From positions 1-64,000 of the IMG/VR virus record IMGVR_UViG_3300020037_001525: a stretch of DNA of 64,000 nt. One strand, given 5' to 3'. A program made the position numbers and the translations under genes. The stretch is from a virus. Lineage: Duplodnaviria > Caudoviricetes. Below, piece by piece: positions 1 to 64,000 of the stretch (positions are counted from its first letter, which is position 1; each line of letters begins with the position of its first letter). The notes beneath the pieces were generated by a model that had not been told where the DNA came from, did no database searches, and was given only the letters and a program-made list of their open reading frames with translations.

Positions 1-1
1 T

Positions 2-160
2 AGTAATCCCATATAATTCTGTACAATCTTTGTAGGCATAGTATCCTGCAAAGTCTATTTGATTGAACGAAAAAATGACATAACCATCTATATACACTTT
101 TACTCTACCATTGTATATTTTAAAGTCGTACTTATGCTGTTTTGTTTTGTTGTTTTTCAT
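2..160 (-). CDS. hypothetical protein, partial (runs off the left edge)
   Basis: ATG at 160 after an A/C-rich leader (TTAAAAAACAAATAACC-ATG); frame stays open as MKNNKTKQHKYDFKIYNGRVKVYIDG... to the window end; not in the ORF track. Confidence 0.6.
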   Translation of the reverse strand, partial: MKNNKTKQHKYDFKIYNGRVKVYIDGYVIFSFNQIDFAGYYAYKDCTELYGIT

Positions 161-224
161 GGTTATTTGTTTTTTAACACATTATCTCGATTAGATACAA
201 ATTATTTGTATTTTATGTATTGGA

Positions 225-695
225 TTAGTATTCGATGTTTTCGTTCCAGCAGATGATTTGATAAGTACCCGCTTGCTTAAAGTCTTTAAACCATGCGATA
301 AAATCTTCTATTGACAACCCATCGTTTTTTGCAATATCTTGTAGAATTGTAGTCGCTTTAGCTTTGGGCATTTCGACTATTCCATATTCGTCAACGATTA
401 ACTCCCATACCTTTTTAATCTCAATATCTGGTGCAATGATGATTTGTTTTGAATTGTACGGTTTACCGCTCCATACTCTAGGACTGAATTTGTCACCTAC
501 CTTCCAATGGTTGCCTGCTCTGATGGTGTGGTGCTTCATGCCCTTAACAGTATCGTCAATATCTAAACCCAATGGATAATCCATTAGGTTATTTTTACTG
601 TAAAGCCCGTTGTAAATCTTCTCAACGAAGTTTGTCGGCTGTCCTTTCTTTGGATGGTATGCAGGAAATACCCTGCTAAATGTTAGTACTTTCAT
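225..695 (-). CDS. ASCH/PUA-like domain protein
   Basis: Motifs KHHTIR...WKVGD...W.G.P and IAKNDGLSIEDFIAWF are typical of ASCH domains; likely start is the ATG at 695 rather than the TTG at 731. Confidence 0.65.
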   Translation of the reverse strand: MKVLTFSRVFPAYHPKKGQPTNFVEKIYNGLYSKNNLMDYPLGLDIDDTVKGMKHHTIRAGNHWKVGDKFSPRVWSGKPYNSKQIIIAPDIEIKKVWELIVDEYGIVEMPKAKATTILQDIAKNDGLSIEDFIAWFKDFKQAGTYQIICWNENIEY

Positions 696-705
696 GGTGT
701 ATATT

Positions 706-939
706 TTAATTTGAATTATATTTAGTATCAATTTGTCGGTTAATAAAATCTAAGGCATATTTTATTGAAAAGTCAACACATTGGTCAATGGTGTAAAATT
801 TGCCACACCCTAAAAACATAAATGGGTAAATATTACCTATAAATAATTGATTTGTTTCTTTCATAAATAATGCTTCATTATATTTTAGCATTCTATTTTC
901 GTGTACGCTTACACCTGTTGAATTTAATAAATGATTCAT
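706..939 (-). CDS. hypothetical protein (77 aa)
   Basis: ATG ORF in the co-directional gene string with an A-rich leader. Confidence 0.6.
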   Translation of the reverse strand: MNHLLNSTGVSVHENRMLKYNEALFMKETNQLFIGNIYPFMFLGCGKFYTIDQCVDFSIKYALDFINRQIDTKYNSN

Positions 940-951
940 ATTATTTGTATT

Positions 952-1059
952 TTAATTGAGTGGTGGTTGGTGGGATACCTTCAATAGTAATACTAATCCC
1001 TGCGCATCATCTACAAACTGCCTTCGTCTCATTTCATTGTGAAACTCCTTACTACTCAT
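952..1059 (-). CDS. small hypothetical protein (35 aa)
   Basis: ATG overlaps the upstream stop (ATGAGTAG); fills the gap; MSSKEFHNEMRRRQFVDDAQGLVLLLKVSHQPPLN. Confidence 0.45.
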   Translation of the reverse strand: MSSKEFHNEMRRRQFVDDAQGLVLLLKVSHQPPLN

Positions 1060-1543
1060 CTCTACCCTCCTTTTCGATTAATACAAATCGTTTAACGAGT
1101 GATTGGGCTTCGTCCCATAAAATTATACTTCCTGCGTTTCTCGGCAACAATGTTTGTCTGTCATTTATTATATCCGCTTTTGGCTTTTCGCCTAGTTTAT
1201 TCCGCCATACAGCGCCAACAGAATCAAAGGCTGAGTGAAGTGCAGGCAACGCTTCCGAAAATCCAACGACTATTGACCGTTTCCCGTCTCCTTTTGTTTC
1301 TTTGCCACCGTTCACATAATCAACGTAATTTATCCAACCTTTAGGCTCTTCAAAACTTGGTAATATCCCCTTCGCTTGCTCCTCGGTAATGTTGGCAATG
1401 TTTGAGGAAATGAGGCGGTAATTGCCTTCAAGTACCTTAGTTACAATCGGTAATGAAATATGTATCTTTTTTGATACTTCTATCACTTTCGCATCCATCG
1501 GAACTTCGATTAAATAATTATTCGGTATTGGTAGTTTTATCAT
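1052..1543 (-). CDS. hypothetical protein (163 aa)
   Basis: ATG ORF in the co-directional gene string. Confidence 0.7.
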   Translation of the reverse strand: MIKLPIPNNYLIEVPMDAKVIEVSKKIHISLPIVTKVLEGNYRLISSNIANITEEQAKGILPSFEEPKGWINYVDYVNGGKETKGDGKRSIVVGFSEALPALHSAFDSVGAVWRNKLGEKPKADIINDRQTLLPRNAGSIILWDEAQSLVKRFVLIEKEGRDE

Positions 1544-1550
1544 ATTCTAT

Positions 1551-1646
1551 TTATTTAAAGTGTTTAAAATTGCTTTTATGCCGTTGGTGTAGGCGGTTAA
1601 GGTAAGGGCATCCAATGGGTAGGTGTATGGCAATTCCTATCGTCAT
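1551..1646 (-). CDS. possible small protein (31 aa)
   Basis: ATGA overlap with the upstream stop; fills the gap exactly; composition atypical. Confidence 0.3.
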   Translation of the reverse strand: MTIGIAIHLPIGCPYLNRLHQRHKSNFKHFK

Positions 1647-1882
1647 GGCTTCCATTCAAGGATGTGCTCTCCCTCCGAAATTTTACTACTCGTAATTCCG
1701 TTTATGCTTGTTTTGCCTAATTTGTAAGCCATAGCAACCATAGCTGAATTAATTAATGCTTTAGTAGTTTCCTCTGGTGTAGTTCCGTGAACAAACATCT
1801 TGTAATTTTTTGGACTGTCAATCCATGCCATGAAACCGCCAAGTCCGTTAGGTTCCATATAGGCTTTTAATACGATTTCCAT
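1643..1882 (-). CDS. HicB-like fold protein
   Basis: Pattern EPNGLGGFMAWIDSPKNYKMFVHGTTPEETTKALINS matches the HicB N-terminal consensus (ep..dGg..v.fp.....t.G.T.eEa..n). Confidence 0.5.
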   Translation of the reverse strand: MEIVLKAYMEPNGLGGFMAWIDSPKNYKMFVHGTTPEETTKALINSAMVAMAYKLGKTSINGITSSKISEGEHILEWKP

Positions 1883-1894
1883 TGTGTTTTATTT

Positions 1895-2140
1895 TTATTG
1901 ATTGTGATGATTTGTGTTAATTAATTTGGAGAAGCAATTAATTATTTGTAAAGTTCTGAACAAATATAGTATCGTTTCTTTGTTTTCTGTATATGCGAAA
2001 TGTCCATCACTTTTAATGTAGGCTTTCACCTCTACAACAAACCACTTATCAGCATATACATAAGTTACCTCACACCTTCTATTTTTCCACTTGCAAGATG
2101 CGGTTACTGCGTTTTTGTATGGTGTTATTGTTATTTCCAT
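1895..2140 (-). CDS. hypothetical protein (81 aa)
   Basis: ATG ORF in the gene string. Confidence 0.6.
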   Translation of the reverse strand: MEITITPYKNAVTASCKWKNRRCEVTYVYADKWFVVEVKAYIKSDGHFAYTENKETILYLFRTLQIINCFSKLINTNHHNQ

Positions 2141-2146
2141 AATTAT

Positions 2147-2536
2147 TTAGAAATCTATTTGAAACAATGTTGCTCCTTGTAATTCTCCTTGTGACTTCTT
2201 GACCTTCAAATGAATATTCTTACCAACAAGTTTCTCATACTTAATAGTCTTCACTATATGTGTTACAAGTTTAGTTGAATTGATAGTGTACGATGGTCGT
2301 TCTTTGTTCTTCCTTGAATCACATGTTAAGTTGAAGCCATTGCCATTCTTGGACTTATACATGTAAATCCTATCGCCTAATACATAGAACTCAATGCTAC
2401 ACCCTTTGTCTAAACCCATATCAATTGATAAATCAGGATTCAGTCTTATTCTCCTCAAATTTGATGAAATCATTATCTGTGGGTCTCCTGTATCAAACCT
2501 GTAGTTCTTGTCGATTATTATTCCACTGCCGTTCAT
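2147..2536 (-). CDS. hypothetical protein with AbrB/MazE-like segment
   Basis: RRIRLNPDLSIDMGLDKGCSIEFYVLGDRIYM resembles the swapped-hairpin DNA-binding motif. Confidence 0.45.
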   Translation of the reverse strand: MNGSGIIIDKNYRFDTGDPQIMISSNLRRIRLNPDLSIDMGLDKGCSIEFYVLGDRIYMYKSKNGNGFNLTCDSRKNKERPSYTINSTKLVTHIVKTIKYEKLVGKNIHLKVKKSQGELQGATLFQIDF

Positions 2537-2542
2537 ATTGTA

Positions 2543-2887
2543 TTATGATTTTATTTTTGCGAATGGAAATAATTTAAGGTCAACACCCTTTACGTTCAAA
2601 AGTGGTCTGTATAACGTGTCTGTGTTCTTGTCAGAACTTCTCCAAAGATACTTATTGTACATATTCTTACAATAGTAATTTATCAAGAAGAATATCAGAG
2701 TATTTCTATTGTGTCCTTTTATTGAACTATCAACGAATACAATTTCTTTACATAAAGATTTTATTTGTACATTCTTTTCTGTAATATCTATATCGAATAA
2801 CGTGAATTTTGTGTAAGCTAATGGCAAGATTTGTTCATATTTCTCATAAACATACGCTGTGCCGTCTTGTCTTATTTCTACTCTCAT
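2543..2887 (-). CDS. hypothetical protein (114 aa)
   Basis: ATG ORF in the gene string. Confidence 0.65.
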   Translation of the reverse strand: MRVEIRQDGTAYVYEKYEQILPLAYTKFTLFDIDITEKNVQIKSLCKEIVFVDSSIKGHNRNTLIFFLINYYCKNMYNKYLWRSSDKNTDTLYRPLLNVKGVDLKLFPFAKIKS

Positions 2888-2890
2888 TGT

Positions 2891-2911
2891 AGAGATAACT
2901 TTGTTATCTCT
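2891..2911. repeat. perfect 9-bp inverted repeat filling an intergenic gap
   Basis: AGAGATAAC-TTT-GTTATCTCT between the endolysin stop and the next ATG. Confidence 0.7.
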
Positions 2912-3588
2912 TAAACAATTGTTCTTGACAATTTACTGTAAGATTCTTTTCTTTCCTCAATTCCGTTCCAACCTCCATTGACCTTAAAAGATATACACAT
3001 AATTGGTTTATCTGTATAATTGTACCAACCAGTAGCTTTTTTGTATCTTTTGATTGTCACATTCTCATTGTCTGGTCTGCACAGAGTATTAAGGTCTTTA
3101 TTTGTCCAATATATCATCGCAGCAAGAGTCCCCCAAACTGGGTCTGCTAACAACTCTGGTCTCTTGAGTAAACCATCATTCACAAACAATGCTTTCTCTT
3201 CTGCTGTTAAAAATGGCAATTTAGATATCTCTCTTCCTGCTAACTTATAGTTTGCTCCACCTGTTGTTTGTATTGGACCACGTCCCTTGTATTTTCTGCC
3301 ATCTCCATCCCTTGCGGCAGTGTTGCCTAAATCAGTTCTTGTATCATACGCATCACCAGAAGCATATTCTTCGAAAGCATTGAATCTATCACTTTCTATA
3401 GATAATTGTGCTAAGAAATGTCTCAATTCCAATATTGTATCGATACCAAAATAATCAGCATACTTATTGTAAGTATAAACAAACCCAACGATATTGTTAT
3501 TCTTCTTTGTTCTCCCTATTTTTGGGTTAACTTGAGGAAATACTTCCCATAACATTTTTTCTGAAATCTGTATTTTAGCTTGGTGCAT
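2911..3588 (-). CDS. glycoside hydrolase family 19 endolysin
   Basis: HFLAQLSIES..F..FEEYASG.AY..R.DLGN...DG.KYKGRGPIQTTG..NY, the GH19 phage lysozyme signature. Confidence 0.9.
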   Translation of the reverse strand: MHQAKIQISEKMLWEVFPQVNPKIGRTKKNNNIVGFVYTYNKYADYFGIDTILELRHFLAQLSIESDRFNAFEEYASGDAYDTRTDLGNTAARDGDGRKYKGRGPIQTTGGANYKLAGREISKLPFLTAEEKALFVNDGLLKRPELLADPVWGTLAAMIYWTNKDLNTLCRPDNENVTIKRYKKATGWYNYTDKPIMCISFKVNGGWNGIEERKESYSKLSRTIV

Positions 3589-3610
3589 TTGTTATAAATT
3601 TGTTTCATCA

Positions 3611-3619
3611 TTATAACTG
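3611..3619 (-). promoter_or_regulatory. CAGNTATWA motif (candidate late promoter)
   Basis: CAGTTATAA 22 nt upstream of the endolysin ATG; recurs upstream of structural genes. Confidence 0.5.
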
Positions 3620-3684
3620 CACCATTCGACAAAGCTGCCAAGCTATACACATGATTTTGAGCAGCAGTGTAATTATCTTCCTGC

Positions 3685-4176
3685 CTACAGTTTTGATAAA
3701 GCTAATGTTTTTAATAATTTCGTTGATTTCTCAATGTTTGCTATTGATAATCCATAACTCCCAGGAATAGTGTGGTCAACGAGCAATTCATCCATATCAG
3801 AAACTCCTGCTCCACCTGTCGTAACAATCAATCCTCCTGAATTTCCGACAATCAAAGACACATTGTCAACAACTTTGACATCTTCTATATTGTGATTTGC
3901 TCCTACGCATTTTACTGTGTAAGAACCATCTTCGAAGTCAACAGTGTAACCATTTATAATCTCAATGCTTCTTGCATAAGTTACACCTGATAGAAGCACC
4001 TGCGCACTATGTCTGTGTGTAGCCTCAAAGACCATCCCTTCATCACTATCTTCAAGGTCTTTCAAATCAAGTCTGAATTGGTTGACATCTAATTCATAGA
4101 TGTCTCCACCTAAATTGGTTAAATAGGCTTGTGGTACTGTTATTATTCGTGTTGCCCAATCAATTGATATAGCCAT
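3685..4176 (-). CDS. putative virion structural protein (163 aa)
   Basis: Beta-rich (MAISIDWATRIITVPQ...); coupled to the upstream 1171-aa gene; in a structural-like cassette. Confidence 0.6.
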   Translation of the reverse strand: MAISIDWATRIITVPQAYLTNLGGDIYELDVNQFRLDLKDLEDSDEGMVFEATHRHSAQVLLSGVTYARSIEIINGYTVDFEDGSYTVKCVGANHNIEDVKVVDNVSLIVGNSGGLIVTTGGAGVSDMDELLVDHTIPGSYGLSIANIEKSTKLLKTLALSKL

Positions 4177-7100
4177 TATACGTCAGGTATTAAAAATACA
4201 GTTAAACTTAATCCATCTTTTGTAATTGTACCTACAATGGGTGATGTTTTGTAATAAGTAGCACTACTTGCTTTTCTGGCTCTCCCTGTTACAGCTTGAT
4301 TCACAGTGTAGGCATACTCTAAATTCTTGACCTGACCATTGACATCAGTCAAATTGTTGAAAATATCAACACCTCCAGAAACTGTTTCCAAGAACACTCT
4401 TGCGTTCTCAATTGGAAGTCCTGTGTTGATGTCTTTCACTGTTATTGTTAAAGGCACTGGGTCTAAAGAGTATTGATATGCTCTTGTGGTTTCTGTGGAG
4501 CCTGTGAAGAAATAAAGACTTGTTATAGCAGTTGCATTAGCAGTAATTGTAACAATTCTTACTTTTATTCTGACACCTGAAGAACCCACAACAGCCTCAT
4601 TTGGAAGCTGATTGAATCTTAAAGTACCTGATACGACACCAATATTAGCAATATTCACTACAATAGTCGTTCCATTTGTTATAGATGAGACCTTAGCATT
4701 TGGGGCAATATTGGTTCCCCAAACATAATCACCAACCCTCACTCCCTTTGTATCTGCCATTGTTACATTAGTGCTACCATTGGAACCACCCCCAGTTACA
4801 CGTGTATAATAAAGACTGTTAGACAATTCGATGCGCCCAGTTAAACAACTTGTTTCGTCAGCCATGTTACCATTAGGGTCATCTACTACCAATGTATCAT
4901 TCGCAACAGAATCTACTAAGAATTGTCCATTGTTAGAGGCATCATCGAATCCAGACATATACACAGTCTGTCCTGCAACAAACCCATCTGTTATGAACGA
5001 CCCACCATCGAGTCTTGTATAAGTTGCAGTCCCTAATTCAACATTCATTTCAATAACTCCACTATCCACGTACCCTGTTCCCAATCTGTCGAACGTGTAG
5101 AATATATCGTAATTAGCTATGGTACCACCTGCCATCACTGCTTCCGCAATTGGAAAAGATTCATGCCCTAAAAGCATGTAGGGACACTCAAATTTTATTC
5201 TATCACCTACAACAGCCATATATAGACCTCCTGCTGATGTAAACGCAGTACTTCCAGCTTCAATTTCATAAACATCTACAGTATCAACCGTTGCTTCATT
5301 CATTTGAATAGCCACTCTTCCAGTCATTGGCACAAATGTCAGAGTACCTGATGTGGCACCAGCATTTAAACAAGTGAAGCATATCACATTAGCTGGATTC
5401 GGTGGAGATGCACTGGCTACATTCTGAATAAGTGTTTTCTGACCTAAAATGATGGCTGCTGCATCGCTGGTGGTGATGACGTTTATGATGTCACCTATCT
5501 TTAACCCATGACCAGTACTTGTTATTCTTGCTTCTGTAGTGGTTCTTGCCCATGACACAGTAACAGTATTGGTTGGTATTGCTGTTGTAAAATAATCAAA
5601 CCAATGAGTTCCATAGCAAGCAGTCTGTGCTGTCAATGCAGGGCTAGAGCCTATCATCTTCATATATGTATTCAATTCAGGTACTAACTGAGCAGCCCAG
5701 TATGATGTGTATACTGATTCAAATACAATATTCTTTGAAGAATTATCTCCTGACAAAGGACCACCTCTTAAATTAGGTACATAACATCTTTGTACTTTCA
5801 CATCATCAGCTGCAGCACCTGCAGCCAGTACACATAAGAATCCAGCCACAGTTGGATAGTATGATAAGAACTGACCAGTAGTCTGCCCTGCATTGGTTAC
5901 AGTAACAGTGAAAGTATCAGCAGTTGGTGCTGCCAGAACTGTCCATAAAGTAGCAGTAGTAGTCGTATTGGCTTTTGGAGCCACATCAGAATTCTGAATA
6001 ACTGCTATTGTATCAGAAGCCTTCAATCCATGAGCTACTTTTGTTACTGTCATTGTAGTAGTAGAACGAGTCCAAGTAGCATTCACATACGCACCTCCCA
6101 TATTCAATGGAGATGCATAAGTGCCGATGTTACGTAATTTTGTGCCCGTGCAACCTGCGGATAAGATTGAGAGTATCCCTGAATATGGTTGCACCATTGT
6201 CAAACCTCCAAAAGTTAAGCCATCAAAAGTACACCTCACACATCCAGTTTGTATCTCAAAAGCATACATAGATATAGTAGAACTCGTTGTCAGTGCAGGA
6301 TGGTCATAATAAATGCTATCTATGAATGAAACATCTGTGCATGCGGTTAGGATGGCTCTTCCACCACCTAATACAGTATCAGTCCAGCTTGTATCAACTG
6401 TTCTGATTAAATTGTAAGAGCCTGCTGCAGCATTACTGGCTTTGGTGAAAGAAAAGCATCTCTCATTGGTGACAGTGAATCCTGCAACGTCTGTCATGTT
6501 AACAATATAACCACCACTTGCCTGCGCTGCCCTACTCCAAGTACACTTATCAAGAGTACCACCAGCGAAACATAAACTCATAGTAAGCGCAACATTTGCT
6601 AATGCAGCTTCTTGCCCAACATTAACATTATACCAAGTTATTGGTTGAGCAATCTCAGTAGCCACTATTCTACTCACCACTCCTATGTTGCTTAATGCAA
6701 TAGAGTATGGTTGGTTGATATTCATATACCAACTAATACTCGCTTTATCCATATCTAATACCCCACCTCCAGTTGTAGCAAACTCATATCTGGTTGCTAT
6801 TGTAGCATTTGGAAGTACATTTGCTGTTCTGGCTGCAGTGGTACAATTAGCTAAAAACACATTAGGTATTCTTATTCCAAGACCAGATATAGGCAAATAG
6901 CCACCTGTACTGTTAGTTCCATCATGGCCAAATCTTAATACACCTGCAGAAGATATCCAACATACTTTCCCCCTTACTGCATCTGTTGCAATATTGGCTA
7001 AAAGTGCAGACTGTGTACCAGCACAAGGATATGCTTCAAAAACACCACTTCCTACTGCTGTCTCGACTTCCACATAAGCATGATACTGTAACGTCCCACT

Positions 7101-7691
7101 TGAAGGTATTTGATAAGTGGTTGCCCGACTGCCACTTGTAGCACCTATAAGAAAGTAATCACCACGTATCTTGAAAGTGTTCAGTCTGTTTACTGTACAC
7201 AACGCAGATTCATCTGCTGCTATTTCCAGCCATCCAGGAGTTGATGTTGATGCAAGAGACATTGTAGCACCTATCCCTGTTAATGCACCTCCGCCAGTGT
7301 ACTCAACTGAGTTCCACTGTTTTATCTTGATGAATCCTGTTGCTGGCATTGCTGCTCCAGTAGCAGTAGAAGCTGCATTTAGTGCAGAATATACTCCTAT
7401 TAATTTTCCTGATGCACCACCAAGAGAAATGACTGTATTCCATGCAGGTACGTTACCAGTTCCAGTATCATAAGGTAACAATCTTACTAATGTAGAATTG
7501 ATTTCACATGTTCCACCTAATGTAGCTGATAAGGTCATTGCTCCTATAGAAGCACTTGTTGTTTGGTTTAAACCTACCCTACTATCTTGGTCAATTGTTA
7601 GATATCCTCCATTGATATTATAAGTGTCACCACCTGCTTTTGACGTAAGTGTATCTATATTGACTGGAGTTGTTATAGTAAAAGTTGCCAT
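4176..7691 (-). CDS. large tail-fibre/appendage-like protein with beta-helical core, inserted beta domains and C-terminal Ig-like domain
   Basis: 1171 aa, Thr/Ala/Gly-rich; two W.R.TT...T...HGLK..D.I repeats; C-terminal LTITVKD..TG.PIENARV...TD.NG.V (carboxypeptidase-regulatory/Ig-like). Confidence 0.6.
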   Translation of the reverse strand: MATFTITTPVNIDTLTSKAGGDTYNINGGYLTIDQDSRVGLNQTTSASIGAMTLSATLGGTCEINSTLVRLLPYDTGTGNVPAWNTVISLGGASGKLIGVYSALNAASTATGAAMPATGFIKIKQWNSVEYTGGGALTGIGATMSLASTSTPGWLEIAADESALCTVNRLNTFKIRGDYFLIGATSGSRATTYQIPSSGTLQYHAYVEVETAVGSGVFEAYPCAGTQSALLANIATDAVRGKVCWISSAGVLRFGHDGTNSTGGYLPISGLGIRIPNVFLANCTTAARTANVLPNATIATRYEFATTGGGVLDMDKASISWYMNINQPYSIALSNIGVVSRIVATEIAQPITWYNVNVGQEAALANVALTMSLCFAGGTLDKCTWSRAAQASGGYIVNMTDVAGFTVTNERCFSFTKASNAAAGSYNLIRTVDTSWTDTVLGGGRAILTACTDVSFIDSIYYDHPALTTSSTISMYAFEIQTGCVRCTFDGLTFGGLTMVQPYSGILSILSAGCTGTKLRNIGTYASPLNMGGAYVNATWTRSTTTMTVTKVAHGLKASDTIAVIQNSDVAPKANTTTTATLWTVLAAPTADTFTVTVTNAGQTTGQFLSYYPTVAGFLCVLAAGAAADDVKVQRCYVPNLRGGPLSGDNSSKNIVFESVYTSYWAAQLVPELNTYMKMIGSSPALTAQTACYGTHWFDYFTTAIPTNTVTVSWARTTTEARITSTGHGLKIGDIINVITTSDAAAIILGQKTLIQNVASASPPNPANVICFTCLNAGATSGTLTFVPMTGRVAIQMNEATVDTVDVYEIEAGSTAFTSAGGLYMAVVGDRIKFECPYMLLGHESFPIAEAVMAGGTIANYDIFYTFDRLGTGYVDSGVIEMNVELGTATYTRLDGGSFITDGFVAGQTVYMSGFDDASNNGQFLVDSVANDTLVVDDPNGNMADETSCLTGRIELSNSLYYTRVTGGGSNGSTNVTMADTKGVRVGDYVWGTNIAPNAKVSSITNGTTIVVNIANIGVVSGTLRFNQLPNEAVVGSSGVRIKVRIVTITANATAITSLYFFTGSTETTRAYQYSLDPVPLTITVKDINTGLPIENARVFLETVSGGVDIFNNLTDVNGQVKNLEYAYTVNQAVTGRARKASSATYYKTSPIVGTITKDGLSLTVFLIPDV

Positions 7692-7880
7692 TTATTCTAT
7701 TGCTTCGTAATTAATAATTAACTCATCCTGTTCTCCAACCTCTATCACTGCTCCATCCTCAATGAGTTGCGTAACTTCAGCATTCACCTCCCATTGATTT
7801 ATAACATTCGCCAATTCTTCCTCTGACAAGGTTGTATCTGTCGTTAAAAAGTGAGTCCCAAAATTATAGCAAATCGTCAT
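7692..7880 (-). CDS. small acidic protein (62 aa)
   Basis: ATG ORF abutting its neighbours in the cassette. Confidence 0.6.
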   Translation of the reverse strand: MTICYNFGTHFLTTDTTLSEEELANVINQWEVNAEVTQLIEDGAVIEVGEQDELIINYEAIE

Positions 7881-7891
7881 TGTTCCGAGTA

Positions 7892-9766
7892 TTAAAGGTC
7901 AGAAATTCTTGATGCAGTAATCGAGAAACCACCACTACCAAAGGTTGCTGTTGTCTCAAATGTCTTGATTGGTGCGGCACCACCATTTCTTACACGAGCA
8001 AACATTGCTCTTGCTGAGGTGTACACCATCGTAAAAGATTCAATAGCACTTGTAGCAACCTTATCTAAATAGCTTGTCCAACATTGTGTTCCATTGGGTG
8101 CTGTATTGACACTAAAGTCTGTTGCACCTATTGTAAAAGTAGAACCTGACCAAGAAGTGTATGGATGTTTTGTATATATTCCATTTGCTCTCTTAATACG
8201 AATAGTTCCTGTTACAGGTGTATCTGTAGCTATGGCTCCATTAACTACCACATGCACTACTGCTGCGCCATTCAAGAGACCATTTAATGTCATTTGTCTT
8301 GTATTGAAATAATTCGAAACAGCACCATCTACATTTGCTGTGGCACCAGAAGAACCTCCTGTTATAGTTGAGTTATCAGTTGGTGGTGAACCTGTTAAGG
8401 CTGCTCCGATAAACATTTTACCTGTTGTACCATTGTCGTATAAATCAGCCAATATTGCTGTTCCTGCAGGTGCGGTAAATGTAAGAGTTTCACCAATTGT
8501 GAATGGCCCACCTACCTCAGCGTCATAAAAAAACCAATATCCCAATGGTCCGACCAATACTGTATCGGCAGGTGCTGTTGTTTCTAAACCAGCCACAGAG
8601 CCTGTTTGGAAGTTAGGTGGTGAGAACTGTGTATTATCTAAATCAAATACTTTATCATTTGCTGTTAAGTCTGTTGCCTGAACCCCAAATCCATAAGCAC
8701 CTGTTATAGCAGTACCTGTTGACGTTCCGCAAAATGGTTGCGAAACGACACGTTCTGTCACTGTGACATTCACCTCACAAGTAGCACCACTTGTTGCACC
8801 TGTTATAACCTGATTATCAACAGGTGGAATACCTGTCAGCACTTGAATCCACATCTTAGTAGCCGCATTAACATCATTTATAGCCACCATTGCTCCAGTT
8901 CCACCAGACCAAGAAACCAATTCAGTAGTGCTGAAATTCGTAACAGATTGATTATCTACAACAACTTCATGAGTGATACCTCTGAAAAGCTGTCCTTGCA
9001 CTCCGTATAAAGTTGTCGTCTCTCCTCTTCGTGTAATATACTTCATTCTCTCATAAAACTGATTGATTGTATATGTATCTCTATCCCACTCTGAATAAAA
9101 GTATTCGTCAGTTGTATCGTTGTTAACATCAATACCATTATATAAGGCAGACGCATTAACTATTGTTACCCATGTAGCTACAGTTCCCGATGGCGTTTGA
9201 TTGTTAGGGTCAGCTGCATAGTTGAGTGCCATTACATTATTACCACGAGAAGTTCCGTTCACAGGAAATTCTGAGTAAGTATATCCAAATTCTCTTGTGG
9301 TTCCTCTTAAACGTCTTCCGTCTATATCTACTCCACCTGCTCTCACTTGTAATAGAAATCTATGAGATATACCATTTGCGCTATCCGCATTATAACCTGT
9401 AGTCCAGAAATTGGTAGCTAAAGCACCATTCTGTATAACATTGAGATACATGCCAGCATTAGCATATACTAAGATTCCATCATAAATAGTGTCTCCATCA
9501 TCTTGAATGATTGAACCATCGTAGAAATATTTGGATGCATCATAATCAATGTTAACTCCATTAATCAATGTAACAATGTTATCTGTACTTCTCTCAGAAG
9601 GTGTAGGGTCTGTAATATCGAGTTCATCATCGCCTGTATAAGAAGCATCATCAGCAAGGTCTTGTAACCATCTATGAAGTTCAATTACAGTATAGTGATT
9701 GGAGTTGGCTACATGACGTATATCGCCACTTGCTCTATCGAATGAAAAATCTGTTCCTATTGGCAT
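7892..9766 (-). CDS. putative virion structural protein (624 aa) with an internal duplicated domain
   Basis: Thr/Gly-rich; two copies of ...KM.I...TG.PP.DN..ITG..SGAT..V. Confidence 0.6.
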   Translation of the reverse strand: MPIGTDFSFDRASGDIRHVANSNHYTVIELHRWLQDLADDASYTGDDELDITDPTPSERSTDNIVTLINGVNIDYDASKYFYDGSIIQDDGDTIYDGILVYANAGMYLNVIQNGALATNFWTTGYNADSANGISHRFLLQVRAGGVDIDGRRLRGTTREFGYTYSEFPVNGTSRGNNVMALNYAADPNNQTPSGTVATWVTIVNASALYNGIDVNNDTTDEYFYSEWDRDTYTINQFYERMKYITRRGETTTLYGVQGQLFRGITHEVVVDNQSVTNFSTTELVSWSGGTGAMVAINDVNAATKMWIQVLTGIPPVDNQVITGATSGATCEVNVTVTERVVSQPFCGTSTGTAITGAYGFGVQATDLTANDKVFDLDNTQFSPPNFQTGSVAGLETTAPADTVLVGPLGYWFFYDAEVGGPFTIGETLTFTAPAGTAILADLYDNGTTGKMFIGAALTGSPPTDNSTITGGSSGATANVDGAVSNYFNTRQMTLNGLLNGAAVVHVVVNGAIATDTPVTGTIRIKRANGIYTKHPYTSWSGSTFTIGATDFSVNTAPNGTQCWTSYLDKVATSAIESFTMVYTSARAMFARVRNGGAAPIKTFETTATFGSGGFSITASRISDL

Positions 9767-9784
9767 TTCAAAATTTGTTTAACC

Positions 9785-9794
9785 TTAATATCTG
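9785..9794 (-). promoter_or_regulatory. CAGNTATWA motif (candidate late promoter)
   Basis: CAGATATTAA 18 nt upstream of the ATG at 9766. Confidence 0.45.
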
Positions 9795-9795
9795 A

Positions 9796-10617
9796 TTAAG
9801 AATAAGTGTATGTCAATATGTCATCCCAAACATTGACAAATTCTATTGTGCCATCAGCATATAGAACTGTAGCCTCAGTGGTAGTCTCATCAATACGTTT
9901 TATTTGCCAAACAGGGTCAGAATCTAAACTATTCGTTAATGCTTTGCCTATATAAGTTACGTTTGTCACGCTTGTGTCTATCTTTATAATGTAATCCATA
10001 TCATATGCTGTTGTGATGAATGCTGAAAGTCTTGAATATTCGTCATCTCTTTCTGTTGCATCGGCTAATATCCAAAAATTGGTCTGATATTCAAGGTCAT
10101 CTAATTCAATCTCTTGGTCATCCTCAATGTTGAATTTGAACACCAAATATTCATACAATACTTCGTACCAATTATATGTTCTCTTGACTATGGTCTTTAT
10201 AAGTGTTGTGTTGATATAATTGTTGAAGAACAAAAGTTCGACTGGTGTTGAGAGCACTCCACCTCCATTACCAGACAGCAATATACTTGCTGTAACCAAT
10301 GGACTTTTGAAATATATATTGCGGGATAATATGTTCGCTATTTCTGCATCCCTATCAATCTCTGACTCAAGAATCCAAATATCTGTTCTGTATTCTAAAT
10401 GGTCTGGTCTTGCAGGGTAAACTAAATTGTTGTAATTCTTGATGAATTCTATTGCATAGTATGTAACTCCTGCCCAATAATAAGGGTAAACCCTGATTGC
10501 TGTTACTGCGTCTGTGTCTATGCCATAATTTGTGAATGAGAGTTCATAGAGAACAGTAGTCCCACTCTCATCTCCACTCATGAGCACACTTGATATCAAA
10601 GGATTAACGAAATTCAT
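9796..10617 (-). CDS. putative virion structural protein (273 aa)
   Basis: C-terminal TYIGKA......DPVWQIKRID...LYADG..EF..VWDD is a motif seen in phage structural proteins; internal repeat. Confidence 0.55.
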   Translation of the reverse strand: MNFVNPLISSVLMSGDESGTTVLYELSFTNYGIDTDAVTAIRVYPYYWAGVTYYAIEFIKNYNNLVYPARPDHLEYRTDIWILESEIDRDAEIANILSRNIYFKSPLVTASILLSGNGGGVLSTPVELLFFNNYINTTLIKTIVKRTYNWYEVLYEYLVFKFNIEDDQEIELDDLEYQTNFWILADATERDDEYSRLSAFITTAYDMDYIIKIDTSVTNVTYIGKALTNSLDSDPVWQIKRIDETTTEATVLYADGTIEFVNVWDDILTYTYS

Positions 10618-10627
10618 ATTAACAAAA

Positions 10628-10637
10628 TTAATACCTG
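10628..10637 (-). promoter_or_regulatory. CAGNTATWA motif (candidate late promoter) heading the detached structural cassette
   Basis: CAGGTATTAA 10 nt upstream of the ATG at 10617. Confidence 0.5.
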
Positions 10638-10667
10638 AATATTAAACTTGATTTTGTATCAAATATC

Positions 10668-11138
10668 TTAATTTTTCCTTAAATTGTTCTTTGGCATTGA
10701 AATTCTGAAATTGCAGGCTGGAACCAATCCGTGTTCTTCCATGGTATCAAATACATAATAGTAGTTACCATCTATGAGTTTTGATTCCTTAAGAATGTAT
10801 TCGCAATCAACAACATAACCTTCCGTGTGTTCTTTGCACTTCATGATGAGTCTTCCATGACCTTCTGTCAAATCATGAACAAGCAATCTTCTTTCAAACT
10901 CCCCAGAGAAGAACTTCATTTGCTCAGCGTAAATTTCATCTCTCATCTTAGGGTCTATAATCAACACTCCATCGTTTGTTCTTGAATTTGTTGTTGATTT
11001 CACATGATTTTCTGATATCTGCAGGCTGTACACTAAATTGTATTCCTCCGCTATGTAGTTCAATAGTTCTTGTATTGTTTCTACTTTCTCTTTAAGCAGC
11101 AACTCATTAAACACTGATTCCTTCTCATCTTTCATCAT
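10668..11138 (-). CDS. hypothetical protein (156 aa)
   Basis: ATG ORF in the gene string. Confidence 0.7.
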   Translation of the reverse strand: MMKDEKESVFNELLLKEKVETIQELLNYIAEEYNLVYSLQISENHVKSTTNSRTNDGVLIIDPKMRDEIYAEQMKFFSGEFERRLLVHDLTEGHGRLIMKCKEHTEGYVVDCEYILKESKLIDGNYYYVFDTMEEHGLVPACNFRISMPKNNLRKN

Positions 11139-11152
11139 TCTTGATAACTGTT

Positions 11153-12610
11153 TTATTGTCCAAAATTTCTTATGTAAATCAATTCAGATTTTGCTCTTGT
11201 TATTGCTACATACTTTAAATTCTGCTCCTGCTGAAGTTCCTCTTCAGTTGAAGCATATTTTGAAGGTATTAACTCTGGATTCAAAATAGCTACTTTCTTG
11301 TTCTCTAATCCCTTTGATTTATGTATAGTCATCAGAATAATTCCCTGATTTGTTTCATCAACAAAAATCTGTTTTATCTGCTTCTTCATTTGTGCTGTAG
11401 ATATCGCTGATTGTGATAGTATCTTTATGATTTCAATCTTCTCAATGAAGTCCAACATTGACTGATGATTCTCTGGCTTAGACACACCCTTGTTCACCAA
11501 CTTTACTTTAAGCCTAAGTCTGTCAGACTCAAGATGCTTTATCATATCTGATATACTTGTTTGTCTCGTCTTGTCAATTACTCTGATTATGTTATCTCCT
11601 ATCTCCTTGCCCTTTATGTTGGCTTTCACACCATCTGTGAGCAACTCAAAGAATAATTGCACCAATGGTTTAGTGTTACGACAAACCACAATCATATCGC
11701 CAGATATGTCCTCTCTTATTCCGTCTCTTACAACTCCTTTCTCAGCAAATGATGAATGCTCAATATATGGCACTATGTTCTTTGCTTCATTTACTATGCT
11801 GATTCCGCAACGATACGACACTGATAACGGCAATTCTACAACCTTATTGCCTAATATAGAACCTAAATTGTAGAATGAATTGCTATCTGAACCTGCGAAT
11901 GAATATATAGCCTGTTTTGGGTCTCCAACATAAATGACTTTGGTATTATGGTTCATCATCTTCTTCACCATTGTCTGCTGCGCTTTTGATAAATCTTGAG
12001 CCTCATCAACGAATATGTAATCATACTTCTGCAACTTTATGTTTTTAGATGCAGGTATATGTATCATATCCACAAAATCAACACTATCAAACATCGACTT
12101 ATTGCTATAATTGAGTAACTCCTTAGCATTCTTCACCTCATCTTTGAATATTGATATTGAGTGTCTTGTTGCTATTTCAGCTATCTTAACATCATCTTCA
12201 TACTCCATGTAGATACGCATATAATCTACTATCTTTGATACTCTGTACACGTATGACGATTGGTTCTCCTCAATATTCCACTTCTTAAATAGCTTCAATC
12301 CAAGAAAAAACACCTTGCCCTCACTAAGTTTTATCTTGTTGCCATACCAACGCAACATAGTCTTAAACCCAAATCCATGGAGTGTTGATACTTCAACATT
12401 CGAAGGCACTTTCTTCTTTAATTCATCAACAATAGCAACATTGAATGCTAAGAATATGATTCTCTTATTCTTTGGTATCAACTCCAAGCAACTAACTATT
12501 GTCGTTGTCTTACCACTTCCAGCAACTGCATTAACTGCTATCGTATCTGTTCTTTGAGCAATTGTTTCGTCATATATATTCTTTTGATATTCTGATGGTC
12601 TGTGTTCCAT
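11153..12610 (-). CDS. uvrD: UvrD/Rep-like superfamily 1 helicase
   Basis: AVAGSGKTT Walker A; FVDEAQD; VGDPKQAIYSF.G; LSVSYRC; TIHKSKGLE; YVAITRAK. Confidence 0.92.
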   Translation of the reverse strand: MEHRPSEYQKNIYDETIAQRTDTIAVNAVAGSGKTTTIVSCLELIPKNKRIIFLAFNVAIVDELKKKVPSNVEVSTLHGFGFKTMLRWYGNKIKLSEGKVFFLGLKLFKKWNIEENQSSYVYRVSKIVDYMRIYMEYEDDVKIAEIATRHSISIFKDEVKNAKELLNYSNKSMFDSVDFVDMIHIPASKNIKLQKYDYIFVDEAQDLSKAQQTMVKKMMNHNTKVIYVGDPKQAIYSFAGSDSNSFYNLGSILGNKVVELPLSVSYRCGISIVNEAKNIVPYIEHSSFAEKGVVRDGIREDISGDMIVVCRNTKPLVQLFFELLTDGVKANIKGKEIGDNIIRVIDKTRQTSISDMIKHLESDRLRLKVKLVNKGVSKPENHQSMLDFIEKIEIIKILSQSAISTAQMKKQIKQIFVDETNQGIILMTIHKSKGLENKKVAILNPELIPSKYASTEEELQQEQNLKYVAITRAKSELIYIRNFGQ

Positions 12611-12966
12611 ATCTTGTCCACTGTTAATTTCTTTAGTCCTAATGCTATTTTGCTTTCGCTTATTAACGGTGGGTACATTGAGGAAGGTAATCTCAGGTCA
12701 GACCTGAATTCTACTCCATCAAAGCAAATCTCAAAGGAATTCATAGCTTCTTCATATTCTTCACTATTATACACATAGTAGTCTGAACATAATATGAATA
12801 TCATATTTATCTTGTAATAAATAAAACACTTGAATTTTTTATTTGGGATTATTGTTTGTATTGGTTTGTCGCCTATCCTCTTTATCACTAAAGAATCTGG
12901 AAACCACTGGTCTAACAATTCCAACGCAATTATTGCTACATTCAGCAATTCAGACAATCTGCTCAT
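12538..12966 (-). CDS. hypothetical protein (142 aa), 3' end overlaps the helicase start by 73 nt
   Basis: ATG ORF in the gene string. Confidence 0.55.
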   Translation of the reverse strand: MSRLSELLNVAIIALELLDQWFPDSLVIKRIGDKPIQTIIPNKKFKCFIYYKINMIFILCSDYYVYNSEEYEEAMNSFEICFDGVEFRSDLRLPSSMYPPLISESKIALGLKKLTVDKIWNTDHQNIKRIYMTKQLLKEQIR

Positions 12967-12977
12967 TTAAGCATTAA

Positions 12978-13307
12978 CTATGAAGTGAATGTTATCCAAC
13001 TACAATGTTCACTAAACTTGATATTCGATTCTTTACTATTCCTTGATAACAAATCTGTAAAGGATTGATTGAAGCCTATATCACTCATTGTATCAAGATG
13101 AATATTCTCAATCCATGTGGTAATTGGTCTTCCTTTTAATGTACAATAGTTCACAGATGTAGTGTTTGACTTCTCACTTGGCTGGAACAACGAGTATAGG
13201 AATATCTCAAGTTTACCTTGACAAATTTCTACAACTGCTAAATTGTGGCCAATAGCGTTCAACTTACAAATTTTCTTATATATGTCTTCAGATATATTGT
13301 TTACCAT
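12978..13307 (-). CDS. hypothetical protein (109 aa)
   Basis: ATG ORF overlapping the upstream stop. Confidence 0.6.
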   Translation of the reverse strand: MVNNISEDIYKKICKLNAIGHNLAVVEICQGKLEIFLYSLFQPSEKSNTTSVNYCTLKGRPITTWIENIHLDTMSDIGFNQSFTDLLSRNSKESNIKFSEHCSWITFTS

Positions 13308-13932
13308 AAATTTCCATTATTTTTTGTTTCAAAGATTCAAGATTCTCTGTATATTGGTTGTGTGATATTTTATTACTCTTCAAGAACTCCTGAAATCTCT
13401 GTCCTTCAACCTTCATAATCATTATGCCGTGCTCAATTTCATTCAAATTCATATTGCTTATATCAATATCTGTGAAATCTACATGGTGTAAGTACTTAGC
13501 TGATGACCTGACCCAAATTTCATTTTGTTCTGAATTATCGACAACTTGGTTGTGTTTCTTGTAATTCCTTTCATATATTCTATATACTATCTTGTTTAGT
13601 GCTGAATTCAGATAGAAGTGAAATTTCTTGAAATCTTTCATCTTCATATTAAGCACACAACGATGTAAACCGAAATAGCATTCTATTGTTATGTCTTCCT
13701 TTGTGTGTATAACTTTTAGCTTATCATAATTCTTTGTAAGATGGAAGAAATTATTGATAGCCTTCATGATTATTGTAGAACAACCAACGAACAATTCCAG
13801 CATCAACTCTTGTCTTTCCCTCTCTGACAAGTCTTGCTTTTTTCTCAGTAAAATGACACATTTCCGTACCAACTTATGATTCAAATTATAATTAGCATTC
13901 TTATCAATTAAGCTATACATATTGTTCTTCAT
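13288..13932 (-). CDS. RNA polymerase sigma-factor-like protein (1)
   Basis: Region-2-like KEDITIECYFGLHRCV...F.FYLNSALNKIV; C-terminal region-4-like LNEIEHGIMIMKVEG. Confidence 0.6.
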   Translation of the reverse strand: MKNNMYSLIDKNANYNLNHKLVRKCVILLRKKQDLSERERQELMLELFVGCSTIIMKAINNFFHLTKNYDKLKVIHTKEDITIECYFGLHRCVLNMKMKDFKKFHFYLNSALNKIVYRIYERNYKKHNQVVDNSEQNEIWVRSSAKYLHHVDFTDIDISNMNLNEIEHGIMIMKVEGQRFQEFLKSNKISHNQYTENLESLKQKIMEIYGKQYI

Positions 13933-14262
13933 CTACCTTGCGCCATATTTTTTTAATTTGTCCATCTTCTCATCTCTTCCATGCTTCTTGAAATTGTCTC
14001 TTGCTCTTTTATTGAAATATTCTGTACGCTGATTAGCATCCATGCCTGCTATCTTCATGATGTATAGTGGCTTATAGTCTTCTCCTTCTACATTTGCATC
14101 TATTGCTGTAAGAGGATGCTTCTTACATTGTTTGTTAGAACATGTTATTCTTACATTCATGTTCTTATTTGTAAAGTAAACCAATTCCTCACCTCTAACA
14201 GCTATCGTGAATTTAGCTATTATTGACTCCGTTTCACACTTATCACATTTAAAATTGTTCAT
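13933..14262 (-). CDS. zinc-ribbon protein (FmdB-like)
   Basis: N-terminal FKCDKC...CSNKQC. Confidence 0.55.
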   Translation of the reverse strand: MNNFKCDKCETESIIAKFTIAVRGEELVYFTNKNMNVRITCSNKQCKKHPLTAIDANVEGEDYKPLYIMKIAGMDANQRTEYFNKRARDNFKKHGRDEKMDKLKKYGAR

Positions 14263-14263
14263 A

Positions 14264-14599
14264 CTATAAAAAGTTTTTCAATTGTTCAACATCATCAATA
14301 TTAACAGCAATCCCTAAGCATCCATCTGCCATCGTCAATAGTGCCACTCTTATATCATCTAATTCATATATGCTTACATCTTCTGAAATCTCCTCAATCA
14401 TTATAGCTTCTCCTTGAACAAAGTAATACAATTCATGTATCTCATCCTTATTCTCACCATATTTATCAAAACAAAATAATATCTTATTGTAGTCTGATGC
14501 TATGTGTTTAAGCAAATCAACAAATATTGACTCCTTAAAGTCTTCTTCATTGAATATACCTTCTTCTTCACTAAAATGTGTTATCTTATTGAATTTCAT
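14264..14599 (-). CDS. hypothetical acidic protein (111 aa)
   Basis: ATG ORF with coupled overlap. Confidence 0.65.
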   Translation of the reverse strand: MKFNKITHFSEEEGIFNEEDFKESIFVDLLKHIASDYNKILFCFDKYGENKDEIHELYYFVQGEAIMIEEISEDVSIYELDDIRVALLTMADGCLGIAVNIDDVEQLKNFL

Positions 14600-15038
14600 T
14601 GTCTTCTATTGCTAATTTTAGTAAACAAATTGCGTCTGCGACGTTATCATCATTGCCTCTGTAACCGTATTTCTTGATTGCTGTCTTTATCATCTCTTTC
14701 TTACCACAATTCCCATTGCCTGTTGCATGCTTCTTTATGGTTTTAGCATGATATCCTTTGAATGGTATATCTCTCTCAGTGCATAGCAGTTCTATTACGC
14801 CTACATACTTTGCATGTGACATTATCGCTGCTGGCATTCTGCCTGACACTGCCTCGAAGAATATCATATCTATGGACTTCTCTTCTATTTTCTTGATAAG
14901 TTCGCTCCTGAACTTCAGCAATCGCATCCCGAAATTTTCATTCCTTGTAATTTTAAACGTCCATAACCCATGTGTTCCATCAGAGCATGCCCACCCTGTA
15001 AGCTCGGCAGGGTCAATTGCTAACACATTGTATTCCAT
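14586..15038 (-). CDS. ruvC: RuvC-like Holliday junction resolvase
   Basis: VLAIDP...TGW; IFFEAV; TIKKHATGNGNCGKKEM; DDNVADAI. Confidence 0.88.
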   Translation of the reverse strand: MEYNVLAIDPAELTGWACSDGTHGLWTFKITRNENFGMRLLKFRSELIKKIEEKSIDMIFFEAVSGRMPAAIMSHAKYVGVIELLCTERDIPFKGYHAKTIKKHATGNGNCGKKEMIKTAIKKYGYRGNDDNVADAICLLKLAIEDNEIQ

Positions 15039-15648
15039 TCTTTCTTAGTTTATTATTGATTTTCCTTCTTTTGTTCGATTGTCTAATTCTGTCTTTCATC
15101 TCTTCAGTCCAAATGAGATTCTTATTCTTGTTTACCATATACTCATTGAAGTGAGCAGGCATGTTATGTGGTTTACCTTTGTTTGCTTTAGATATGCTTA
15201 GCCTTGATTGTTCTGTATGTGATATTCCCAATCTTCTATTATTACCAATTAAAGAAGCTGTTATCTTAGCTTGAATATTTTCACTCCTTGATGGTTGAAT
15301 ACCTTTATCTTTCAATGTTTGGCTTATTCTTAAAGCTATCGATGGAATAGTTGATGGATTAACACAATTATGTCCAATTGCCGCTCCTTGTATAATATTG
15401 TATCCCACATCTGGGTTGCAAGAATTGAATTTCTTTATAAACAATTTCTCCCATATATTCAACATCTTTCTTGTACTGATATCGTCTTTCAATACCTCTT
15501 TTGTAAAATTTTCTTTGCCATACTTCTTGATAGCTACTGCTAATATTGTGCCTCCACCAATGTATTTCTTAGACTTTGATGATTCTTTGCAAGACTGTCC
15601 AATGTATATCTTGCCATTGACTAAGCAAAGTGTTTTATAGATATACAT
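15013..15648 (-). CDS. free-standing GIY-YIG homing endonuclease (Seg-like) with NUMOD3-like tail
   Basis: YIYKTLCLVNGKIYIGQ...AIKKYGKENF...E...I....GYN; HTEQSRLSISKANKGK. Confidence 0.88.
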   Translation of the reverse strand: MYIYKTLCLVNGKIYIGQSCKESSKSKKYIGGGTILAVAIKKYGKENFTKEVLKDDISTRKMLNIWEKLFIKKFNSCNPDVGYNIIQGAAIGHNCVNPSTIPSIALRISQTLKDKGIQPSRSENIQAKITASLIGNNRRLGISHTEQSRLSISKANKGKPHNMPAHFNEYMVNKNKNLIWTEEMKDRIRQSNKRRKINNKLRKNGIQCVSN

Positions 15649-15650
15649 TG

Positions 15651-17534
15651 TTATATGATATTTTCATAGTGTGTTTTTATAGTAGTATTCTTGTTCTTCT
15701 TTGTGAAAATCACTCTGTTCTTAATATGTATTCCATCAATCTGATGCATTACAACCATACAATTTATCCTCAACCGTTCCAATATCTTAATAGCCTCAAT
15801 CTGTCCAGAATTATCCAAGTACAATATGTTCTCATCAAACGCAAGGAAATTCAATCCCTTTCCATAATCACAGCTATTGTTTATCAAATCCCTAATTCCT
15901 ATTATACCTGACAACGACACTCTTGCTTTCTCACCACCAGAATATCTGTTGAACAACCCTGAATTCTTTCCGTCTTCAACAACAAATATCTCAATCTTGT
16001 CACGCACTGTCCCATCTTTGTTAATCTTATAACCATTGATTTGCGTCTCAAGATTAGAACCTATTTTGTTCAGATAAAAGTTTGTAACGTCTTGTATCTT
16101 CTTAATAGATAGATTCGCCAAATATGTCTTAAACCCAGTCTTGTCCATGTGGAACTTCAAATTGCTTATACTCTGTCTTTTGTTGTCGAGCAATTGAAAT
16201 TCATCAACTTTGTTAGTGAATTCAAGTTTTTTGTTTTTTAACTTTGTTTTCAACTGTGTAATTAACAACTTATTTGGGTTGGAAACATCTATGTCTTTGA
16301 GTTCTTGTATAGTCTTTGACAACTTGTTTTTGTAATTGTCAAGATTTGTTGACTCTTCCTCAATGCTTTCCTTCAAATTGCTTATCTTCCTGTTCGCAAC
16401 CTTTAGGTCAGTCTTCATTTCTTCAAAAACTGTTATCTGCTCATCAAGTTTAGCAATATCAGAATTCAAAGACACTAACTTCTCGTTGTTATTATCAATA
16501 GCTTTCTTATGTAATAATATAAAATTCTTCAATTGCTTCAGGGTGTACTCTGATTCTGGTAGAAACTCATTATCACACTTAGGACATTTAACTGCTCCAC
16601 CTGTAAGAACCTCATACCTTTTGATTTCCTTCTTCAATTTGTTGGTCTCTGTTTCTAAATTATCCGCATCGTCACTCATGTCGCTATGTTGTCTCTCTAC
16701 ATCTTCCATCTTTCTTTCATCAAGACCACTTTTCAATGCATCCCTATTAGATTCAAGCTTTCTCAATTTTGCATTAAGTGCTATGATGTTTAATTGTATT
16801 TCTTTTATCTTCTTCTGATATTTATCCTTATTAGATTCTGCTATCTGTTTATTTTCTTCTTCTGCAGCAGTTTCTTCCAATTCAGTAAGTTGTTCTCTGT
16901 ATGAATCCACAACTGCTTCAATAGAAGCTATATCAGACTTGACCTCTTGATATTCTTCATCCATCACCTTCAACTCCTTAGTTAATTCAATAATCACTGA
17001 ATCTATCATGTTAGAATTGCTGAAACGTGATATTATTTGCTTTTGTTCTGTATCCTTTGATGTAAAGAAATTGCTATCATTCCCCTGACCTAATAAGAAG
17101 AAATTCAATATATCCTCTGTCTTTATACCAATCTGCGATATTATTTCCTTGTTACCAACAGCTACAGATGTTTGGTCTTTCCAAAGCACTTTATCAAAAT
17201 AAATTTGTAGCTTAGATGATTTATTACCTCTGAACAATGTACGCACTATCTTCATTTCTCTGTTTAGTACACTGTTATGCATTGACAATGACACTTTGCA
17301 TTGATTCTCTCCGTTTGTTATGAAGTCTTCCTTATCAACACCCCTGTATACATCACCTGTGATGGCCAGTGTTATAGCTTCCAACAATGTTGACTTTCCA
17401 GCACCATTGGAATTAGCACTTTCTTTCTTATCAAGATTCTCTCCTAACATCACTACTAATTCATTGATGAAATCATAGCTTGTCTTTCTGTGGGTGAACA
17501 AGTTCTCCACCTCAATTTTACTTAGATTCCACAT
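15651..17534 (-). CDS. sbcC: SbcC/Rad50 (gp46-like) SMC ATPase
   Basis: NGAGKST Walker A; long coiled coil with CPKC hook; YSGGE signature; LAFDE Walker B. Confidence 0.93.
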   Translation of the reverse strand: MWNLSKIEVENLFTHRKTSYDFINELVVMLGENLDKKESANSNGAGKSTLLEAITLAITGDVYRGVDKEDFITNGENQCKVSLSMHNSVLNREMKIVRTLFRGNKSSKLQIYFDKVLWKDQTSVAVGNKEIISQIGIKTEDILNFFLLGQGNDSNFFTSKDTEQKQIISRFSNSNMIDSVIIELTKELKVMDEEYQEVKSDIASIEAVVDSYREQLTELEETAAEEENKQIAESNKDKYQKKIKEIQLNIIALNAKLRKLESNRDALKSGLDERKMEDVERQHSDMSDDADNLETETNKLKKEIKRYEVLTGGAVKCPKCDNEFLPESEYTLKQLKNFILLHKKAIDNNNEKLVSLNSDIAKLDEQITVFEEMKTDLKVANRKISNLKESIEEESTNLDNYKNKLSKTIQELKDIDVSNPNKLLITQLKTKLKNKKLEFTNKVDEFQLLDNKRQSISNLKFHMDKTGFKTYLANLSIKKIQDVTNFYLNKIGSNLETQINGYKINKDGTVRDKIEIFVVEDGKNSGLFNRYSGGEKARVSLSGIIGIRDLINNSCDYGKGLNFLAFDENILYLDNSGQIEAIKILERLRINCMVVMHQIDGIHIKNRVIFTKKNKNTTIKTHYENII

Positions 17535-18591
17535 GTAACTTTTGTATTTTAGTTAACCCCTTAGTGCGTAAATTATTGTCGGTGATGTAAAGTTTACAAT
17601 AGTCAATCCAATGTTTAGCCATATCTTTCTTAGTAAGAACCAAACTTCCCTTTTGTATCTGTCCAACTGACAACTCTAAATCACTGTAATCCTGCTTCAC
17701 CTCAATCCCAGCTAATTCGAATTTGTCTTTGTTGAAAGTTTGAACCTTGTCTTTATCACCAAGCAATGTTATCCTTACATTATCTTTCTTCAACTCTGAT
17801 ATAGAATTTGATAGTTCATCCAATTGTTCAGTATCTTCAACATTAACCTTATAATGTATATATTTAGGAAATTCTGTATGTACCTTGATTGTAGTATCGT
17901 CAGAGTATAAAAGTGTAAACCCCTTATCATCTATGTTTTCTCCATAGTTAGCCTGATATGCACTTCCTATGTAGTGTATTCTCTTCGTAACATGAGATTC
18001 ATCGTGATAATGACCAACAAATACCTTAGAGAATGGCTTAAACAAGTCTCTGCTTAAATCTCCTGAAACTACACTTCCATCATTGTTCTTAACACCATTT
18101 ATAGAATGATGTGTCATTAATATGTGTTTTGTGTCATCACCGTAATTTGACATATCTTCTATCACTGTCAGTAGATGTTCCAGATATTCTGCTTCTGAAA
18201 AGTATGGAAGCATATGTATGCAAGTGTCTTCTTCTTCAATTTCTATACAGCCTGTATTGTTGAATAAGTGAAAATACTTGCTTTTCCGTTTCTCAAATAT
18301 ACTTAGATAGCTTTTGTGTACCGATTGGTCTTTCTTGTCGTGATTGCCTGCGATTGCATATATGTGTATTCCATTCTTTTCAAACATAGATATACAATCA
18401 TCAATTAGCAATAAACATTCAAGAGACTGCTTGCTTCTGTCAGTAAACCAATCTCCCAAATGAAAGACTTTATCTATGTCATTTTCTAAACAATACTTGA
18501 CACATTGACTGAATATGCTGAGAACTAAGGGTATATTGTTCTCCTTAGCATGTGTGTCTGTAATCATGAGACCTAATAAGTTTCTACTCAT
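17518..18591 (-). CDS. sbcD: SbcD/Mre11 (gp47-like) metallophosphoesterase nuclease
   Basis: TDTH, LGDWF, AGNHD, THH, GHYH motifs; likely start is the ATG at 18591 overlapping the recA stop (ATGAGTAG). Confidence 0.92.
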   Translation of the reverse strand: MSRNLLGLMITDTHAKENNIPLVLSIFSQCVKYCLENDIDKVFHLGDWFTDRSKQSLECLLLIDDCISMFEKNGIHIYAIAGNHDKKDQSVHKSYLSIFEKRKSKYFHLFNNTGCIEIEEEDTCIHMLPYFSEAEYLEHLLTVIEDMSNYGDDTKHILMTHHSINGVKNNDGSVVSGDLSRDLFKPFSKVFVGHYHDESHVTKRIHYIGSAYQANYGENIDDKGFTLLYSDDTTIKVHTEFPKYIHYKVNVEDTEQLDELSNSISELKKDNVRITLLGDKDKVQTFNKDKFELAGIEVKQDYSDLELSVGQIQKGSLVLTKKDMAKHWIDYCKLYITDNNLRTKGLTKIQKLHVESK

Positions 18592-19681
18592 CTTCATCTT
18601 CATTGCCCTTTGATGCAATAATATCCTTGTGTCTTGCTGCTAATATCTTCTTTGTTAGAATTGGCAAAGCCTTGTTCCCATTTATGTAATTATCATAGAA
18701 TTGACGCTTACTTGACCACGCTAATTTGCCACCAAGGAATGATATCTTCTTAGCACCTTCCTGTTTCAATATACCTTTGTCAATAGCATACTTGATGTCC
18801 TCAGCACTTAAAACTATGCCTATGCCTAACAGCATTTCTACATCTGTTTTGCGACGACTACCAAAATCGTTCTTCACAATCTTGACTTCTGTTATCTGTC
18901 CAACCTCAATCTCATCAATCTTAACATGCTCCTTCAATTTTAAATCCACTCTTAATGTCGGCAAATACTCTTTCCATTCACCTCCACCAGAATTTCTTTG
19001 ACCAGTGTTAAAGTCAACTGCGGTGTGGTTGATGCCTAACATAACTATGTTTCTATCATAAATCTCGGTGAGCATTGCCTTCATCATCATCTTAGCATTC
19101 TTAGCAAATGCACCCATTACAGCATGTTTTAATTCCTTCTTTGTACCTTCCTCTGTATTCTTCTGAACAATCTTCACATTCTCTTTGAACGCTTCAACCT
19201 CTTGTCGACTAAGTGTTGCTCCTATACTATCCCACATGATAAATATGTTAGGCATTGTCTTAATCTTGTTTAACTCACAGAATTCGTCAAGTTTGTTCAA
19301 TTGAATCTGAAGTTTGTAGAATAAGTCTTCTACATACTTAGATTTTATTATGATTACATTTTCTATGTCTATACCCATCTTCTTGGCATATACTTTGTTA
19401 TCCCTGTTTTCTGAAGACAGTATTATGCATATTGGGTCTTCATACGTTTCCTGATACCATTTCATAGCATGCATTGCCATTGTTGTTTTACCACTTCTAC
19501 TTCTACCAGAAATTTCTGTTAATCCCACTGGCCAACCCAGTGTTCCTAAATTTGCTTCCAATGCAGGAACACCTGTTGGACACCAAACTTGATTCTCGGA
19601 AAAGTTGTCTTTGTCAGAGAACTTTATCATCCCCTCATCAGCTTTCTTGAGTAGGGATGTTATGAATTTATTTGTAGCCAT
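18584..19681 (-). CDS. recA: RecA/UvsX-like recombinase
   Basis: PTG...L...LG..GWP.G..EISGRSRSGKTT; WDSIGA; VKIVKNDFG. Confidence 0.88.
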   Translation of the reverse strand: MATNKFITSLLKKADEGMIKFSDKDNFSENQVWCPTGVPALEANLGTLGWPVGLTEISGRSRSGKTTMAMHAMKWYQETYEDPICIILSSENRDNKVYAKKMGIDIENVIIIKSKYVEDLFYKLQIQLNKLDEFCELNKIKTMPNIFIMWDSIGATLSRQEVEAFKENVKIVQKNTEEGTKKELKHAVMGAFAKNAKMMMKAMLTEIYDRNIVMLGINHTAVDFNTGQRNSGGGEWKEYLPTLRVDLKLKEHVKIDEIEVGQITEVKIVKNDFGSRRKTDVEMLLGIGIVLSAEDIKYAIDKGILKQEGAKKISFLGGKLAWSSKRQFYDNYINGNKALPILTKKILAARHKDIIASKGNEDEDE

Positions 19682-19704
19682 GTTTATTGTTTTTACTTTG
19701 TTAT

Positions 19705-19738
19705 TAAAAAAGCACCCAAATTATTACATTTGGGTGCT
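19705..19738 (-). terminator. rho-independent terminator after the SSB gene
   Basis: AGCACCCAAAT/ATTTGGGTGCT 11-bp stem followed by a U-run on the minus strand. Confidence 0.8.
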
Positions 19739-19760
19739 GCTGTTTGCTTCTATTACACTC

Positions 19761-21044
19761 CTATTTCTTCCCCATTTTAGCTTGGATTTTTGCCCTTATT
19801 TCTTCCTTTGTCATCTTTTTCTTTGGCTCCTCATCTTCTTCATCGTCTTCTTCTTCCTCAACAACTTTCTTTGGCAAAACTTTCTTCACAATCTTCTTTG
19901 GCTCCTCTTCCTCTTCCTCTTCCTCTTCTTCAGCTTCCTCATCATCCTCCTCTTCAACAACCTTCTTTGGTATGATTTTCTTCACAGCCTTCTTTGGTGC
20001 TTCTTCTTCCTCTTCTTCAGAGTCGTCTTCTTCCTCTACAGCTTTCTTGGATACAATTTTCTTTACAACCTTCTTTGGTACTTCTTCCTCTTCCTCATCA
20101 TCTTCATCTTCATCTTCTACAACTTTCTTGAAAGTTTTCTTGGTTGATGTTTTGGCTGGACTATCATCAGAATCATCAGATGATGTTACTGTTTTCTTAA
20201 GTGTCTTGTTAAGCTTCAATTGCAAAGACTCCACTATTTCTTGAAATTCATCAGTATCAAACAACCCTATTTCATGCTTCTCATCAAAGAACCTCAACCC
20301 TTCAAGTGATTTCTCAAAGTCATCCTTACTATACATCATGATATTCAACTGGGATAGTGGTTTCTTCTTGCAATATTCCTCAACCTCATCGTCTGTAAGT
20401 GGCAATGCATTCTTGCTCAACTTAACACTGTATGATGTCTTTGTAGTTTTGCCTTTTTTCTCCTTCTTAAGAGTTACAATAACAGGTATTCCGTCATCTG
20501 GGTCTGTGAATGGGTCAAAGTCTAATGCTTCTTCTTCATCCTCTACAATGGTTTCTCTGTTCATTTGGTCTCTTATGGTCTTCTTCATATCCATCAAACC
20601 AAATTTCTTATTGCCCTCTTTCACCTTATAAGCATAACAAATCCATGATGCTTGTCTTCCAAGACCACCATCCCAAGCAGTCAATGCTTTGATTTTCTCA
20701 GACTCATCAGCATCAGTTGAATCTAAATTAGCTTTCACAAAATCAATGTACTCTTCAATGATATCTTGCTTTTGACCACCATGAATTATAGCATTTTGTA
20801 CAGTTGCTCTTTTTTCCTTACCATCATCACCAATGATTGTAAGCCAGTGAATACATCTCATTCTGTAATAAGCTGGTTCTCCTGGCAATGCAGGTAATAT
20901 CCTGAATTTGTTTGTGCCTTCATCATATTGAAGGAAATCTGAATTGGAATTGCTTGGCATCTGAGAATCCTCTTCAGACACCAATTTCTTCAATACCTTA
21001 GTTGAAGTTGGTTTTAATTGCTCTCGCAATGATTTTTCTGCCAT
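19761..21044 (-). CDS. gp32-like single-stranded DNA-binding protein with a long charge-block C-terminal tail
   Basis: EGTNKFRILPA..G..YY...H...; DPFTDPDDG...VT.K; located next to recA and the UvsY-like gene; repeated PKK.VKK..PKK.V(E/D)n tail. Confidence 0.75.
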   Translation of the reverse strand: MAEKSLREQLKPTSTKVLKKLVSEEDSQMPSNSNSDFLQYDEGTNKFRILPALPGEPAYYRMRCIHWLTIIGDDGKEKRATVQNAIIHGGQKQDIIEEYIDFVKANLDSTDADESEKIKALTAWDGGLGRQASWICYAYKVKEGNKKFGLMDMKKTIRDQMNRETIVEDEEEALDFDPFTDPDDGIPVIVTLKKEKKGKTTKTSYSVKLSKNALPLTDDEVEEYCKKKPLSQLNIMMYSKDDFEKSLEGLRFFDEKHEIGLFDTDEFQEIVESLQLKLNKTLKKTVTSSDDSDDSPAKTSTKKTFKKVVEDEDEDDEEEEEVPKKVVKKIVSKKAVEEEDDSEEEEEEAPKKAVKKIIPKKVVEEEDDEEAEEEEEEEEEEPKKIVKKVLPKKVVEEEEDDEEDEEPKKKMTKEEIRAKIQAKMGKK

Positions 21045-21087
21045 TTTGTTTTATTTTTAATGTTTAACTATGAGTTTATTTAATCGA

Positions 21088-21606
21088 TTATCTAACAACT
21101 TTAATATCTACACAATTTATACGCTTGATTTGTGTCTCAACAAGTTGTTGTTCTATGTCTCCTGCTTGGATTGACATGCTAAGTTTGTTCAACTTATCAT
21201 CTTTTGATTTCAATGACCAATAAACAGAACTAACATATTCCATTTCTTTCTGTCTTCGGTACATCAATTTCTTGGTTGCTTGGAATCCTTTATCTGAGTC
21301 AATAAGTGCCTTCAAATCTTCCACTGTTGGCTTCTTCTTTTTCTCATCAATGTGTTCTGTAATGATGCGTTCTCTACACTTTGCTTCATGTGTATTAACA
21401 CTCAACTTAGATTCATTGTACATATTAGTGACATCAGCAAGCATAATACCGAAGTGATTCAATATTATAGGTATTGTCACTAATTCTGCTGCGAGATTTG
21501 CCACATCAATCCTTAGCAACTTCTCAAGTTGTATTTCCTCTTCATTTATATTGCTTTTCAGCAACAATAAACTTCCGTCTGGTAGTGTTACCTTACTTAT
21601 TGCCAT
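21088..21606 (-). CDS. UvsY-like recombination mediator
   Basis: All-helical 172 aa (L.ID..NL..EL..IP....; KKKKPTVEDLKA.I..D); position upstream of the SSB. Confidence 0.5.
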   Translation of the reverse strand: MAISKVTLPDGSLLLLKSNINEEEIQLEKLLRIDVANLAAELVTIPIILNHFGIMLADVTNMYNESKLSVNTHEAKCRERIITEHIDEKKKKPTVEDLKALIDSDKGFQATKKLMYRRQKEMEYVSSVYWSLKSKDDKLNKLSMSIQAGDIEQQLVETQIKRINCVDIKVVR

Positions 21607-21979
21607 CTTTTATTTGTTTTGTTAAGAAATTGTTTAATTGCTCCTTCACCATTGGTACTTTCTCACTAAGAAAGTATAAGTACATAACAGAATATATAGC
21701 ATTGTCGATGAATGTATCTGCTATGTTTTCATTTGATTCTTCCGTTATTGTGCCATTGTAGAACTGCTCTAATATCCTATCAACTTTCCTTTCAAAGTTC
21801 ATCTGTGATGACAATAAACCACGTTTTTGCCATGAACCTCCATAATTCTTGTCTTTTGATACAAACAATTCAATCATCTTTGGAAACATGTCCTGCATGA
21901 ACTTCTGTACATCCTCTGTTGAATAGTTTGCCAATGGATTCATCAAATCATACTTAATCACTAAGTCTTTATTCGTCAT
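21593..21979 (-). CDS. DUF1599 / nucleotide-modification-associated domain 1 protein
   Basis: SKDKNYGGSW...G.....RKVDRI...ENIADTFIDNAIYSV. Confidence 0.7.
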   Translation of the reverse strand: MTNKDLVIKYDLMNPLANYSTEDVQKFMQDMFPKMIELFVSKDKNYGGSWQKRGLLSSQMNFERKVDRILEQFYNGTITEESNENIADTFIDNAIYSVMYLYFLSEKVPMVKEQLNNFLTKQIKDGNK

Positions 21980-21985
21980 ATGTTT

Positions 21986-22660
21986 TTATATTTTTGCTTG
22001 TTTTAAATATTGTAATATCATGCCGCATTGTTCTCTGAATTTAGCAATTCTGTATGGTTCATAGAACAATGTCTGACTATAAGCATTAAGCACCCTTCCT
22101 ATTGTTTTATCCAATCCTACTATGCTTACTGAATATAATTCTACAAAATTCTTGTTCCCTAATGTTAGCTCATTCAACTCATATTTTATACAAGCTAACC
22201 AATCTGCCATCTTCAATATCGATTCTTCCAATTCTGTGTAATCACTTTGATTCTCACAAGAAACCATTGAATCATACAACAAATGTGCCAACAACGATGG
22301 GTTCACTGAAGTCGAACTTATGCCTGTCATTTCCTCCAACAATTTATTCTCAAAGGCAGATATCAATTTCTTGAGTTCTTCTCCATTGAACGAATTATGT
22401 TTAAGGTCATACAACACGTCTCCTGTTTTGCCTTCAAGAAAATCATGGAAAGTGCATCTATCCATTATTCTCAATGTGATGTTCAAATGGTCTACTGAAT
22501 TCTTGGTAAATAAATATTCACATATCATTCTGCCAAACGCTACGACCCACCAACTATGTTGTGACACTGTTTCACCTATCACAAATGGATGAGAATTGAA
22601 GCGAACAATGTTGTCAATTTTTCTGTGTTCTGGATTGCTTAGAAAATCAGCTATGTTCAT
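21986..22660 (-). CDS. HD-domain nucleotide hydrolase (YfbR/5'-deoxynucleotidase-like)
   Basis: IVRFN.....ETVSQHSW; FHDFLEGKTGDV; KMAD. Confidence 0.85.
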   Translation of the reverse strand: MNIADFLSNPEHRKIDNIVRFNSHPFVIGETVSQHSWWVVAFGRMICEYLFTKNSVDHLNITLRIMDRCTFHDFLEGKTGDVLYDLKHNSFNGEELKKLISAFENKLLEEMTGISSTSVNPSLLAHLLYDSMVSCENQSDYTELEESILKMADWLACIKYELNELTLGNKNFVELYSVSIVGLDKTIGRVLNAYSQTLFYEPYRIAKFREQCGMILQYLKQAKI

Positions 22661-22773
22661 TAGCTTTTAATTGTTTTTACAATCAAATATCCAGATGGAA
22701 TTCCTGTACTTGATTGCGGGTTATAAATTGGTACTATTTCCTGTTTAATTACTACTTGCTCTGTCCCAGCCAT
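22660..22773 (-). CDS. small protein (37 aa)
   Basis: ATG 7 nt after the dnaE stop; TAATG overlap with the HD gene; MAGTEQVVIKQEIVPIYNPQSSTGIPSGYLIVKTIKS. Confidence 0.55.
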   Translation of the reverse strand: MAGTEQVVIKQEIVPIYNPQSSTGIPSGYLIVKTIKS

Positions 22774-22780
22774 GTTTTTG

Positions 22781-24848
22781 TTATTTCGATAAATTTATGA
22801 TTTGTGTTTTGTCATACGAATATAGTGTATTACTGCCTGAATAATCCTCAAACTTTGTCTTACCTGTAATCGCTATTAACTTTCCCTTTAACTCTGGGAT
22901 GACGTCTCTAAATTCATCGAGAACATCTTCCCACAACATAACTCTTATTAAATCGCTGTTAGAAATCAACTCCATGGTGCAGTATTGAGAACCTTTCTTG
23001 GTAGTTTTCTCAATATAGAAGTTCAAAACACCGCAAATACAAACTTCTTTGTAATCTTTGCTTCTTTGAAACTCAATGTTATTGACATACATTGACTTCA
23101 AATTGTTAAGTCCTGAATTAGACAGCATTTGCTTATAGTCAACATCCCCATATCCTGTCAATTCCTTCTGTTTGAATATCCAAAAATAATCTTTGTATAT
23201 ATCTTCTGTTTGAAATTCTTCAGGGATATCCTCTTCAAATCTATCTAAGTGTTTTAAGACTAAAGATATACGTTCGCTTGGTTTGTTTATGTATTCTAAT
23301 TCATCGAAACAGCCTGACAATATCAAATTCATCAGTGTTTTCTTGTTGACATTCTTCTTAGGTATTCTGTTTGCAAAATCATTGTATGATTTAAATGGCT
23401 TTATTGTTCGTTCTGCTATTATGTGTCTAACATTAGCTTCGCCAACCCCTTTTATTTTAGTAAGAGACCAATATATGTTCTCATTATTGCACTCAAACTT
23501 ATTTGTAGATGTATTTATTGATGGTGGTTTCAATTGTATCTCCTTATGAGTCTTGCTCATCTCTGATATCCTATACATTATTTCGTCTTCAGAAGCATGC
23601 TGTAACGACGTTGTCCAAAACTCCAATGGATAATTAGCCTTAAACCACTGTGCCCAATACGCTATTATCGCATACGCTGATGCATGACTTTTATTGAATC
23701 CATAACCACCGAATGCAAGCAATTTATTCCATATCTTAATAGCATCGTGTTTATCACAACCTCTTTCCTCTGCCCCACTTATGAACTTTTGCTGATATGT
23801 AGCCATTATGTCTTTCTGGAACTTCTTCATATTTGTACGAAAACCATCAGACTCCACTAAAGTGAAACCACCTAATGTTACAACTGATTGCATGATTTGC
23901 TCTTGGTAGATTGTTAAACCATATGTGTTCTTAGTCACATCTTCTAACATATAATCATACTTCAACTTTCGTTTGCCATGCTTAATTTCTGCAAACTCTA
24001 TATGAGCATTGCTACTCATCGCTCCTGGTCGCCACAGCGCATTCATCGCTGTAAGTTCCTCTATGTTCTCTGGCTTAACTTTCGTACTGAAATTCTTCAT
24101 TCCAGATGAATTGAACTGAAATATGTCTTCATTGCAACCTCTTGCGAATAGTCTATAAGTCTTTTTGTCATCTAATCTTATATCATCAAGCACTATATCA
24201 TCACCCTTATTAACCTTTACCATATCTATTATGGACATAAACTTGTCTAATTGTGATAATCCTAATATATCTTCCTTCAGAAATCCTGCATTGTCTGTGT
24301 ACTTCCCTTCCCATTCAGCAACCAATAAACCATCTATCATTCTTACAGGCAACCAATCGTTAACATCGTATTCTTCACCGTGTTGATTCTGTTCTGGCAG
24401 AACTAATACTGCAGAAGCATGAACTGATGATGACCTTGGCTGTTCAAGACAGAACTTAATCATATTTATGATGTCAGGATATTGTTGACAAAAATTGTAC
24501 AATCCTTTGTTCTTAGTTGCATATTTGAATATATCTTCCCACTTATAGCTTACTTGATGTCCTATTGCTTTGGTTATCAAATTGCTGTATGTGAAGTCCA
24601 AATTTCTAACTTTAGCAAAGTCCTTCAACCCTGCTTTTATTTGCAATTTCGTGTATGTTCCTACTGAGCAAGTCTGAAACTCACCGAACCTTTCACGAAT
24701 GTATCCCTTCACAACGTCTCTGTATTCGCTTGGGAAATCCACATCGATATCTGGTATTTGCGCTCCCTTTATATTTCTACAAAGGGAGCAATTGAGGCAA
24801 AGAGTCCTTGCGCATCTCTTTGCTATATTCTATTTTTTTAATTTTCAT
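22781..24848 (-). CDS. dnaE: DNA polymerase III alpha, C-terminal half (predicted ATG at 24848, then a +1 skip over the 24752-24794 insert into the PDIDVDF frame)
   Basis: PDIDVDF, KEDILGL, NALWRPG, YQEQ, YGFNKSH, HhH and OB-fold motifs; the track ORF starts at GTG 24742, downstream of the catalytic PDID; no ATG in that frame back to the TAG at 24830-24832. Confidence 0.85.
24752..24794 (-). other. candidate ribosomal bypass (coding gap): stop-containing hairpin flanked by matched codons
   Basis: CCT-CAA-T[TGCTCCCTTTGTA GAAA TATAAAGGGAGCG]CAA-ATA-CCA-GAT; 13-bp stem (two G-U) with GAAA loop; in-frame TAG at 24777-24779. Confidence 0.6.
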
Positions 24849-25602
24849 TTAATATTGTTTTCTTTCTTGTCATACCTAATCTCCAACCTTCTGGTATTGG
24901 TTCCCCAATTCTTATTGCTGTATTTGTGACTCCGTTTGTTATCCTGACCTTCCCATACATTCCATTGTTTTCTCCCTTATTCAAATCGGACTCTAATAGT
25001 TTCTTGCTTAACTTTAACTTCATTTCTTCATTCCACTTATTTCCGAAGTTGGCATTCTTGTTGCCTTTTCGACTTCCATCTGAAAATTTCTTTGATAAAT
25101 GCGTCTTTTGTTCTTCACTCCAATTGTTTCCATAGTTTGGATTCTTATCTCCAATCAACTCCCTGCCTAAGATTGATAAATTCTCCTTGTATTCAGGATT
25201 ATTCTCATATCTTTCATTGATTATGGTTCTTAGCTTATTTCTAATTTCTGGTTTGCTCATTGCTTCTCTCATCCTTGGGAGCATATACTCCCTAATTCTT
25301 GGATTTTCTATTGGTGTTCCCTGACCAAAACAATTAGCAGTACCTTCAAGCAAATTATATCCTATTTCAATATTACAAGATTTGTATTTCTTTATATAAA
25401 CCATCTCAAATGCATCTAATTCTTTCTGAGTCTTGCATTCTCTCAACAATTCCTTGACGAAATTATGCAAACCGTGTTTCTTTATGGCTTTTCTTAACAG
25501 TGTACCACTTCCTATGTATTTATTTGATTTATCAAATGGATGCTTATGTTGACCAATATAAATCTTCCCATTGACTAAGCATGTTGTCTTGTATATATAC
25601 AT
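24838..25602 (-). mobile_element. GIY-YIG homing endonuclease with NUMOD3 repeats inserted within dnaE
   Basis: YIYKTTCLVNGKIYIGQH...YIGSG..L.KAIKKHG..NF; G..NP.YG..WSEE.K..LS repeats; lies between the two dnaE halves. Confidence 0.9.
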
Positions 25603-25608
25603 AAAGAA

Positions 25609-25618
25609 TTGATAACTG
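25609..25618 (-). promoter_or_regulatory. CAGTTATCAA variant of the candidate late promoter upstream of the endonuclease
   Basis: Fills most of the 16-nt gap between the dnaE-N stop and the endonuclease ATG. Confidence 0.35.
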
Positions 25619-27268
25619 TTAATCTAAGTCAATGTCATCGTCTTCTGTGAGTTCCTCAACCAAAACTTCACCTCTTTTTGTCTTAACCTTTGTGCCGTAT
25701 TGTATTTGCTTAGTTGAACCATTAGCTAATTGCAAATTAACATATTGTATAGGCAACACCCTTGTTGCATTCAAGAACCTCTCAAAAAGCAAATCATATT
25801 CTATTGGGTCAACATTTGTGATAAATAACAAATGACAAACCAAAGAACCAGCAGCAGAACCACGACCTGTTCCAACCATAATATCATTCTGACCACACCA
25901 ATTTATTATATCCCAAAGTATTAAGAAATAATCAACAATCTCTGCGCTCTCTATCAATTCCATCTCAATCTCTACACGCTTTCTGTATAAATCAACATCA
26001 AGACCTCTTTTCTCAACTTTCTCAACAAATCCATATTCTACCAACTCTCTAAAGTACTGTATGTTGCCCTTGCCTTTTGGTGCAAAATTATACTTTGGCA
26101 GTCTTGGTATACCAACTTCGATGCTAAAGTTGCAAGAATCAACAACCTGCTTCACACTATCAAGCATAGTATTGAACAAACGATTAAAGATATGCTTGTC
26201 TTTATACATCTTGGATGCTTGTTCTTCAATTTCGCTATATGGCTTGAAGTGTTCATCCTCACTGTAAGAGGTTATACGCTTGTCAACCTTATTGAGATAT
26301 TCCTTCAACTGAAAATACTCTTTTTCTATGTAATAACTATCTTGTATCAAGATTGGTTGAATGTGGTCTGTATATTGCTTAGTATAATTTCTTATGAATT
26401 CAAGATTGCTCATGTCAACCTTATCTTCATAGAATTCAGTGTAATCAACCTGTTGGTAAATCTGAGTGAAGTGTTTCTTGTAATTATCCACTGCTTTGAC
26501 AAATCCTTTTCTATCATTCTGCAAATGGCTTAATAATCCGAATTTACAAAATACCAATATCAAACCTTCGGAATGTTCAAACAGTATCTCTTCGGTGATG
26601 AACTCACCATCAAACATGGAATTAGAATAGTTATTGATTTTCAGTAGGTTCAACCAACCTTGCTTATCCTTGACATAAAGTTTTACATCAAATTTCTTTT
26701 GTAATTTTTCTTCTGGGTTGTAATCATAAGCAACTGGGACTGTTCTTCCAAGTATTGATTTTATACCTGCATCCCTGCATTCCATTTGAATGGCCATGGT
26801 TGCTGCTAATGTATTTTTATCACATATGCCTAATGCATTCATACCTAAAAACTTAGCTTTCTTGACCCAATTCTTTGGCTTACCACTTCCATTCAATAAT
26901 TCGTATTCTGAATGTACTCCCAAGTGTATATACCTATCATTGTTCTTAATCGCACAGTTGCCGACATACTTAAAATCATTGAATTCTGCTGAATATCTAA
27001 GGTATTCTGAATCTCCTGTATACTCCTTTAGTTTGGAATAATACCACCTTTTGCCAAATTCAAACAGGAAATAGTCTATCTCATATTCTTCCAGATGCTT
27101 TTGTTCGACTGAATTGAGAGTGAAACAGCAATCCTCATCAATTATCTTGTGTTTCTTTGGGTTCAAAAGCAACAACGTGCCTAAACCTTCAACAGTGTAT
27201 AATGATTCACTTGCTTCCTCAACTATCAATAAGTTTTCTGCTATCCATGATTTTAAACTATCAGACAT
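25619..27268 (-). CDS. dnaE: DNA polymerase III alpha, N-terminal half (PHP domain to FERFLN plus a beta-rich acidic tail)
   Basis: HLGVHSEY..L.G; YFLILWDII; GTGRGSAAGSLV..LL.IT.VDP..YDLLFERFLN. Confidence 0.92.
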   Translation of the reverse strand: MSDSLKSWIAENLLIVEEASESLYTVEGLGTLLLLNPKKHKIIDEDCCFTLNSVEQKHLEEYEIDYFLFEFGKRWYYSKLKEYTGDSEYLRYSAEFNDFKYVGNCAIKNNDRYIHLGVHSEYELLNGSGKPKNWVKKAKFLGMNALGICDKNTLAATMAIQMECRDAGIKSILGRTVPVAYDYNPEEKLQKKFDVKLYVKDKQGWLNLLKINNYSNSMFDGEFITEEILFEHSEGLILVFCKFGLLSHLQNDRKGFVKAVDNYKKHFTQIYQQVDYTEFYEDKVDMSNLEFIRNYTKQYTDHIQPILIQDSYYIEKEYFQLKEYLNKVDKRITSYSEDEHFKPYSEIEEQASKMYKDKHIFNRLFNTMLDSVKQVVDSCNFSIEVGIPRLPKYNFAPKGKGNIQYFRELVEYGFVEKVEKRGLDVDLYRKRVEIEMELIESAEIVDYFLILWDIINWCGQNDIMVGTGRGSAAGSLVCHLLFITNVDPIEYDLLFERFLNATRVLPIQYVNLQLANGSTKQIQYGTKVKTKRGEVLVEELTEDDDIDLD

Positions 27269-28454
27269 ATTGATATGTGTTAGTTGCTCCTGTTCTCTTT
27301 CCGAAGAATGCTTCTGCTAACATTAGATAGTCCCATACTACATAATCAGCTGGGTTCTCCTCATGTTCATGTTCATGAGCATGCTCAAAGAATGATTCAG
27401 CCTGAATTTCTTGTATCTCATCAAGTGCTTTTCGTTTGTTTTTGTTGAGTTTATATCGAACATATACTTCAAGTATTCTATAAACATCTGATAAATACTC
27501 ACTTGATGACCAAATCATTGTTAATATTTCATCTCTTTCACTTTCATACTTCTCAGAATCTGTAAACAGCGCAGTCAAACCATTTATCATAGCATTAATC
27601 ACTAAATCAATTTGCTTCAATCTTTCTGTTGCATCTGTGCTGCTATAATTGAAATCGAACTCTCTACTCTGCATATTGGTTCCATATTCGATAGTTTTAT
27701 GCTTATCTTCAGTTGTTAGTATCTTGTTGGTCAGTTCACCCATCTTGCCTTCTGTATACATATGGAGTGACTGCGAATTATGTACCTGACTTCCTAATTG
27801 CAATCCCAATATATTCGCACACAACTCTCCCATAAATGAGAATTGGAATATATTTGTAGGCAATCCCCAATTTATATCATTGCTTCTGTTGGCAATTGTA
27901 GTGTGTAGTTTTCCGTCTCTAACTTTCCACATCCACAAATCATTGCATGGAATATCTTTGCTTGTAGTACCTAAATCTAACTCATAATTCCATATTTGTA
28001 GAACAATCCTTCTATCATTAGGATTGTTTTCTGCCATTTGCAACGCTCTTTGCATCTGGTCGAATCCCATCTTAGCTTCATTCTGAACAAAAGAACTAAT
28101 ACCTGCATTTCTGATTCTGTATCCATATGGAGCATGAAAGTTCACGCCATCATCTGAATACTCCTTCATCTGAGAATTGAATATCTGCAAGAACGCCACA
28201 TCTTTTCTACCAGCGAATATCCATAGTGCTTCAGCAAGCAAAAAGAATATGTTGATATCTCTGCTTCTTCCAGCCACACATCTTTCGTATGGATTGGATA
28301 CCTCTGTTTTGAAGTTTAGAACTTCACAAGCATCACCATTCCTTGAATTATCGTTTTTACCAAACTTATACAGTAAGTCAACCATATCAAAGTAAATTCT
28401 ATTGAAGTTATCTGATTTTGCCACACCTAAATCAAAATGTATTTCTGAAACCAT
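27261..28454 (-). CDS. thymidylate-synthase-fold enzyme (dUMP-directed; thymidylate synthase or dUMP hydroxymethylase)
   Basis: SRNG; LAEALWIFAG; YGYR; DRR; DIPCN catalytic Cys; RSNDINWGLPTNIFQF; SLHMY; likely ATG at 28454. Confidence 0.85.
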   Translation of the reverse strand: MVSEIHFDLGVAKSDNFNRIYFDMVDLLYKFGKNDNSRNGDACEVLNFKTEVSNPYERCVAGRSRDINIFFLLAEALWIFAGRKDVAFLQIFNSQMKEYSDDGVNFHAPYGYRIRNAGISSFVQNEAKMGFDQMQRALQMAENNPNDRRIVLQIWNYELDLGTTSKDIPCNDLWMWKVRDGKLHTTIANRSNDINWGLPTNIFQFSFMGELCANILGLQLGSQVHNSQSLHMYTEGKMGELTNKILTTEDKHKTIEYGTNMQSREFDFNYSSTDATERLKQIDLVINAMINGLTALFTDSEKYESERDEILTMIWSSSEYLSDVYRILEVYVRYKLNKNKRKALDEIQEIQAESFFEHAHEHEHEENPADYVVWDYLMLAEAFFGKRTGATNTYQYV

Positions 28455-28541
28455 GTCTTTATATTGTTTTTTTATATAACTTTGAAAGAAATTCCCCCAA
28501 CGTATGTTGAGGGAATCCACTTAAATTTATGGGTTTATTGA

Positions 28542-29552
28542 TTATTTCTTCTTAATCGTTGTTACGATAGCTGTTTTCTTTGGTGCAGTTGTCTTATTTT
28601 CAAGACTCTCTTCCAATGCTTGCCTGTTTGCTCCCATTTTGGTATCTGTAGAAGATGAACGCTTTATGGTTTCTTCGTACACATCGCTCTCCATAATGGT
28701 CAACACATCTGTACTTGTAACCTTCTTAATACATGGATGAGATTCACCTCTGAACATACCAATCTCATGCTCCTGATATTCGTCAGGTAATAATTCTGTT
28801 AATTCCTCAACTGATTTGAATCTGTTCAGATAAAGATTGCCCAACAATTCACCATCAACTAATTTCAACTCATCAAAATTCATGACAGTAACCTTTGAAT
28901 TCTTACCTAATGCACGTATTGTGAAGCCTTGTTTCAATATATCATATTGGAACTTCTTCAAAGGAAAATGGTCATGCAAGAACTCCAAGTATTCCATGTG
29001 GTCTTTTTTGTTTCTTGCATCGAATATGTTTTCTGCCAATTTCTTTTGAACTGTGTTAGTTGCCTTACCACCAACAGGTTTTGCCTTCTTCACCTCTTGA
29101 GCCAATTCATCAAGTTCATCTTCTGTTTCTCTTGCAGGTGCTGATTTCTTCTTTATAGCAACAGTTGCTTTCTTTGGTGGTGCTTCAACTTCTTCCTCTT
29201 CTTCCTCAAATTCTTCATCATCTTCAAGTTCATCATCCTCTTCCTCTTCCTCTTCAACAACAGCTACTTTTGGTGCAGTTTTCTTCACTGGTTTCTTGGG
29301 TGCTTCTTCCTCTTCTTCCTCTTCTTCCTCAACTTCTTCAGACTCATCATCAATAACCTCATCATCATCATTGAATAATTCTGCCATGTCGATTAGGTCA
29401 TCTACACCTAAATCATCATCTAAGTCAGTGACTTCCTTGGATTCAAGAAATTCTACAAGTTTTACTGTTGCTTTTTCAGCTGTAACAGCTGTAATACCAA
29501 ATTGTTTCAGCCTTTGGATTTGTTTTGGCTTTAATTGTGTTGTCGTTGCCAT
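28542..29552 (-). CDS. hypothetical protein with an acidic/Lys charge-block disordered region
   Basis: Poly-E tracts alternating with APKK.VKK segments; folded C-terminal part. Confidence 0.75.
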   Translation of the reverse strand: MATTTQLKPKQIQRLKQFGITAVTAEKATVKLVEFLESKEVTDLDDDLGVDDLIDMAELFNDDDEVIDDESEEVEEEEEEEEEAPKKPVKKTAPKVAVVEEEEEEDDELEDDEEFEEEEEEVEAPPKKATVAIKKKSAPARETEDELDELAQEVKKAKPVGGKATNTVQKKLAENIFDARNKKDHMEYLEFLHDHFPLKKFQYDILKQGFTIRALGKNSKVTVMNFDELKLVDGELLGNLYLNRFKSVEELTELLPDEYQEHEIGMFRGESHPCIKKVTSTDVLTIMESDVYEETIKRSSSTDTKMGANRQALEESLENKTTAPKKTAIVTTIKKK

Positions 29553-29592
29553 TGTTATTGTTTTTATTTTTGAAATTAACTTTGTTGTTTAT

Positions 29593-30207
29593 TTATTCTT
29601 CCTCAGACCTCTTAAAAGTCTCAAAATGATTATTTGTGAAATCATACAATTCATTTCTTTTGCCTCTGAGAAGTTTACTGTGCTGCGATATCAAATTCTC
29701 TGCATTGATTTTTGGGAATTTGGTTGACAATTCCCTTATAGTATGCCCTTTCAGAAATAATGAAAAACATGTCTTTCTGTCATTCTTCAAGCCCGCAAGT
29801 ATATCAACATCATTAACTACACAAACCTCATTGTCTAAATCAATTTCTGATGCTACTGTACTGAAGAACCCTACATCTACTGTTTCCTCACCATTGCCTA
29901 TTGAAATCTTGTCTTTGTTGTTGACATTGTCAATATTGAATATTCGTATGTAATCTTTCACTTTATTAGCCAGTGTAAGACGTATCCATGACTCCATTGG
30001 TGCTGGTTTCCTCATCCCTGTTTCTCTGTAGTCTGCCCACGCTCTACCATACCCCATGATTGACATATAAATCTTTATACGCATCTCCTGTTGTATGTCT
30101 TCAAGTAGAAGACCTTGTCTTTCATAATTGAACACCTTCTTAGCATATTCTCTTGATAGATACTCATACTTGTTGTACAGGCTGTTGATAACTTTGTTGT
30201 TTTGCAT
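29593..30207 (-). CDS. RNA polymerase sigma-factor-like protein (2)
   Basis: LLLEDIQQEMRIKIY...ESWIRLTLANKVKDYIR (region 2); LKNDRKTCFSLFLKGHTIRELS (region-4 HTH). Confidence 0.65.
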   Translation of the reverse strand: MQNNKVINSLYNKYEYLSREYAKKVFNYERQGLLLEDIQQEMRIKIYMSIMGYGRAWADYRETGMRKPAPMESWIRLTLANKVKDYIRIFNIDNVNNKDKISIGNGEETVDVGFFSTVASEIDLDNEVCVVNDVDILAGLKNDRKTCFSLFLKGHTIRELSTKFPKINAENLISQHSKLLRGKRNELYDFTNNHFETFKRSEEE

Positions 30208-30234
30208 TTTGTATATTGGGTTTTAATTATTGTA

Positions 30235-31119
30235 CTATTTTGATTGAATTTTACTCACTTTAGATGCTACACGTTCATATATCTTGTTATTGTATTTGAT
30301 TACAATGTAACCATTGGGAGAATGGTTGTTCTTATGAAAATGAATGTATATACCCTTGTGTTTCTTGCCTTTAATGATGAAACTTACCAAATCACCCTTC
30401 TCATATCCTTCCAATTCTCCATTAACACCATGATTGCCAAATTGTTGGTAAGGTTTGAATTTGCCCGCATTGCTTGATGGTGCTTGTGTTAGTTTTGAAT
30501 CAACTTTTGACACCCTTTTAGGTAATTTGTCTGTATTGTCCCATATTACATATATTATGTCGACTTCAGTATCCTTCTCAACCAACCCTTTAGTTTGTAA
30601 TGACTCTACTATCTCTCTGGCTGCTTTCTTACTTATATTGAACTCCTTAGTAATATCTGATAAACCCACATTTGAATACGTTGGTTCCTCAATCTTCCAG
30701 TAGCTAATTGTATCCATCAGAAAATCCAATACTTTTACTTCATCCTTTGAAAGTTCGATTGGCTTAGGTTGATTCTCAACGTCTACAAGCCATTCATCAA
30801 CATTATCTGGTGCTATATTACGTTCTGCGAGTAATTGCTTACCAAATTCTGAAAAACTGTATGTGCCTGCAATGTCTCCTTTGTCCTTCTTTGTTACTAT
30901 GATTACATTCTTCTGTTCAAGTGATGAAATCACTCCAGAACGTATTCTGCCTTCATATGGAAGAAAATCATTCGCTGAATAATCCCATATGATGCTATCA
31001 ACTCCATCATCACAGAAATCAGATGCAAAGAACATCTGTATGAACTGTAGTTCCTTAAATGTTAGGTTTGTTTGTTGTGCTCCTGCTGTATTATCTGCAG
31101 TCTTTTTAGCTTTATTCAT
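30235..31119 (-). CDS. tandem winged-helix protein with C-terminal SH3/KOW-like domain
   Basis: LTFKELQFI...GVISSLEQKNVI...YSFSEFGKQLL and LSKDEVKVLDFL...LSDITKEFNISKKAAREIVESLQTKGLVE. Confidence 0.55.
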   Translation of the reverse strand: MNKAKKTADNTAGAQQTNLTFKELQFIQMFFASDFCDDGVDSIIWDYSANDFLPYEGRIRSGVISSLEQKNVIIVTKKDKGDIAGTYSFSEFGKQLLAERNIAPDNVDEWLVDVENQPKPIELSKDEVKVLDFLMDTISYWKIEEPTYSNVGLSDITKEFNISKKAAREIVESLQTKGLVEKDTEVDIIYVIWDNTDKLPKRVSKVDSKLTQAPSSNAGKFKPYQQFGNHGVNGELEGYEKGDLVSFIIKGKKHKGIYIHFHKNNHSPNGYIVIKYNNKIYERVASKVSKIQSK

Positions 31120-31143
31120 TTTTTTGAGGTTTTAATTACGATA

Positions 31144-31174
31144 CGAAGGTCTAAATTTTTTTTGAGATAACAAA
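31144..31174 (-). promoter_or_regulatory. Bacteroidota-type (-33/-7) promoter candidate
   Basis: TTTG, 19 nt, GACCTTCG (two mismatches to TAnnTTTG), within phased A-tracts upstream of the wHTH gene. Confidence 0.4.
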
Positions 31175-31240
31175 ATTTTTTTTGAAATATTTTACTTTGA
31201 GATGCTATATCATTGTCCTCCACCAAATCTTAAATTTGAC

Positions 31241-32200
31241 TCACTTTAGCTTCTGAACTTTGGAATAAAAGAATTCAAGATAATCTGTAGAGTCTGTTAA
31301 CGCTTTTGCTATAACATGAAAATCTGAACTTCCTGGGTCACCAGCATCAAGATAACACACATTAACATTACACCCCTTAAATTCATGTTTAAGTAATAGT
31401 GAATACTTCTTCATGATTTCTACACTATCTCTTGCATCATAAAACAAGAAGAAATTCTTTATATTCCTGTATTTCTTTATGATACGTATTTGATTCTTTG
31501 TCAACTTGTTGCCGAATGAACCTACACATTTCATTGTTGCATCATTGTACAACTCCATTTCATTTGTTATAGATATCTTATCGAATATGCCCTCACATAT
31601 TATCAATGTGTCTGTTCTATTGCTTAATTCATCTAAGCCAAATATCAAGTTAGCAAATTTTGTGCCTAAACTATTAGAATACCTATTCTCCATCTCATCA
31701 TATATTGCCCTTCCTACAAATCCCTTCAATTTATAATTGTTTATAATCTGTATAAGCGCATAATCTTTGTACTTAGACTTGAGTTCTGTATATCCAGGAA
31801 TGTATAAATCAAAATCATTTTTTGTGAATTTCCTGCTTTTGAGATAATTTGTGAAATCATCATCAGTATCATAATTGCATTTCTTGAATCCAATAGGCAA
31901 TCTGGTGACTTCATCTTTCTCAATATCTTCTATTGATATTTCCTCAAAATTGATATCAAGTACTGGATTGTTCAGTCTTATCACCTTCTCACCCTCAATC
32001 AAATAAAGTTTGCCAAGCTTACCAAGCAACTTCTTCACTGTTCCGTCTTCCTTACACTTTTTGCAATCCCAAGCCAATGTCTTCTTATTCAAGAAAAAGT
32101 GCTTAGTCTTGCCGCAAAATGGGCAATCTGATATAATCTGTGAACTGTGACTTTTATTCACATTGGTTAGGAATGGTATGATAGACTCAACTTTTATCAT
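31241..32200 (-). CDS. dnaG: DNA primase (zinc finger + TOPRIM)
   Basis: CPFCGK.....WDCKKC; GFVGR; IICEGIFD; YDARD; DPG. Confidence 0.9.
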   Translation of the reverse strand: MIKVESIIPFLTNVNKSHSSQIISDCPFCGKTKHFFLNKKTLAWDCKKCKEDGTVKKLLGKLGKLYLIEGEKVIRLNNPVLDINFEEISIEDIEKDEVTRLPIGFKKCNYDTDDDFTNYLKSRKFTKNDFDLYIPGYTELKSKYKDYALIQIINNYKLKGFVGRAIYDEMENRYSNSLGTKFANLIFGLDELSNRTDTLIICEGIFDKISITNEMELYNDATMKCVGSFGNKLTKNQIRIIKKYRNIKNFFLFYDARDSVEIMKKYSLLLKHEFKGCNVNVCYLDAGDPGSSDFHVIAKALTDSTDYLEFFYSKVQKLK

Positions 32201-33525
32201 GATAACATGTCTTGTTCAAAGAATTTTGTTAATGTGCCCTTCCTATCATAGAATCTACTTCTTTTCAAATTTGTCTTTATGTATATTGGCTCGTTGCCAC
32301 CCCAAACCTCTCTTGCTGCTACTATGTGTAGTCTTGCTATGCTTTCATGCTCCTCATCCTTTGTTCTATTGATTGAAATCATCATATCGACCACACGTAT
32401 CTTACCTTTTTCTTCTCCCAGATGTTCTCTATCTAATACAAATTCAGGGTCATTTATCAATTCTCTACTTAACACTCCAGTTTGAGTTGCTGTAACTATC
32501 AACACATCCTGTTCCATAGCTATCTCCTTCATTCTTCTTGCTGTCTTCTGTTGTTTAAACCTCTCATCGCTTGGTTTGTATGTTTGATTATCTGGAGCCA
32601 TTAACTCCAAGTAATCCACAACTACAAGTTTCAGATTAGGTCTCTTCTTCTTCATGTTTATTATACGTCTTTCAAGATTGTCTGCATTGAATGAATTGAA
32701 CTTTTCAGGAGCATATACGAAAATCTCTGAATTCATTGTCTCACGTATCTTCTTATATGCTTTCAATGATTTGTCACTAAACTCACCAACCTTAACATCT
32801 TGATACAAATTACCAGACCAATTAGCATCGTATCTATCCAAACATTCCTTCTTAGTTCCCTCAAGTTGTATATGTAAAACATCATACCCACTTCTTAATG
32901 TTGATATACCATAATGTGATAATGCAAATGACTTTCCACCCTTTGATTCTGCGACGAATATTACTAATTGACCTGTTTCATGTCCACCATTGGTTCTTCT
33001 GTCAAGTTCATCAATGTATGACGGCATCTTAGTGACATTCCCACCATTCAGACGTTCAACTTGTCTTTTTGCAAAATCACCAAATACTGCCGCATACTGC
33101 TCTGTATCGAGTGTGAAATTAGATATATCTTCAGCACCTGTTGAGTATATTGTATATGCTTCCTTTGTTTTGTCTTTATTGAACAACTCAGATGCCTTAT
33201 TGTAATTCTCAATAAACATACAGTTCTTGATGAAATCTTCCAAGCCATTGAGTATTGAATCAATATCGACTGGTTCCATCTCCTTTATCTCTTCCAACAT
33301 TTCAAGTGCGTCTTTGTTCTTCCTCATGGCTAACTTCATGGTGCCAATTGATGGTCGTATTTCACGTGTTTTATGCTGAAATACCAACTCATTAAATATA
33401 GCTTCTAAAGTCCCCTCTGGGATGTATGTCACTTTTATATTATCAATGACAATACCCAAGAAATCCTTACTTTGGAAACATCCCTTGAATATGTCGAATA
33501 TGAAATCACTATTTATTGTTTGCAT
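32197..33525 (-). CDS. dnaB: DnaB/gp41-like replicative helicase
   Basis: IDELDRRTNGG; AESKGGKS; QLEG; VVVDYLELM; TATQ. Confidence 0.88.
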   Translation of the reverse strand: MQTINSDFIFDIFKGCFQSKDFLGIVIDNIKVTYIPEGTLEAIFNELVFQHKTREIRPSIGTMKLAMRKNKDALEMLEEIKEMEPVDIDSILNGLEDFIKNCMFIENYNKASELFNKDKTKEAYTIYSTGAEDISNFTLDTEQYAAVFGDFAKRQVERLNGGNVTKMPSYIDELDRRTNGGHETGQLVIFVAESKGGKSFALSHYGISTLRSGYDVLHIQLEGTKKECLDRYDANWSGNLYQDVKVGEFSDKSLKAYKKIRETMNSEIFVYAPEKFNSFNADNLERRIINMKKKRPNLKLVVVDYLELMAPDNQTYKPSDERFKQQKTARRMKEIAMEQDVLIVTATQTGVLSRELINDPEFVLDREHLGEEKGKIRVVDMMISINRTKDEEHESIARLHIVAAREVWGGNEPIYIKTNLKRSRFYDRKGTLTKFFEQDMLS

Positions 33526-34141
33526 CTTGTATCTCTAATCTTCTTTTATATAATAATGGGAAATCAAATTCCAATCTCTTGTTACATTCTTCTTTGAATA
33601 TACACCCTCTACACCATTTAGACCTTGAATCATATAATGTTGTTGTTGTGTAACACCAAAGCAACCCCTCTTGTTTATTGTATCTAACCTGCTTCTGATT
33701 CTCTTCAACGACACTTAATCTGTCAAACAGAATCATTGTTTTGTTCTTTCTTGCAACACTATACTTATCTTTGAATGTTTTTGTAAGCCTTAAACAAACT
33801 TCATTGTCTAATTTCAACTTCACTAACCACTTCTTTGATATATTTCTATCATTCCATGCTGTAATAGCTTTTATACCAACAACCCAACTGAACATGATTT
33901 TATTCTTGCCATAGCCAGTAGAGTATGTTCCTGAATACCTTGAGAATTGAAATTCAAAGTATTGTATGAACAATGTAACGCTTAATTCATGTTTCTTGTA
34001 CTTGCCCTTCATGAATCTAACAAACTTCACCAACATCTTTGTTTCTGATAAATTTGGCTTAAATGTAAAAGAACTGTTAAGAGAGCATTGCCTGAACAAC
34101 TCTTGATATAATTCAATTGATAGATTCCATATATTCAGCAT
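33509..34141 (-). CDS. conserved-looking hypothetical protein with a C-terminal Cys cluster
   Basis: WCYTTTTLYDSRSKWCRGCIFKEEC; lies between two helicases. Confidence 0.7.
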   Translation of the reverse strand: MLNIWNLSIELYQELFRQCSLNSSFTFKPNLSETKMLVKFVRFMKGKYKKHELSVTLFIQYFEFQFSRYSGTYSTGYGKNKIMFSWVVGIKAITAWNDRNISKKWLVKLKLDNEVCLRLTKTFKDKYSVARKNKTMILFDRLSVVEENQKQVRYNKQEGLLWCYTTTTLYDSRSKWCRGCIFKEECNKRLEFDFPLLYKRRLEIQDANNK

Positions 34142-34143
34142 AA

Positions 34144-35676
34144 CTATAAATCAAACCAGTTTTCGATTATATCTCTGAACATAGGATAGAACTCCTTATC
34201 AGATGAATTCAATACGTGTATCTTATCCATACCCACAGATTCTATATAAACTTCTGCTCTATTAAGAGAATGTTCAGAGAAATACTTATAATTGTCTATG
34301 AAATCTATCATCAAAGCCTTTGTTTTTGTTTCCGTTACACCTAATACTCTACCTTTCTTCTGTATCACAGCAGTTTGTTCAAGACCACCACCTGCGTTCA
34401 CCATTATCTGAACCTCTGGCAATGTTATACCCTTCTTGAATACATCTGAAGCCAACAAGACACCACCTTTCTTCTTCAAGAAATTTGTACGAATGAATGT
34501 CCTGTCTTCTAATGCAGTGTCTCCTGATACGAAAGCATCACCTGTTATTGACTTAATGTAATAACCATGCTCTTTCCTTGAAAACAATATGAGAGTTTTC
34601 AACGAATATTTTCTTAGTATCTCAGCGAAATTTATTATTATTGTGTTCCTATAGAAATTATGTGTTATAATTTGCTTCAAATACTCATTGTAGTCGTCTA
34701 AACCTTCTTCCAAATTTATGTTCTTGTTATCTTCGTGGTCAATGTTTATCAAAAGAACAATATCCTCTGACAAATACCCTTGCTTCTTAAGGTCTGATTC
34801 TTTAATTTCATACACAATATCACCACAAACTGTACGGAGATTCAAATTATCCAACTCATTCTCTGATTTGAATGGTGTTGCTGATATGAACAATTTGAAT
34901 TCAGCAATTTTCAGAAACCTACCTATGAAGGATAATCTTGATTTTGATGAGTATTCATGACACTCATCCACTATCAACAGATGGATTGTTTTAACATAAT
35001 CTAACAACGTCTTCTTGCGCAAATTCTTGGCTTTAATAGTTTCCTTGGTCATTACCTTGTTTCCACGCTTTGCCCCAGAGGTTATTGACTGTAATGTCTG
35101 AATTGTTGATACTGTTATTTGTTGTATATTAAATACATCACCTCTTATCTCTCCTATGTTTGCTTCTGTAATGCCATTGATATGTGATGCGATATCCTTC
35201 TTAGCTTGTAACAACAAATCCAATGTATCAACAATGAACAACATGTTTCTACTGTTATCATGTTTTATGTGTCTGATTACTTCAGCAGCAATAAAGGTCT
35301 TCCCACCTCTGGTTGGTACTTTAATGATACCATGCTTTTCTTTGAAGAACTTCTGTATAGCTCTGTGTTGGTATTTCCTGCTTGAAATTTCTTTCGAAAA
35401 CTCCAATTTTGTTACAAACTCATCTTCTCTGTATAACTCCCACTGCATGTTGTTGCTTGATAATGCTTCTATGACAATACTTTTGAATCCTGAAGGAAAG
35501 TTTTGTTTTGTTTTATCATAGAATCTTACAATTCCATCCCATTTTTCTGCTTTGTAGGCTGGACTATATTCTTTGTCTGGATGCTCATATCTTAATGCCG
35601 CAAATATCACTTTCTTCTCTGAATATGATGCTTCAAAGTGTATGTATCCTTCATTATGTTGATATAATTCTACCAT
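34144..35676 (-). CDS. uvsW: UvsW-like superfamily 2 helicase
   Basis: PTRGGKT; VDECH; SATP; QKKGRVL. Confidence 0.88.
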   Translation of the reverse strand: MVELYQHNEGYIHFEASYSEKKVIFAALRYEHPDKEYSPAYKAEKWDGIVRFYDKTKQNFPSGFKSIVIEALSSNNMQWELYREDEFVTKLEFSKEISSRKYQHRAIQKFFKEKHGIIKVPTRGGKTFIAAEVIRHIKHDNSRNMLFIVDTLDLLLQAKKDIASHINGITEANIGEIRGDVFNIQQITVSTIQTLQSITSGAKRGNKVMTKETIKAKNLRKKTLLDYVKTIHLLIVDECHEYSSKSRLSFIGRFLKIAEFKLFISATPFKSENELDNLNLRTVCGDIVYEIKESDLKKQGYLSEDIVLLINIDHEDNKNINLEEGLDDYNEYLKQIITHNFYRNTIIINFAEILRKYSLKTLILFSRKEHGYYIKSITGDAFVSGDTALEDRTFIRTNFLKKKGGVLLASDVFKKGITLPEVQIMVNAGGGLEQTAVIQKKGRVLGVTETKTKALMIDFIDNYKYFSEHSLNRAEVYIESVGMDKIHVLNSSDKEFYPMFRDIIENWFDL

Positions 35677-35760
35677 TTTTTCAATTTTACTATTAACTCT
35701 GCGATGGGGATGATAGAAATTTCATTCTTTATGTATCCCTGTATACACCCTGTTATTATT

Positions 35761-35788
35761 GTCTTCGATAGATTTATCTATCGAAGAC
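35761..35788. repeat. perfect 13-bp inverted repeat at the structural/replication junction
   Basis: GTCTTCGATAGAT-TT-ATCTATCGAAGAC. Confidence 0.9.
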
Positions 35789-35866
35789 CAGTTGCAGGGA
35801 TGGATAAGAGAGAAGAAGGAAGAAGAGTTCAGAGAAGAAGGAAGGAGAGAGAACAGGAAGGGACAT

Positions 35867-37057
35867 TTATGCGACGCCACGTGTGCGCAAAATGCCTTTA
35901 TTGTGAATAGAACCAGAATCATATTCATTAACCACGTTGTCAACCAATATCTCATATTGTGCAGCAGAGAAATCAGTTGTTGTGCTTGCTGAATTGTTGT
36001 ACGATGTCTGATTTGTGTAAACTGAATTCTGTATTGTATTGTTAAACAATTTCATGAAACTTTCTTCAAACAAAGCACCATTTACACTGCATTCATCGGT
36101 CAGCAATATCGGATAATCAGGGTACAAACCGCATGTCAAAGTAACAGTTATGTTTGTTTTTCGCATCAACATCATCTTAGTTATCACACCTCCGTTAACT
36201 ATATACCAGAATTCACATTCAGAATTGCTATTCAATTCAATCACCTTGCCAATATAAGTGTTGTTTGCTAATAAGCTTACATCATGCAATACAAGTCCAG
36301 CCACTGTTATAAAGTCTGTTGTTGCGTCTCCCCAATTAATTGAGTATATTGGAGTTTGTGGTACAACATTTTCTAAATCAATAAATTGAGCAGCAACTAA
36401 TGTTAATGATAGAATTGGTGTCGTCACCCCTGTTAAGGTTATCTCATTTATCAGAGACATATATGACACTTCTCTACCATTTTGAAATCCTGGTTCACAG
36501 AAAACACCACTATCATATCTCATGATTAATTTGAATCCATCTTTTGTTTGTTCTGGTGCAACTGCTGGGTCTAATTCACACAAATCTTCTGGAGAGCCTA
36601 TTTCTTTGTTCAAATCTCTCTTCAGCCAAACTGCTATCAATTTATCTGAAGTCCTTGAACCGATATCAAACATATTAGCAGTATCATCATCATCAGCAGC
36701 ATATGTTTCAGCTTGAAATGTCACTTGATATGGCTCTGTGTACATATCAGGTATTTTTTCAACATAAAATGCTTCAGATACTTCTGAAAATCCTAAGAAT
36801 ATGCTGTAATTCGTATTCGCATTTAATTTCTCAACACCTATAAGAACATCTTCGATACTACCTGCAGGATATTTCAATATCAAACAAATATACTCACTTT
36901 TCTTTTCACTCAATGCTCTATATGTCTCTTGTTGAAATAATGTATGTAATTTGTTGTTCAAGACTTTACTGTTGCTCATAAACCCACCTAAACTCTTGTT
37001 TGCTTGAGTTTGTGGAGTATTGTAACTATCAGCACCTGTATAAAATATTTCTATCAT
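35867..37057 (-). CDS. baseplate/tail-associated structural protein (396 aa)
   Basis: Last gene of the baseplate string; N-terminal YTGA...Q....SLGGF.S..V.N motif. Confidence 0.55.
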   Translation of the reverse strand: MIEIFYTGADSYNTPQTQANKSLGGFMSNSKVLNNKLHTLFQQETYRALSEKKSEYICLILKYPAGSIEDVLIGVEKLNANTNYSIFLGFSEVSEAFYVEKIPDMYTEPYQVTFQAETYAADDDDTANMFDIGSRTSDKLIAVWLKRDLNKEIGSPEDLCELDPAVAPEQTKDGFKLIMRYDSGVFCEPGFQNGREVSYMSLINEITLTGVTTPILSLTLVAAQFIDLENVVPQTPIYSINWGDATTDFITVAGLVLHDVSLLANNTYIGKVIELNSNSECEFWYIVNGGVITKMMLMRKTNITVTLTCGLYPDYPILLTDECSVNGALFEESFMKLFNNTIQNSVYTNQTSYNNSASTTTDFSAAQYEILVDNVVNEYDSGSIHNKGILRTRGVA

Positions 37058-37070
37058 TTGTTTTGTTTTA

Positions 37071-39113
37071 CTATGCTATTCTCATAACATATAGAAGTGA
37101 ATAATATGGTATAAGATTGTTATGTTGAAGACCACCACCCTCAGAAGAAATAACATGAGTATGGTCTGGTTCTGCTGCTATTGATATTCCTGTAACGCTT
37201 GATTCAGTGCCAACGCTTGGTTCAGTGTTACCCTGTCCTGTCCTTGCTCGTTGTAGTCCACCGAAACCATTTTGTCCTAATATCTCATGTGTATGTCCTG
37301 GGTCTGTTATGCTATGAGTGTGACCACCACCTGCGCTTGTTGTTCCACCATGACTGTGGGCAGGGATTTGTGATGTTGTTAGAACTTCAGAAGATGACCC
37401 TCCAACGTCAGAAACAGAATAGTTTGGATTAGTACCACCAGGAAGTACATTAGACGCAAGTGCAGGTGCGCCAGTATTCGGCACATTATTAATAGCACCT
37501 ACAATGAATTGACCCCTTAAATCTGGTGTGCCGTTCAAACCATTGCAAACTGCCCATCCTAAGAATTCAGAAGATGTTCCTAATCCTGTCAAATCAAAAT
37601 TAGCATTAATTTCTGGTGTGTTAGCTGGATACCACGGAAGTGGGATTTTCTTTGGGACATTTACATTCACAGTACTATAAGCATTTTGTAAAATTGCATT
37701 AGCATCTGTTGTGACCTCCAATGGGTCAGTCAATGTGCCTAAGCTATCAAACGCAAGTTCATTATAATATGTGCTCGCATTGAAATTTAACACCTCTGTT
37801 CTCATGAAGTGATTCTTGTAACAAAATTTCAATTTAATTTCCTGATTAGCCACAAGCAAGTCTGTAACTCCAATTTGAATGCTTGGATTCTCCATAGCTA
37901 TACCAAACATATCCATTTTCTTATATATCTCTGCACCTACTGTATTCAAGAACACATGATATACTTCAATGTCTTCAGCATTCGGTGTAACACAAACTCC
38001 TGCCCCACTCCCAATTCTTACAGAATCAAGAGTCACTTTGATTGTTGTACCTATAATCACTGAAGTTAATATTGTACTGTAATTGCCATCAGCATAATAG
38101 TATCTCCATCCATCAAAATCACCATTCTGAAACGATGTTGTATTCAACCAAACACCACCGAGACCACCAGTTATGTCAACTTGACTTATACTATTGTTTT
38201 GAGATTCTGATGTGATACGAAATTTCCAGTCAAGTCCGAGAAGATAGAATCCCGCAGAATTCGCATTTGGAAGGATTTTCTTGATATATTCTAAGCCAAC
38301 AATTGGATTCGAAGGTTGAACTCGTGAGATGGAATCCACGTGTTCCCTGTCAGATGTATTGAAAATATAATCCCATCTGTAATCTTCTATCACTGTTCCT
38401 GCACCTGTATAGCTTACTTTTCCTATGATGAATTCCTTACCATCAATTAATGTAGGCACTGGTCCGACGTTGAGTACTAAGTCAACTTGGCATGAATCAT
38501 ATTGAAATATCTCTTTGTGCAATGTTGGTGGTTGATATCCATATGTGAATGTACCGACAACTGCATATTGTAAATCTGATTCTGATAAGTCAAATACACC
38601 TTGAAGTATCACAGTTGTATCACTAACTACCTCTAACACTTCATATTCAAGTGTATAATTGACACTATTCAGGAATTTTATCTTGGCTGGAAAGTTTGGT
38701 TGTCCTCTCAGAACTTCTGTAAATTTGGTTCCAACTCCTGTAAAAGTTCCCATGTTCACACCACCAATAGAGCCTGTCCCAACTTCTCTGGATTCATATA
38801 TGTGTGATATCTTCACCCAATATTCTGTGGCTATCAGTGGGATTGTTATGTCTTCGTCTTGATATTTATAATCAATGACAAGCCTGTCCTTATCATAAGC
38901 AAAGCCATTCTTGATTTTAAATTTATCAAAGGAGCCAGTACTTACTATCTTGAAATAGTCAAACAAAGAATCTAATTTCTTGTTTCTTATGATACCCCAT
39001 GTATTTGCATCTGTTTGCTTGTCGAACAAAAATCCTTTTTCTTCTATGCCTTTGATGACTCTTAACAATTCTGCTTTCTCAAGAAACAGTTCTTCATTTA
39101 TCTTTGTATACAT
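37071..39113 (-). CDS. baseplate wedge/tail-fibre protein with tail-collar domain
   Basis: GWAVCNGLNGTPDLRGQFIVGA collar motif; C-terminal GGGLQHNNLIPYYSLLYVMRI. Confidence 0.8.
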   Translation of the reverse strand: MYTKINEELFLEKAELLRVIKGIEEKGFLFDKQTDANTWGIIRNKKLDSLFDYFKIVSTGSFDKFKIKNGFAYDKDRLVIDYKYQDEDITIPLIATEYWVKISHIYESREVGTGSIGGVNMGTFTGVGTKFTEVLRGQPNFPAKIKFLNSVNYTLEYEVLEVVSDTTVILQGVFDLSESDLQYAVVGTFTYGYQPPTLHKEIFQYDSCQVDLVLNVGPVPTLIDGKEFIIGKVSYTGAGTVIEDYRWDYIFNTSDREHVDSISRVQPSNPIVGLEYIKKILPNANSAGFYLLGLDWKFRITSESQNNSISQVDITGGLGGVWLNTTSFQNGDFDGWRYYYADGNYSTILTSVIIGTTIKVTLDSVRIGSGAGVCVTPNAEDIEVYHVFLNTVGAEIYKKMDMFGIAMENPSIQIGVTDLLVANQEIKLKFCYKNHFMRTEVLNFNASTYYNELAFDSLGTLTDPLEVTTDANAILQNAYSTVNVNVPKKIPLPWYPANTPEINANFDLTGLGTSSEFLGWAVCNGLNGTPDLRGQFIVGAINNVPNTGAPALASNVLPGGTNPNYSVSDVGGSSSEVLTTSQIPAHSHGGTTSAGGGHTHSITDPGHTHEILGQNGFGGLQRARTGQGNTEPSVGTESSVTGISIAAEPDHTHVISSEGGGLQHNNLIPYYSLLYVMRIA

Positions 39114-39114
39114 A

Positions 39115-39837
39115 TTATAATTTTATTGTTATGTTTGACGTGTTGTATGGTAATAATAGCTGATTTGCAATCTTATCAGCAGAATCATCTGTTAATTTTG
39201 TGTTGTTATTCTTTCTCCAAATTTCAAGCATGTTAGTTCCTTGTACAAATCCAGTGCTAAACTGTGTTCTGAGTGGTTTCACTTTGAAATTCCAAACCCT
39301 TAGTTCATCATTAGTGCACAATAAATTCACAATTATCTTCGATGTTAGTTCTTCCATTATTAAATTTGTCCCCACTGCTAAACTTGTTATTGGTTGAACA
39401 GCTGGTTCCAATGGTTGTTGATAACCAAAGATTATATACCTTGCAAAGTGCCATACATCTGGAGTTGATGAAACTTTTTGTGAATCTGGTATGAATATTT
39501 TTTCAGGAGCACCTGCAGTTATGTCAACTGTTTGTAATTCTGTGTTGTCACACTTGAATGAATTCATACTTAATTCAAAGGATGGGTCAACTGTTGGTTG
39601 TTTAAACCAAAAACTAACTTCATAATCTAAATTGTGGTCTACCTTCATAAACCATTTACTTGAAACTTCCACGCTTGTGTATCCAAATCCAGAACCAGCA
39701 TCAATTAGCATAATTCTGCCGTTTGTTCCGTCTGGTCTTGTATCTGTTATTATACTGACGCCACCTATATGAAAGTGTGGTGACGGATTCACATATTTCT
39801 CTAATAAGTATGGTAGTGTTGTGTTATTATTGTTCAT
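39115..39837 (-). CDS. baseplate protein (240 aa)
   Basis: Position in the baseplate string; beta-rich. Confidence 0.55.
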   Translation of the reverse strand: MNNNNTTLPYLLEKYVNPSPHFHIGGVSIITDTRPDGTNGRIMLIDAGSGFGYTSVEVSSKWFMKVDHNLDYEVSFWFKQPTVDPSFELSMNSFKCDNTELQTVDITAGAPEKIFIPDSQKVSSTPDVWHFARYIIFGYQQPLEPAVQPITSLAVGTNLIMEELTSKIIVNLLCTNDELRVWNFKVKPLRTQFSTGFVQGTNMLEIWRKNNNTKLTDDSADKIANQLLLPYNTSNITIKL

Positions 39838-39846
39838 CTTTCATTA

Positions 39847-41322
39847 TTAAATTATTGGGTAATATCTCAAATCCCAGACATCCTCAGAAAATGTTTCATA
39901 CCCTTTTATTATAGTGTTGTTATTGTGATTTCTCAAAGACTTACATAATGGAGAAGCATTCCCTATATTCCAACCAGCATTTTCTTTGTTCACTATATTG
40001 AACATAAATTCATCACAATCGGAATCATAGCAGATAAGCCTTAAATACTCACCATCTTGTTGCTTTTTCACTGAGGTGTGATGAGTAGGTTCACAGACTA
40101 CTGTCAACCCCAAATCCACTCTCTCTAAATCATCAATACCGTCTTCAACAATAACTGGAACCAACAAAATTTCTACTTTGTAATAATTCTCATCTGGAGC
40201 AAAGAGGTGTATCCCATTATTGGTTGTACATGAAAGTGCCATCGCTGTTGGAACATATTCTGCTGCTGTAGCCTCATATCCATCATTACATGGTTTTATT
40301 AATCTTGCTAATAAGGATGAATATGACCAATCGAATGGTATTTCATCCATTAAGAAATTCACTGAACCGCCCATATAGTCGAAAGTGATTTGTATATCGG
40401 CTTGTATTCCTGGTGCTGAACCTACCTGAACCTCTTCAAAGCATAGCATGCTCCAACCATAAGGTAAATCAGAAGCACTTGTATATTTAACATCATTTAT
40501 CCAAATTGGGTTTATTGATGATATTGTGAATGGGTCTGGAAGTATGTATCTGTTTCTGTATCCAAACGGATACTCAAAATCCTTTGGTCTGAATATCTCT
40601 ATTGTTCCTCTTTGTCTGATTTCGTCATAATAATGACTGGCAATTCGTTGAAGCAATTCAAGGTCTGAACAATCACAAAATTGTATGGTTTTCTGCCTTA
40701 GATATTCACAAAGCAATTCCTTGTTCCAGTATATCATTGTGAACTTCAATGAGAATTTATACAGTATTGCAAACATCTTAGCCACTGAAGACCAAAAATC
40801 TATGTAATCTTTATCTTCAAATAAATCAAATTCTTTTTCATTTCTTACAAGATATGTAGGTATTATACCAACCTCATAAACTTTCTGCACTAAGTTAACC
40901 ATCAAATTAAACACATCATCATCATTCTCTATGTATTCTCTATATGTGTAATTAGTGATTCCTGTTGGGTACACTGGAGCTGCAGAATATGTTCCAGTAA
41001 CATCTGTTGAGACTATCTCAATCTGACCTGTTGGGTCTGTTCCTGTTCTTTTGTATGCTAATTCAATCAAACATATTGTCTTGTCAGTAAGATTAGGATT
41101 GATTTCAGCTATCAAATTTACTTGAGTTAGTGTATACCAATCTGTATAAACGACACCATCTAATGTATATCTAAATTTCTTTTCTACAGTCCTTGTACCA
41201 GTTATGCCTGTTATATTCTCTGTCAGAGTTGTCACTGCTGATAGAAACCATAGTGGTGTCGTTCTGAATACAACCTCTTCTCCTATACTTTCTAATATGT
41301 TATCATCGCTTGTGAATGCCAT
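39847..41322 (-). CDS. baseplate wedge protein (491 aa)
   Basis: Directly follows the baseplate J-like gene; contains FRYTLDG..Y.DW. Confidence 0.55.
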   Translation of the reverse strand: MAFTSDDNILESIGEEVVFRTTPLWFLSAVTTLTENITGITGTRTVEKKFRYTLDGVVYTDWYTLTQVNLIAEINPNLTDKTICLIELAYKRTGTDPTGQIEIVSTDVTGTYSAAPVYPTGITNYTYREYIENDDDVFNLMVNLVQKVYEVGIIPTYLVRNEKEFDLFEDKDYIDFWSSVAKMFAILYKFSLKFTMIYWNKELLCEYLRQKTIQFCDCSDLELLQRIASHYYDEIRQRGTIEIFRPKDFEYPFGYRNRYILPDPFTISSINPIWINDVKYTSASDLPYGWSMLCFEEVQVGSAPGIQADIQITFDYMGGSVNFLMDEIPFDWSYSSLLARLIKPCNDGYEATAAEYVPTAMALSCTTNNGIHLFAPDENYYKVEILLVPVIVEDGIDDLERVDLGLTVVCEPTHHTSVKKQQDGEYLRLICYDSDCDEFMFNIVNKENAGWNIGNASPLCKSLRNHNNNTIIKGYETFSEDVWDLRYYPII

Positions 41323-41325
41323 TTC

Positions 41326-42525
41326 TTATATGTTTTGTAGTACAGTTGCTTGAAATCCAAAGTCTTTTTCCTGTGGATAATATATTGGGTTCAAGTTTCC
41401 TTGTAAATCTTCCAATATATTGCCATCTAAATCAAGCATTTGAAATCCTCTAACTCTTGGTAATTTTAATACTTCTGTTTGTAAATCTACTGATGGAAAG
41501 AAATATGAATCACTTACATACCTAACACCATCTGTGTGTTTGACTATATCCAATAGATTATCCCACTCAACCTTGTTTCCTGCTCTCCAATATCTATAGT
41601 CAAGATACTTGTTTATCCTTATCTGTATCTCTTTCCTAACATCATCGGTTACAAATGCAGGGTCAATATCAACCCTCATGGAAATATCGATAGGCTGCCA
41701 TTGTACATTCTGTAGCACAACCCCATATCCATTGAAATTAGAAGGTCTGAATTCTGTCAACGAGAAGAATTTCTCTGCTCTCAACACAATATCATTTAAT
41801 TCTGATGTGTTTAAGTCTATGCCATTTTCAGTAAGTATGCTTAGAACAACTCTGCCCTGAGCATCTATGCCACCATAATACACTTTCAGAACATTTTCAT
41901 TAATCTTCATGAAAACTTGTTCTACCTGTGATATGGTTGAACGACTCAACAAATCTACACCTTCTTTTACACGTTTTCTGAATACATCATCGCTCTCTCT
42001 ATCATTGCCAAATTGAGCAGCATATTCATTTATAACATATTTGTGCCCTGATGGTGGAGTTGACATCTTATTGATTGACAAAGCATCTACATTCGTATTA
42101 GAACCAGTTGTTCTGCTTCTAATCTTTATGTATCCATATCCAAATGCTGAAATAGTGTAATTAGCATCAATATCGAACTCAACTCCAGAATTACTTTTCA
42201 ATACATGTGTTCCCACAATATATGTTGTTCCTGGGTCACCAACAACTCTGATGTACGTTGATGATTGTCTTGCACCAAATCTTTGATACACACCATATAG
42301 CATAGCAATGTTGTCAAGAGCCTTCCCAACAGCAGTATCTGGAAATATATTGCCTTCTAAGATAGCTATATCCTTGTTGATTTTCTGCGCTATTTTCGCA
42401 ATGCCATAGGCTATTGCATTAAGAACCCCTCCATCTGTAATTTTAGTTACATTGTTGGTCTTGTTGATGAGTATTTCTTGGAATATCTCTTTGTACTCTT
42501 CTGTTGTCGTTAATTTCGTGAACAT
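41326..42525 (-). CDS. baseplate J-like wedge protein
   Basis: FPDTAVGKALDNIA...R..A..S...RV.G..GT; GNDRESDDVFRKR; VDGV..V. Confidence 0.85.
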   Translation of the reverse strand: MFTKLTTTEEYKEIFQEILINKTNNVTKITDGGVLNAIAYGIAKIAQKINKDIAILEGNIFPDTAVGKALDNIAMLYGVYQRFGARQSSTYIRVVGDPGTTYIVGTHVLKSNSGVEFDIDANYTISAFGYGYIKIRSRTTGSNTNVDALSINKMSTPPSGHKYVINEYAAQFGNDRESDDVFRKRVKEGVDLLSRSTISQVEQVFMKINENVLKVYYGGIDAQGRVVLSILTENGIDLNTSELNDIVLRAEKFFSLTEFRPSNFNGYGVVLQNVQWQPIDISMRVDIDPAFVTDDVRKEIQIRINKYLDYRYWRAGNKVEWDNLLDIVKHTDGVRYVSDSYFFPSVDLQTEVLKLPRVRGFQMLDLDGNILEDLQGNLNPIYYPQEKDFGFQATVLQNI

Positions 42526-42531
42526 CTTTCT

Positions 42532-43485
42532 TTATACATTAAAATTGTTAAAAACCAAATTGTAGAAACTATTAGCTGAGTATTTGACGAAAACTGAACC
42601 ATTGTTATCATATAATAAGCTAACCACATTAAATTCTCTTATCGTGTCATCAGATGATATTGTATCTTGTAACTGAGACATTATTTTTCCGTATTCAAAT
42701 ACATTTATATTAGAACCAACGCCCAATCTTGGGTCAACACCCATTTCCTTGAATTCTGGTATATCCCCTTTCTTCAATAATACAAGTATTCCAACCGATT
42801 GCACAAACGTGTCTTTCGGTGACAGAACTTTAATCTCATCATCTTCAAATGTGAGTTTAGCATATATATCCTTCCCATAAACATTCTCACCAACTAATGT
42901 ATCTATAACACTATCAAGGAAATACTTCTTTCCATATTTAGTGTTCTTTGTAAGTTGAAGTTTAACCCCACCTTCTGGAGTGTAGTCTTCCTCAGTCAAT
43001 GAATTCTGTATGGCCAAGTCGACCCAATCCGCATCCTCATTTTGAGAATAAAGTTGTTTCCCTACAATGTCCTCTACAGTTTCGTTCTGAGCCATGACAT
43101 AATCATATGTTGGGTTTGTTGTTCTCCAACTATTTGATGTCTTTGAACTCCTTAGATACCTGCTTGAATTGTTGATTGATTCCAGTGATGTTCTTATGTT
43201 TTCAATGTAATCTAACAAATCCCAATCATCAATAGAATTCATATTCTCCTTATGTAATTTTATGAGATTGTCTATTCGAATAGCTTCCTTCAACATCTTC
43301 TCAAGATAATCAAAACTATCAGCATCTGGCTTCACATCTTGGTTCTGAAAATAGTCTGTTATCTTGTGTTTGTTGTTCTGTATGAAGAAACTATACAAGT
43401 CCATATATGTTGATACGTTGTATCCAATCTTCACAGAAAATCTTTCTATAGTTTGTTTTGTTATGTATGTATTAATTGAAATCAT
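42532..43485 (-). CDS. baseplate protein with C-terminal gp25/GpW-like domain
   Basis: LKKGDIPEF..MGVD...; SSDDTI.....V. Confidence 0.6.
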   Translation of the reverse strand: MISINTYITKQTIERFSVKIGYNVSTYMDLYSFFIQNNKHKITDYFQNQDVKPDADSFDYLEKMLKEAIRIDNLIKLHKENMNSIDDWDLLDYIENIRTSLESINNSSRYLRSSKTSNSWRTTNPTYDYVMAQNETVEDIVGKQLYSQNEDADWVDLAIQNSLTEEDYTPEGGVKLQLTKNTKYGKKYFLDSVIDTLVGENVYGKDIYAKLTFEDDEIKVLSPKDTFVQSVGILVLLKKGDIPEFKEMGVDPRLGVGSNINVFEYGKIMSQLQDTISSDDTIREFNVVSLLYDNNGSVFVKYSANSFYNLVFNNFNV

Positions 43486-43488
43486 CGA

Positions 43489-44553
43489 CTATATAAAATT
43501 TAAAAGATTTTCACCTACATTAACAATAAAATCATCTGCGTTGTTTGGATTGCTTGCCAATTGTTGTATTACTGTTATAGCACTTTTCCCTGTATCGTTT
43601 GTAAGTCCTAATGCTCTTGACTTCAATTGTTTCTCCATTATTCTTCTCATCTTCGTTGAATTCCTTCCGTTGATATCCAATAAAGACATTATACCCTCAG
43701 ACTGATTATTGAAGTCATTGTTCATTTTGTTGAAATTCAGTATATTCTTGATACTTGATTTCTTTCTGCTCTGTTTGAATATCGCATAATATGGAGCAAC
43801 TGCATTCAGTGATAATGAATAAGTCCATATAGCATTAGTCTCTCTTGATTGTGAAAACATTATATTCTCCATCTCAACCATATAGATGTGATTGAATGAT
43901 AGATTGTAGAACAAAAGTCTGTAAGGTCTTGAGTTGCTATCTAATTCCTTTGACTTTAATAGCAATTTCTCCATCAATTTCATATTGCCGTACCCAGTCT
44001 TATAGTCTGTTGAAAATGATGCATTCGCTGATATCTTAGCTTCGCTTAGTTGATTAGTGCCTGTCAGAGTGTTGCCTATGGGTTCAAAAGCATCCGATTT
44101 GCTCTCATTGACGACTTTCTTATCAAAAGCCATAATCTTTCTGAACCTTCTACCAAAATTTCCAGATAATTGTATTGGGAATGGATTAAATGTTGGATTG
44201 CTATGCACGACCACACCAGCCATTGTTTTCTGTATTGAGATATGACCTTCTTTATGTATGTTGATATTGCTTGGCATAACAGGGAAACTGAAGAAACTCT
44301 TTGTATCACCATTGCTATCAACAAGCTCAAGAGCACAAGCATAATATTCAATTTCATTAGGGTATTTATTGTGCACCTCTTCCTTACCAACACCCTTAAC
44401 CAATCCAGCTGTTATCCCAGCACCTGTCCCAAAGGTATTATTGAATGTAGTTCCGTTATCGACAGAATCATTGGTGAATACACCAATTCTTCCATGGATT
44501 TCTCCAAGCAAACGCTTTTCAAGGTCGATTATATTTGGGTCAATATTGCTCAT
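43489..44553 (-). CDS. tail tube initiator / baseplate hub-associated protein
   Basis: FSFPVMPSNI.I....ISIQKTMAG.V......F.P..IQLSGNFGR. Confidence 0.55.
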   Translation of the reverse strand: MSNIDPNIIDLEKRLLGEIHGRIGVFTNDSVDNGTTFNNTFGTGAGITAGLVKGVGKEEVHNKYPNEIEYYACALELVDSNGDTKSFFSFPVMPSNINIHKEGHISIQKTMAGVVVHSNPTFNPFPIQLSGNFGRRFRKIMAFDKKVVNESKSDAFEPIGNTLTGTNQLSEAKISANASFSTDYKTGYGNMKLMEKLLLKSKELDSNSRPYRLLFYNLSFNHIYMVEMENIMFSQSRETNAIWTYSLSLNAVAPYYAIFKQSRKKSSIKNILNFNKMNNDFNNQSEGIMSLLDINGRNSTKMRRIMEKQLKSRALGLTNDTGKSAITVIQQLASNPNNADDFIVNVGENLLNFI

Positions 44554-45659
44554 GTTAATTTCACTGTTTTAGATTTCATTTCTATCAAGTCAGCTTTTAA
44601 TAACTCAATACTTCCTTGCAACTGAACAAACATGGCTATTGTATCTGGAAACATCGGCATTGGAGAACCACCTAATGGACTTACAACTTTAGCTGTTTGT
44701 ATTTGTTGGCAGATATCTGACATCTTGTCTAATACGTTAGTAAGAGTGTCTTTTAGAGGAGTGTACAACACAGCGTCATCCTTATCATCTTTATATTGTT
44801 CATCGAACAATTCTATGTTGTCACCATCTTTTACAATCGCTCTTATTCCCTTGTCTTCTTTATCATCTTCATCATCTTTTATGCGTATTATTGAATTATT
44901 CCTTTCAATGTTTATACCTTCCTTGCTTGTTTGTACTTTATTTACAAATTTATCAAGAAAATCAAGTCCATCATCGTTTATATGCAAGGTATTATTGTAT
45001 TCATCTTCAAACTTGAACCCATGTTCGCCATTCATCTCTATCAAATTACCTCTGTTGTCGATGCTTTGGTCTCCAACCCATAGTTTTATTGAACTCTTGG
45101 CTTTAATCTGAACAGCATTTTCAGCATCGATATCAACTGTTCCCTGTATATACACTTTCAACATGCCTAATACATCAGAATTGAGTGCATTTATGAATAC
45201 ACCACCTTCTTCTCCCAGAGAATCAGACATAATCTTAACAGAACCATTCTCTCCATCAATCAAGACTGATGCTGATGACTGGGCAGTGCGCTTTTCTGAT
45301 AGGGACTGATTGTCTTTGAAGTTATTGTAATCATCTTTCTTGTTGAGAACACCAATTATGACACGTTTATTCAGTATAGGTATGTTTATCCACACTAAAC
45401 AACTGCCTCTTTCCTTAAAAGATGAAGGAAATTGTATTTCCTGCCATGCTGATTTTGTTACTAAGCAATTTCTTATCAGCTCACTCTTGTCAGTAATAAT
45501 TGTGATTGTGTTGTTTCTATAACAATTCTCTATGTATGTTTTTCTATCATATTCCCTTGACAGCACTACATACCCAACACCAGAGGAAAATGAGCCAGAA
45601 TTGTAGGTCATTGGGTTGACTCCACTCGCACTTTGTTCTATGTTAGCTGTGTTACTCAT
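44550..45659 (-). CDS. baseplate spike (gpV/gp5-like)
   Basis: N-terminal OB-like segment with RGSCLVW...VIIGVL, beta-repeat middle, tip motif VVSPLGGSP. Confidence 0.6.
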   Translation of the reverse strand: MSNTANIEQSASGVNPMTYNSGSFSSGVGYVVLSREYDRKTYIENCYRNNTITIITDKSELIRNCLVTKSAWQEIQFPSSFKERGSCLVWINIPILNKRVIIGVLNKKDDYNNFKDNQSLSEKRTAQSSASVLIDGENGSVKIMSDSLGEEGGVFINALNSDVLGMLKVYIQGTVDIDAENAVQIKAKSSIKLWVGDQSIDNRGNLIEMNGEHGFKFEDEYNNTLHINDDGLDFLDKFVNKVQTSKEGINIERNNSIIRIKDDEDDKEDKGIRAIVKDGDNIELFDEQYKDDKDDAVLYTPLKDTLTNVLDKMSDICQQIQTAKVVSPLGGSPMPMFPDTIAMFVQLQGSIELLKADLIEMKSKTVKLT

Positions 45660-48600
45660 TATTCTGGAACTGTTTTCTTTGTAATAAAAAATCGAAATTC
45701 ATTCTGTTGACTGTCCACGTGTCAGAATCCCACTTAGTTGAATTCTTGCTCTTTCTCAATAAATTCACTACATTGAAATACTTGTCTATGTGTTTTTCAA
45801 CCATGCCACGACTAACATGCAATGTTGTCACTTGGTCTGCTGAAGAGGTGAAGTTCTTTGAATTCGAAACACCATCTATGTGATAAATTTCACCTGTTGG
45901 CATATAGCGTATATTCATGCCTACCTTAATTCTCCTGTCAGGTTTTATGTTTATCGAACCCTGTCTAACGAATGGTAGGTATGCATTTGTTTCTATTAGC
46001 CAATCCAAATCTTGTCTTCCTTGTTCTTGTATGTTTTCTAAATTACTTTTTGATTGGTCTGATTCAACATGGTCAAAATCCAAGTACTGTGTTGTTACAT
46101 CTAATATCTTACTTCCCCAAATTTCCATATATTCTGGCAGCATTACTGCTGGGAGAATTATCAACGAACCACCACCTGTTGCGTCTATTATTGAGCCTGC
46201 AGGATTCAGTTTATACCATGTATAGAATTCATTCGTAAATGATAGGTTATCAGAGATAACATCATGAGCAAATACATTTATGCAGTAGTTTGTTTTGAAC
46301 GATTGTTCTGAATATGGTGGTTTTCTACATATAAAATAGAATTTATCACCATACGTATCCATGAAGAATTCAATGAAAGGTGGTTGACAAATCTTTCTTA
46401 TCAGGTTTAACAAGCTTCCCATTGCTGTTGTGAAGCTACTGTCAGCTATCTTGCGTTCACTTATTTCTGGGTCAACTGCGAGCCTCATTATCTGCCATAT
46501 TCCGTTCGCTTGAACACTCTTATAATCAAATCCATTCTCTGTTTGTTCCCTTGTTATTATGAACGCTTTTTCCTTGTAAGAATTGAATAGACTATCTGGG
46601 CAGATGTCAATATTGGAAAGTTGACTGAATATGAACGTCAACCACTCCATTATGGTTTGTGTCTTGTCAAAGTTGAATGTTATATCCCCTGCGAATCCCT
46701 GTATATTCTTCCTGATATTGCTCTCATACTCATTTTTATTAGTGTTTGAACTTGGTATTATCAAGCGATTGCCACACTTATTCTTTGTGCTGTTCTTGAT
46801 TATTTGTTCTCTGTCATCCGTTGCATATTCTACATCGAAGAAATAGACACCATCGTCTAACAATGTCTTGCTCAAGTCCTTGCCAGATATGTTAACATTG
46901 TATTCGTTGTTGGCTGAATTGTATGTTGTTGAAACATCATCAACCAACCCTATTAAATCAAATACTCCACCACCGAGTACGTCACTTGTCATAGATAAAT
47001 CTTGACTCATACGTTCATTGTCAATCTGTAGTTTCTCTAATTTGATGAATATCAGGTCATTGTTCTGTAAATACGTGTTAAAGAACGACTCATTCCTCTT
47101 ATAGAATCTGTATTCTTCGTTTTGAAACTCATTGTTATCATCATTGAAATTAACAAAAGTTCTTGATAAGTCAAACAGTTCTTCTCTCAATATAGATTCC
47201 TTATGTACAAAGTTATCTATATTGTATTGACTCCTCGTGCTGTACTCCATAACTCTAAGGTCATCATGATTGAGTTTGGTTGTATCTATACCATCCTTAT
47301 ATACAATATGCGGCAAACCTATGTTGAAGTTCCCACCATTCTTATTGACATTTATGTTTATTGTACTTATATACTTGCTGATGTCAACCACATAAGCACC
47401 TGTTTTGTCGAGTGCTTTACACCATATGAATACCTGTACTTGTTCTTCTCTTTTGTACAAATTCCCTTCTCTGCTGAATCCAGCATCCTTGTGAGATATC
47501 TTTTTGTAGTTAGGATTATTGAGAAGTGCTCTTATGTTCTTTTCAATGAAAGTATTATAAGCAACATTCTCAGCAATAGTTTGGTTGATAGAATAGATTG
47601 ACCTGTTTTTTATTGCTGAAAACGGCACTGCAATCTGCGCTCCGAACCCTATGAAGTTCTTTGTCGGTTTATTATTGTAAAGTTTCATTTTCTCATCATT
47701 GTATGATGAGAGTATTGAATTCTTGTTATCATACTTCTCATAATTGAACACTTGCTCGTCTGTGAGGTTGATGTGATAGAAGTCAATGAATTCTTGCAAA
47801 CTTGTTATTTTGCTGCTTATGTTAGTTATTACAGTATATTCTGGTTGTGCCTGCTTGTTTGTTTCCTTTTCATCTTTTTGAGTAGTTCTGTTTTCAGAAA
47901 CTAATGTATTTGAGTTGATTTGTTCTTGTAATAGATTCTGAACAATTATGAATCCATATATACTTGATATCCTTCTCCTTCTTCTGTACACCCCTTGGCC
48001 ATCTCTGCCACCCTCTGAATCAGTGTTACCTTCTATTGTGTTGACATATCCATCTTCTACACTCTCCACTATACCTGTGTGTCCCTTACCCTTTGTGAAC
48101 TTCATTATGAATATAGAACCCTTAACAATCAAGTGTGTTTCTTTGTTATCTGCCTTCACTGCGTTCTTTACAAGATTCCACTGCGACAGACACCCACCTG
48201 TAACTTGTAGTGGATTCTGTATCTTCATTCTCTTACATGTCTCATCATATACCCAAAATACAAACGCCATACACCAATAATTTCCTGGACGTAAACCAAC
48301 ACTTCTCAAATATGTATCAACCTCTTTACCAGAATTTGAGCCAAGTGGTTTCTCCTGCACTCCTATCTGACTTTTAGCTATCTCAACTATCGTATTACTG
48401 ATGAGGTTGCTGTCAGTCTTTGGCAATGCAATGTTCGTACTTGGTGCATTGCTATTTATAGAGCCTGAAGTGTAGAATTGGTATTCACGCTTTCTCCTTT
48501 CGTTTAATACAGGGTCATATTGAGAAACACCATCCTTCTTGGATTTGTTGTGCTTCATGAAAGCAGCCTTAATCTTCGTGTTATCCTTTGCTTCAATCGC

Positions 48601-48915
48601 TATCCTCATGTCTTTTGTTATGCTTCCAACATTGTAAGCAAAACTACATAATGCATCGAATTGGTTCTGTGTTAGTGTTGTGTTTATCAACTTGAACCAA
48701 TTATATACATTCTTTATGATATGAGAAGTAAGATATTTGCTTGCCTCTTGTGAATTTTCTTTGAAATCAACCTTATCACCGAACTGTACAGGTCTTCCAT
48801 CTGTATGGTAGTGATTCCCATAACATATAGCATAGCCATTCTTATCCCAATAAGCCTTGTTTCGGAAACCTTCCTCACGCTTCAGAAATTTTATGCCGTT
48901 TGCACTAATGACCAT
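45652..48915 (-). CDS. baseplate hub with N-terminal GH24 lysozyme and CHAP domains (tail-associated lysin)
   Basis: ISANGIKFLKREEGF...AY.D..G..ICYG; NQFDALCSFAYNVG; SQIGVQE...WCMAFV...GHTGIV...TIEGN; C-terminal hub (ISGKDLSK.LLDD; G.I.IKPDRRIKVG). Confidence 0.85.
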   Translation of the reverse strand: MVISANGIKFLKREEGFRNKAYWDKNGYAICYGNHYHTDGRPVQFGDKVDFKENSQEASKYLTSHIIKNVYNWFKLINTTLTQNQFDALCSFAYNVGSITKDMRIAIEAKDNTKIKAAFMKHNKSKKDGVSQYDPVLNERRKREYQFYTSGSINSNAPSTNIALPKTDSNLISNTIVEIAKSQIGVQEKPLGSNSGKEVDTYLRSVGLRPGNYWCMAFVFWVYDETCKRMKIQNPLQVTGGCLSQWNLVKNAVKADNKETHLIVKGSIFIMKFTKGKGHTGIVESVEDGYVNTIEGNTDSEGGRDGQGVYRRRRRISSIYGFIIVQNLLQEQINSNTLVSENRTTQKDEKETNKQAQPEYTVITNISSKITSLQEFIDFYHINLTDEQVFNYEKYDNKNSILSSYNDEKMKLYNNKPTKNFIGFGAQIAVPFSAIKNRSIYSINQTIAENVAYNTFIEKNIRALLNNPNYKKISHKDAGFSREGNLYKREEQVQVFIWCKALDKTGAYVVDISKYISTININVNKNGGNFNIGLPHIVYKDGIDTTKLNHDDLRVMEYSTRSQYNIDNFVHKESILREELFDLSRTFVNFNDDNNEFQNEEYRFYKRNESFFNTYLQNNDLIFIKLEKLQIDNERMSQDLSMTSDVLGGGVFDLIGLVDDVSTTYNSANNEYNVNISGKDLSKTLLDDGVYFFDVEYATDDREQIIKNSTKNKCGNRLIIPSSNTNKNEYESNIRKNIQGFAGDITFNFDKTQTIMEWLTFIFSQLSNIDICPDSLFNSYKEKAFIITREQTENGFDYKSVQANGIWQIMRLAVDPEISERKIADSSFTTAMGSLLNLIRKICQPPFIEFFMDTYGDKFYFICRKPPYSEQSFKTNYCINVFAHDVISDNLSFTNEFYTWYKLNPAGSIIDATGGGSLIILPAVMLPEYMEIWGSKILDVTTQYLDFDHVESDQSKSNLENIQEQGRQDLDWLIETNAYLPFVRQGSINIKPDRRIKVGMNIRYMPTGEIYHIDGVSNSKNFTSSADQVTTLHVSRGMVEKHIDKYFNVVNLLRKSKNSTKWDSDTWTVNRMNFDFLLQRKQFQNNE

Positions 48916-50563
48916 TTAAATTCGCTGGTTTTGTTGTGTTATTGAATCTATTTCCCATATTCTTATTTAATTGCCAATCTGTAGAACGACCTGTTTGTTG
49001 ACTTCCAGACACTCCCTTTAATGCACTGTCTAAGGCTGTCATTACATTACCCCAGAATGAACGCCATGCAGCCATAGCATTATCGACTATTTTATCCTGT
49101 TCTAATACAAAACTATCACTTCTGTCTCTTATTTTTTCATAAACATTATCATCCTTCGTCATCTTGCCTGTACCTTCAGTTGCTCCTAAAAATTTCTCAA
49201 GATTTCCATCAGAATCAAGCCTATTAGCATCCTGTTGTTTCATGCCTAATTGCTTTAACACCATTCTTCTCATTTCACCTTGTGGCATTCTCATGATGTC
49301 TGGCAATATAGCCTTCATATTTTCTGCTGAAGCACCATCTTCTTGTTTTGCAAGAATATCTGTATACGATGCATTTGGGTTTGCTCTCTTTAACATTTCG
49401 AATATGTAAGCCTTCATCCCACCATTTTGTGGACTTTGTATTCCTGCATTCATACCCTGCATAACACTGCCTAATCTATCATCTGCGAACCTTCCACCTA
49501 TACCCTGACCACTCAATAATAGATTTGCAGCATACCCTTCATCAACTTTCTCTGATGAATTTTTCTGCATCCCCATGATACCACTTACTGTTTGTAGAGC
49601 CTGTGGTATCCTTGCAAAATCTCCTTTGTTTACACCTAACAACCCTTTAGATTCGCTCCTTTTCAATATTTCAGCTATAATCACTGTTGGGTCTGAGCCA
49701 CCCTGAAAAGCGAATCTGTCAAACTGCTGTGTATCACCATCACTAACACCAAAAGCATTCTTTAAATATGCTCTTCGTATTGTTTCTTCACCTATGTTGT
49801 TTCCACTTCCACGACTTTGTGCTGTTTGTAGAGCAAATGCAGCATAATCATTAGAATCCATACCAGAAGAAGCATCATAACTTCCTCTATAAGCCTGTGA
49901 GAACACCGCATTATTCTTGTTATCTCTTCTTACTTGTTCCCAACCATCCACCATTCCTTTGCCGATGATTGCAGCAATGGCTAATGCTGTACTCGCTGCT
50001 GCTATAACACCACCTGCTACCCCACCTGCGCCTGTTGCAGAACCACCTACCAAACCACCTCTTGTCGCATTAATAACACTGCTTGCATTACCACCTCTCG
50101 CTAATGTTTGAAATCCTCTTTGTAAAGCAGTAGTTACGTTGTTGCCACCTGCATTCCCACCAACTCCTGGAACATTGTTAGAACGTGCATTCTGTACTTG
50201 TTTTCTTGCAATTTGAGAAGTCATGGTTTTAGAGAAATTCTCTAATGCTGTTGAAGCCTTATCGAATTTGTCTGTTGAAGCCTTGCGTAAACTTTCTATT
50301 TTGTTCTTGTAGGCATCATTACCTCTTTCAGCCATTGTGTCAAATGTAGAATTTGACTTGGCTCTTGCTGATTGAAGAGTGCTTTTTAATGTATTGATTT
50401 TATCGTTGACATTTGAAAACTGACTGTCTACACCTGATAGTGCGTCCCCTAAATTAATATTAGTGAAAGCATCCTTCAGGTTTTGTTTAGTTCTCTGTAT
50501 CTCTTTATTCAAATCAGAGGCATCACCTGAGATGGATATCCTAATCAGTTTTTCATCTTCCAT
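48905..50563 (-). CDS. tape measure protein-like (552 aa)
   Basis: Helical and Gly/Ala-rich with a central hydrophobic segment; canonical position after the chaperones. Confidence 0.65.
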   Translation of the reverse strand: MEDEKLIRISISGDASDLNKEIQRTKQNLKDAFTNINLGDALSGVDSQFSNVNDKINTLKSTLQSARAKSNSTFDTMAERGNDAYKNKIESLRKASTDKFDKASTALENFSKTMTSQIARKQVQNARSNNVPGVGGNAGGNNVTTALQRGFQTLARGGNASSVINATRGGLVGGSATGAGGVAGGVIAAASTALAIAAIIGKGMVDGWEQVRRDNKNNAVFSQAYRGSYDASSGMDSNDYAAFALQTAQSRGSGNNIGEETIRRAYLKNAFGVSDGDTQQFDRFAFQGGSDPTVIIAEILKRSESKGLLGVNKGDFARIPQALQTVSGIMGMQKNSSEKVDEGYAANLLLSGQGIGGRFADDRLGSVMQGMNAGIQSPQNGGMKAYIFEMLKRANPNASYTDILAKQEDGASAENMKAILPDIMRMPQGEMRRMVLKQLGMKQQDANRLDSDGNLEKFLGATEGTGKMTKDDNVYEKIRDRSDSFVLEQDKIVDNAMAAWRSFWGNVMTALDSALKGVSGSQQTGRSTDWQLNKNMGNRFNNTTKPANLNGH

Positions 50564-50566
50564 TTG

Positions 50567-50866
50567 TTAAAATTTTGTTATATCAATGCTATCAAATTCT
50601 TTGTCAACCTCTTTCTTGGACAATTTAATGACTTTATCTTTCTTGTTATCGCCAACAACAAAACTGTCTAATAACATATCATCCGTATCTTTTTTCTCTT
50701 CTATCTTGCTCTTTATATACTCCTCTTCAATTATATCAAAACACATATCAACATGAGAAGCATTCAAGTGTTCGGTCGAACCGAATGGTATCTTATACTT
50801 TTTTCTCCATAGATAATCATATGGATACTGGTTATTCCACTTTATTACTTTCTGCAGTATTGTCAT
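50567..50866 (-). CDS. tail assembly chaperone, downstream part
   Basis: WNNQYP.DY.WRKKY...FGS..H; position before the tape measure; ATG at 50866 inside the upstream gene. Confidence 0.55.
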   Translation of the reverse strand: MTILQKVIKWNNQYPYDYLWRKKYKIPFGSTEHLNASHVDMCFDIIEEEYIKSKIEEKKDTDDMLLDSFVVGDNKKDKVIKLSKKEVDKEFDSIDITKF

Positions 50867-51224
50867 CGGTCTTGTTTTCTTTGGTTCCCAATATTGCTTC
50901 AATTATGCTGTTGTCAATTTCTGTAAGCCAATTCACTATCTCATTTCTATATGCTATCACAAACGTCATCTCTAACACAGGTGTGAGATTAGCAAAATTT
51001 TCAATCTTCAAGCCTAAAGCAGGACATAGAACACTTAGATATGCATAAGCATCAATGATATCAAGCATTGCACTCGATTTTAGTGTTCCACTTTGTACAA
51101 GTTGCCCATATAAGTCCTTTGACAATATTATCTTTCTTGATTCGATTTCAAGTTTCTGTCCTACTGTTGGATATGATATCTGATGTTCTTCAGAACCAAT
51201 TTTGATTATCTTTGTTGTATTCAT
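50832..51224 (-). CDS. tail assembly chaperone
   Basis: YPTVGQ.LEIES.K; position between tube and tape measure. Confidence 0.6.
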   Translation of the reverse strand: MNTTKIIKIGSEEHQISYPTVGQKLEIESRKIILSKDLYGQLVQSGTLKSSAMLDIIDAYAYLSVLCPALGLKIENFANLTPVLEMTFVIAYRNEIVNWLTEIDNSIIEAILGTKENKTDDNTAESNKVE

Positions 51225-51245
51225 TTTGTTTGTTTTTTATTTTTT

Positions 51246-51288
51246 AAAAGAAAAATGCACAATAAAGCATGGAAGCTCATATTGTGCA
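51246..51288 (-). terminator. rho-independent terminator
   Basis: TGCACAATA...TATTGTGCA stem followed by TTTTTCTTTT on the minus strand. Confidence 0.7.
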
Positions 51289-51314
51289 CAATTCAAATAA
51301 TTAAACCTTGATTA

Positions 51315-51323
51315 TAATAACTG
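51315..51323 (-). promoter_or_regulatory. CAGNTATWA motif
   Basis: CAGTTATTA 6 nt after the membrane-protein stop and upstream of the terminator. Confidence 0.35.
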
Positions 51324-51329
51324 TGTTGG

Positions 51330-51608
51330 TTATTCCTTAGCTTCCAATCCAAAAGCCTTAGTGATGATTCGCATAGCACCAGTAACAAACACTATAATCT
51401 TATTCACAAGTGCTTCAGTGCCATCTGGTATCTCATCTGCAAACGTGGCTAATGCTAATGCTAAGATGGTGGCTAATGCTAACCAAATGTTAAATATTTG
51501 AGAAGCTATCTTTGGAGATGGAGCATGGAAATTCAAAACAACTTTCGTGTCCTTCAAATCAACTGCTTTGTTGCCTATTATAACCTTATCCATTTTTTGT
51601 TCGTTCAT
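51330..51608 (-). CDS. two-TM membrane protein, putative holin
   Basis: APSPK followed by two hydrophobic helices (IWLALATILALALATF; IIVFVTGAMRII). Confidence 0.45.
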   Translation of the reverse strand: MNEQKMDKVIIGNKAVDLKDTKVVLNFHAPSPKIASQIFNIWLALATILALALATFADEIPDGTEALVNKIIVFVTGAMRIITKAFGLEAKE

Positions 51609-51629
51609 GTTTTCTTGTTTAATTTGTTA

Positions 51630-52106
51630 TTAAATAGGGAATAGTATTGGTGTTGAGTAATCAAAGTCAACATCTCTTCCAGATATTTGTGACTCTGATA
51701 TGTCAAATGATTCTCTTGTTATGAAGCAACCTTTGATACTTGCAAATATTTCTAATTTTGGTACAATAACACCACTCGGCAAAACTGTGTCCTCAACTTT
51801 CCTCAGAATATCGATTTGAACTCCATTATTGCTAAGAAGAAGTGTGTCTTCCCATTCTTGGACAGTGTTCATTCTCCTTAGTAAAGCACCAGGAATCACT
51901 TCCTTGCTTAAATCTATGGCAAATGCACCACAATTTAATGTACCTGTCCAGTCCAATGGGGCATATTCCGATGCAACTAAAGCACCAATACCAACCACCT
52001 TTTGTAGTCTTATATTCTCGGTGCAACGTATTGATTTCATCTTCCCAATAGCAACTCCATTTACTTTTATGATTGCCAAGGGTGCTGTCATTACTCTATC
52101 TGCCAT
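51630..52106 (-). CDS. tail tube protein
   Basis: 158 aa directly after the sheath; GKMKSIR..E......V.GIG; GCF......I..SQISG....F.Y..P. Confidence 0.8.
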   Translation of the reverse strand: MADRVMTAPLAIIKVNGVAIGKMKSIRCTENIRLQKVVGIGALVASEYAPLDWTGTLNCGAFAIDLSKEVIPGALLRRMNTVQEWEDTLLLSNNGVQIDILRKVEDTVLPSGVIVPKLEIFASIKGCFITRESFDISESQISGRDVDFDYSTPILFPI

Positions 52107-52131
52107 GATTTGTTAGTTTTATGTTTGTTTT

Positions 52132-53817
52132 TTAAATACTTATGTTAGGGTCAATCACATAACCAGTGAAGAACAATCTGTTTATTGGTGAATTAGGTAC
52201 AAAGCAATATGAAATGTGCCAATCTGCTCCTTGTAATTCAACTTTCACGTTCTCATATCTGATTATGAGATTGTCAGCTAATGGTTGAGCAATTCGAGAT
52301 AGCAAGTATCCTTCAGTAAATGCTTTGATTTCAGCAGCAGATGCTGTGTTCAAGTTTCCTCCAACATATCTTGGTGTGGCATTTATAATCAATTCCTTAT
52401 TCAACTGATGTTTGATTCTCTTAATGGAGATTTCTGGTGTCGCTCCACTTGGATATACCAATGCACTGTTTGGATTCAATGTTGTAACTGCTTGATTACA
52501 AACATAACCCATATTCGATACATATCTCACATGGAATAATCCTACAAGCAAAGCTTGTTCTCTTTGTGATTTCTTCAATTCGTGTTTAACTCCAATAATT
52601 CTTACATCTTTATAAGTAGGAGATGTCTGAGGCTCAAGACCTGCTGTACGACCACACCATAAAGCAGCATGATATAAGCTATCTACAAATTTATATGGCA
52701 ATGCTGTATTGAAACTTGAAGGCACTTTTACTTGGCTATGTACAACAGCTACTGAATCATTATTGAAATATGCGCAAAGTTGTAAAGAACCATCTACACC
52801 ACCACCAGGAATATCATATTGTGCAGAATTTTGTCCTCCACCAATCCATAACAATTTATCTGTATAGGTTGATGTGTTATTAACATAAGCTAATAATTTG
52901 TCATTGAATGTCGATAGTGCACCTTTGTTTGCTCCTGCCAATATCTCTCCACCTGTCAATGCAGGTGAAGGTGTTATGCCATAATCCAAAGAAAGAATCA
53001 TACTATGGTCTAAATCCTCTATGCTTGATAGAACTGAGTCCATAGCTGTTGTGCTATAAGCTTCTGTACCTGATGCAAATAATTGGTGCGCAGAAAAGTT
53101 TGTCACATCAGCTGTAACAAGAGATATTGCTGATGCTGTGCTTGCAGATAAAGTGAAGTATGAATTGAATATCTCATCAGCTGCCATCCAAGCTATAATC
53201 TGATTAACATTAAGGATTTCTGGTGTTTGTGTCAATAGACGTTCTTTCACTAAAGTTTCTGCCATTTCATATTCTGTACCTGCACTGTCTGCACCTCTGT
53301 ATTGCCCTTCATAGAATTGCAATATGAATTTAGCAGAATCGATTGTACCTGCTTTTAATTTCATGGAATACCCTCTTGTTAAGACTGTTCCACCTGTTAA
53401 TACCCCATTGCCTCTTATTCCTTCGTTCTTAGCTTTAACAGTGATTGCACCATTTGAGAATGTTATCAATTTTAAAGCAGCAACTGTAGTCGCAGCACGA
53501 GCATATTGCAATTTGTTTATCCCTCTGCCGTTTCTTGAAGGATTCCATAGATAGTCCATCAAATCCCATAACAATCCGCCACCAAATGCTTTCTTACAAT
53601 CTTCTACAGAAGAGAATTCGTACACTGCTTGTGCATTTTGTGCAAGTTCACCTGTTATACCAGAGCCAAATCCATAGTTCTTGCCGAGACCAGTATCAAT
53701 CAATAACACTGTTCCAAAAGCACCTGTTACTGGTGGAATTGCTCCTAAACCTCTGATAGTTGAGTAACTTCCTGGTTCAACTATTTGTCTATTGTTAAAA
53801 TTTACAATTAAAGGCAT
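52132..53817 (-). CDS. contractile tail sheath protein
   Basis: N-terminal ..EPGSYS; C-terminal GRTAGL.PQ..PT.K.V; NQAV.T; EIS..RI....NKEL; P..PINR....G. Confidence 0.88.
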   Translation of the reverse strand: MPLIVNFNNRQIVEPGSYSTIRGLGAIPPVTGAFGTVLLIDTGLGKNYGFGSGITGELAQNAQAVYEFSSVEDCKKAFGGGLLWDLMDYLWNPSRNGRGINKLQYARAATTVAALKLITFSNGAITVKAKNEGIRGNGVLTGGTVLTRGYSMKLKAGTIDSAKFILQFYEGQYRGADSAGTEYEMAETLVKERLLTQTPEILNVNQIIAWMAADEIFNSYFTLSASTASAISLVTADVTNFSAHQLFASGTEAYSTTAMDSVLSSIEDLDHSMILSLDYGITPSPALTGGEILAGANKGALSTFNDKLLAYVNNTSTYTDKLLWIGGGQNSAQYDIPGGGVDGSLQLCAYFNNDSVAVVHSQVKVPSSFNTALPYKFVDSLYHAALWCGRTAGLEPQTSPTYKDVRIIGVKHELKKSQREQALLVGLFHVRYVSNMGYVCNQAVTTLNPNSALVYPSGATPEISIKRIKHQLNKELIINATPRYVGGNLNTASAAEIKAFTEGYLLSRIAQPLADNLIIRYENVKVELQGADWHISYCFVPNSPINRLFFTGYVIDPNISI

Positions 53818-53849
53818 AATTTATTGTTTTTCTTTGTTTATTGTTATTG

Positions 53850-54083
53850 TTACTTGTTCTTTGGAGTGTTTACCTTGACTTCTTTAACATCCTCTTTAGC
53901 ATCATCACCATTTGAGATGTTCTTCATCTCTCCTAAATCAAAGTCATTCTTTAGGAATGTGTACCACTCTGGGTATGTCTTCTCCATGTTAGCGTATTTC
54001 TTGTAAATGACGCTTAGATTAATCTCATTGATACCTCCATGGATATCACAAAATCTAACATTGTTTATTTTTCCTAAGCTCAT
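53850..54083 (-). CDS. small virion-associated hypothetical protein
   Basis: ATG ORF upstream of the sheath, preceded by CAGTTATAA. Confidence 0.55.
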   Translation of the reverse strand: MSLGKINNVRFCDIHGGINEINLSVIYKKYANMEKTYPEWYTFLKNDFDLGEMKNISNGDDAKEDVKEVKVNTPKNK

Positions 54084-54098
54084 ATTGTATTTTGATTT

Positions 54099-54107
54099 TT
54101 ATAACTG
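54099..54107 (-). promoter_or_regulatory. CAGNTATWA motif (candidate late promoter for the sheath/tube operon)
   Basis: CAGTTATAA 15 nt upstream of the ATG at 54083. Confidence 0.5.
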
Positions 54108-54110
54108 AAA

Positions 54111-54842
54111 CTAAGCCAAAGGTTTTGTTGCTATTGGTTTGGCATGATATTCTGCAACATCAATACTAAAATCATCACATATCTTAAACACCATTGCATC
54201 CATCTTTGAATATAGACTTCTGAATTCATAGGTATTTCCGTAATCAAATTGAATTGACAGATTCCTGTGGTAGATGTGCGGTGGTGTTAATTCTTGTTGC
54301 ATCGTAACATCCTGACCAGATACTGTAGCATTTAACATACCATGCAATCCAAGTGTATCACCGAATATGGTCAACATGGCTTTCAACCAGTAATATATTA
54401 TCAGAACCTCATGACTGTTGTCTGATGTAATCATTAGGTGATATACAGAATTTGATGAATTGCTTTTCTTTTGGAAGATTCCATCTCCGTTACAAGTATT
54501 TCTTAAATATGTGTCTGTTTCATCAACTGATATTGCGTCGAATTTGCCCTTGTTTTCTGTTGGCAGAAGTATGTGAATGCATGGTGATGATGCCTGTTCA
54601 AGATTGTACCCAACGAAATGTTTGAGTGTCCTTGAATTAGTGTTGTCTCTTAATAGAATTGATTTAGCCTGTTTCAAGAAATTGTATCTATCAAATTCTA
54701 TTGTGTTGTTGTTATCATCTTTATCAAACATCATACCAATCAGTGTACACTCTTCTTGTGTTCCATATGCGGCATAATCTTCTTGTATGATTCTTAAGAA
54801 ATTACCTATAAGATTGTATATTAAGACTTCTGGTATCAGCAT
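54111..54842 (-). CDS. tail terminator / head-tail completion protein
   Basis: PCIHILLP.E; Y.LMITSDN..EV..IYY.LKA; position upstream of the sheath. Confidence 0.55.
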   Translation of the reverse strand: MLIPEVLIYNLIGNFLRIIQEDYAAYGTQEECTLIGMMFDKDDNNNTIEFDRYNFLKQAKSILLRDNTNSRTLKHFVGYNLEQASSPCIHILLPTENKGKFDAISVDETDTYLRNTCNGDGIFQKKSNSSNSVYHLMITSDNSHEVLIIYYWLKAMLTIFGDTLGLHGMLNATVSGQDVTMQQELTPPHIYHRNLSIQFDYGNTYEFRSLYSKMDAMVFKICDDFSIDVAEYHAKPIATKPLA

Positions 54843-54849
54843 GATTGTA

Positions 54850-54858
54850 TAATAACTG
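54850..54858 (-). promoter_or_regulatory. CAGNTATWA motif just downstream of a terminator
   Basis: CAGTTATTA upstream of the ATG at 54842. Confidence 0.45.
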
Positions 54859-54861
54859 CTC

Positions 54862-54893
54862 TAAATAGAAACTGCCCACTTCGGTGGGCAGTT
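54862..54893 (-). terminator. rho-independent terminator
   Basis: Perfect 10-bp stem AACTGCCCAC/GTGGGCAGTT with a 4-nt loop, followed by TCTATTT on the minus strand. Confidence 0.8.
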
Positions 54894-54918
54894 CTTTATT
54901 TTGGTTGGCTTAATGATA

Positions 54919-55464
54919 CTATGAAGTGGTCTCAGTAGCAGTAGCAGAATTTGCGCCTGTTGTGTAATCTGTTGCTGTTGCTCTCACTCTGAACCAATAT
55001 TGTGTTGCGGTTGTTAAACCTGTAACCTGAAATACGCTTGCTGTTGATGTGAAGGCAACTACTCCTGTGGTGAATCCTACATTTGTTGCTCTTTCTATGA
55101 TATAGCCTGTTGCATTCACAACATCTGGCCAATCGCATGTTACTTTTGTTGCTGAATCAACTGTTGGTGTTACTGTTCCTACTGTTGGTAATGTCGGTGT
55201 ATATCGTGCAACTGCTGCTGGAACGGCTTCTGTGTTTGCAACAATTGATTTCAATACAAGCGAATTGTTAGTTGCAATTGTAACTAATTGTTGAAGAGTA
55301 CAAGTTAAACCTCTTCGCAAAGCCTGTGTTGCCATCTTCAACTCTTCATCAGTTCCCATGTCAATGATGTCAAGTATTGTGAAATTGTCAACACGCCCCA
55401 TCATTGCGTCTGTTCTCAATGTAAAGAGAACTGTTGTACTGTTTTTGAACTGAAAATCTGTCAT
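54919..55464 (-). CDS. fibronectin type III domain virion protein
   Basis: DWPDVVNATGYIIERAT...FQVTGLTTATQYWFRVRA. Confidence 0.8.
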   Translation of the reverse strand: MTDFQFKNSTTVLFTLRTDAMMGRVDNFTILDIIDMGTDEELKMATQALRRGLTCTLQQLVTIATNNSLVLKSIVANTEAVPAAVARYTPTLPTVGTVTPTVDSATKVTCDWPDVVNATGYIIERATNVGFTTGVVAFTSTASVFQVTGLTTATQYWFRVRATATDYTTGANSATATETTS

Positions 55465-55499
55465 TGTATTTGCTTTTTGTTTGTGATTAAAGTGATGTT

Positions 55500-55508
55500 T
55501 TATAACTG
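55500..55508 (-). promoter_or_regulatory. CAGNTATWA motif
   Basis: CAGTTATAA upstream of the Fn3 gene. Confidence 0.45.
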
Positions 55509-55522
55509 GGTTGCGGTTATCA

Positions 55523-57076
55523 TTACATGAAGCTTACTATGTCCCTCATGGATAATGTCGAATTATATAATACACGTCTTTTTACAGTAATTGGTTCTGT
55601 TTTCCATCCTACTTTCACCTTGAAGCTAATTTCTTCAACATCATACGATTTTGCCGCCATTTTATCATATATGTTGTTGCTTTTCACTTCTTCTTTGAAT
55701 GAACCAATTTTTTTAGTTGTTATATCAGTAGGTTCATAATTCTTATTGAAGAAGTTGTACAGATTGTTGTCATCTCCTATTGCCATAGCAAGATTCTTCA
55801 AATCTTCTTCATTGTACTTTGCATAGGAATATTCTGACTCCTTTTGTTTTTCTTTGAAAAACTTCTTTTTTGCATTGTCAGAACTAACTTTTGATAAAGA
55901 TTTTGAAAATTGTGACACTGAATATTCCCCACTTGGTTCTATTGGAACTTTTGTGTCATCCTCTGGCATCGTCTTTATTCTTGAGAATAAGCCTTGTTCG
56001 ATTGATTGCTTAGCAAAATCAATGTCAGAATCTGATAATACACTATCTCTTAATGTATACTCCTTGCCACCTATTGACATTGCTACCCTGCCGTATTCAT
56101 ATCTTTTATTGCCACTATGGTCATCTTTATTCAAATATCCATTGGCAATTCGGTCTGCCTCTACTTCTGTTGCCCCTTCTTCCAAAGCCTTAACATGAGC
56201 ATCCATTTGTTTGTTGCCTTGGCTATGTTGCAAGTTCCTCAATGACTTAGCATAGGTGTTCCCTGCTTCATCTTTGATATGAGCTGTACCAAATTTATCC
56301 CACTTAGCATCATGCTTTAAACCATGTATTTTGCCTGTTACCTGCTTACCTTTGTGTTCAAAGGATACATGGTCGCCATGTGTGAACTCATGCTTTGCTC
56401 CGTCATCATGATGTCGAACGTAAACTGTTTGTTGGACACCTGCTTTGTTTGTGATGATTTTCTTCTCTAAGTGACTAACATCTTTCATAGCTTTCTCAAA
56501 GTCATCTTCTGTGATTTCACCTGATTCTAATGCTTTGTTGATGTCTGTGTGAAACTGAAGTATTGAGTCTTCTGTGAAGACCTCATAATGTTCTGATTTG
56601 GATAACTTATCAATCATTTGCTCTACAGTGTGTTCTTCACTATCCTCACCTGTTTTGTCTTCAAATTCTCTTTTCAGAGCATCTTCAGTTAAATTTTCGT
56701 AATGCGATCTCTTATCATACCCTTCATCATCTTTGTTGTCTTCTTCGCTGTCCATCACATGAGCATCGTCGTACTCTTTATCATTGAGTTCTGATGCTTG
56801 TTCTCTTTGATATTTGCCATATTCTATGTGTCTGCCTACTTTATCATAATGCTTAGCTTTCTCTTCATGATCTTTCTTGGTCATGCCATGCTTGCTTACC
56901 TTCTGCCACTTGCCTTCAGCTACTTTCTTGTAGCCATTGTGGACTGTACCAATAGGGAATGATTTGCCCTTTTCCAAATCAGTTTCCACTGCCTTGTTCA
57001 TTTCTTCGGTTTGCTCTTCATCTTTGTTGATGAAATTGTTGAAAATTGCTTGTTTGCGGATATCGTTGATTGCCAT
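55523..57076 (-). CDS. modular putative head-cargo protein A (517 aa)
   Basis: Shared domain VFTED...TDINK|A...DDFEK|AMKDVSHLEKKIITNKAG...VYV, SH3-like module, unique C-terminus. Confidence 0.6.
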   Translation of the reverse strand: MAINDIRKQAIFNNFINKDEEQTEEMNKAVETDLEKGKSFPIGTVHNGYKKVAEGKWQKVSKHGMTKKDHEEKAKHYDKVGRHIEYGKYQREQASELNDKEYDDAHVMDSEEDNKDDEGYDKRSHYENLTEDALKREFEDKTGEDSEEHTVEQMIDKLSKSEHYEVFTEDSILQFHTDINKALESGEITEDDFEKAMKDVSHLEKKIITNKAGVQQTVYVRHHDDGAKHEFTHGDHVSFEHKGKQVTGKIHGLKHDAKWDKFGTAHIKDEAGNTYAKSLRNLQHSQGNKQMDAHVKALEEGATEVEADRIANGYLNKDDHSGNKRYEYGRVAMSIGGKEYTLRDSVLSDSDIDFAKQSIEQGLFSRIKTMPEDDTKVPIEPSGEYSVSQFSKSLSKVSSDNAKKKFFKEKQKESEYSYAKYNEEDLKNLAMAIGDDNNLYNFFNKNYEPTDITTKKIGSFKEEVKSNNIYDKMAAKSYDVEEISFKVKVGWKTEPITVKRRVLYNSTLSMRDIVSFM

Positions 57077-57096
57077 TGTTTCTTATTTTTGTTTTG

Positions 57097-57105
57097 TTAT
57101 ACCTG
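57097..57105 (-). promoter_or_regulatory. CAGNTATWA motif
   Basis: CAGGTATAA 20 nt upstream of the ATG at 57076. Confidence 0.45.
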
Positions 57106-57145
57106 TTTAAGATTAATGAGACTGTTTTCTCTTATCCATACCATC

Positions 57146-58582
57146 TTAATTGTTCTTGCTTGGTTTCTTAGCAAGTTTCTCTGCCATATCATAATGACCT
57201 TGAGCTGTTTCTGAATGTCTATTGGCTCTTTTAGGGTAATTGTTCATCATGGCTTTCACTGCATGTGCTGAATGAAATTGCGCTGCTTCTTTATGGTCTT
57301 GTGCTGTAAAACCATTGTAGTAATAATCATCTGCCTTGCGTTTCGCACTCACTCTCAATCCAGAAGTTGTTTCTCCTACATATCCTGGACCAGTTGGTAT
57401 AGGTTTTGATTCTGTATTCGTCCTCGTTGTACCCAACTTACCAGAACCTTTCAGGTTTGAAATTTGTCTGTTGGTTGCTTTCTCATTCTCCTCATTTTCT
57501 ATGCTATCACGCAATTCTTTTTGTGACTCTTCATGTGTTTGTGGTTTCTCCTTTGACAAATTATTCATGTGGGTTGTAGTCGTTGTCTTCAATCCATCAA
57601 GTCTAATTTTTCTCATGCTTCCCTTTAGTGCAGTAACCTTGCCTCTCCTTAGTTTACCACCATCATGCAACCAAACTTCTGAGCCAACTCCGTGTGGTAC
57701 ATCTGAATCTGGTTCATCATGCCCAGAAGCATCAAAGTCATGCTGTACAATAGCTTTCGATGGGTCAATTTTGTGCAATTCTTTTGTGGAAGGATGAACC
57801 CCCATCAAATTGCCTGTCTTCTTGTCATGACCAACAACATGAACTAAATCATGCTTGTAACCATTCACACTTTGTGGATGTTGCATCAATACTCTCTGAC
57901 CACGCTTCATCTGCACACCGAATTGGTCTTTTGTTCCTTGCTTCACATTATCGTGGTTGGCTGCGTGCTTTTTGATTTCTGATTTTAATTCTTCTGGCTT
58001 CATTTCTTCTTGTGTGTTTAATCTTGGTAAACCTCTGTCATCTTCAGAAGTATCTGGTGAAGAAGTTGCTGGTTTAGCTGTTTGCTCCAACTCCTTACCT
58101 TCTTCGTGGTGTTCTATACCTCTAAGAGACTTACTGTACGTATTGCCCTTGTCATCTTTGATGTGAGCTGTACCGAATTTATCATAAACCTCATGATGTT
58201 TGAGTTTCGTGATATGACCTACTTTCTTGATACCTTTATCTTCGAAAACAACTTTGTGTCCTTCGGAGAACTCATGCTTGTCACCGTTATCAGCATGTCT
58301 TGTATAGACTGTCTTCTGGTGACCATTTTTATCTGTAATGGTTTTCTTTTCTAAGTTCGCTATATTTCTCATACCTTTGTTGAACTCTGAAGCATCAATC
58401 AAATTATCCTGAAATGCTTTCGTAAGGTCTGTCTGGTATTGCTCCAAACCTTCTCTGGTATAGATTTCCACATGTTCATTTTGCTTTGAAACTTCTTTAT
58501 TTTCAACTGATTTCTCAAACTGGGATGCTATATTCTCAGCGATTTTCTGTCTTCTTTCTTGTAGTGATTGTGCTATGTTCAT
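57146..58582 (-). CDS. modular putative head-cargo protein B (478 aa)
   Basis: Shared domain IYTRE...TDLTK|A...SEFNK|GMRNIANLEKKTITDKNG...VYT; SH3-like modules; FTAQDH motif. Confidence 0.6.
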   Translation of the reverse strand: MNIAQSLQERRQKIAENIASQFEKSVENKEVSKQNEHVEIYTREGLEQYQTDLTKAFQDNLIDASEFNKGMRNIANLEKKTITDKNGHQKTVYTRHADNGDKHEFSEGHKVVFEDKGIKKVGHITKLKHHEVYDKFGTAHIKDDKGNTYSKSLRGIEHHEEGKELEQTAKPATSSPDTSEDDRGLPRLNTQEEMKPEELKSEIKKHAANHDNVKQGTKDQFGVQMKRGQRVLMQHPQSVNGYKHDLVHVVGHDKKTGNLMGVHPSTKELHKIDPSKAIVQHDFDASGHDEPDSDVPHGVGSEVWLHDGGKLRRGKVTALKGSMRKIRLDGLKTTTTTHMNNLSKEKPQTHEESQKELRDSIENEENEKATNRQISNLKGSGKLGTTRTNTESKPIPTGPGYVGETTSGLRVSAKRKADDYYYNGFTAQDHKEAAQFHSAHAVKAMMNNYPKRANRHSETAQGHYDMAEKLAKKPSKNN

Positions 58583-58615
58583 TGTATTTTGTTTTATTAT
58601 GATTGTTTATTTGTG

Positions 58616-59320
58616 TTAATTATAAACTCTTATTTCTATCATTGTTCTTGCAAGAATATCATCAGCTAATACATCTGATGAGTTGTATGTCTGTATTAGT
58701 AGAGCACTTGTTGATATGAATGTTATGTTAATAGTTGAGCCATCCATTGTTTTATAGATTGCATTGTTAGGAATAAACAAATTGTCCTCTATGAATTTGT
58801 TCGCTGAGTTCAATCTATACTCACCAACGTCATTTCTTGCGATACCTGTGATACCAATAGTATCTTCAAGAACCAATGCTGTTGGAGCAGCTGTTGCTGA
58901 TTGCGAGAGCATTGCTGTATAAGATTTGTATTGTACAGTATTAGCTATGTCAGCTAATATGATAGTCGCTATTTCTCTAATTGTGGTTGCTCCATAATCA
59001 CCACTATCAACTTCATCCAAATTCTCTTTTGTAAGATAATTCAACTCAAATACAACTCTGGTTGGATTTGGCATAGTTCTATCATTGTGCTTTATAATCA
59101 ATGAAGAGTTGAGATTGCCTTCGATTTCAGCTACGATATCTGTAAATGGCTGTATAAACGCTGCTAACACCAATGGCACATATGTTATCACCTGTGATGG
59201 TAGTATTGGATTGTGTGGTTCATATGAAATTGTTATATTCTCTAATGAATATACATTGATGACACCACTCCTATCAATTGTTATTGTTCTGTTCGTGTTA
59301 TTTACTGTTATACTTGACAT
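58616..59320 (-). CDS. putative virion structural protein (234 aa)
   Basis: C-terminal YKSYTAMLSQSATAAPTALVLEDTIG...IEIRVYN motif, of a type seen at phage fibre/appendage ends. Confidence 0.55.
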   Translation of the reverse strand: MSSITVNNTNRTITIDRSGVINVYSLENITISYEPHNPILPSQVITYVPLVLAAFIQPFTDIVAEIEGNLNSSLIIKHNDRTMPNPTRVVFELNYLTKENLDEVDSGDYGATTIREIATIILADIANTVQYKSYTAMLSQSATAAPTALVLEDTIGITGIARNDVGEYRLNSANKFIEDNLFIPNNAIYKTMDGSTINITFISTSALLIQTYNSSDVLADDILARTMIEIRVYN

Positions 59321-59345
59321 TTGTGAATTTTGTTTTTAGTATGTA

Positions 59346-61154
59346 TTAATCTTCTGTCTCGAATGCTTCTATGCCACCTAATCTTGTAAGCATCTTCTTA
59401 TATGTAGGTATAAGTGTTCCAATTTGTTTGTCCATGTGGCTATCTCCACCTACTTTCCACACATTGGTTGCCATATTATCCATGGCATGACGCCCAACTG
59501 AACTTATAAGGAATGCGCCTATCTCTCTGTCATTTAATCCTTTTTTACGGAGATAACCTTCTAATGCTGCATCACGCTCATCGTTTCTGTCATTGTGATA
59601 TATTGCACCATATCCACCTGCGTAATTTTGGAATGCTGGAGATTCAAACACTGCTTTGCTGTAACCGCCTTGTTGGATGCCGTCTCTGTGTTCCATTGTG
59701 GATTTGTTGTTCTCTGATGCAATTTTATCAATTTGTTGTTTATATGACAACCCTTCTTGATCGTCTAAATAAGAACCCTTGCCAACATGTCTTTCCCATC
59801 CAAGCTTATCTGCTGACTTATCGCCTATCAATTTTGCTCCCTTTAATCGGTCAACCAATTTAGCTTTAATAGAGCTTGCGTCTCTGTGGTCAGTGGCTGT
59901 GAAATCTTTGTGATTTTCATGATCAAATGCTATGTGAATGGGTTTACCAGAAGTTGTATTGCCTAACACTGCATCCCCACCCCTTTTCAGTGTTTTAGCA
60001 ATTTCAATATCATCATTTGCTGCCTTCATCTTAGCAGCTATTTCTGGAACTGCTGCCATTGGGTTTGTTTCTAATTTCACATCTTTCCACATTTTATCAA
60101 ATCTCACCCTGTTGATATGACTTAGTTGCGACACATGTTTAGCTACTTCAATCAGTTCATCATTTGATATATCCTTCTTCTGCATGATGCCGTTGGGATT
60201 GAATACTGTTGACTTTGCACTCCAACCTTCACCATCTTTCTTATATCCAAAGTGATTTGCTGCTTCTTCCCAATTATTCAACACCTTGCCATCGACCATG
60301 CTTCCGCTACTGTATCCGTGCTTCTCTGATATGTGATTCTTCATTTGGTGGTCAGACATCTTTGTATTGTTGCTTACATAGATTGTTCTCACAACACCGT
60401 TCTTGTCGGTCATTGTTTTCTTTGTAAGATGAGACAAATTCTTCATTCCTTTCTCAAAGTCTTCCTGAGATACTTCCTCAGACTCCATTGCTTTGTTGAG
60501 GTCTGTGATGTATTGTTGGATGGATTCTTCTGTGTAGAATTGGATGGATTTTTCAACTTTATTTCCTACGATGTTTGGTTGATTTGGTTTCTTTTTTATC
60601 AAGTGTATGTGAACTTCACCGTTGCTTCCAGAATCATCTCTTTTTGTTATGAGAGATTGATGGTCTGGGAACTTCTTACTGAATACGCTTCTTATGTTGT
60701 CATTATCTCCCACATTACCTTTTTTTGTCACTAATTTCAATTTATGACCACCGTGACCATCATGTTCGTGCGTATGAACTCCATACGAATGGAACTGGTC
60801 TCCATAATGGTCTTTATCTATGCTTTGAACAGCACGCTTTGCTTCATCTAAATTTCTGATATCTTTCTTTATAGGTTTTATGTTATCCGCATTGTGCACT
60901 TTTCCATTTGATGAATATCTTAAATCATTTGCTTCCTTATGTTCACCTCTTGTGAAATCTTTGTGCAAATCAGGAACAGCACTTTGATATATAGGCTTAC
61001 CACTTTTCGTATGTCCTATCACTTTACCACCTCTTGATCCCTCTGCTTTTTCAAGATCATTGTCTATACCAATAAATCTGTCTGCTATTCCTTTGCGAAA
61101 CGCTTGTTGTTTTGCTGCAATGGCTTGTTGCAATTGTTCTTGTATGTTTTTCAT
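59346..61154 (-). CDS. modular putative head-cargo protein C (602 aa)
   Basis: DLEK|AEGSRGGKVIGHTKSGKPIY, a second G.T.SGKPI copy, and the shared domain FYTEE...TDLNK|A...EDFEK|GMKNLSHL. Confidence 0.6.
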   Translation of the reverse strand: MKNIQEQLQQAIAAKQQAFRKGIADRFIGIDNDLEKAEGSRGGKVIGHTKSGKPIYQSAVPDLHKDFTRGEHKEANDLRYSSNGKVHNADNIKPIKKDIRNLDEAKRAVQSIDKDHYGDQFHSYGVHTHEHDGHGGHKLKLVTKKGNVGDNDNIRSVFSKKFPDHQSLITKRDDSGSNGEVHIHLIKKKPNQPNIVGNKVEKSIQFYTEESIQQYITDLNKAMESEEVSQEDFEKGMKNLSHLTKKTMTDKNGVVRTIYVSNNTKMSDHQMKNHISEKHGYSSGSMVDGKVLNNWEEAANHFGYKKDGEGWSAKSTVFNPNGIMQKKDISNDELIEVAKHVSQLSHINRVRFDKMWKDVKLETNPMAAVPEIAAKMKAANDDIEIAKTLKRGGDAVLGNTTSGKPIHIAFDHENHKDFTATDHRDASSIKAKLVDRLKGAKLIGDKSADKLGWERHVGKGSYLDDQEGLSYKQQIDKIASENNKSTMEHRDGIQQGGYSKAVFESPAFQNYAGGYGAIYHNDRNDERDAALEGYLRKKGLNDREIGAFLISSVGRHAMDNMATNVWKVGGDSHMDKQIGTLIPTYKKMLTRLGGIEAFETED

Positions 61155-61156
61155 CT

Positions 61157-63265
61157 TTATTGATTAAATTGTAATTTGTATTTTAATTTTGCTCCTATAC
61201 TGTACATCTCCTGTGCAAGATTTTCTACACCAATGAAACCCATCTCTTCAGCATAATTCTCAACGTCAAACGCTAAAACAATTATATGCTCAGCAACACC
61301 ATTTGGGTCTATACTATCACTGTAACTTTGTTTGTTATTCACCATAACAATCATGGTGTTGAACTTATCCTTGCCGACAAGCCCAAGAAGTTGTTCAGCT
61401 ATTGTATCTGTAAGAGAATCAAACTCTGATAGTGCCTCTCCAAATGCTTCATGTATCGGTTCACTTGCAGTCTTCAAGTGCACCCATTTAAGCCATACTT
61501 CCGTTTCATGCATTCTTGATATCAATGTAGACAATGTATAATCATCAGTGCTATCTCTTTCAACCTCTACTACTGGCATTTCTTTAATGTAATCTTCTCC
61601 ATTATCACCGACATCAACTCCTAAGTCTCCTAATGCTTTGATGATTTCATTGCTGTTAGATTTTGAAAATAACACCATGTCCTTAGCATCATGAACCCAA
61701 TCAACTCCATCTTCTTTGGCACCATGTATAATATCAAGAAGACTTCCAACTGTACGAATATTCAAATCATTCGTTTTGTTTTTATACTTGTCAAGGAAAT
61801 CAATGGCATCTTTCAAATCTGCTTGGTCGTACTTGATATCCTTGCCATCAGAGCCTTGAAACTTGATGTTATTGTATTCTTTGGTTTCAGGGTGTTGTGC
61901 TATATGTCGAATACGTTGTATTGTCTCGTCTGGAGTCATCGTCATATCAACCCTCAAAGACCTTGATTTCAATGGTTGTGGCACTTTATTCGGTGGTAGG
62001 TTTGATATAAAAACTGCTCTACCATTGAAATTAAACCTGTTTGGTATTGGTTGCCCAAAGCTATCTTTCAATGGTCTCTGTGACGCATAAGCCACTGTTC
62101 CATCTCCTGAAGTATCTAATGCACCTTTCCACAAACCTTCATCTGTGTCTGTTATGGCAGTATCACAGTCATCAATCATCAATATCTTACCATTGTGTTC
62201 ATACATTGCCTGATATAATCCAGCTGTAGTCGCTTTACCTGTTATCTTTACATAATCATAATCATCACTACCCACTTCCATACCTTCTTTGAATTCACGC
62301 TTACCAAGTTTCTTCAATTCTTGTTGAACAGTGTATGTCTTGCCAACCCCACCTGTTCCGTATGATATTACAGATTTCATGCCACCCTTGCCAGAAGCCA
62401 CAGAACGCACAAATCTTGCAAACGTATCAAAACGTCTGTTAATATCTCCTCTGCCTTCCTCTGCTTCATCTGCTTTCTTCTCACCAACTATCTTGTCTGC
62501 TGCTGCGTCTGCATCCAGTGGATTGTCCTTGTCTTTTTCTTCAGATTCTCCATCTTTCTTGTCACCTCTACTTTCAAGTTCCTTTTCAGCTATTTTCTTG
62601 ATGTTTTCATCTTTTGTGGTCTTGATAGTGTTCTCTAAGCCACCTCTCGATGCTTTCTTAGCGAAATTTTGTAAATCTTCTGGAGAGTGTTTTGGTTCTT
62701 CCTGTTTCTTACTACCTTCTCCATGAGGACTATCGAACTGATGTGGATGCTTGTTGATTGTCTGTCCACCATGTTCTTTATCAAGTTTAATTGCATATTC
62801 TCCTGTTTTGCCAACGCTACCAACAGTTCCTGTTACTTTGCTTCCCTTATGTTCAAGTTCTACCTTAGAACCATGTTCTGCGTGTTCTCGGTTGCCTTTG
62901 TTTGGGTCAACCCAACGATGCATCATCTTACCATTAACATTCACTTCTTTCAAGACAAGATGTGAAGTATTGAGTTTGCCACCTTTCTCAAAGTAATCAT
63001 CATCTTCAAATGATTTACTAACAATATCACACAAATCGTTGACTTGGTGCATGTGGTCTTCGTGGTAGTTCTGCATAAACTCCTTCACTGATTCTTTGCT
63101 ACCGTAATGGCTGTCTTTTTCTCCATCTTCTGTCATCCAATCATGATATTCCTTCTTCAATTGTTTAACATCAATATCTTCACCTTTTTGTAAATTATTA
63201 TCAATAAAAGATGACGCTATACGTTGCGCCTTACTGTCCCCAATATTAAAGTTTGTCAGATTCAT
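61157..63265 (-). CDS. modular putative head-cargo polyprotein D: SH3-like + AAA ATPase + Dps/ferritin-like domain
   Basis: YFEK|G...SHL; YGTGGVGKT Walker A, LMIDDCD Walker B, ISN, SRS; VHL...IHEAFGE....DSLTDTIAEQLLG. Confidence 0.75.
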   Translation of the reverse strand: MNLTNFNIGDSKAQRIASSFIDNNLQKGEDIDVKQLKKEYHDWMTEDGEKDSHYGSKESVKEFMQNYHEDHMHQVNDLCDIVSKSFEDDDYFEKGGKLNTSHLVLKEVNVNGKMMHRWVDPNKGNREHAEHGSKVELEHKGSKVTGTVGSVGKTGEYAIKLDKEHGGQTINKHPHQFDSPHGEGSKKQEEPKHSPEDLQNFAKKASRGGLENTIKTTKDENIKKIAEKELESRGDKKDGESEEKDKDNPLDADAAADKIVGEKKADEAEEGRGDINRRFDTFARFVRSVASGKGGMKSVISYGTGGVGKTYTVQQELKKLGKREFKEGMEVGSDDYDYVKITGKATTAGLYQAMYEHNGKILMIDDCDTAITDTDEGLWKGALDTSGDGTVAYASQRPLKDSFGQPIPNRFNFNGRAVFISNLPPNKVPQPLKSRSLRVDMTMTPDETIQRIRHIAQHPETKEYNNIKFQGSDGKDIKYDQADLKDAIDFLDKYKNKTNDLNIRTVGSLLDIIHGAKEDGVDWVHDAKDMVLFSKSNSNEIIKALGDLGVDVGDNGEDYIKEMPVVEVERDSTDDYTLSTLISRMHETEVWLKWVHLKTASEPIHEAFGEALSEFDSLTDTIAEQLLGLVGKDKFNTMIVMVNNKQSYSDSIDPNGVAEHIIVLAFDVENYAEEMGFIGVENLAQEMYSIGAKLKYKLQFNQ

Positions 63266-63521
63266 TGTTTAATTTTTGTATAAATACTGTGAATAATTTT
63301 ACTCCATGTTCATTTGTAACTACACTCTTGTTCATTCTATGACACTCTAACAAAGCTTCTCTGTATTCATTGCTATTAATCTCATCATCATCATACGATT
63401 TCTTCAAATCTTCATTGTATCTTGTCATATCCTTTTGAGTGAAAACAGCAATCTCACCAGCCTTCATCTGTTCATTGAGAAGATTGATGGTTATTTCTTT
63501 GCTATCACTTAATTCTGCCAT
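63246..63521 (-). CDS. stand-alone copy of the cargo-array shared domain (91 aa)
   Basis: VFTQKDMTRYNEDLKK|SYDDDEINSNEYREALLECHRMNKSVVTNEHG...VF. Confidence 0.6.
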   Translation of the reverse strand: MAELSDSKEITINLLNEQMKAGEIAVFTQKDMTRYNEDLKKSYDDDEINSNEYREALLECHRMNKSVVTNEHGVKLFTVFIQKLNNESDKL

Positions 63522-63538
63522 AGTTCAAATTTAAAGTC

Positions 63539-63548
63539 TTAATAGCTG
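63539..63548 (-). promoter_or_regulatory. CAGNTATWA motif heading the cargo array
   Basis: CAGCTATTAA 17 nt upstream of the ATG at 63521. Confidence 0.45.
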
Positions 63549-63553
63549 TTTCA

Positions 63554-64000
63554 TCAAAACACAAATTCTGATAAACTTCTATCAACGACATTGTTAACGA
63601 TTGTATCATCGTCTGTATTATCGATTGCTTGCTGTGCAAGGTTATGCATCTTTATACCTTTATGTATCCATGAACTTGGGTCAGATAAAGCACTTACTGT
63701 TCTGAAACTGTTGTACGTTGATTGTTGTGCTCCGCTTGGGAATGTCTTGAGACTTCTTACAATACCTTCATATATTGAAGACTTATGAACATAAGCATCA
63801 AAGGTCTTGCCTAAATTATTTGATGTTTCTGCTCTGGTCTTCTTTTGCAGAAATTCGACTGCCAAATCCTTGAAACCTATTCCTTCATTATTTCCTTTTG
63901 TCTTCAAAATCGCATAGATTTCTGGTGGAAGAACGCCAGAAAAAATCTCATTCTCACCGATTGCTCCTGTTGTTGCCCACCTGAATGGTATGCTTATGTA
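63554..64000 (-). CDS. virion morphogenesis / head-tail connector protein, partial (5' end beyond the window)
   Basis: Frame is open to the window edge: ISIPFRWAT.GA.GE.EIFSG..P..IY; C-terminal YNSFRTVS..SDP.SWIH.G. Confidence 0.6.
   Translation of the reverse strand, partial: YISIPFRWATTGAIGENEIFSGVLPPEIYAILKTKGNNEGIGFKDLAVEFLQKKTRAETSNNLGKTFDAYVHKSSIYEGIVRSLKTFPSGAQQSTYNSFRTVSALSDPSSWIHKGIKMHNLAQQAIDNTDDDTIVNNVVDRSLSEFVF

Follow-up and report, generated by a model that had tools for sequence, protein, structure and literature searches.

What does an AAA+ ATPase do in one reading frame with a Dps-like, ferritin-type domain amid the head genes of a tailed phage, and do the two parts stay together? 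The question arises from a 64,000-nucleotide stretch of viral DNA (the window), in which the gene has the capsid/neck genes on one side and the tail sheath gene on the other. The phage is a myovirus with a capsid protein similar to those found in SPO1/Twort-like phages, and the named phages most closely related to it have Bacteroides and Chryseobacterium as hosts. A tRNA scan of the window finds none, and a nucleotide search with positions 58000–64000 returns no match among deposited phages. Comparison with related phages suggests, at the level of sequence, a polyprotein whose parts are released inside the head. Taken as a whole, the reading as a modular head-cluster protein, packaged and cut by the prohead protease into an ATPase and a Dps-like protein, is to our minds evenly balanced. 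If true, it would add an AAA+ ATPase and a mini-ferritin, both unexpected, to the proteins packaged alongside DNA in tailed phages, and it would make Phi-x-K↓[SAG] (the arrow marks the candidate cut) a simple sequence rule for finding cargos of this kind across a large group of Bacteroidota phages that is mostly uncultured.

The reading frame is longer than first described. All motifs quoted in the earlier note do fall within a single uninterrupted ORF on the minus strand, and the span given there, 61157–62450, corresponds to residues 272–702; the ORF, however, starts at 63265, and 271 more N-terminal residues had been missed. The linker LFSKSNSNEIIKALG is likewise present, with an exact span of 61628–61672 in place of about 61636–61672. 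The protein is laid out as follows.

61157–63265, minus strand: whole ORF (P0001), 702 aa plus stop codon, an uninterrupted reading frame encoding a 79-kDa chain
63185–63265, minus strand: N-terminal leader, residues 1–27, ending LQK27↓G, with a conserved N-terminal 'YGxxKAxQ..SF' pattern in the homologue alignment
62984–63184, minus strand: spacer, residues 28–94, variable in length and sequence among homologues and ending in the conserved site FEK94↓G
62711–62980, minus strand: small conserved domain, residues 96–185 (GKLNTSHLVLKEVNVNGKMMHRWVDP... HPHQFDSPHG), delimited by the homologue alignment
62483–62710, minus strand: charged low-complexity linker, residues 186–261, poorly conserved and variable in length
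61661–62482, minus strand: AAA+ ATPase module, residues 262–535, assigned from phrog_1250, alignment, AF2 and Foldseek
61628–61672, minus strand: family-conserved C-terminal tail of the ATPase, LFSKSNSNEIIKALG, residues 532–546, carrying FSK535↓S and IIK543↓A, both candidate cleavage sites
61547–61627, minus strand: acidic spacer, residues 547–573, without a conserved internal Met
61160–61546, minus strand: Dps-like four-helix domain, residues 574–702, by sequence a divergent DUF5856 member

Three neighbouring proteins, of 602, 478 and 517 aa, have leaders similar to that of the 702-aa protein, with FRK21↓G, FEK24↓S and MNK28↓A, respectively, as their ends. Within the small domain, residues T100, S101, L103, L105, K106, G112, R117, W118 and V119 are nearly invariant, and its best Pfam match is a weak one to Big_6 (E 0.007). 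A profile of the whole family searched against the PDB gives only weak P-loop matches (kinesin, E ~0.006), rejected as uninformative, and one weak match between the small domain and the tail, a His-tag included, of a nucleotide cyclase, also rejected. Internal initiation at M563, which would give the Dps-like part a start of its own, was discarded because this Met is missing from the homologue P0002.

As had been proposed, a complete AAA+ ATPase forms the N-terminal part; its motifs, its match to phrog_1250 (E 2.8e-34), its predicted fold and the Foldseek search all agree. The motifs are positioned as follows.

62336–62359, minus strand: Walker A GTGGVGKT, residues 303–310, with G303, G305, G306, G308, K309 and T310 invariant in 23/23 aligned sequences
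62162–62182, minus strand: Walker B within LMIDDCD, residues 362–368 (LMIDD 362–366), with D365 and D366 invariant
62000–62008, minus strand: sensor 1 ISN, residues 420–422, with N422 invariant
61958–61966, minus strand: SRS, residues 434–436, with S434-R435 invariant

Walker A, Walker B, sensor 1, the SR pair and the lid Arg are unchanged in 23/23 aligned sequences, and the helical lid carries N502, R504 and T505 as invariant residues in the same set. An Asp replaces the usual Walker B Glu, as in DnaA-type proteins. The AF2 model of the module (pLDDT 92.5) shows an order of strands and helices that fits an AAA+ core plus lid, with an inserted β-hairpin separating the Walker B and sensor-1 strands. 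Foldseek against the PDB yields 184 matches at E≤0.001, which are AAA+ ATPases throughout among the matches listed and are led by HslU, RuvB, NorQ/CbbQ, ORC and clamp loaders. Sequence and modelled fold together indicate an apparently active ATPase. A clamp-loader reading (phrog_168, E 3e-6) was rejected, and the ATPase is left without a subfamily, because the fold search favours no clamp loaders over HslU, RuvB and MoxR-type proteins.

The C-terminal domain reaches Dps through its family. Pfam Ferritin (PF00210) gives no match at E≤1 with either the whole protein or the domain; residues 574–702 match DUF5856 (PF19174) with 19.2 bits (E 0.0026) when the whole protein is searched and with 24.8 bits (E 4.7e-5) when the domain is searched alone, both under the gathering cut-off of 34.6 bits. 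A phmmer search with the domain retrieves 44 matches at E≤0.001 from 1.84 billion representatives; 33 of these were scanned with PF19174, 10 further ones being left out, and 29/33 hit it at E≤0.001; among these 29, 15 exceed the Pfam cut-off. The domain also matches phrog_858 (E 7e-4), and its nearest clusters in the Atlas are DUF5856 clusters consisting of viruses to 96–100 %. On these sequence matches, it belongs, as a divergent member, to DUF5856, the family that includes RI.-1 of phage T4. Four candidate ligands run through the alignment.

61478–61480, minus strand: H596, in VHL (residues 595–597), invariant in 30/30
61451–61453, minus strand: H605, in IHE (residues 604–606), invariant in 30/30
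61406–61408, minus strand: D620, in DTIAE (residues 620–624, 61394–61408), invariant in 30/30
61394–61396, minus strand: E624, in the same DTIAE, invariant in 30/30

When the family profile is compared with the PDB, Dps proteins take the top places (1ji4 best, E 3.3e-6), and H596, H605, D620 and E624 align with the His/His/Asp/Glu of 1ji4, 4evd and 2chp, which are the iron ligands (ferroxidase) of Dps. The His-His spacing is 9 versus 12 in Dps, corresponding to a three-residue deletion. The earlier proposal of a ferritin-like C-terminal part of Dps type is thus borne out by the phmmer matches, the invariant ligands and the Dps-first PDB profile; on the Pfam side, DUF5856 appears below its cut-off and Ferritin does not appear. 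Structural comparison points the same way: the AF2 model of the domain (pLDDT 88.7) contains helices at 12–32, 36–64, 88–109 and 112–135, and Dps proteins occupy the top Foldseek rows (best E 5.8e-3, TM ~0.6), with no match to the PDB at E≤0.001. VIA-align gives Z 10–11.5 to ferritin-like chains, on a scale where helical bundles reach Z ~11 by chance. ATPase and Dps-like domains were modelled in separate alignments, because a joint MAFFT alignment of ATPase homologues and free-standing DUF5856 proteins placed the short proteins on the ATPase region.

We hold the two domain assignments with high confidence, and metal binding by the Dps-like domain is reasonably likely, probably at an inter-subunit di-iron site working like that of Dps. 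E. coli Dps binds DNA through a lysine-rich tail, a property that is not universal among Dps proteins. Residues 544–702 are acidic (pI 4.28, 11 K+R versus 30 D+E), which makes DNA binding through a basic tail unlikely here. At least 827 phage genomes on deposit, those of T4-like phages among them, contain DUF5856, and to judge by its sequences the family, RI.-1 included, looks like a shortened Dps that keeps all four iron ligands. A literature search for 'DUF5856' found no paper, and the Dps likeness is not stated in the literature searched. The family label 'starvation-inducible transcriptional regulator' is probably a garbled Dps name, and the assignment also has value for annotation. Regardless of packaging, it offers this uncharacterised family a biochemical lead that can be tested.

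The combination of the two domains is rare. The Dps-like fusion occurs in 2/90 ATPase homologues, and it finds no wider support because none of the 27 related viral loci has a Dps-like domain near the ATPase. An origin by fusion of two neighbouring genes was rejected for want of a separate Dps-like gene beside the ATPase in any of these loci. Relatives of the window's 478-aa protein carry a Dps-like domain at their N-terminus. By sequence comparison, the Dps-like domain and the ATPase are shuffled modules of head-gene-cluster proteins, and the point where they meet here is the C-terminal tail natural to the ATPase family, with its two Phi-x-K-[SAG] motifs.

These two motifs, FSK535↓S and IIK543↓A, belong to the ATPase family as a whole. 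The first is kept in 23/23 and the second in 20/23 aligned homologues; with a regex anchored on the lid, the first is found in 63/90 homologues, and a second site follows within 40 residues in 56 of these 63. Together with K27 and K94, they form a set of four conserved sites. Conservation alone is no mark of a cleavage site, because the likewise conserved LWK380↓G (in KGALD) sits within the folded ATPase core. In the AF2 model, FSK535 terminates the last lid helix and could be structural; pLDDT drops to 67–78 in the tail. The motif is also not enriched in the 702-aa protein, with 6 occurrences against 3.9 expected and 55/300 shuffles reaching 6.

The same observations bear on the possibility that the fusion stays intact, with the Dps-like domain organising or regulating the ATPase through dimerisation/oligomerisation or metal sensing, in or out of the head, and with the K motifs acting as structural or docking elements. 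FSK535 within the last lid helix and the stretch IIKALGDLG, modelled as a short helix, would suit that arrangement, as would the many ATPase homologues that terminate 8–20 residues past the second motif, as expected of a C-terminal docking peptide. Dps-fusion chimeras appear among the PDB matches of the domain profile, and N-terminal fusions to Dps are tolerated because Dps N-termini face outwards from the dodecamer. Yet an ATPase whose homologues so seldom carry the domain does not need it, and an AAA+ ring, usually six-fold, and a Dps-type assembly are mismatched in symmetry. In addition, the acidic 27-residue spacer resembles a flexible tether, and elsewhere the Dps-like domain has motifs on either side. 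We consider a permanently intact fusion distinctly improbable.

The protease-scaffold ORF holds 21 copies of the motif against 2.9 expected (7-fold, z 11), a number matched in 0/300 shuffles. Capsid-protein N-termini present Phi-x-K-A after a variable leader in 13/13 relatives, which is the predicted maturation site. Among nine DUF5856 proteins of the K-motif lineage that have several modules, 9/9 show a K site at most 17 residues upstream of the domain and 8/9 show one at most 34 residues downstream. The N-domain of the phage's own protease matches Peptidase_S78 (E 0.0017, under the cut-off); this S78-like domain takes up roughly the first 170 residues of ORF 69600–71306 of the contig. From this pattern, we infer Phi-x-K↓[SAG] as the cleavage specificity of the prohead protease. 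HK97 cleavage occurs after Lys103. K/R at P1 has a precedent in the HK97-like phage phi12, according to the accessible part of the report on it (PMC8569155). The accessible portion of the literature on SPO1/Twort-like prohead proteases yielded nothing usable on cleavage specificity. For the linker itself, cleavage is a tentative proposal, which we place slightly on the doubtful side.

Genomic context ties the ATPase to head genes. In 25/27 related viral loci, portal, protease, capsid or sheath genes are found no more than about 10 kb from its homologue. In Chryseobacterium phage MA9V-3, an ATPase homologue is flanked by the portal and capsid genes. Moreover, on two viral contigs (L024 and L027) a single ORF combines a prohead protease (phrog_1028, E 1e-32) with the ATPase (phrog_1250, E 2.7e-22). 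In Chryseobacterium phage MA9V-2, the Dps-like domain (48.7 bits) is embedded in a 1207-aa S77 prohead-protease polyprotein encoded by one CDS, which contains 18 NE[SAG] motifs against 1.8 expected; the parts of the MA9V phage literature available to us report no virion proteomics. The reading of release within the head is drawn from these elements: the location in the head cluster, the protease fusions, and the K motif at module borders, at the capsid site and in the scaffold. Against it stand distant ATPase homologues that are free-standing among small non-structural ORFs in Bacteroides DAC19, Enterobacter EnC15 and Escherichia ph0011, as well as T4-like and other phages in which both modules are free-standing genes beyond the structural cluster. 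Weighing these, we lean slightly towards a head-internal location of the protein.

The protease–ATPase fusions could also mean that the AAA+ module works with the prohead protease as its unfoldase, Lon- or HslUV-like, helping to clear scaffold and core proteins and carrying the Dps-like domain as passenger cargo. Having protease and AAA+ module in one polypeptide on L024 and L027 would fit, HslU and Lon are among the best Foldseek matches, and the modelled hairpin before sensor 1 is a feature of the AAA+ group that includes HslU and Lon. The Foldseek matches are generic, however, with RuvB, NorQ, ORC and clamp loaders scoring alike at TM 0.4–0.5. In the phage studied here, protease and ATPase are encoded separately, at a distance of about 6 kb, and ATPase homologues also stand alone in phages whose proteases do without a partner of this kind. 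An unfoldase role is accordingly very unlikely in our judgement.

A further alternative leaves the head out altogether: a late-expressed, cytoplasmic, bifunctional protein, unpackaged and uncleaved, whose Dps-like domain lowers free iron and peroxide stress, whose ATPase does an unrelated job and whose position in the cluster reflects expression timing. Published phage Dps-like genes are read as cytoplasmic host-tolerance functions in the accessible parts of the reports (PMC8008677, PMC6669764), both modules are free-standing in non-structural regions of other phages, and the motif count of the 702-aa protein is not significant. This alternative nevertheless leaves unexplained why the ATPase is fused to a prohead protease in L024/L027, why MA9V-2 has a Dps-like domain inside its protease polyprotein, why the module borders carry the motif of the predicted capsid maturation site and why the leader is like those of the neighbours. 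We regard it as unlikely.

Under the preferred reading of a packaged and processed head-cluster protein, the 702-aa chain would enter the assembling prohead, where the S78-like prohead protease would cut behind Lys at Phi-x-K↓[SAG], with K27, K94, K535 and K543 as candidate sites. These cuts would release an ATPase module of about 49 kDa (residues 95/96–535) and an acidic Dps-like protein of about 18 kDa (residues 544–702). The freed Dps-like protein would then dimerise or oligomerise, creating inter-subunit iron sites, and would oxidise or sequester Fe(II) beside the packaged DNA or, after ejection, in the host. The ATPase may represent a pre-made early function that acts once ejection has taken place.

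Among known proteins, RI.-1 is closely comparable to the C-terminal domain. RI.-1 of the T4-like phage AR1 scores 114.5 bits on PF19174, belongs to the core of DUF5856/phrog_858, aligns by hhalign with the profile of the present domain (97.9 %, E 6e-13) and has the same four residues, H33, H42, D57 and E61, at the same 9/15/4 spacing. Like this domain, it is acidic, hydrophilic and about 125–130 residues long (PMC2962797, in part). In contrast, RI.-1 is free-standing and sits beside the antiholin gene rI in the rI operon, whereas the present domain is fused to an ATPase in a head cluster. The sole phenotype reported for RI.-1 in the accessible part of that paper is prolonged lysis inhibition when it is overexpressed together with RIII, and Dps or ferritin is nowhere mentioned there (PMC2962797). 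This phenotype concerns lysis inhibition, neither heads nor iron, and speaks against the head and iron reading.

With cellular Dps (HP-NAP 1ji4, B. subtilis MrgA 2chp, Listeria Dps 1qgh), the domain shares the four-helix bundle and the arrangement of the ligands, one His closing helix A, another opening helix B and Asp-x3-Glu further along B; some DUF5856 members also retain the 'HW' dipeptide. It differs in being about 25 residues shorter, in having its His pair three residues closer, in the long loop without a clear BC helix in the AF2 model and in belonging to an almost entirely viral family. Ferritin-superfamily genes are carried by phages: the accessible parts of published work describe Dps-like genes in gut and Lactobacillus phages (PMC8008677, PMC6669764) and phage G's DNA-binding protein ps248/gp346, which is ferritin-like and was seen by particle proteomics (PMC12484599). 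Unlike the gene studied here, those are free-standing and read as host-tolerance or replication factors, and the same portions of these three reports describe no fusion to an ATPase or protease.

Processed head cargos offer a second comparison. With the T4 internal proteins and Alt and with the ejection proteins of the phiKZ-like phage SPN3US, the present gene shares location in the head cluster; its leader ends in a putative protease motif, which recurs in scaffold and capsid protein, and its enzyme domains would likewise be delivered as cargo. T4 IPI–III and Alt are internal head proteins with a capsid-targeting sequence that the prohead protease processes, and we know of no AAA+ ATPase or Dps among processed cargos of the T4 or SPN3US type. 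For SPN3US, processed ejection proteins are described in the accessible part of the report (PMC10052503). The motif inferred here is Phi-x-K↓[SAG], against L/I-x-E or S/A/G-x-E there, and the protease is S78-like here and S77 there.

Encapsulins are the nearest analogue for how such a system might work, as an analogy and not as membership. In the accessible parts of the reports, their ferritin-like cargos EncFtn and IMEF (PMC5012862, PMC6668986) are taken into an HK97-fold shell, so that an iron enzyme of the ferritin superfamily is enclosed by means of a short targeting element. They differ in lacking DNA, in using C-terminal targeting peptides, in undergoing no proteolytic maturation and in drawing on other ferritin-like cargo families, as far as the same portions go. 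A joint, wider reading, which is possible though rather unlikely, would have several phage lineages use their HK97-fold capsids in the manner of encapsulins: a DUF5856 mini-Dps would be loaded into the prohead and released by the protease, would detoxify iron near the genome or be ejected against iron/peroxide damage, and in the present phage would ride on a packaged AAA+ early effector. As its corollary, T4 RI.-1 would itself be an iron-binding, Dps-like protein.

The 702-aa ORF at 61157-63265 (minus strand) combines an AAA+ ATPase (residues 262-535) with a Dps-like C-terminal domain (residues 574-702) through a linker bearing the motifs FSK535-S and IIK543-A. It belongs to a myovirus represented by a single contig of 89,937 bp, of which the window forms the first 64 kb, and every gene lies on the minus strand. 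The capsid protein is similar to SPO1/Twort-like phage capsid proteins, and among named phages the nearest to this one are Bacteroides phages DAC16-23/SJC03 and Chryseobacterium phage MA9V-3. The gene order, read 5' to 3' in the direction of transcription, is as follows.

Start: portal, 300-aa protein, 868-aa protein (topoisomerase-IB core)
Next: prohead protease with a long scaffold-like tail, major capsid protein
Next: three small structural proteins, a NUDIX hydrolase among them
Next: 626-aa intein-bearing protein, 91-aa protein, target ORF
Downstream of the target: 602-, 234-, 478-, 517-, 181- and 243-aa proteins, then tail sheath and tail tube

Several of these genes have features of their own. 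The 868-aa protein (contig 71337-73943, L001:8338-10944, L001 being the locus on the source contig) is encoded outside the window, its gene being flanked by those for the portal and the prohead protease, contains a eukaryotic-type topoisomerase IB catalytic core (PF01028, E 3.2e-17) and is a candidate for another packaged enzyme. The NUDIX hydrolase gene lies among the neck genes (contig 66235-66723, L001:3236-3724). The 626-aa ORF just upstream of the target (window 63554-64000, continuing to contig 65434; L001:555-2435) carries an intein with Hint and Intein_splicing matches plus a DUF559/HNH-type endonuclease, and its ends match proteins of about 270 aa that in relatives have the neck genes on one side and the ATPase gene on the other. 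Elsewhere in the window, the DNA polymerase gene (22781-27268) is divided in two by a GIY-YIG/homing-endonuclease ORF (24838-25602).

All the motifs quoted in the earlier note are found in the 702-aa ORF, at the places assigned to them or a few bases off, but the interval proposed there, 61157..62450, spans just residues 272-702. Residues 247-531 match phrog_1250 (no function assigned) at E 2.8e-34, and the clamp-loader PHROG matches more weakly (E 3e-6). Searching 5.8 billion proteins yielded 90 members of the ATPase family, including the query; when the query and 22 others are aligned, the Walker A residues G303, G305, G306, G308, K309 and T310, the Walker B residues D365 and D366, sensor 1 N422, S434-R435 and the lid residues N502, R504 and T505 are invariant. 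The AlphaFold model of residues 262-550, built from 63 sequences, reaches pLDDT 92.5 and contains an inserted β-hairpin that separates the Walker B strand from the sensor-1 strand. Foldseek matches 184 PDB chains at E ≤ 0.001, and its leading matches (HslU, RuvB, NorQ/CbbQ, ORC, clamp loaders and Lon) all lie at TM 0.4-0.5. The module is therefore a complete AAA+ ATPase by sequence and fold, with no nameable subfamily. In the protein Atlas it falls among viral AAA clusters.

Several ATPase homologues (P0002, P0018 and P0024) carry a LAGLIDADG-type intein inside Walker A, between GVGK and T; the first residue of the intein is Ala, and its last two, HN, precede Thr. N-terminal to the ATPase lies a small conserved domain (residues 96-185, window 62711-62980). 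A related K-x-G-x-x-x-T-V-Y/RWVD element and an SH3-like stretch recur in three neighbours; the module GSRGGKVIGHTKSGKPIY is also present in the 602-aa protein and many relatives. The ORFs sharing the element, all on the minus strand, are:

59346-61154: 602-aa protein
57146-58582: 478-aa protein
63246-63521: 91-aa protein

The description of the C-terminal part as Dps/ferritin-like holds, and it is more exactly a Dps relative in shortened form, specific to phages and belonging to the RI.-1 family. A phmmer search with residues 541-702 against 1.84 billion representatives (E ≤ 0.001) returned 44 proteins, all matching query residues 574-702. Among 33 of the 43 non-self matches scanned with Pfam, 29 are DUF5856, 15 of them over its cut-off of 34.6 bits; the target itself falls under it, scoring 19.2 bits as a whole protein and 24.8 bits as an isolated domain. 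In an alignment with 29 free-standing members, H596, H605, D620 and E624 are invariant, and the profile of that alignment, compared with all PDB sequences, places Dps proteins on top: HP-NAP 1ji4 (E 3.3e-6), MrgA 2chp and Listeria Dps 1qgh. H596, H605, D620 and E624 align with a His/His/Asp/Glu set in these proteins, with a His-His gap three residues shorter; this set forms the inter-subunit ferroxidase ligands of Dps. The AlphaFold model of the domain (pLDDT 88.7) consists of four long helices, with the ligand residues placed where helix A ends and along helix B. Structural comparison by Foldseek gives Dps as the best rows, yet with E 5.8e-3 at best, and an independent aligner gives Z 10-11.5 to ferritin-like chains, values that, by the aligner's own guidance, are not decisive for helical bundles. 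In the Atlas, the nearest clusters are DUF5856 and 96-100 % viral. Because the Dps-like part is acidic (pI 4.28), DNA condensing through a basic tail is unlikely, and iron handling would be the likelier activity.

On sequence comparison, the ATPase-Dps fusion is real but young, because just two of the 90 family proteins have the Dps-like domain, the target and the intein-bearing P0002, 84 % identical to it; in none of 27 related viral loci is such a domain encoded 10 kb or less away from the ATPase. The first linker motif, [FL]-x-K-[SAG], is present in 23/23 aligned sequences with K535 invariant, and the second, Phi-x-K-[AS], in 20/23. Across the whole family, a lid-anchored regular expression finds the first site in 63 of 90 proteins, the 27 that it leaves unmatched being mostly the most distant, and a second site follows within 40 residues in 56 of those 63. 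In the model, FSK marks the end of the last lid helix, and pLDDT drops to 67-78 over residues 532-550. Because the other homologues stop shortly past the stretch that forms the linker, and their C-terminal extensions, where present, start after such motifs, the Dps-like domain was added precisely where the family naturally has its C-terminal tail.

Evidence on whether Phi-x-K-[SAG] is a prohead-protease site, with Lys at P1, points in both directions. By whole-contig counts, the protease-scaffold ORF holds 21 such motifs against 2.9 expected (z 11; 0/300 shuffles reach it), the 868-aa protein 9 against 4.2 and the 517-aa protein 7 against 3.2. In this phage and 12 relatives, every capsid protein has Phi-x-K-A at about residue 30, preceded by a variable leader and followed by a conserved body, a pattern typical of a maturation site. 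Moreover, the target and its 602-, 478- and 517-aa neighbours each open with a 21-28-residue leader ending in a K motif, and nine other structural proteins have none in their first 60 residues. Against a protease site stand the count in the target (6 motifs against 3.9 expected, not significant) and LWK380-G, a conserved instance within the ATPase core. In favour of such a site, the protease N-domain matches Peptidase_S78 weakly (E 0.0017, under cut-off), and according to PMC8569155 the HK97-like phage phi12 of staphylococci has its capsid protein and Ccm cleaved after R128 and K87.

Both modules are linked to prohead genes in other viruses. Of 27 viral loci with an ATPase homologue, 25 also contain portal, protease, capsid or sheath genes (the exceptions are L017 and L021), and in four loci (L013-L015 and L026) the ATPase module and a NUDIX domain are fused in one ORF. 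Two further contigs, L024 and L027, are arranged like each other, with a single ORF that has the prohead protease first (phrog_1028, E 1e-32) and the ATPase last (phrog_1250, E 2.7e-22); this ORF contains 18 K motifs.

L024:7529-10822, and the same coordinates in L027: 1098-aa ORF; protease, three GSRGG/HTKSGK modules, small domain, AAA+ ATPase

For the Dps-like domain, tblastn against deposited phages finds only Chryseobacterium phages MA9V-2 and MA9V-1. In MA9V-2 it forms residues 473-572 of a 1207-aa CDS that lies between the portal and capsid genes and opens with a T4-type S77 prohead protease; the protein has 18 NE[SAG] motifs against 1.8 expected (0/1000 shuffles), one directly after the Dps-like domain. 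Multi-module proteins account for 13 of the phmmer matches, several having modules in common with the 478- and 602-aa proteins encoded in the window. The K-motif lineage has nine proteins: all 9 contain a K site no more than 17 residues ahead of the domain, and 8 of the 9 contain one no more than 34 residues beyond it; in the E-motif lineage, Phi-x-E sites follow the domain.

The earlier note had proposed a polyprotein cleaved in the head to free both parts. Comparative evidence makes such release a reasonable reading, with a roughly even chance of being right. Against head cargo, the ATPase has distant homologues encoded as separate genes, surrounded by small non-structural ORFs, in Bacteroides phage DAC19, Enterobacter phage EnC15 and Escherichia phage ph0011, and the T4-like RI.-1 gene lies in the tk-rI region; we know of no report of RI.-1 in T4 heads. 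Both modules may have early roles, for which some lineages would rely on early expression and others on ready-made delivery, which would reconcile the contrary evidence with release in the head. PMC8008677 and PMC6669764 assign the Dps-like genes of phages a helper role in the cytoplasm. A Dps-like module in a head polyprotein, a Dps-like fusion to an AAA+ ATPase and a Dps likeness of RI.-1 were not found in the literature searched (subscription journals and supplementary files outside its scope), nor was the term DUF5856 found in the literature searched.

A family-member query against deposited phages returned 827 records, mainly T4-like and Vi1-like phages, in which the gene is labelled rI.-1 or 'starvation-inducible transcriptional regulator', the latter probably derived from a Dps name. 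Golec et al. 2010 (PMC2962797), the sole functional paper found on RI.-1, describes a hydrophilic protein of 129 aa with function unknown, reports that its overexpression with RIII prolonged lysis inhibition, and nowhere mentions Dps or ferritin. The gene examined here is:

L035:2438-2824 (Escherichia phage AR1): rI.-1, directly after the antiholin gene rI

The head-gene ORF of L024 and L027 joins protease and AAA+ in one chain in a Lon-like arrangement. T4-type RI.-1 is the core of DUF5856 (PF19174). The AR1 protein scores 114.5 bits on PF19174, its alignment to the Dps-like domain profile reaches 97.9 % (E 6e-13), and the four Dps-like ligand residues are all conserved in it, as H33, H42, D57 and E61.
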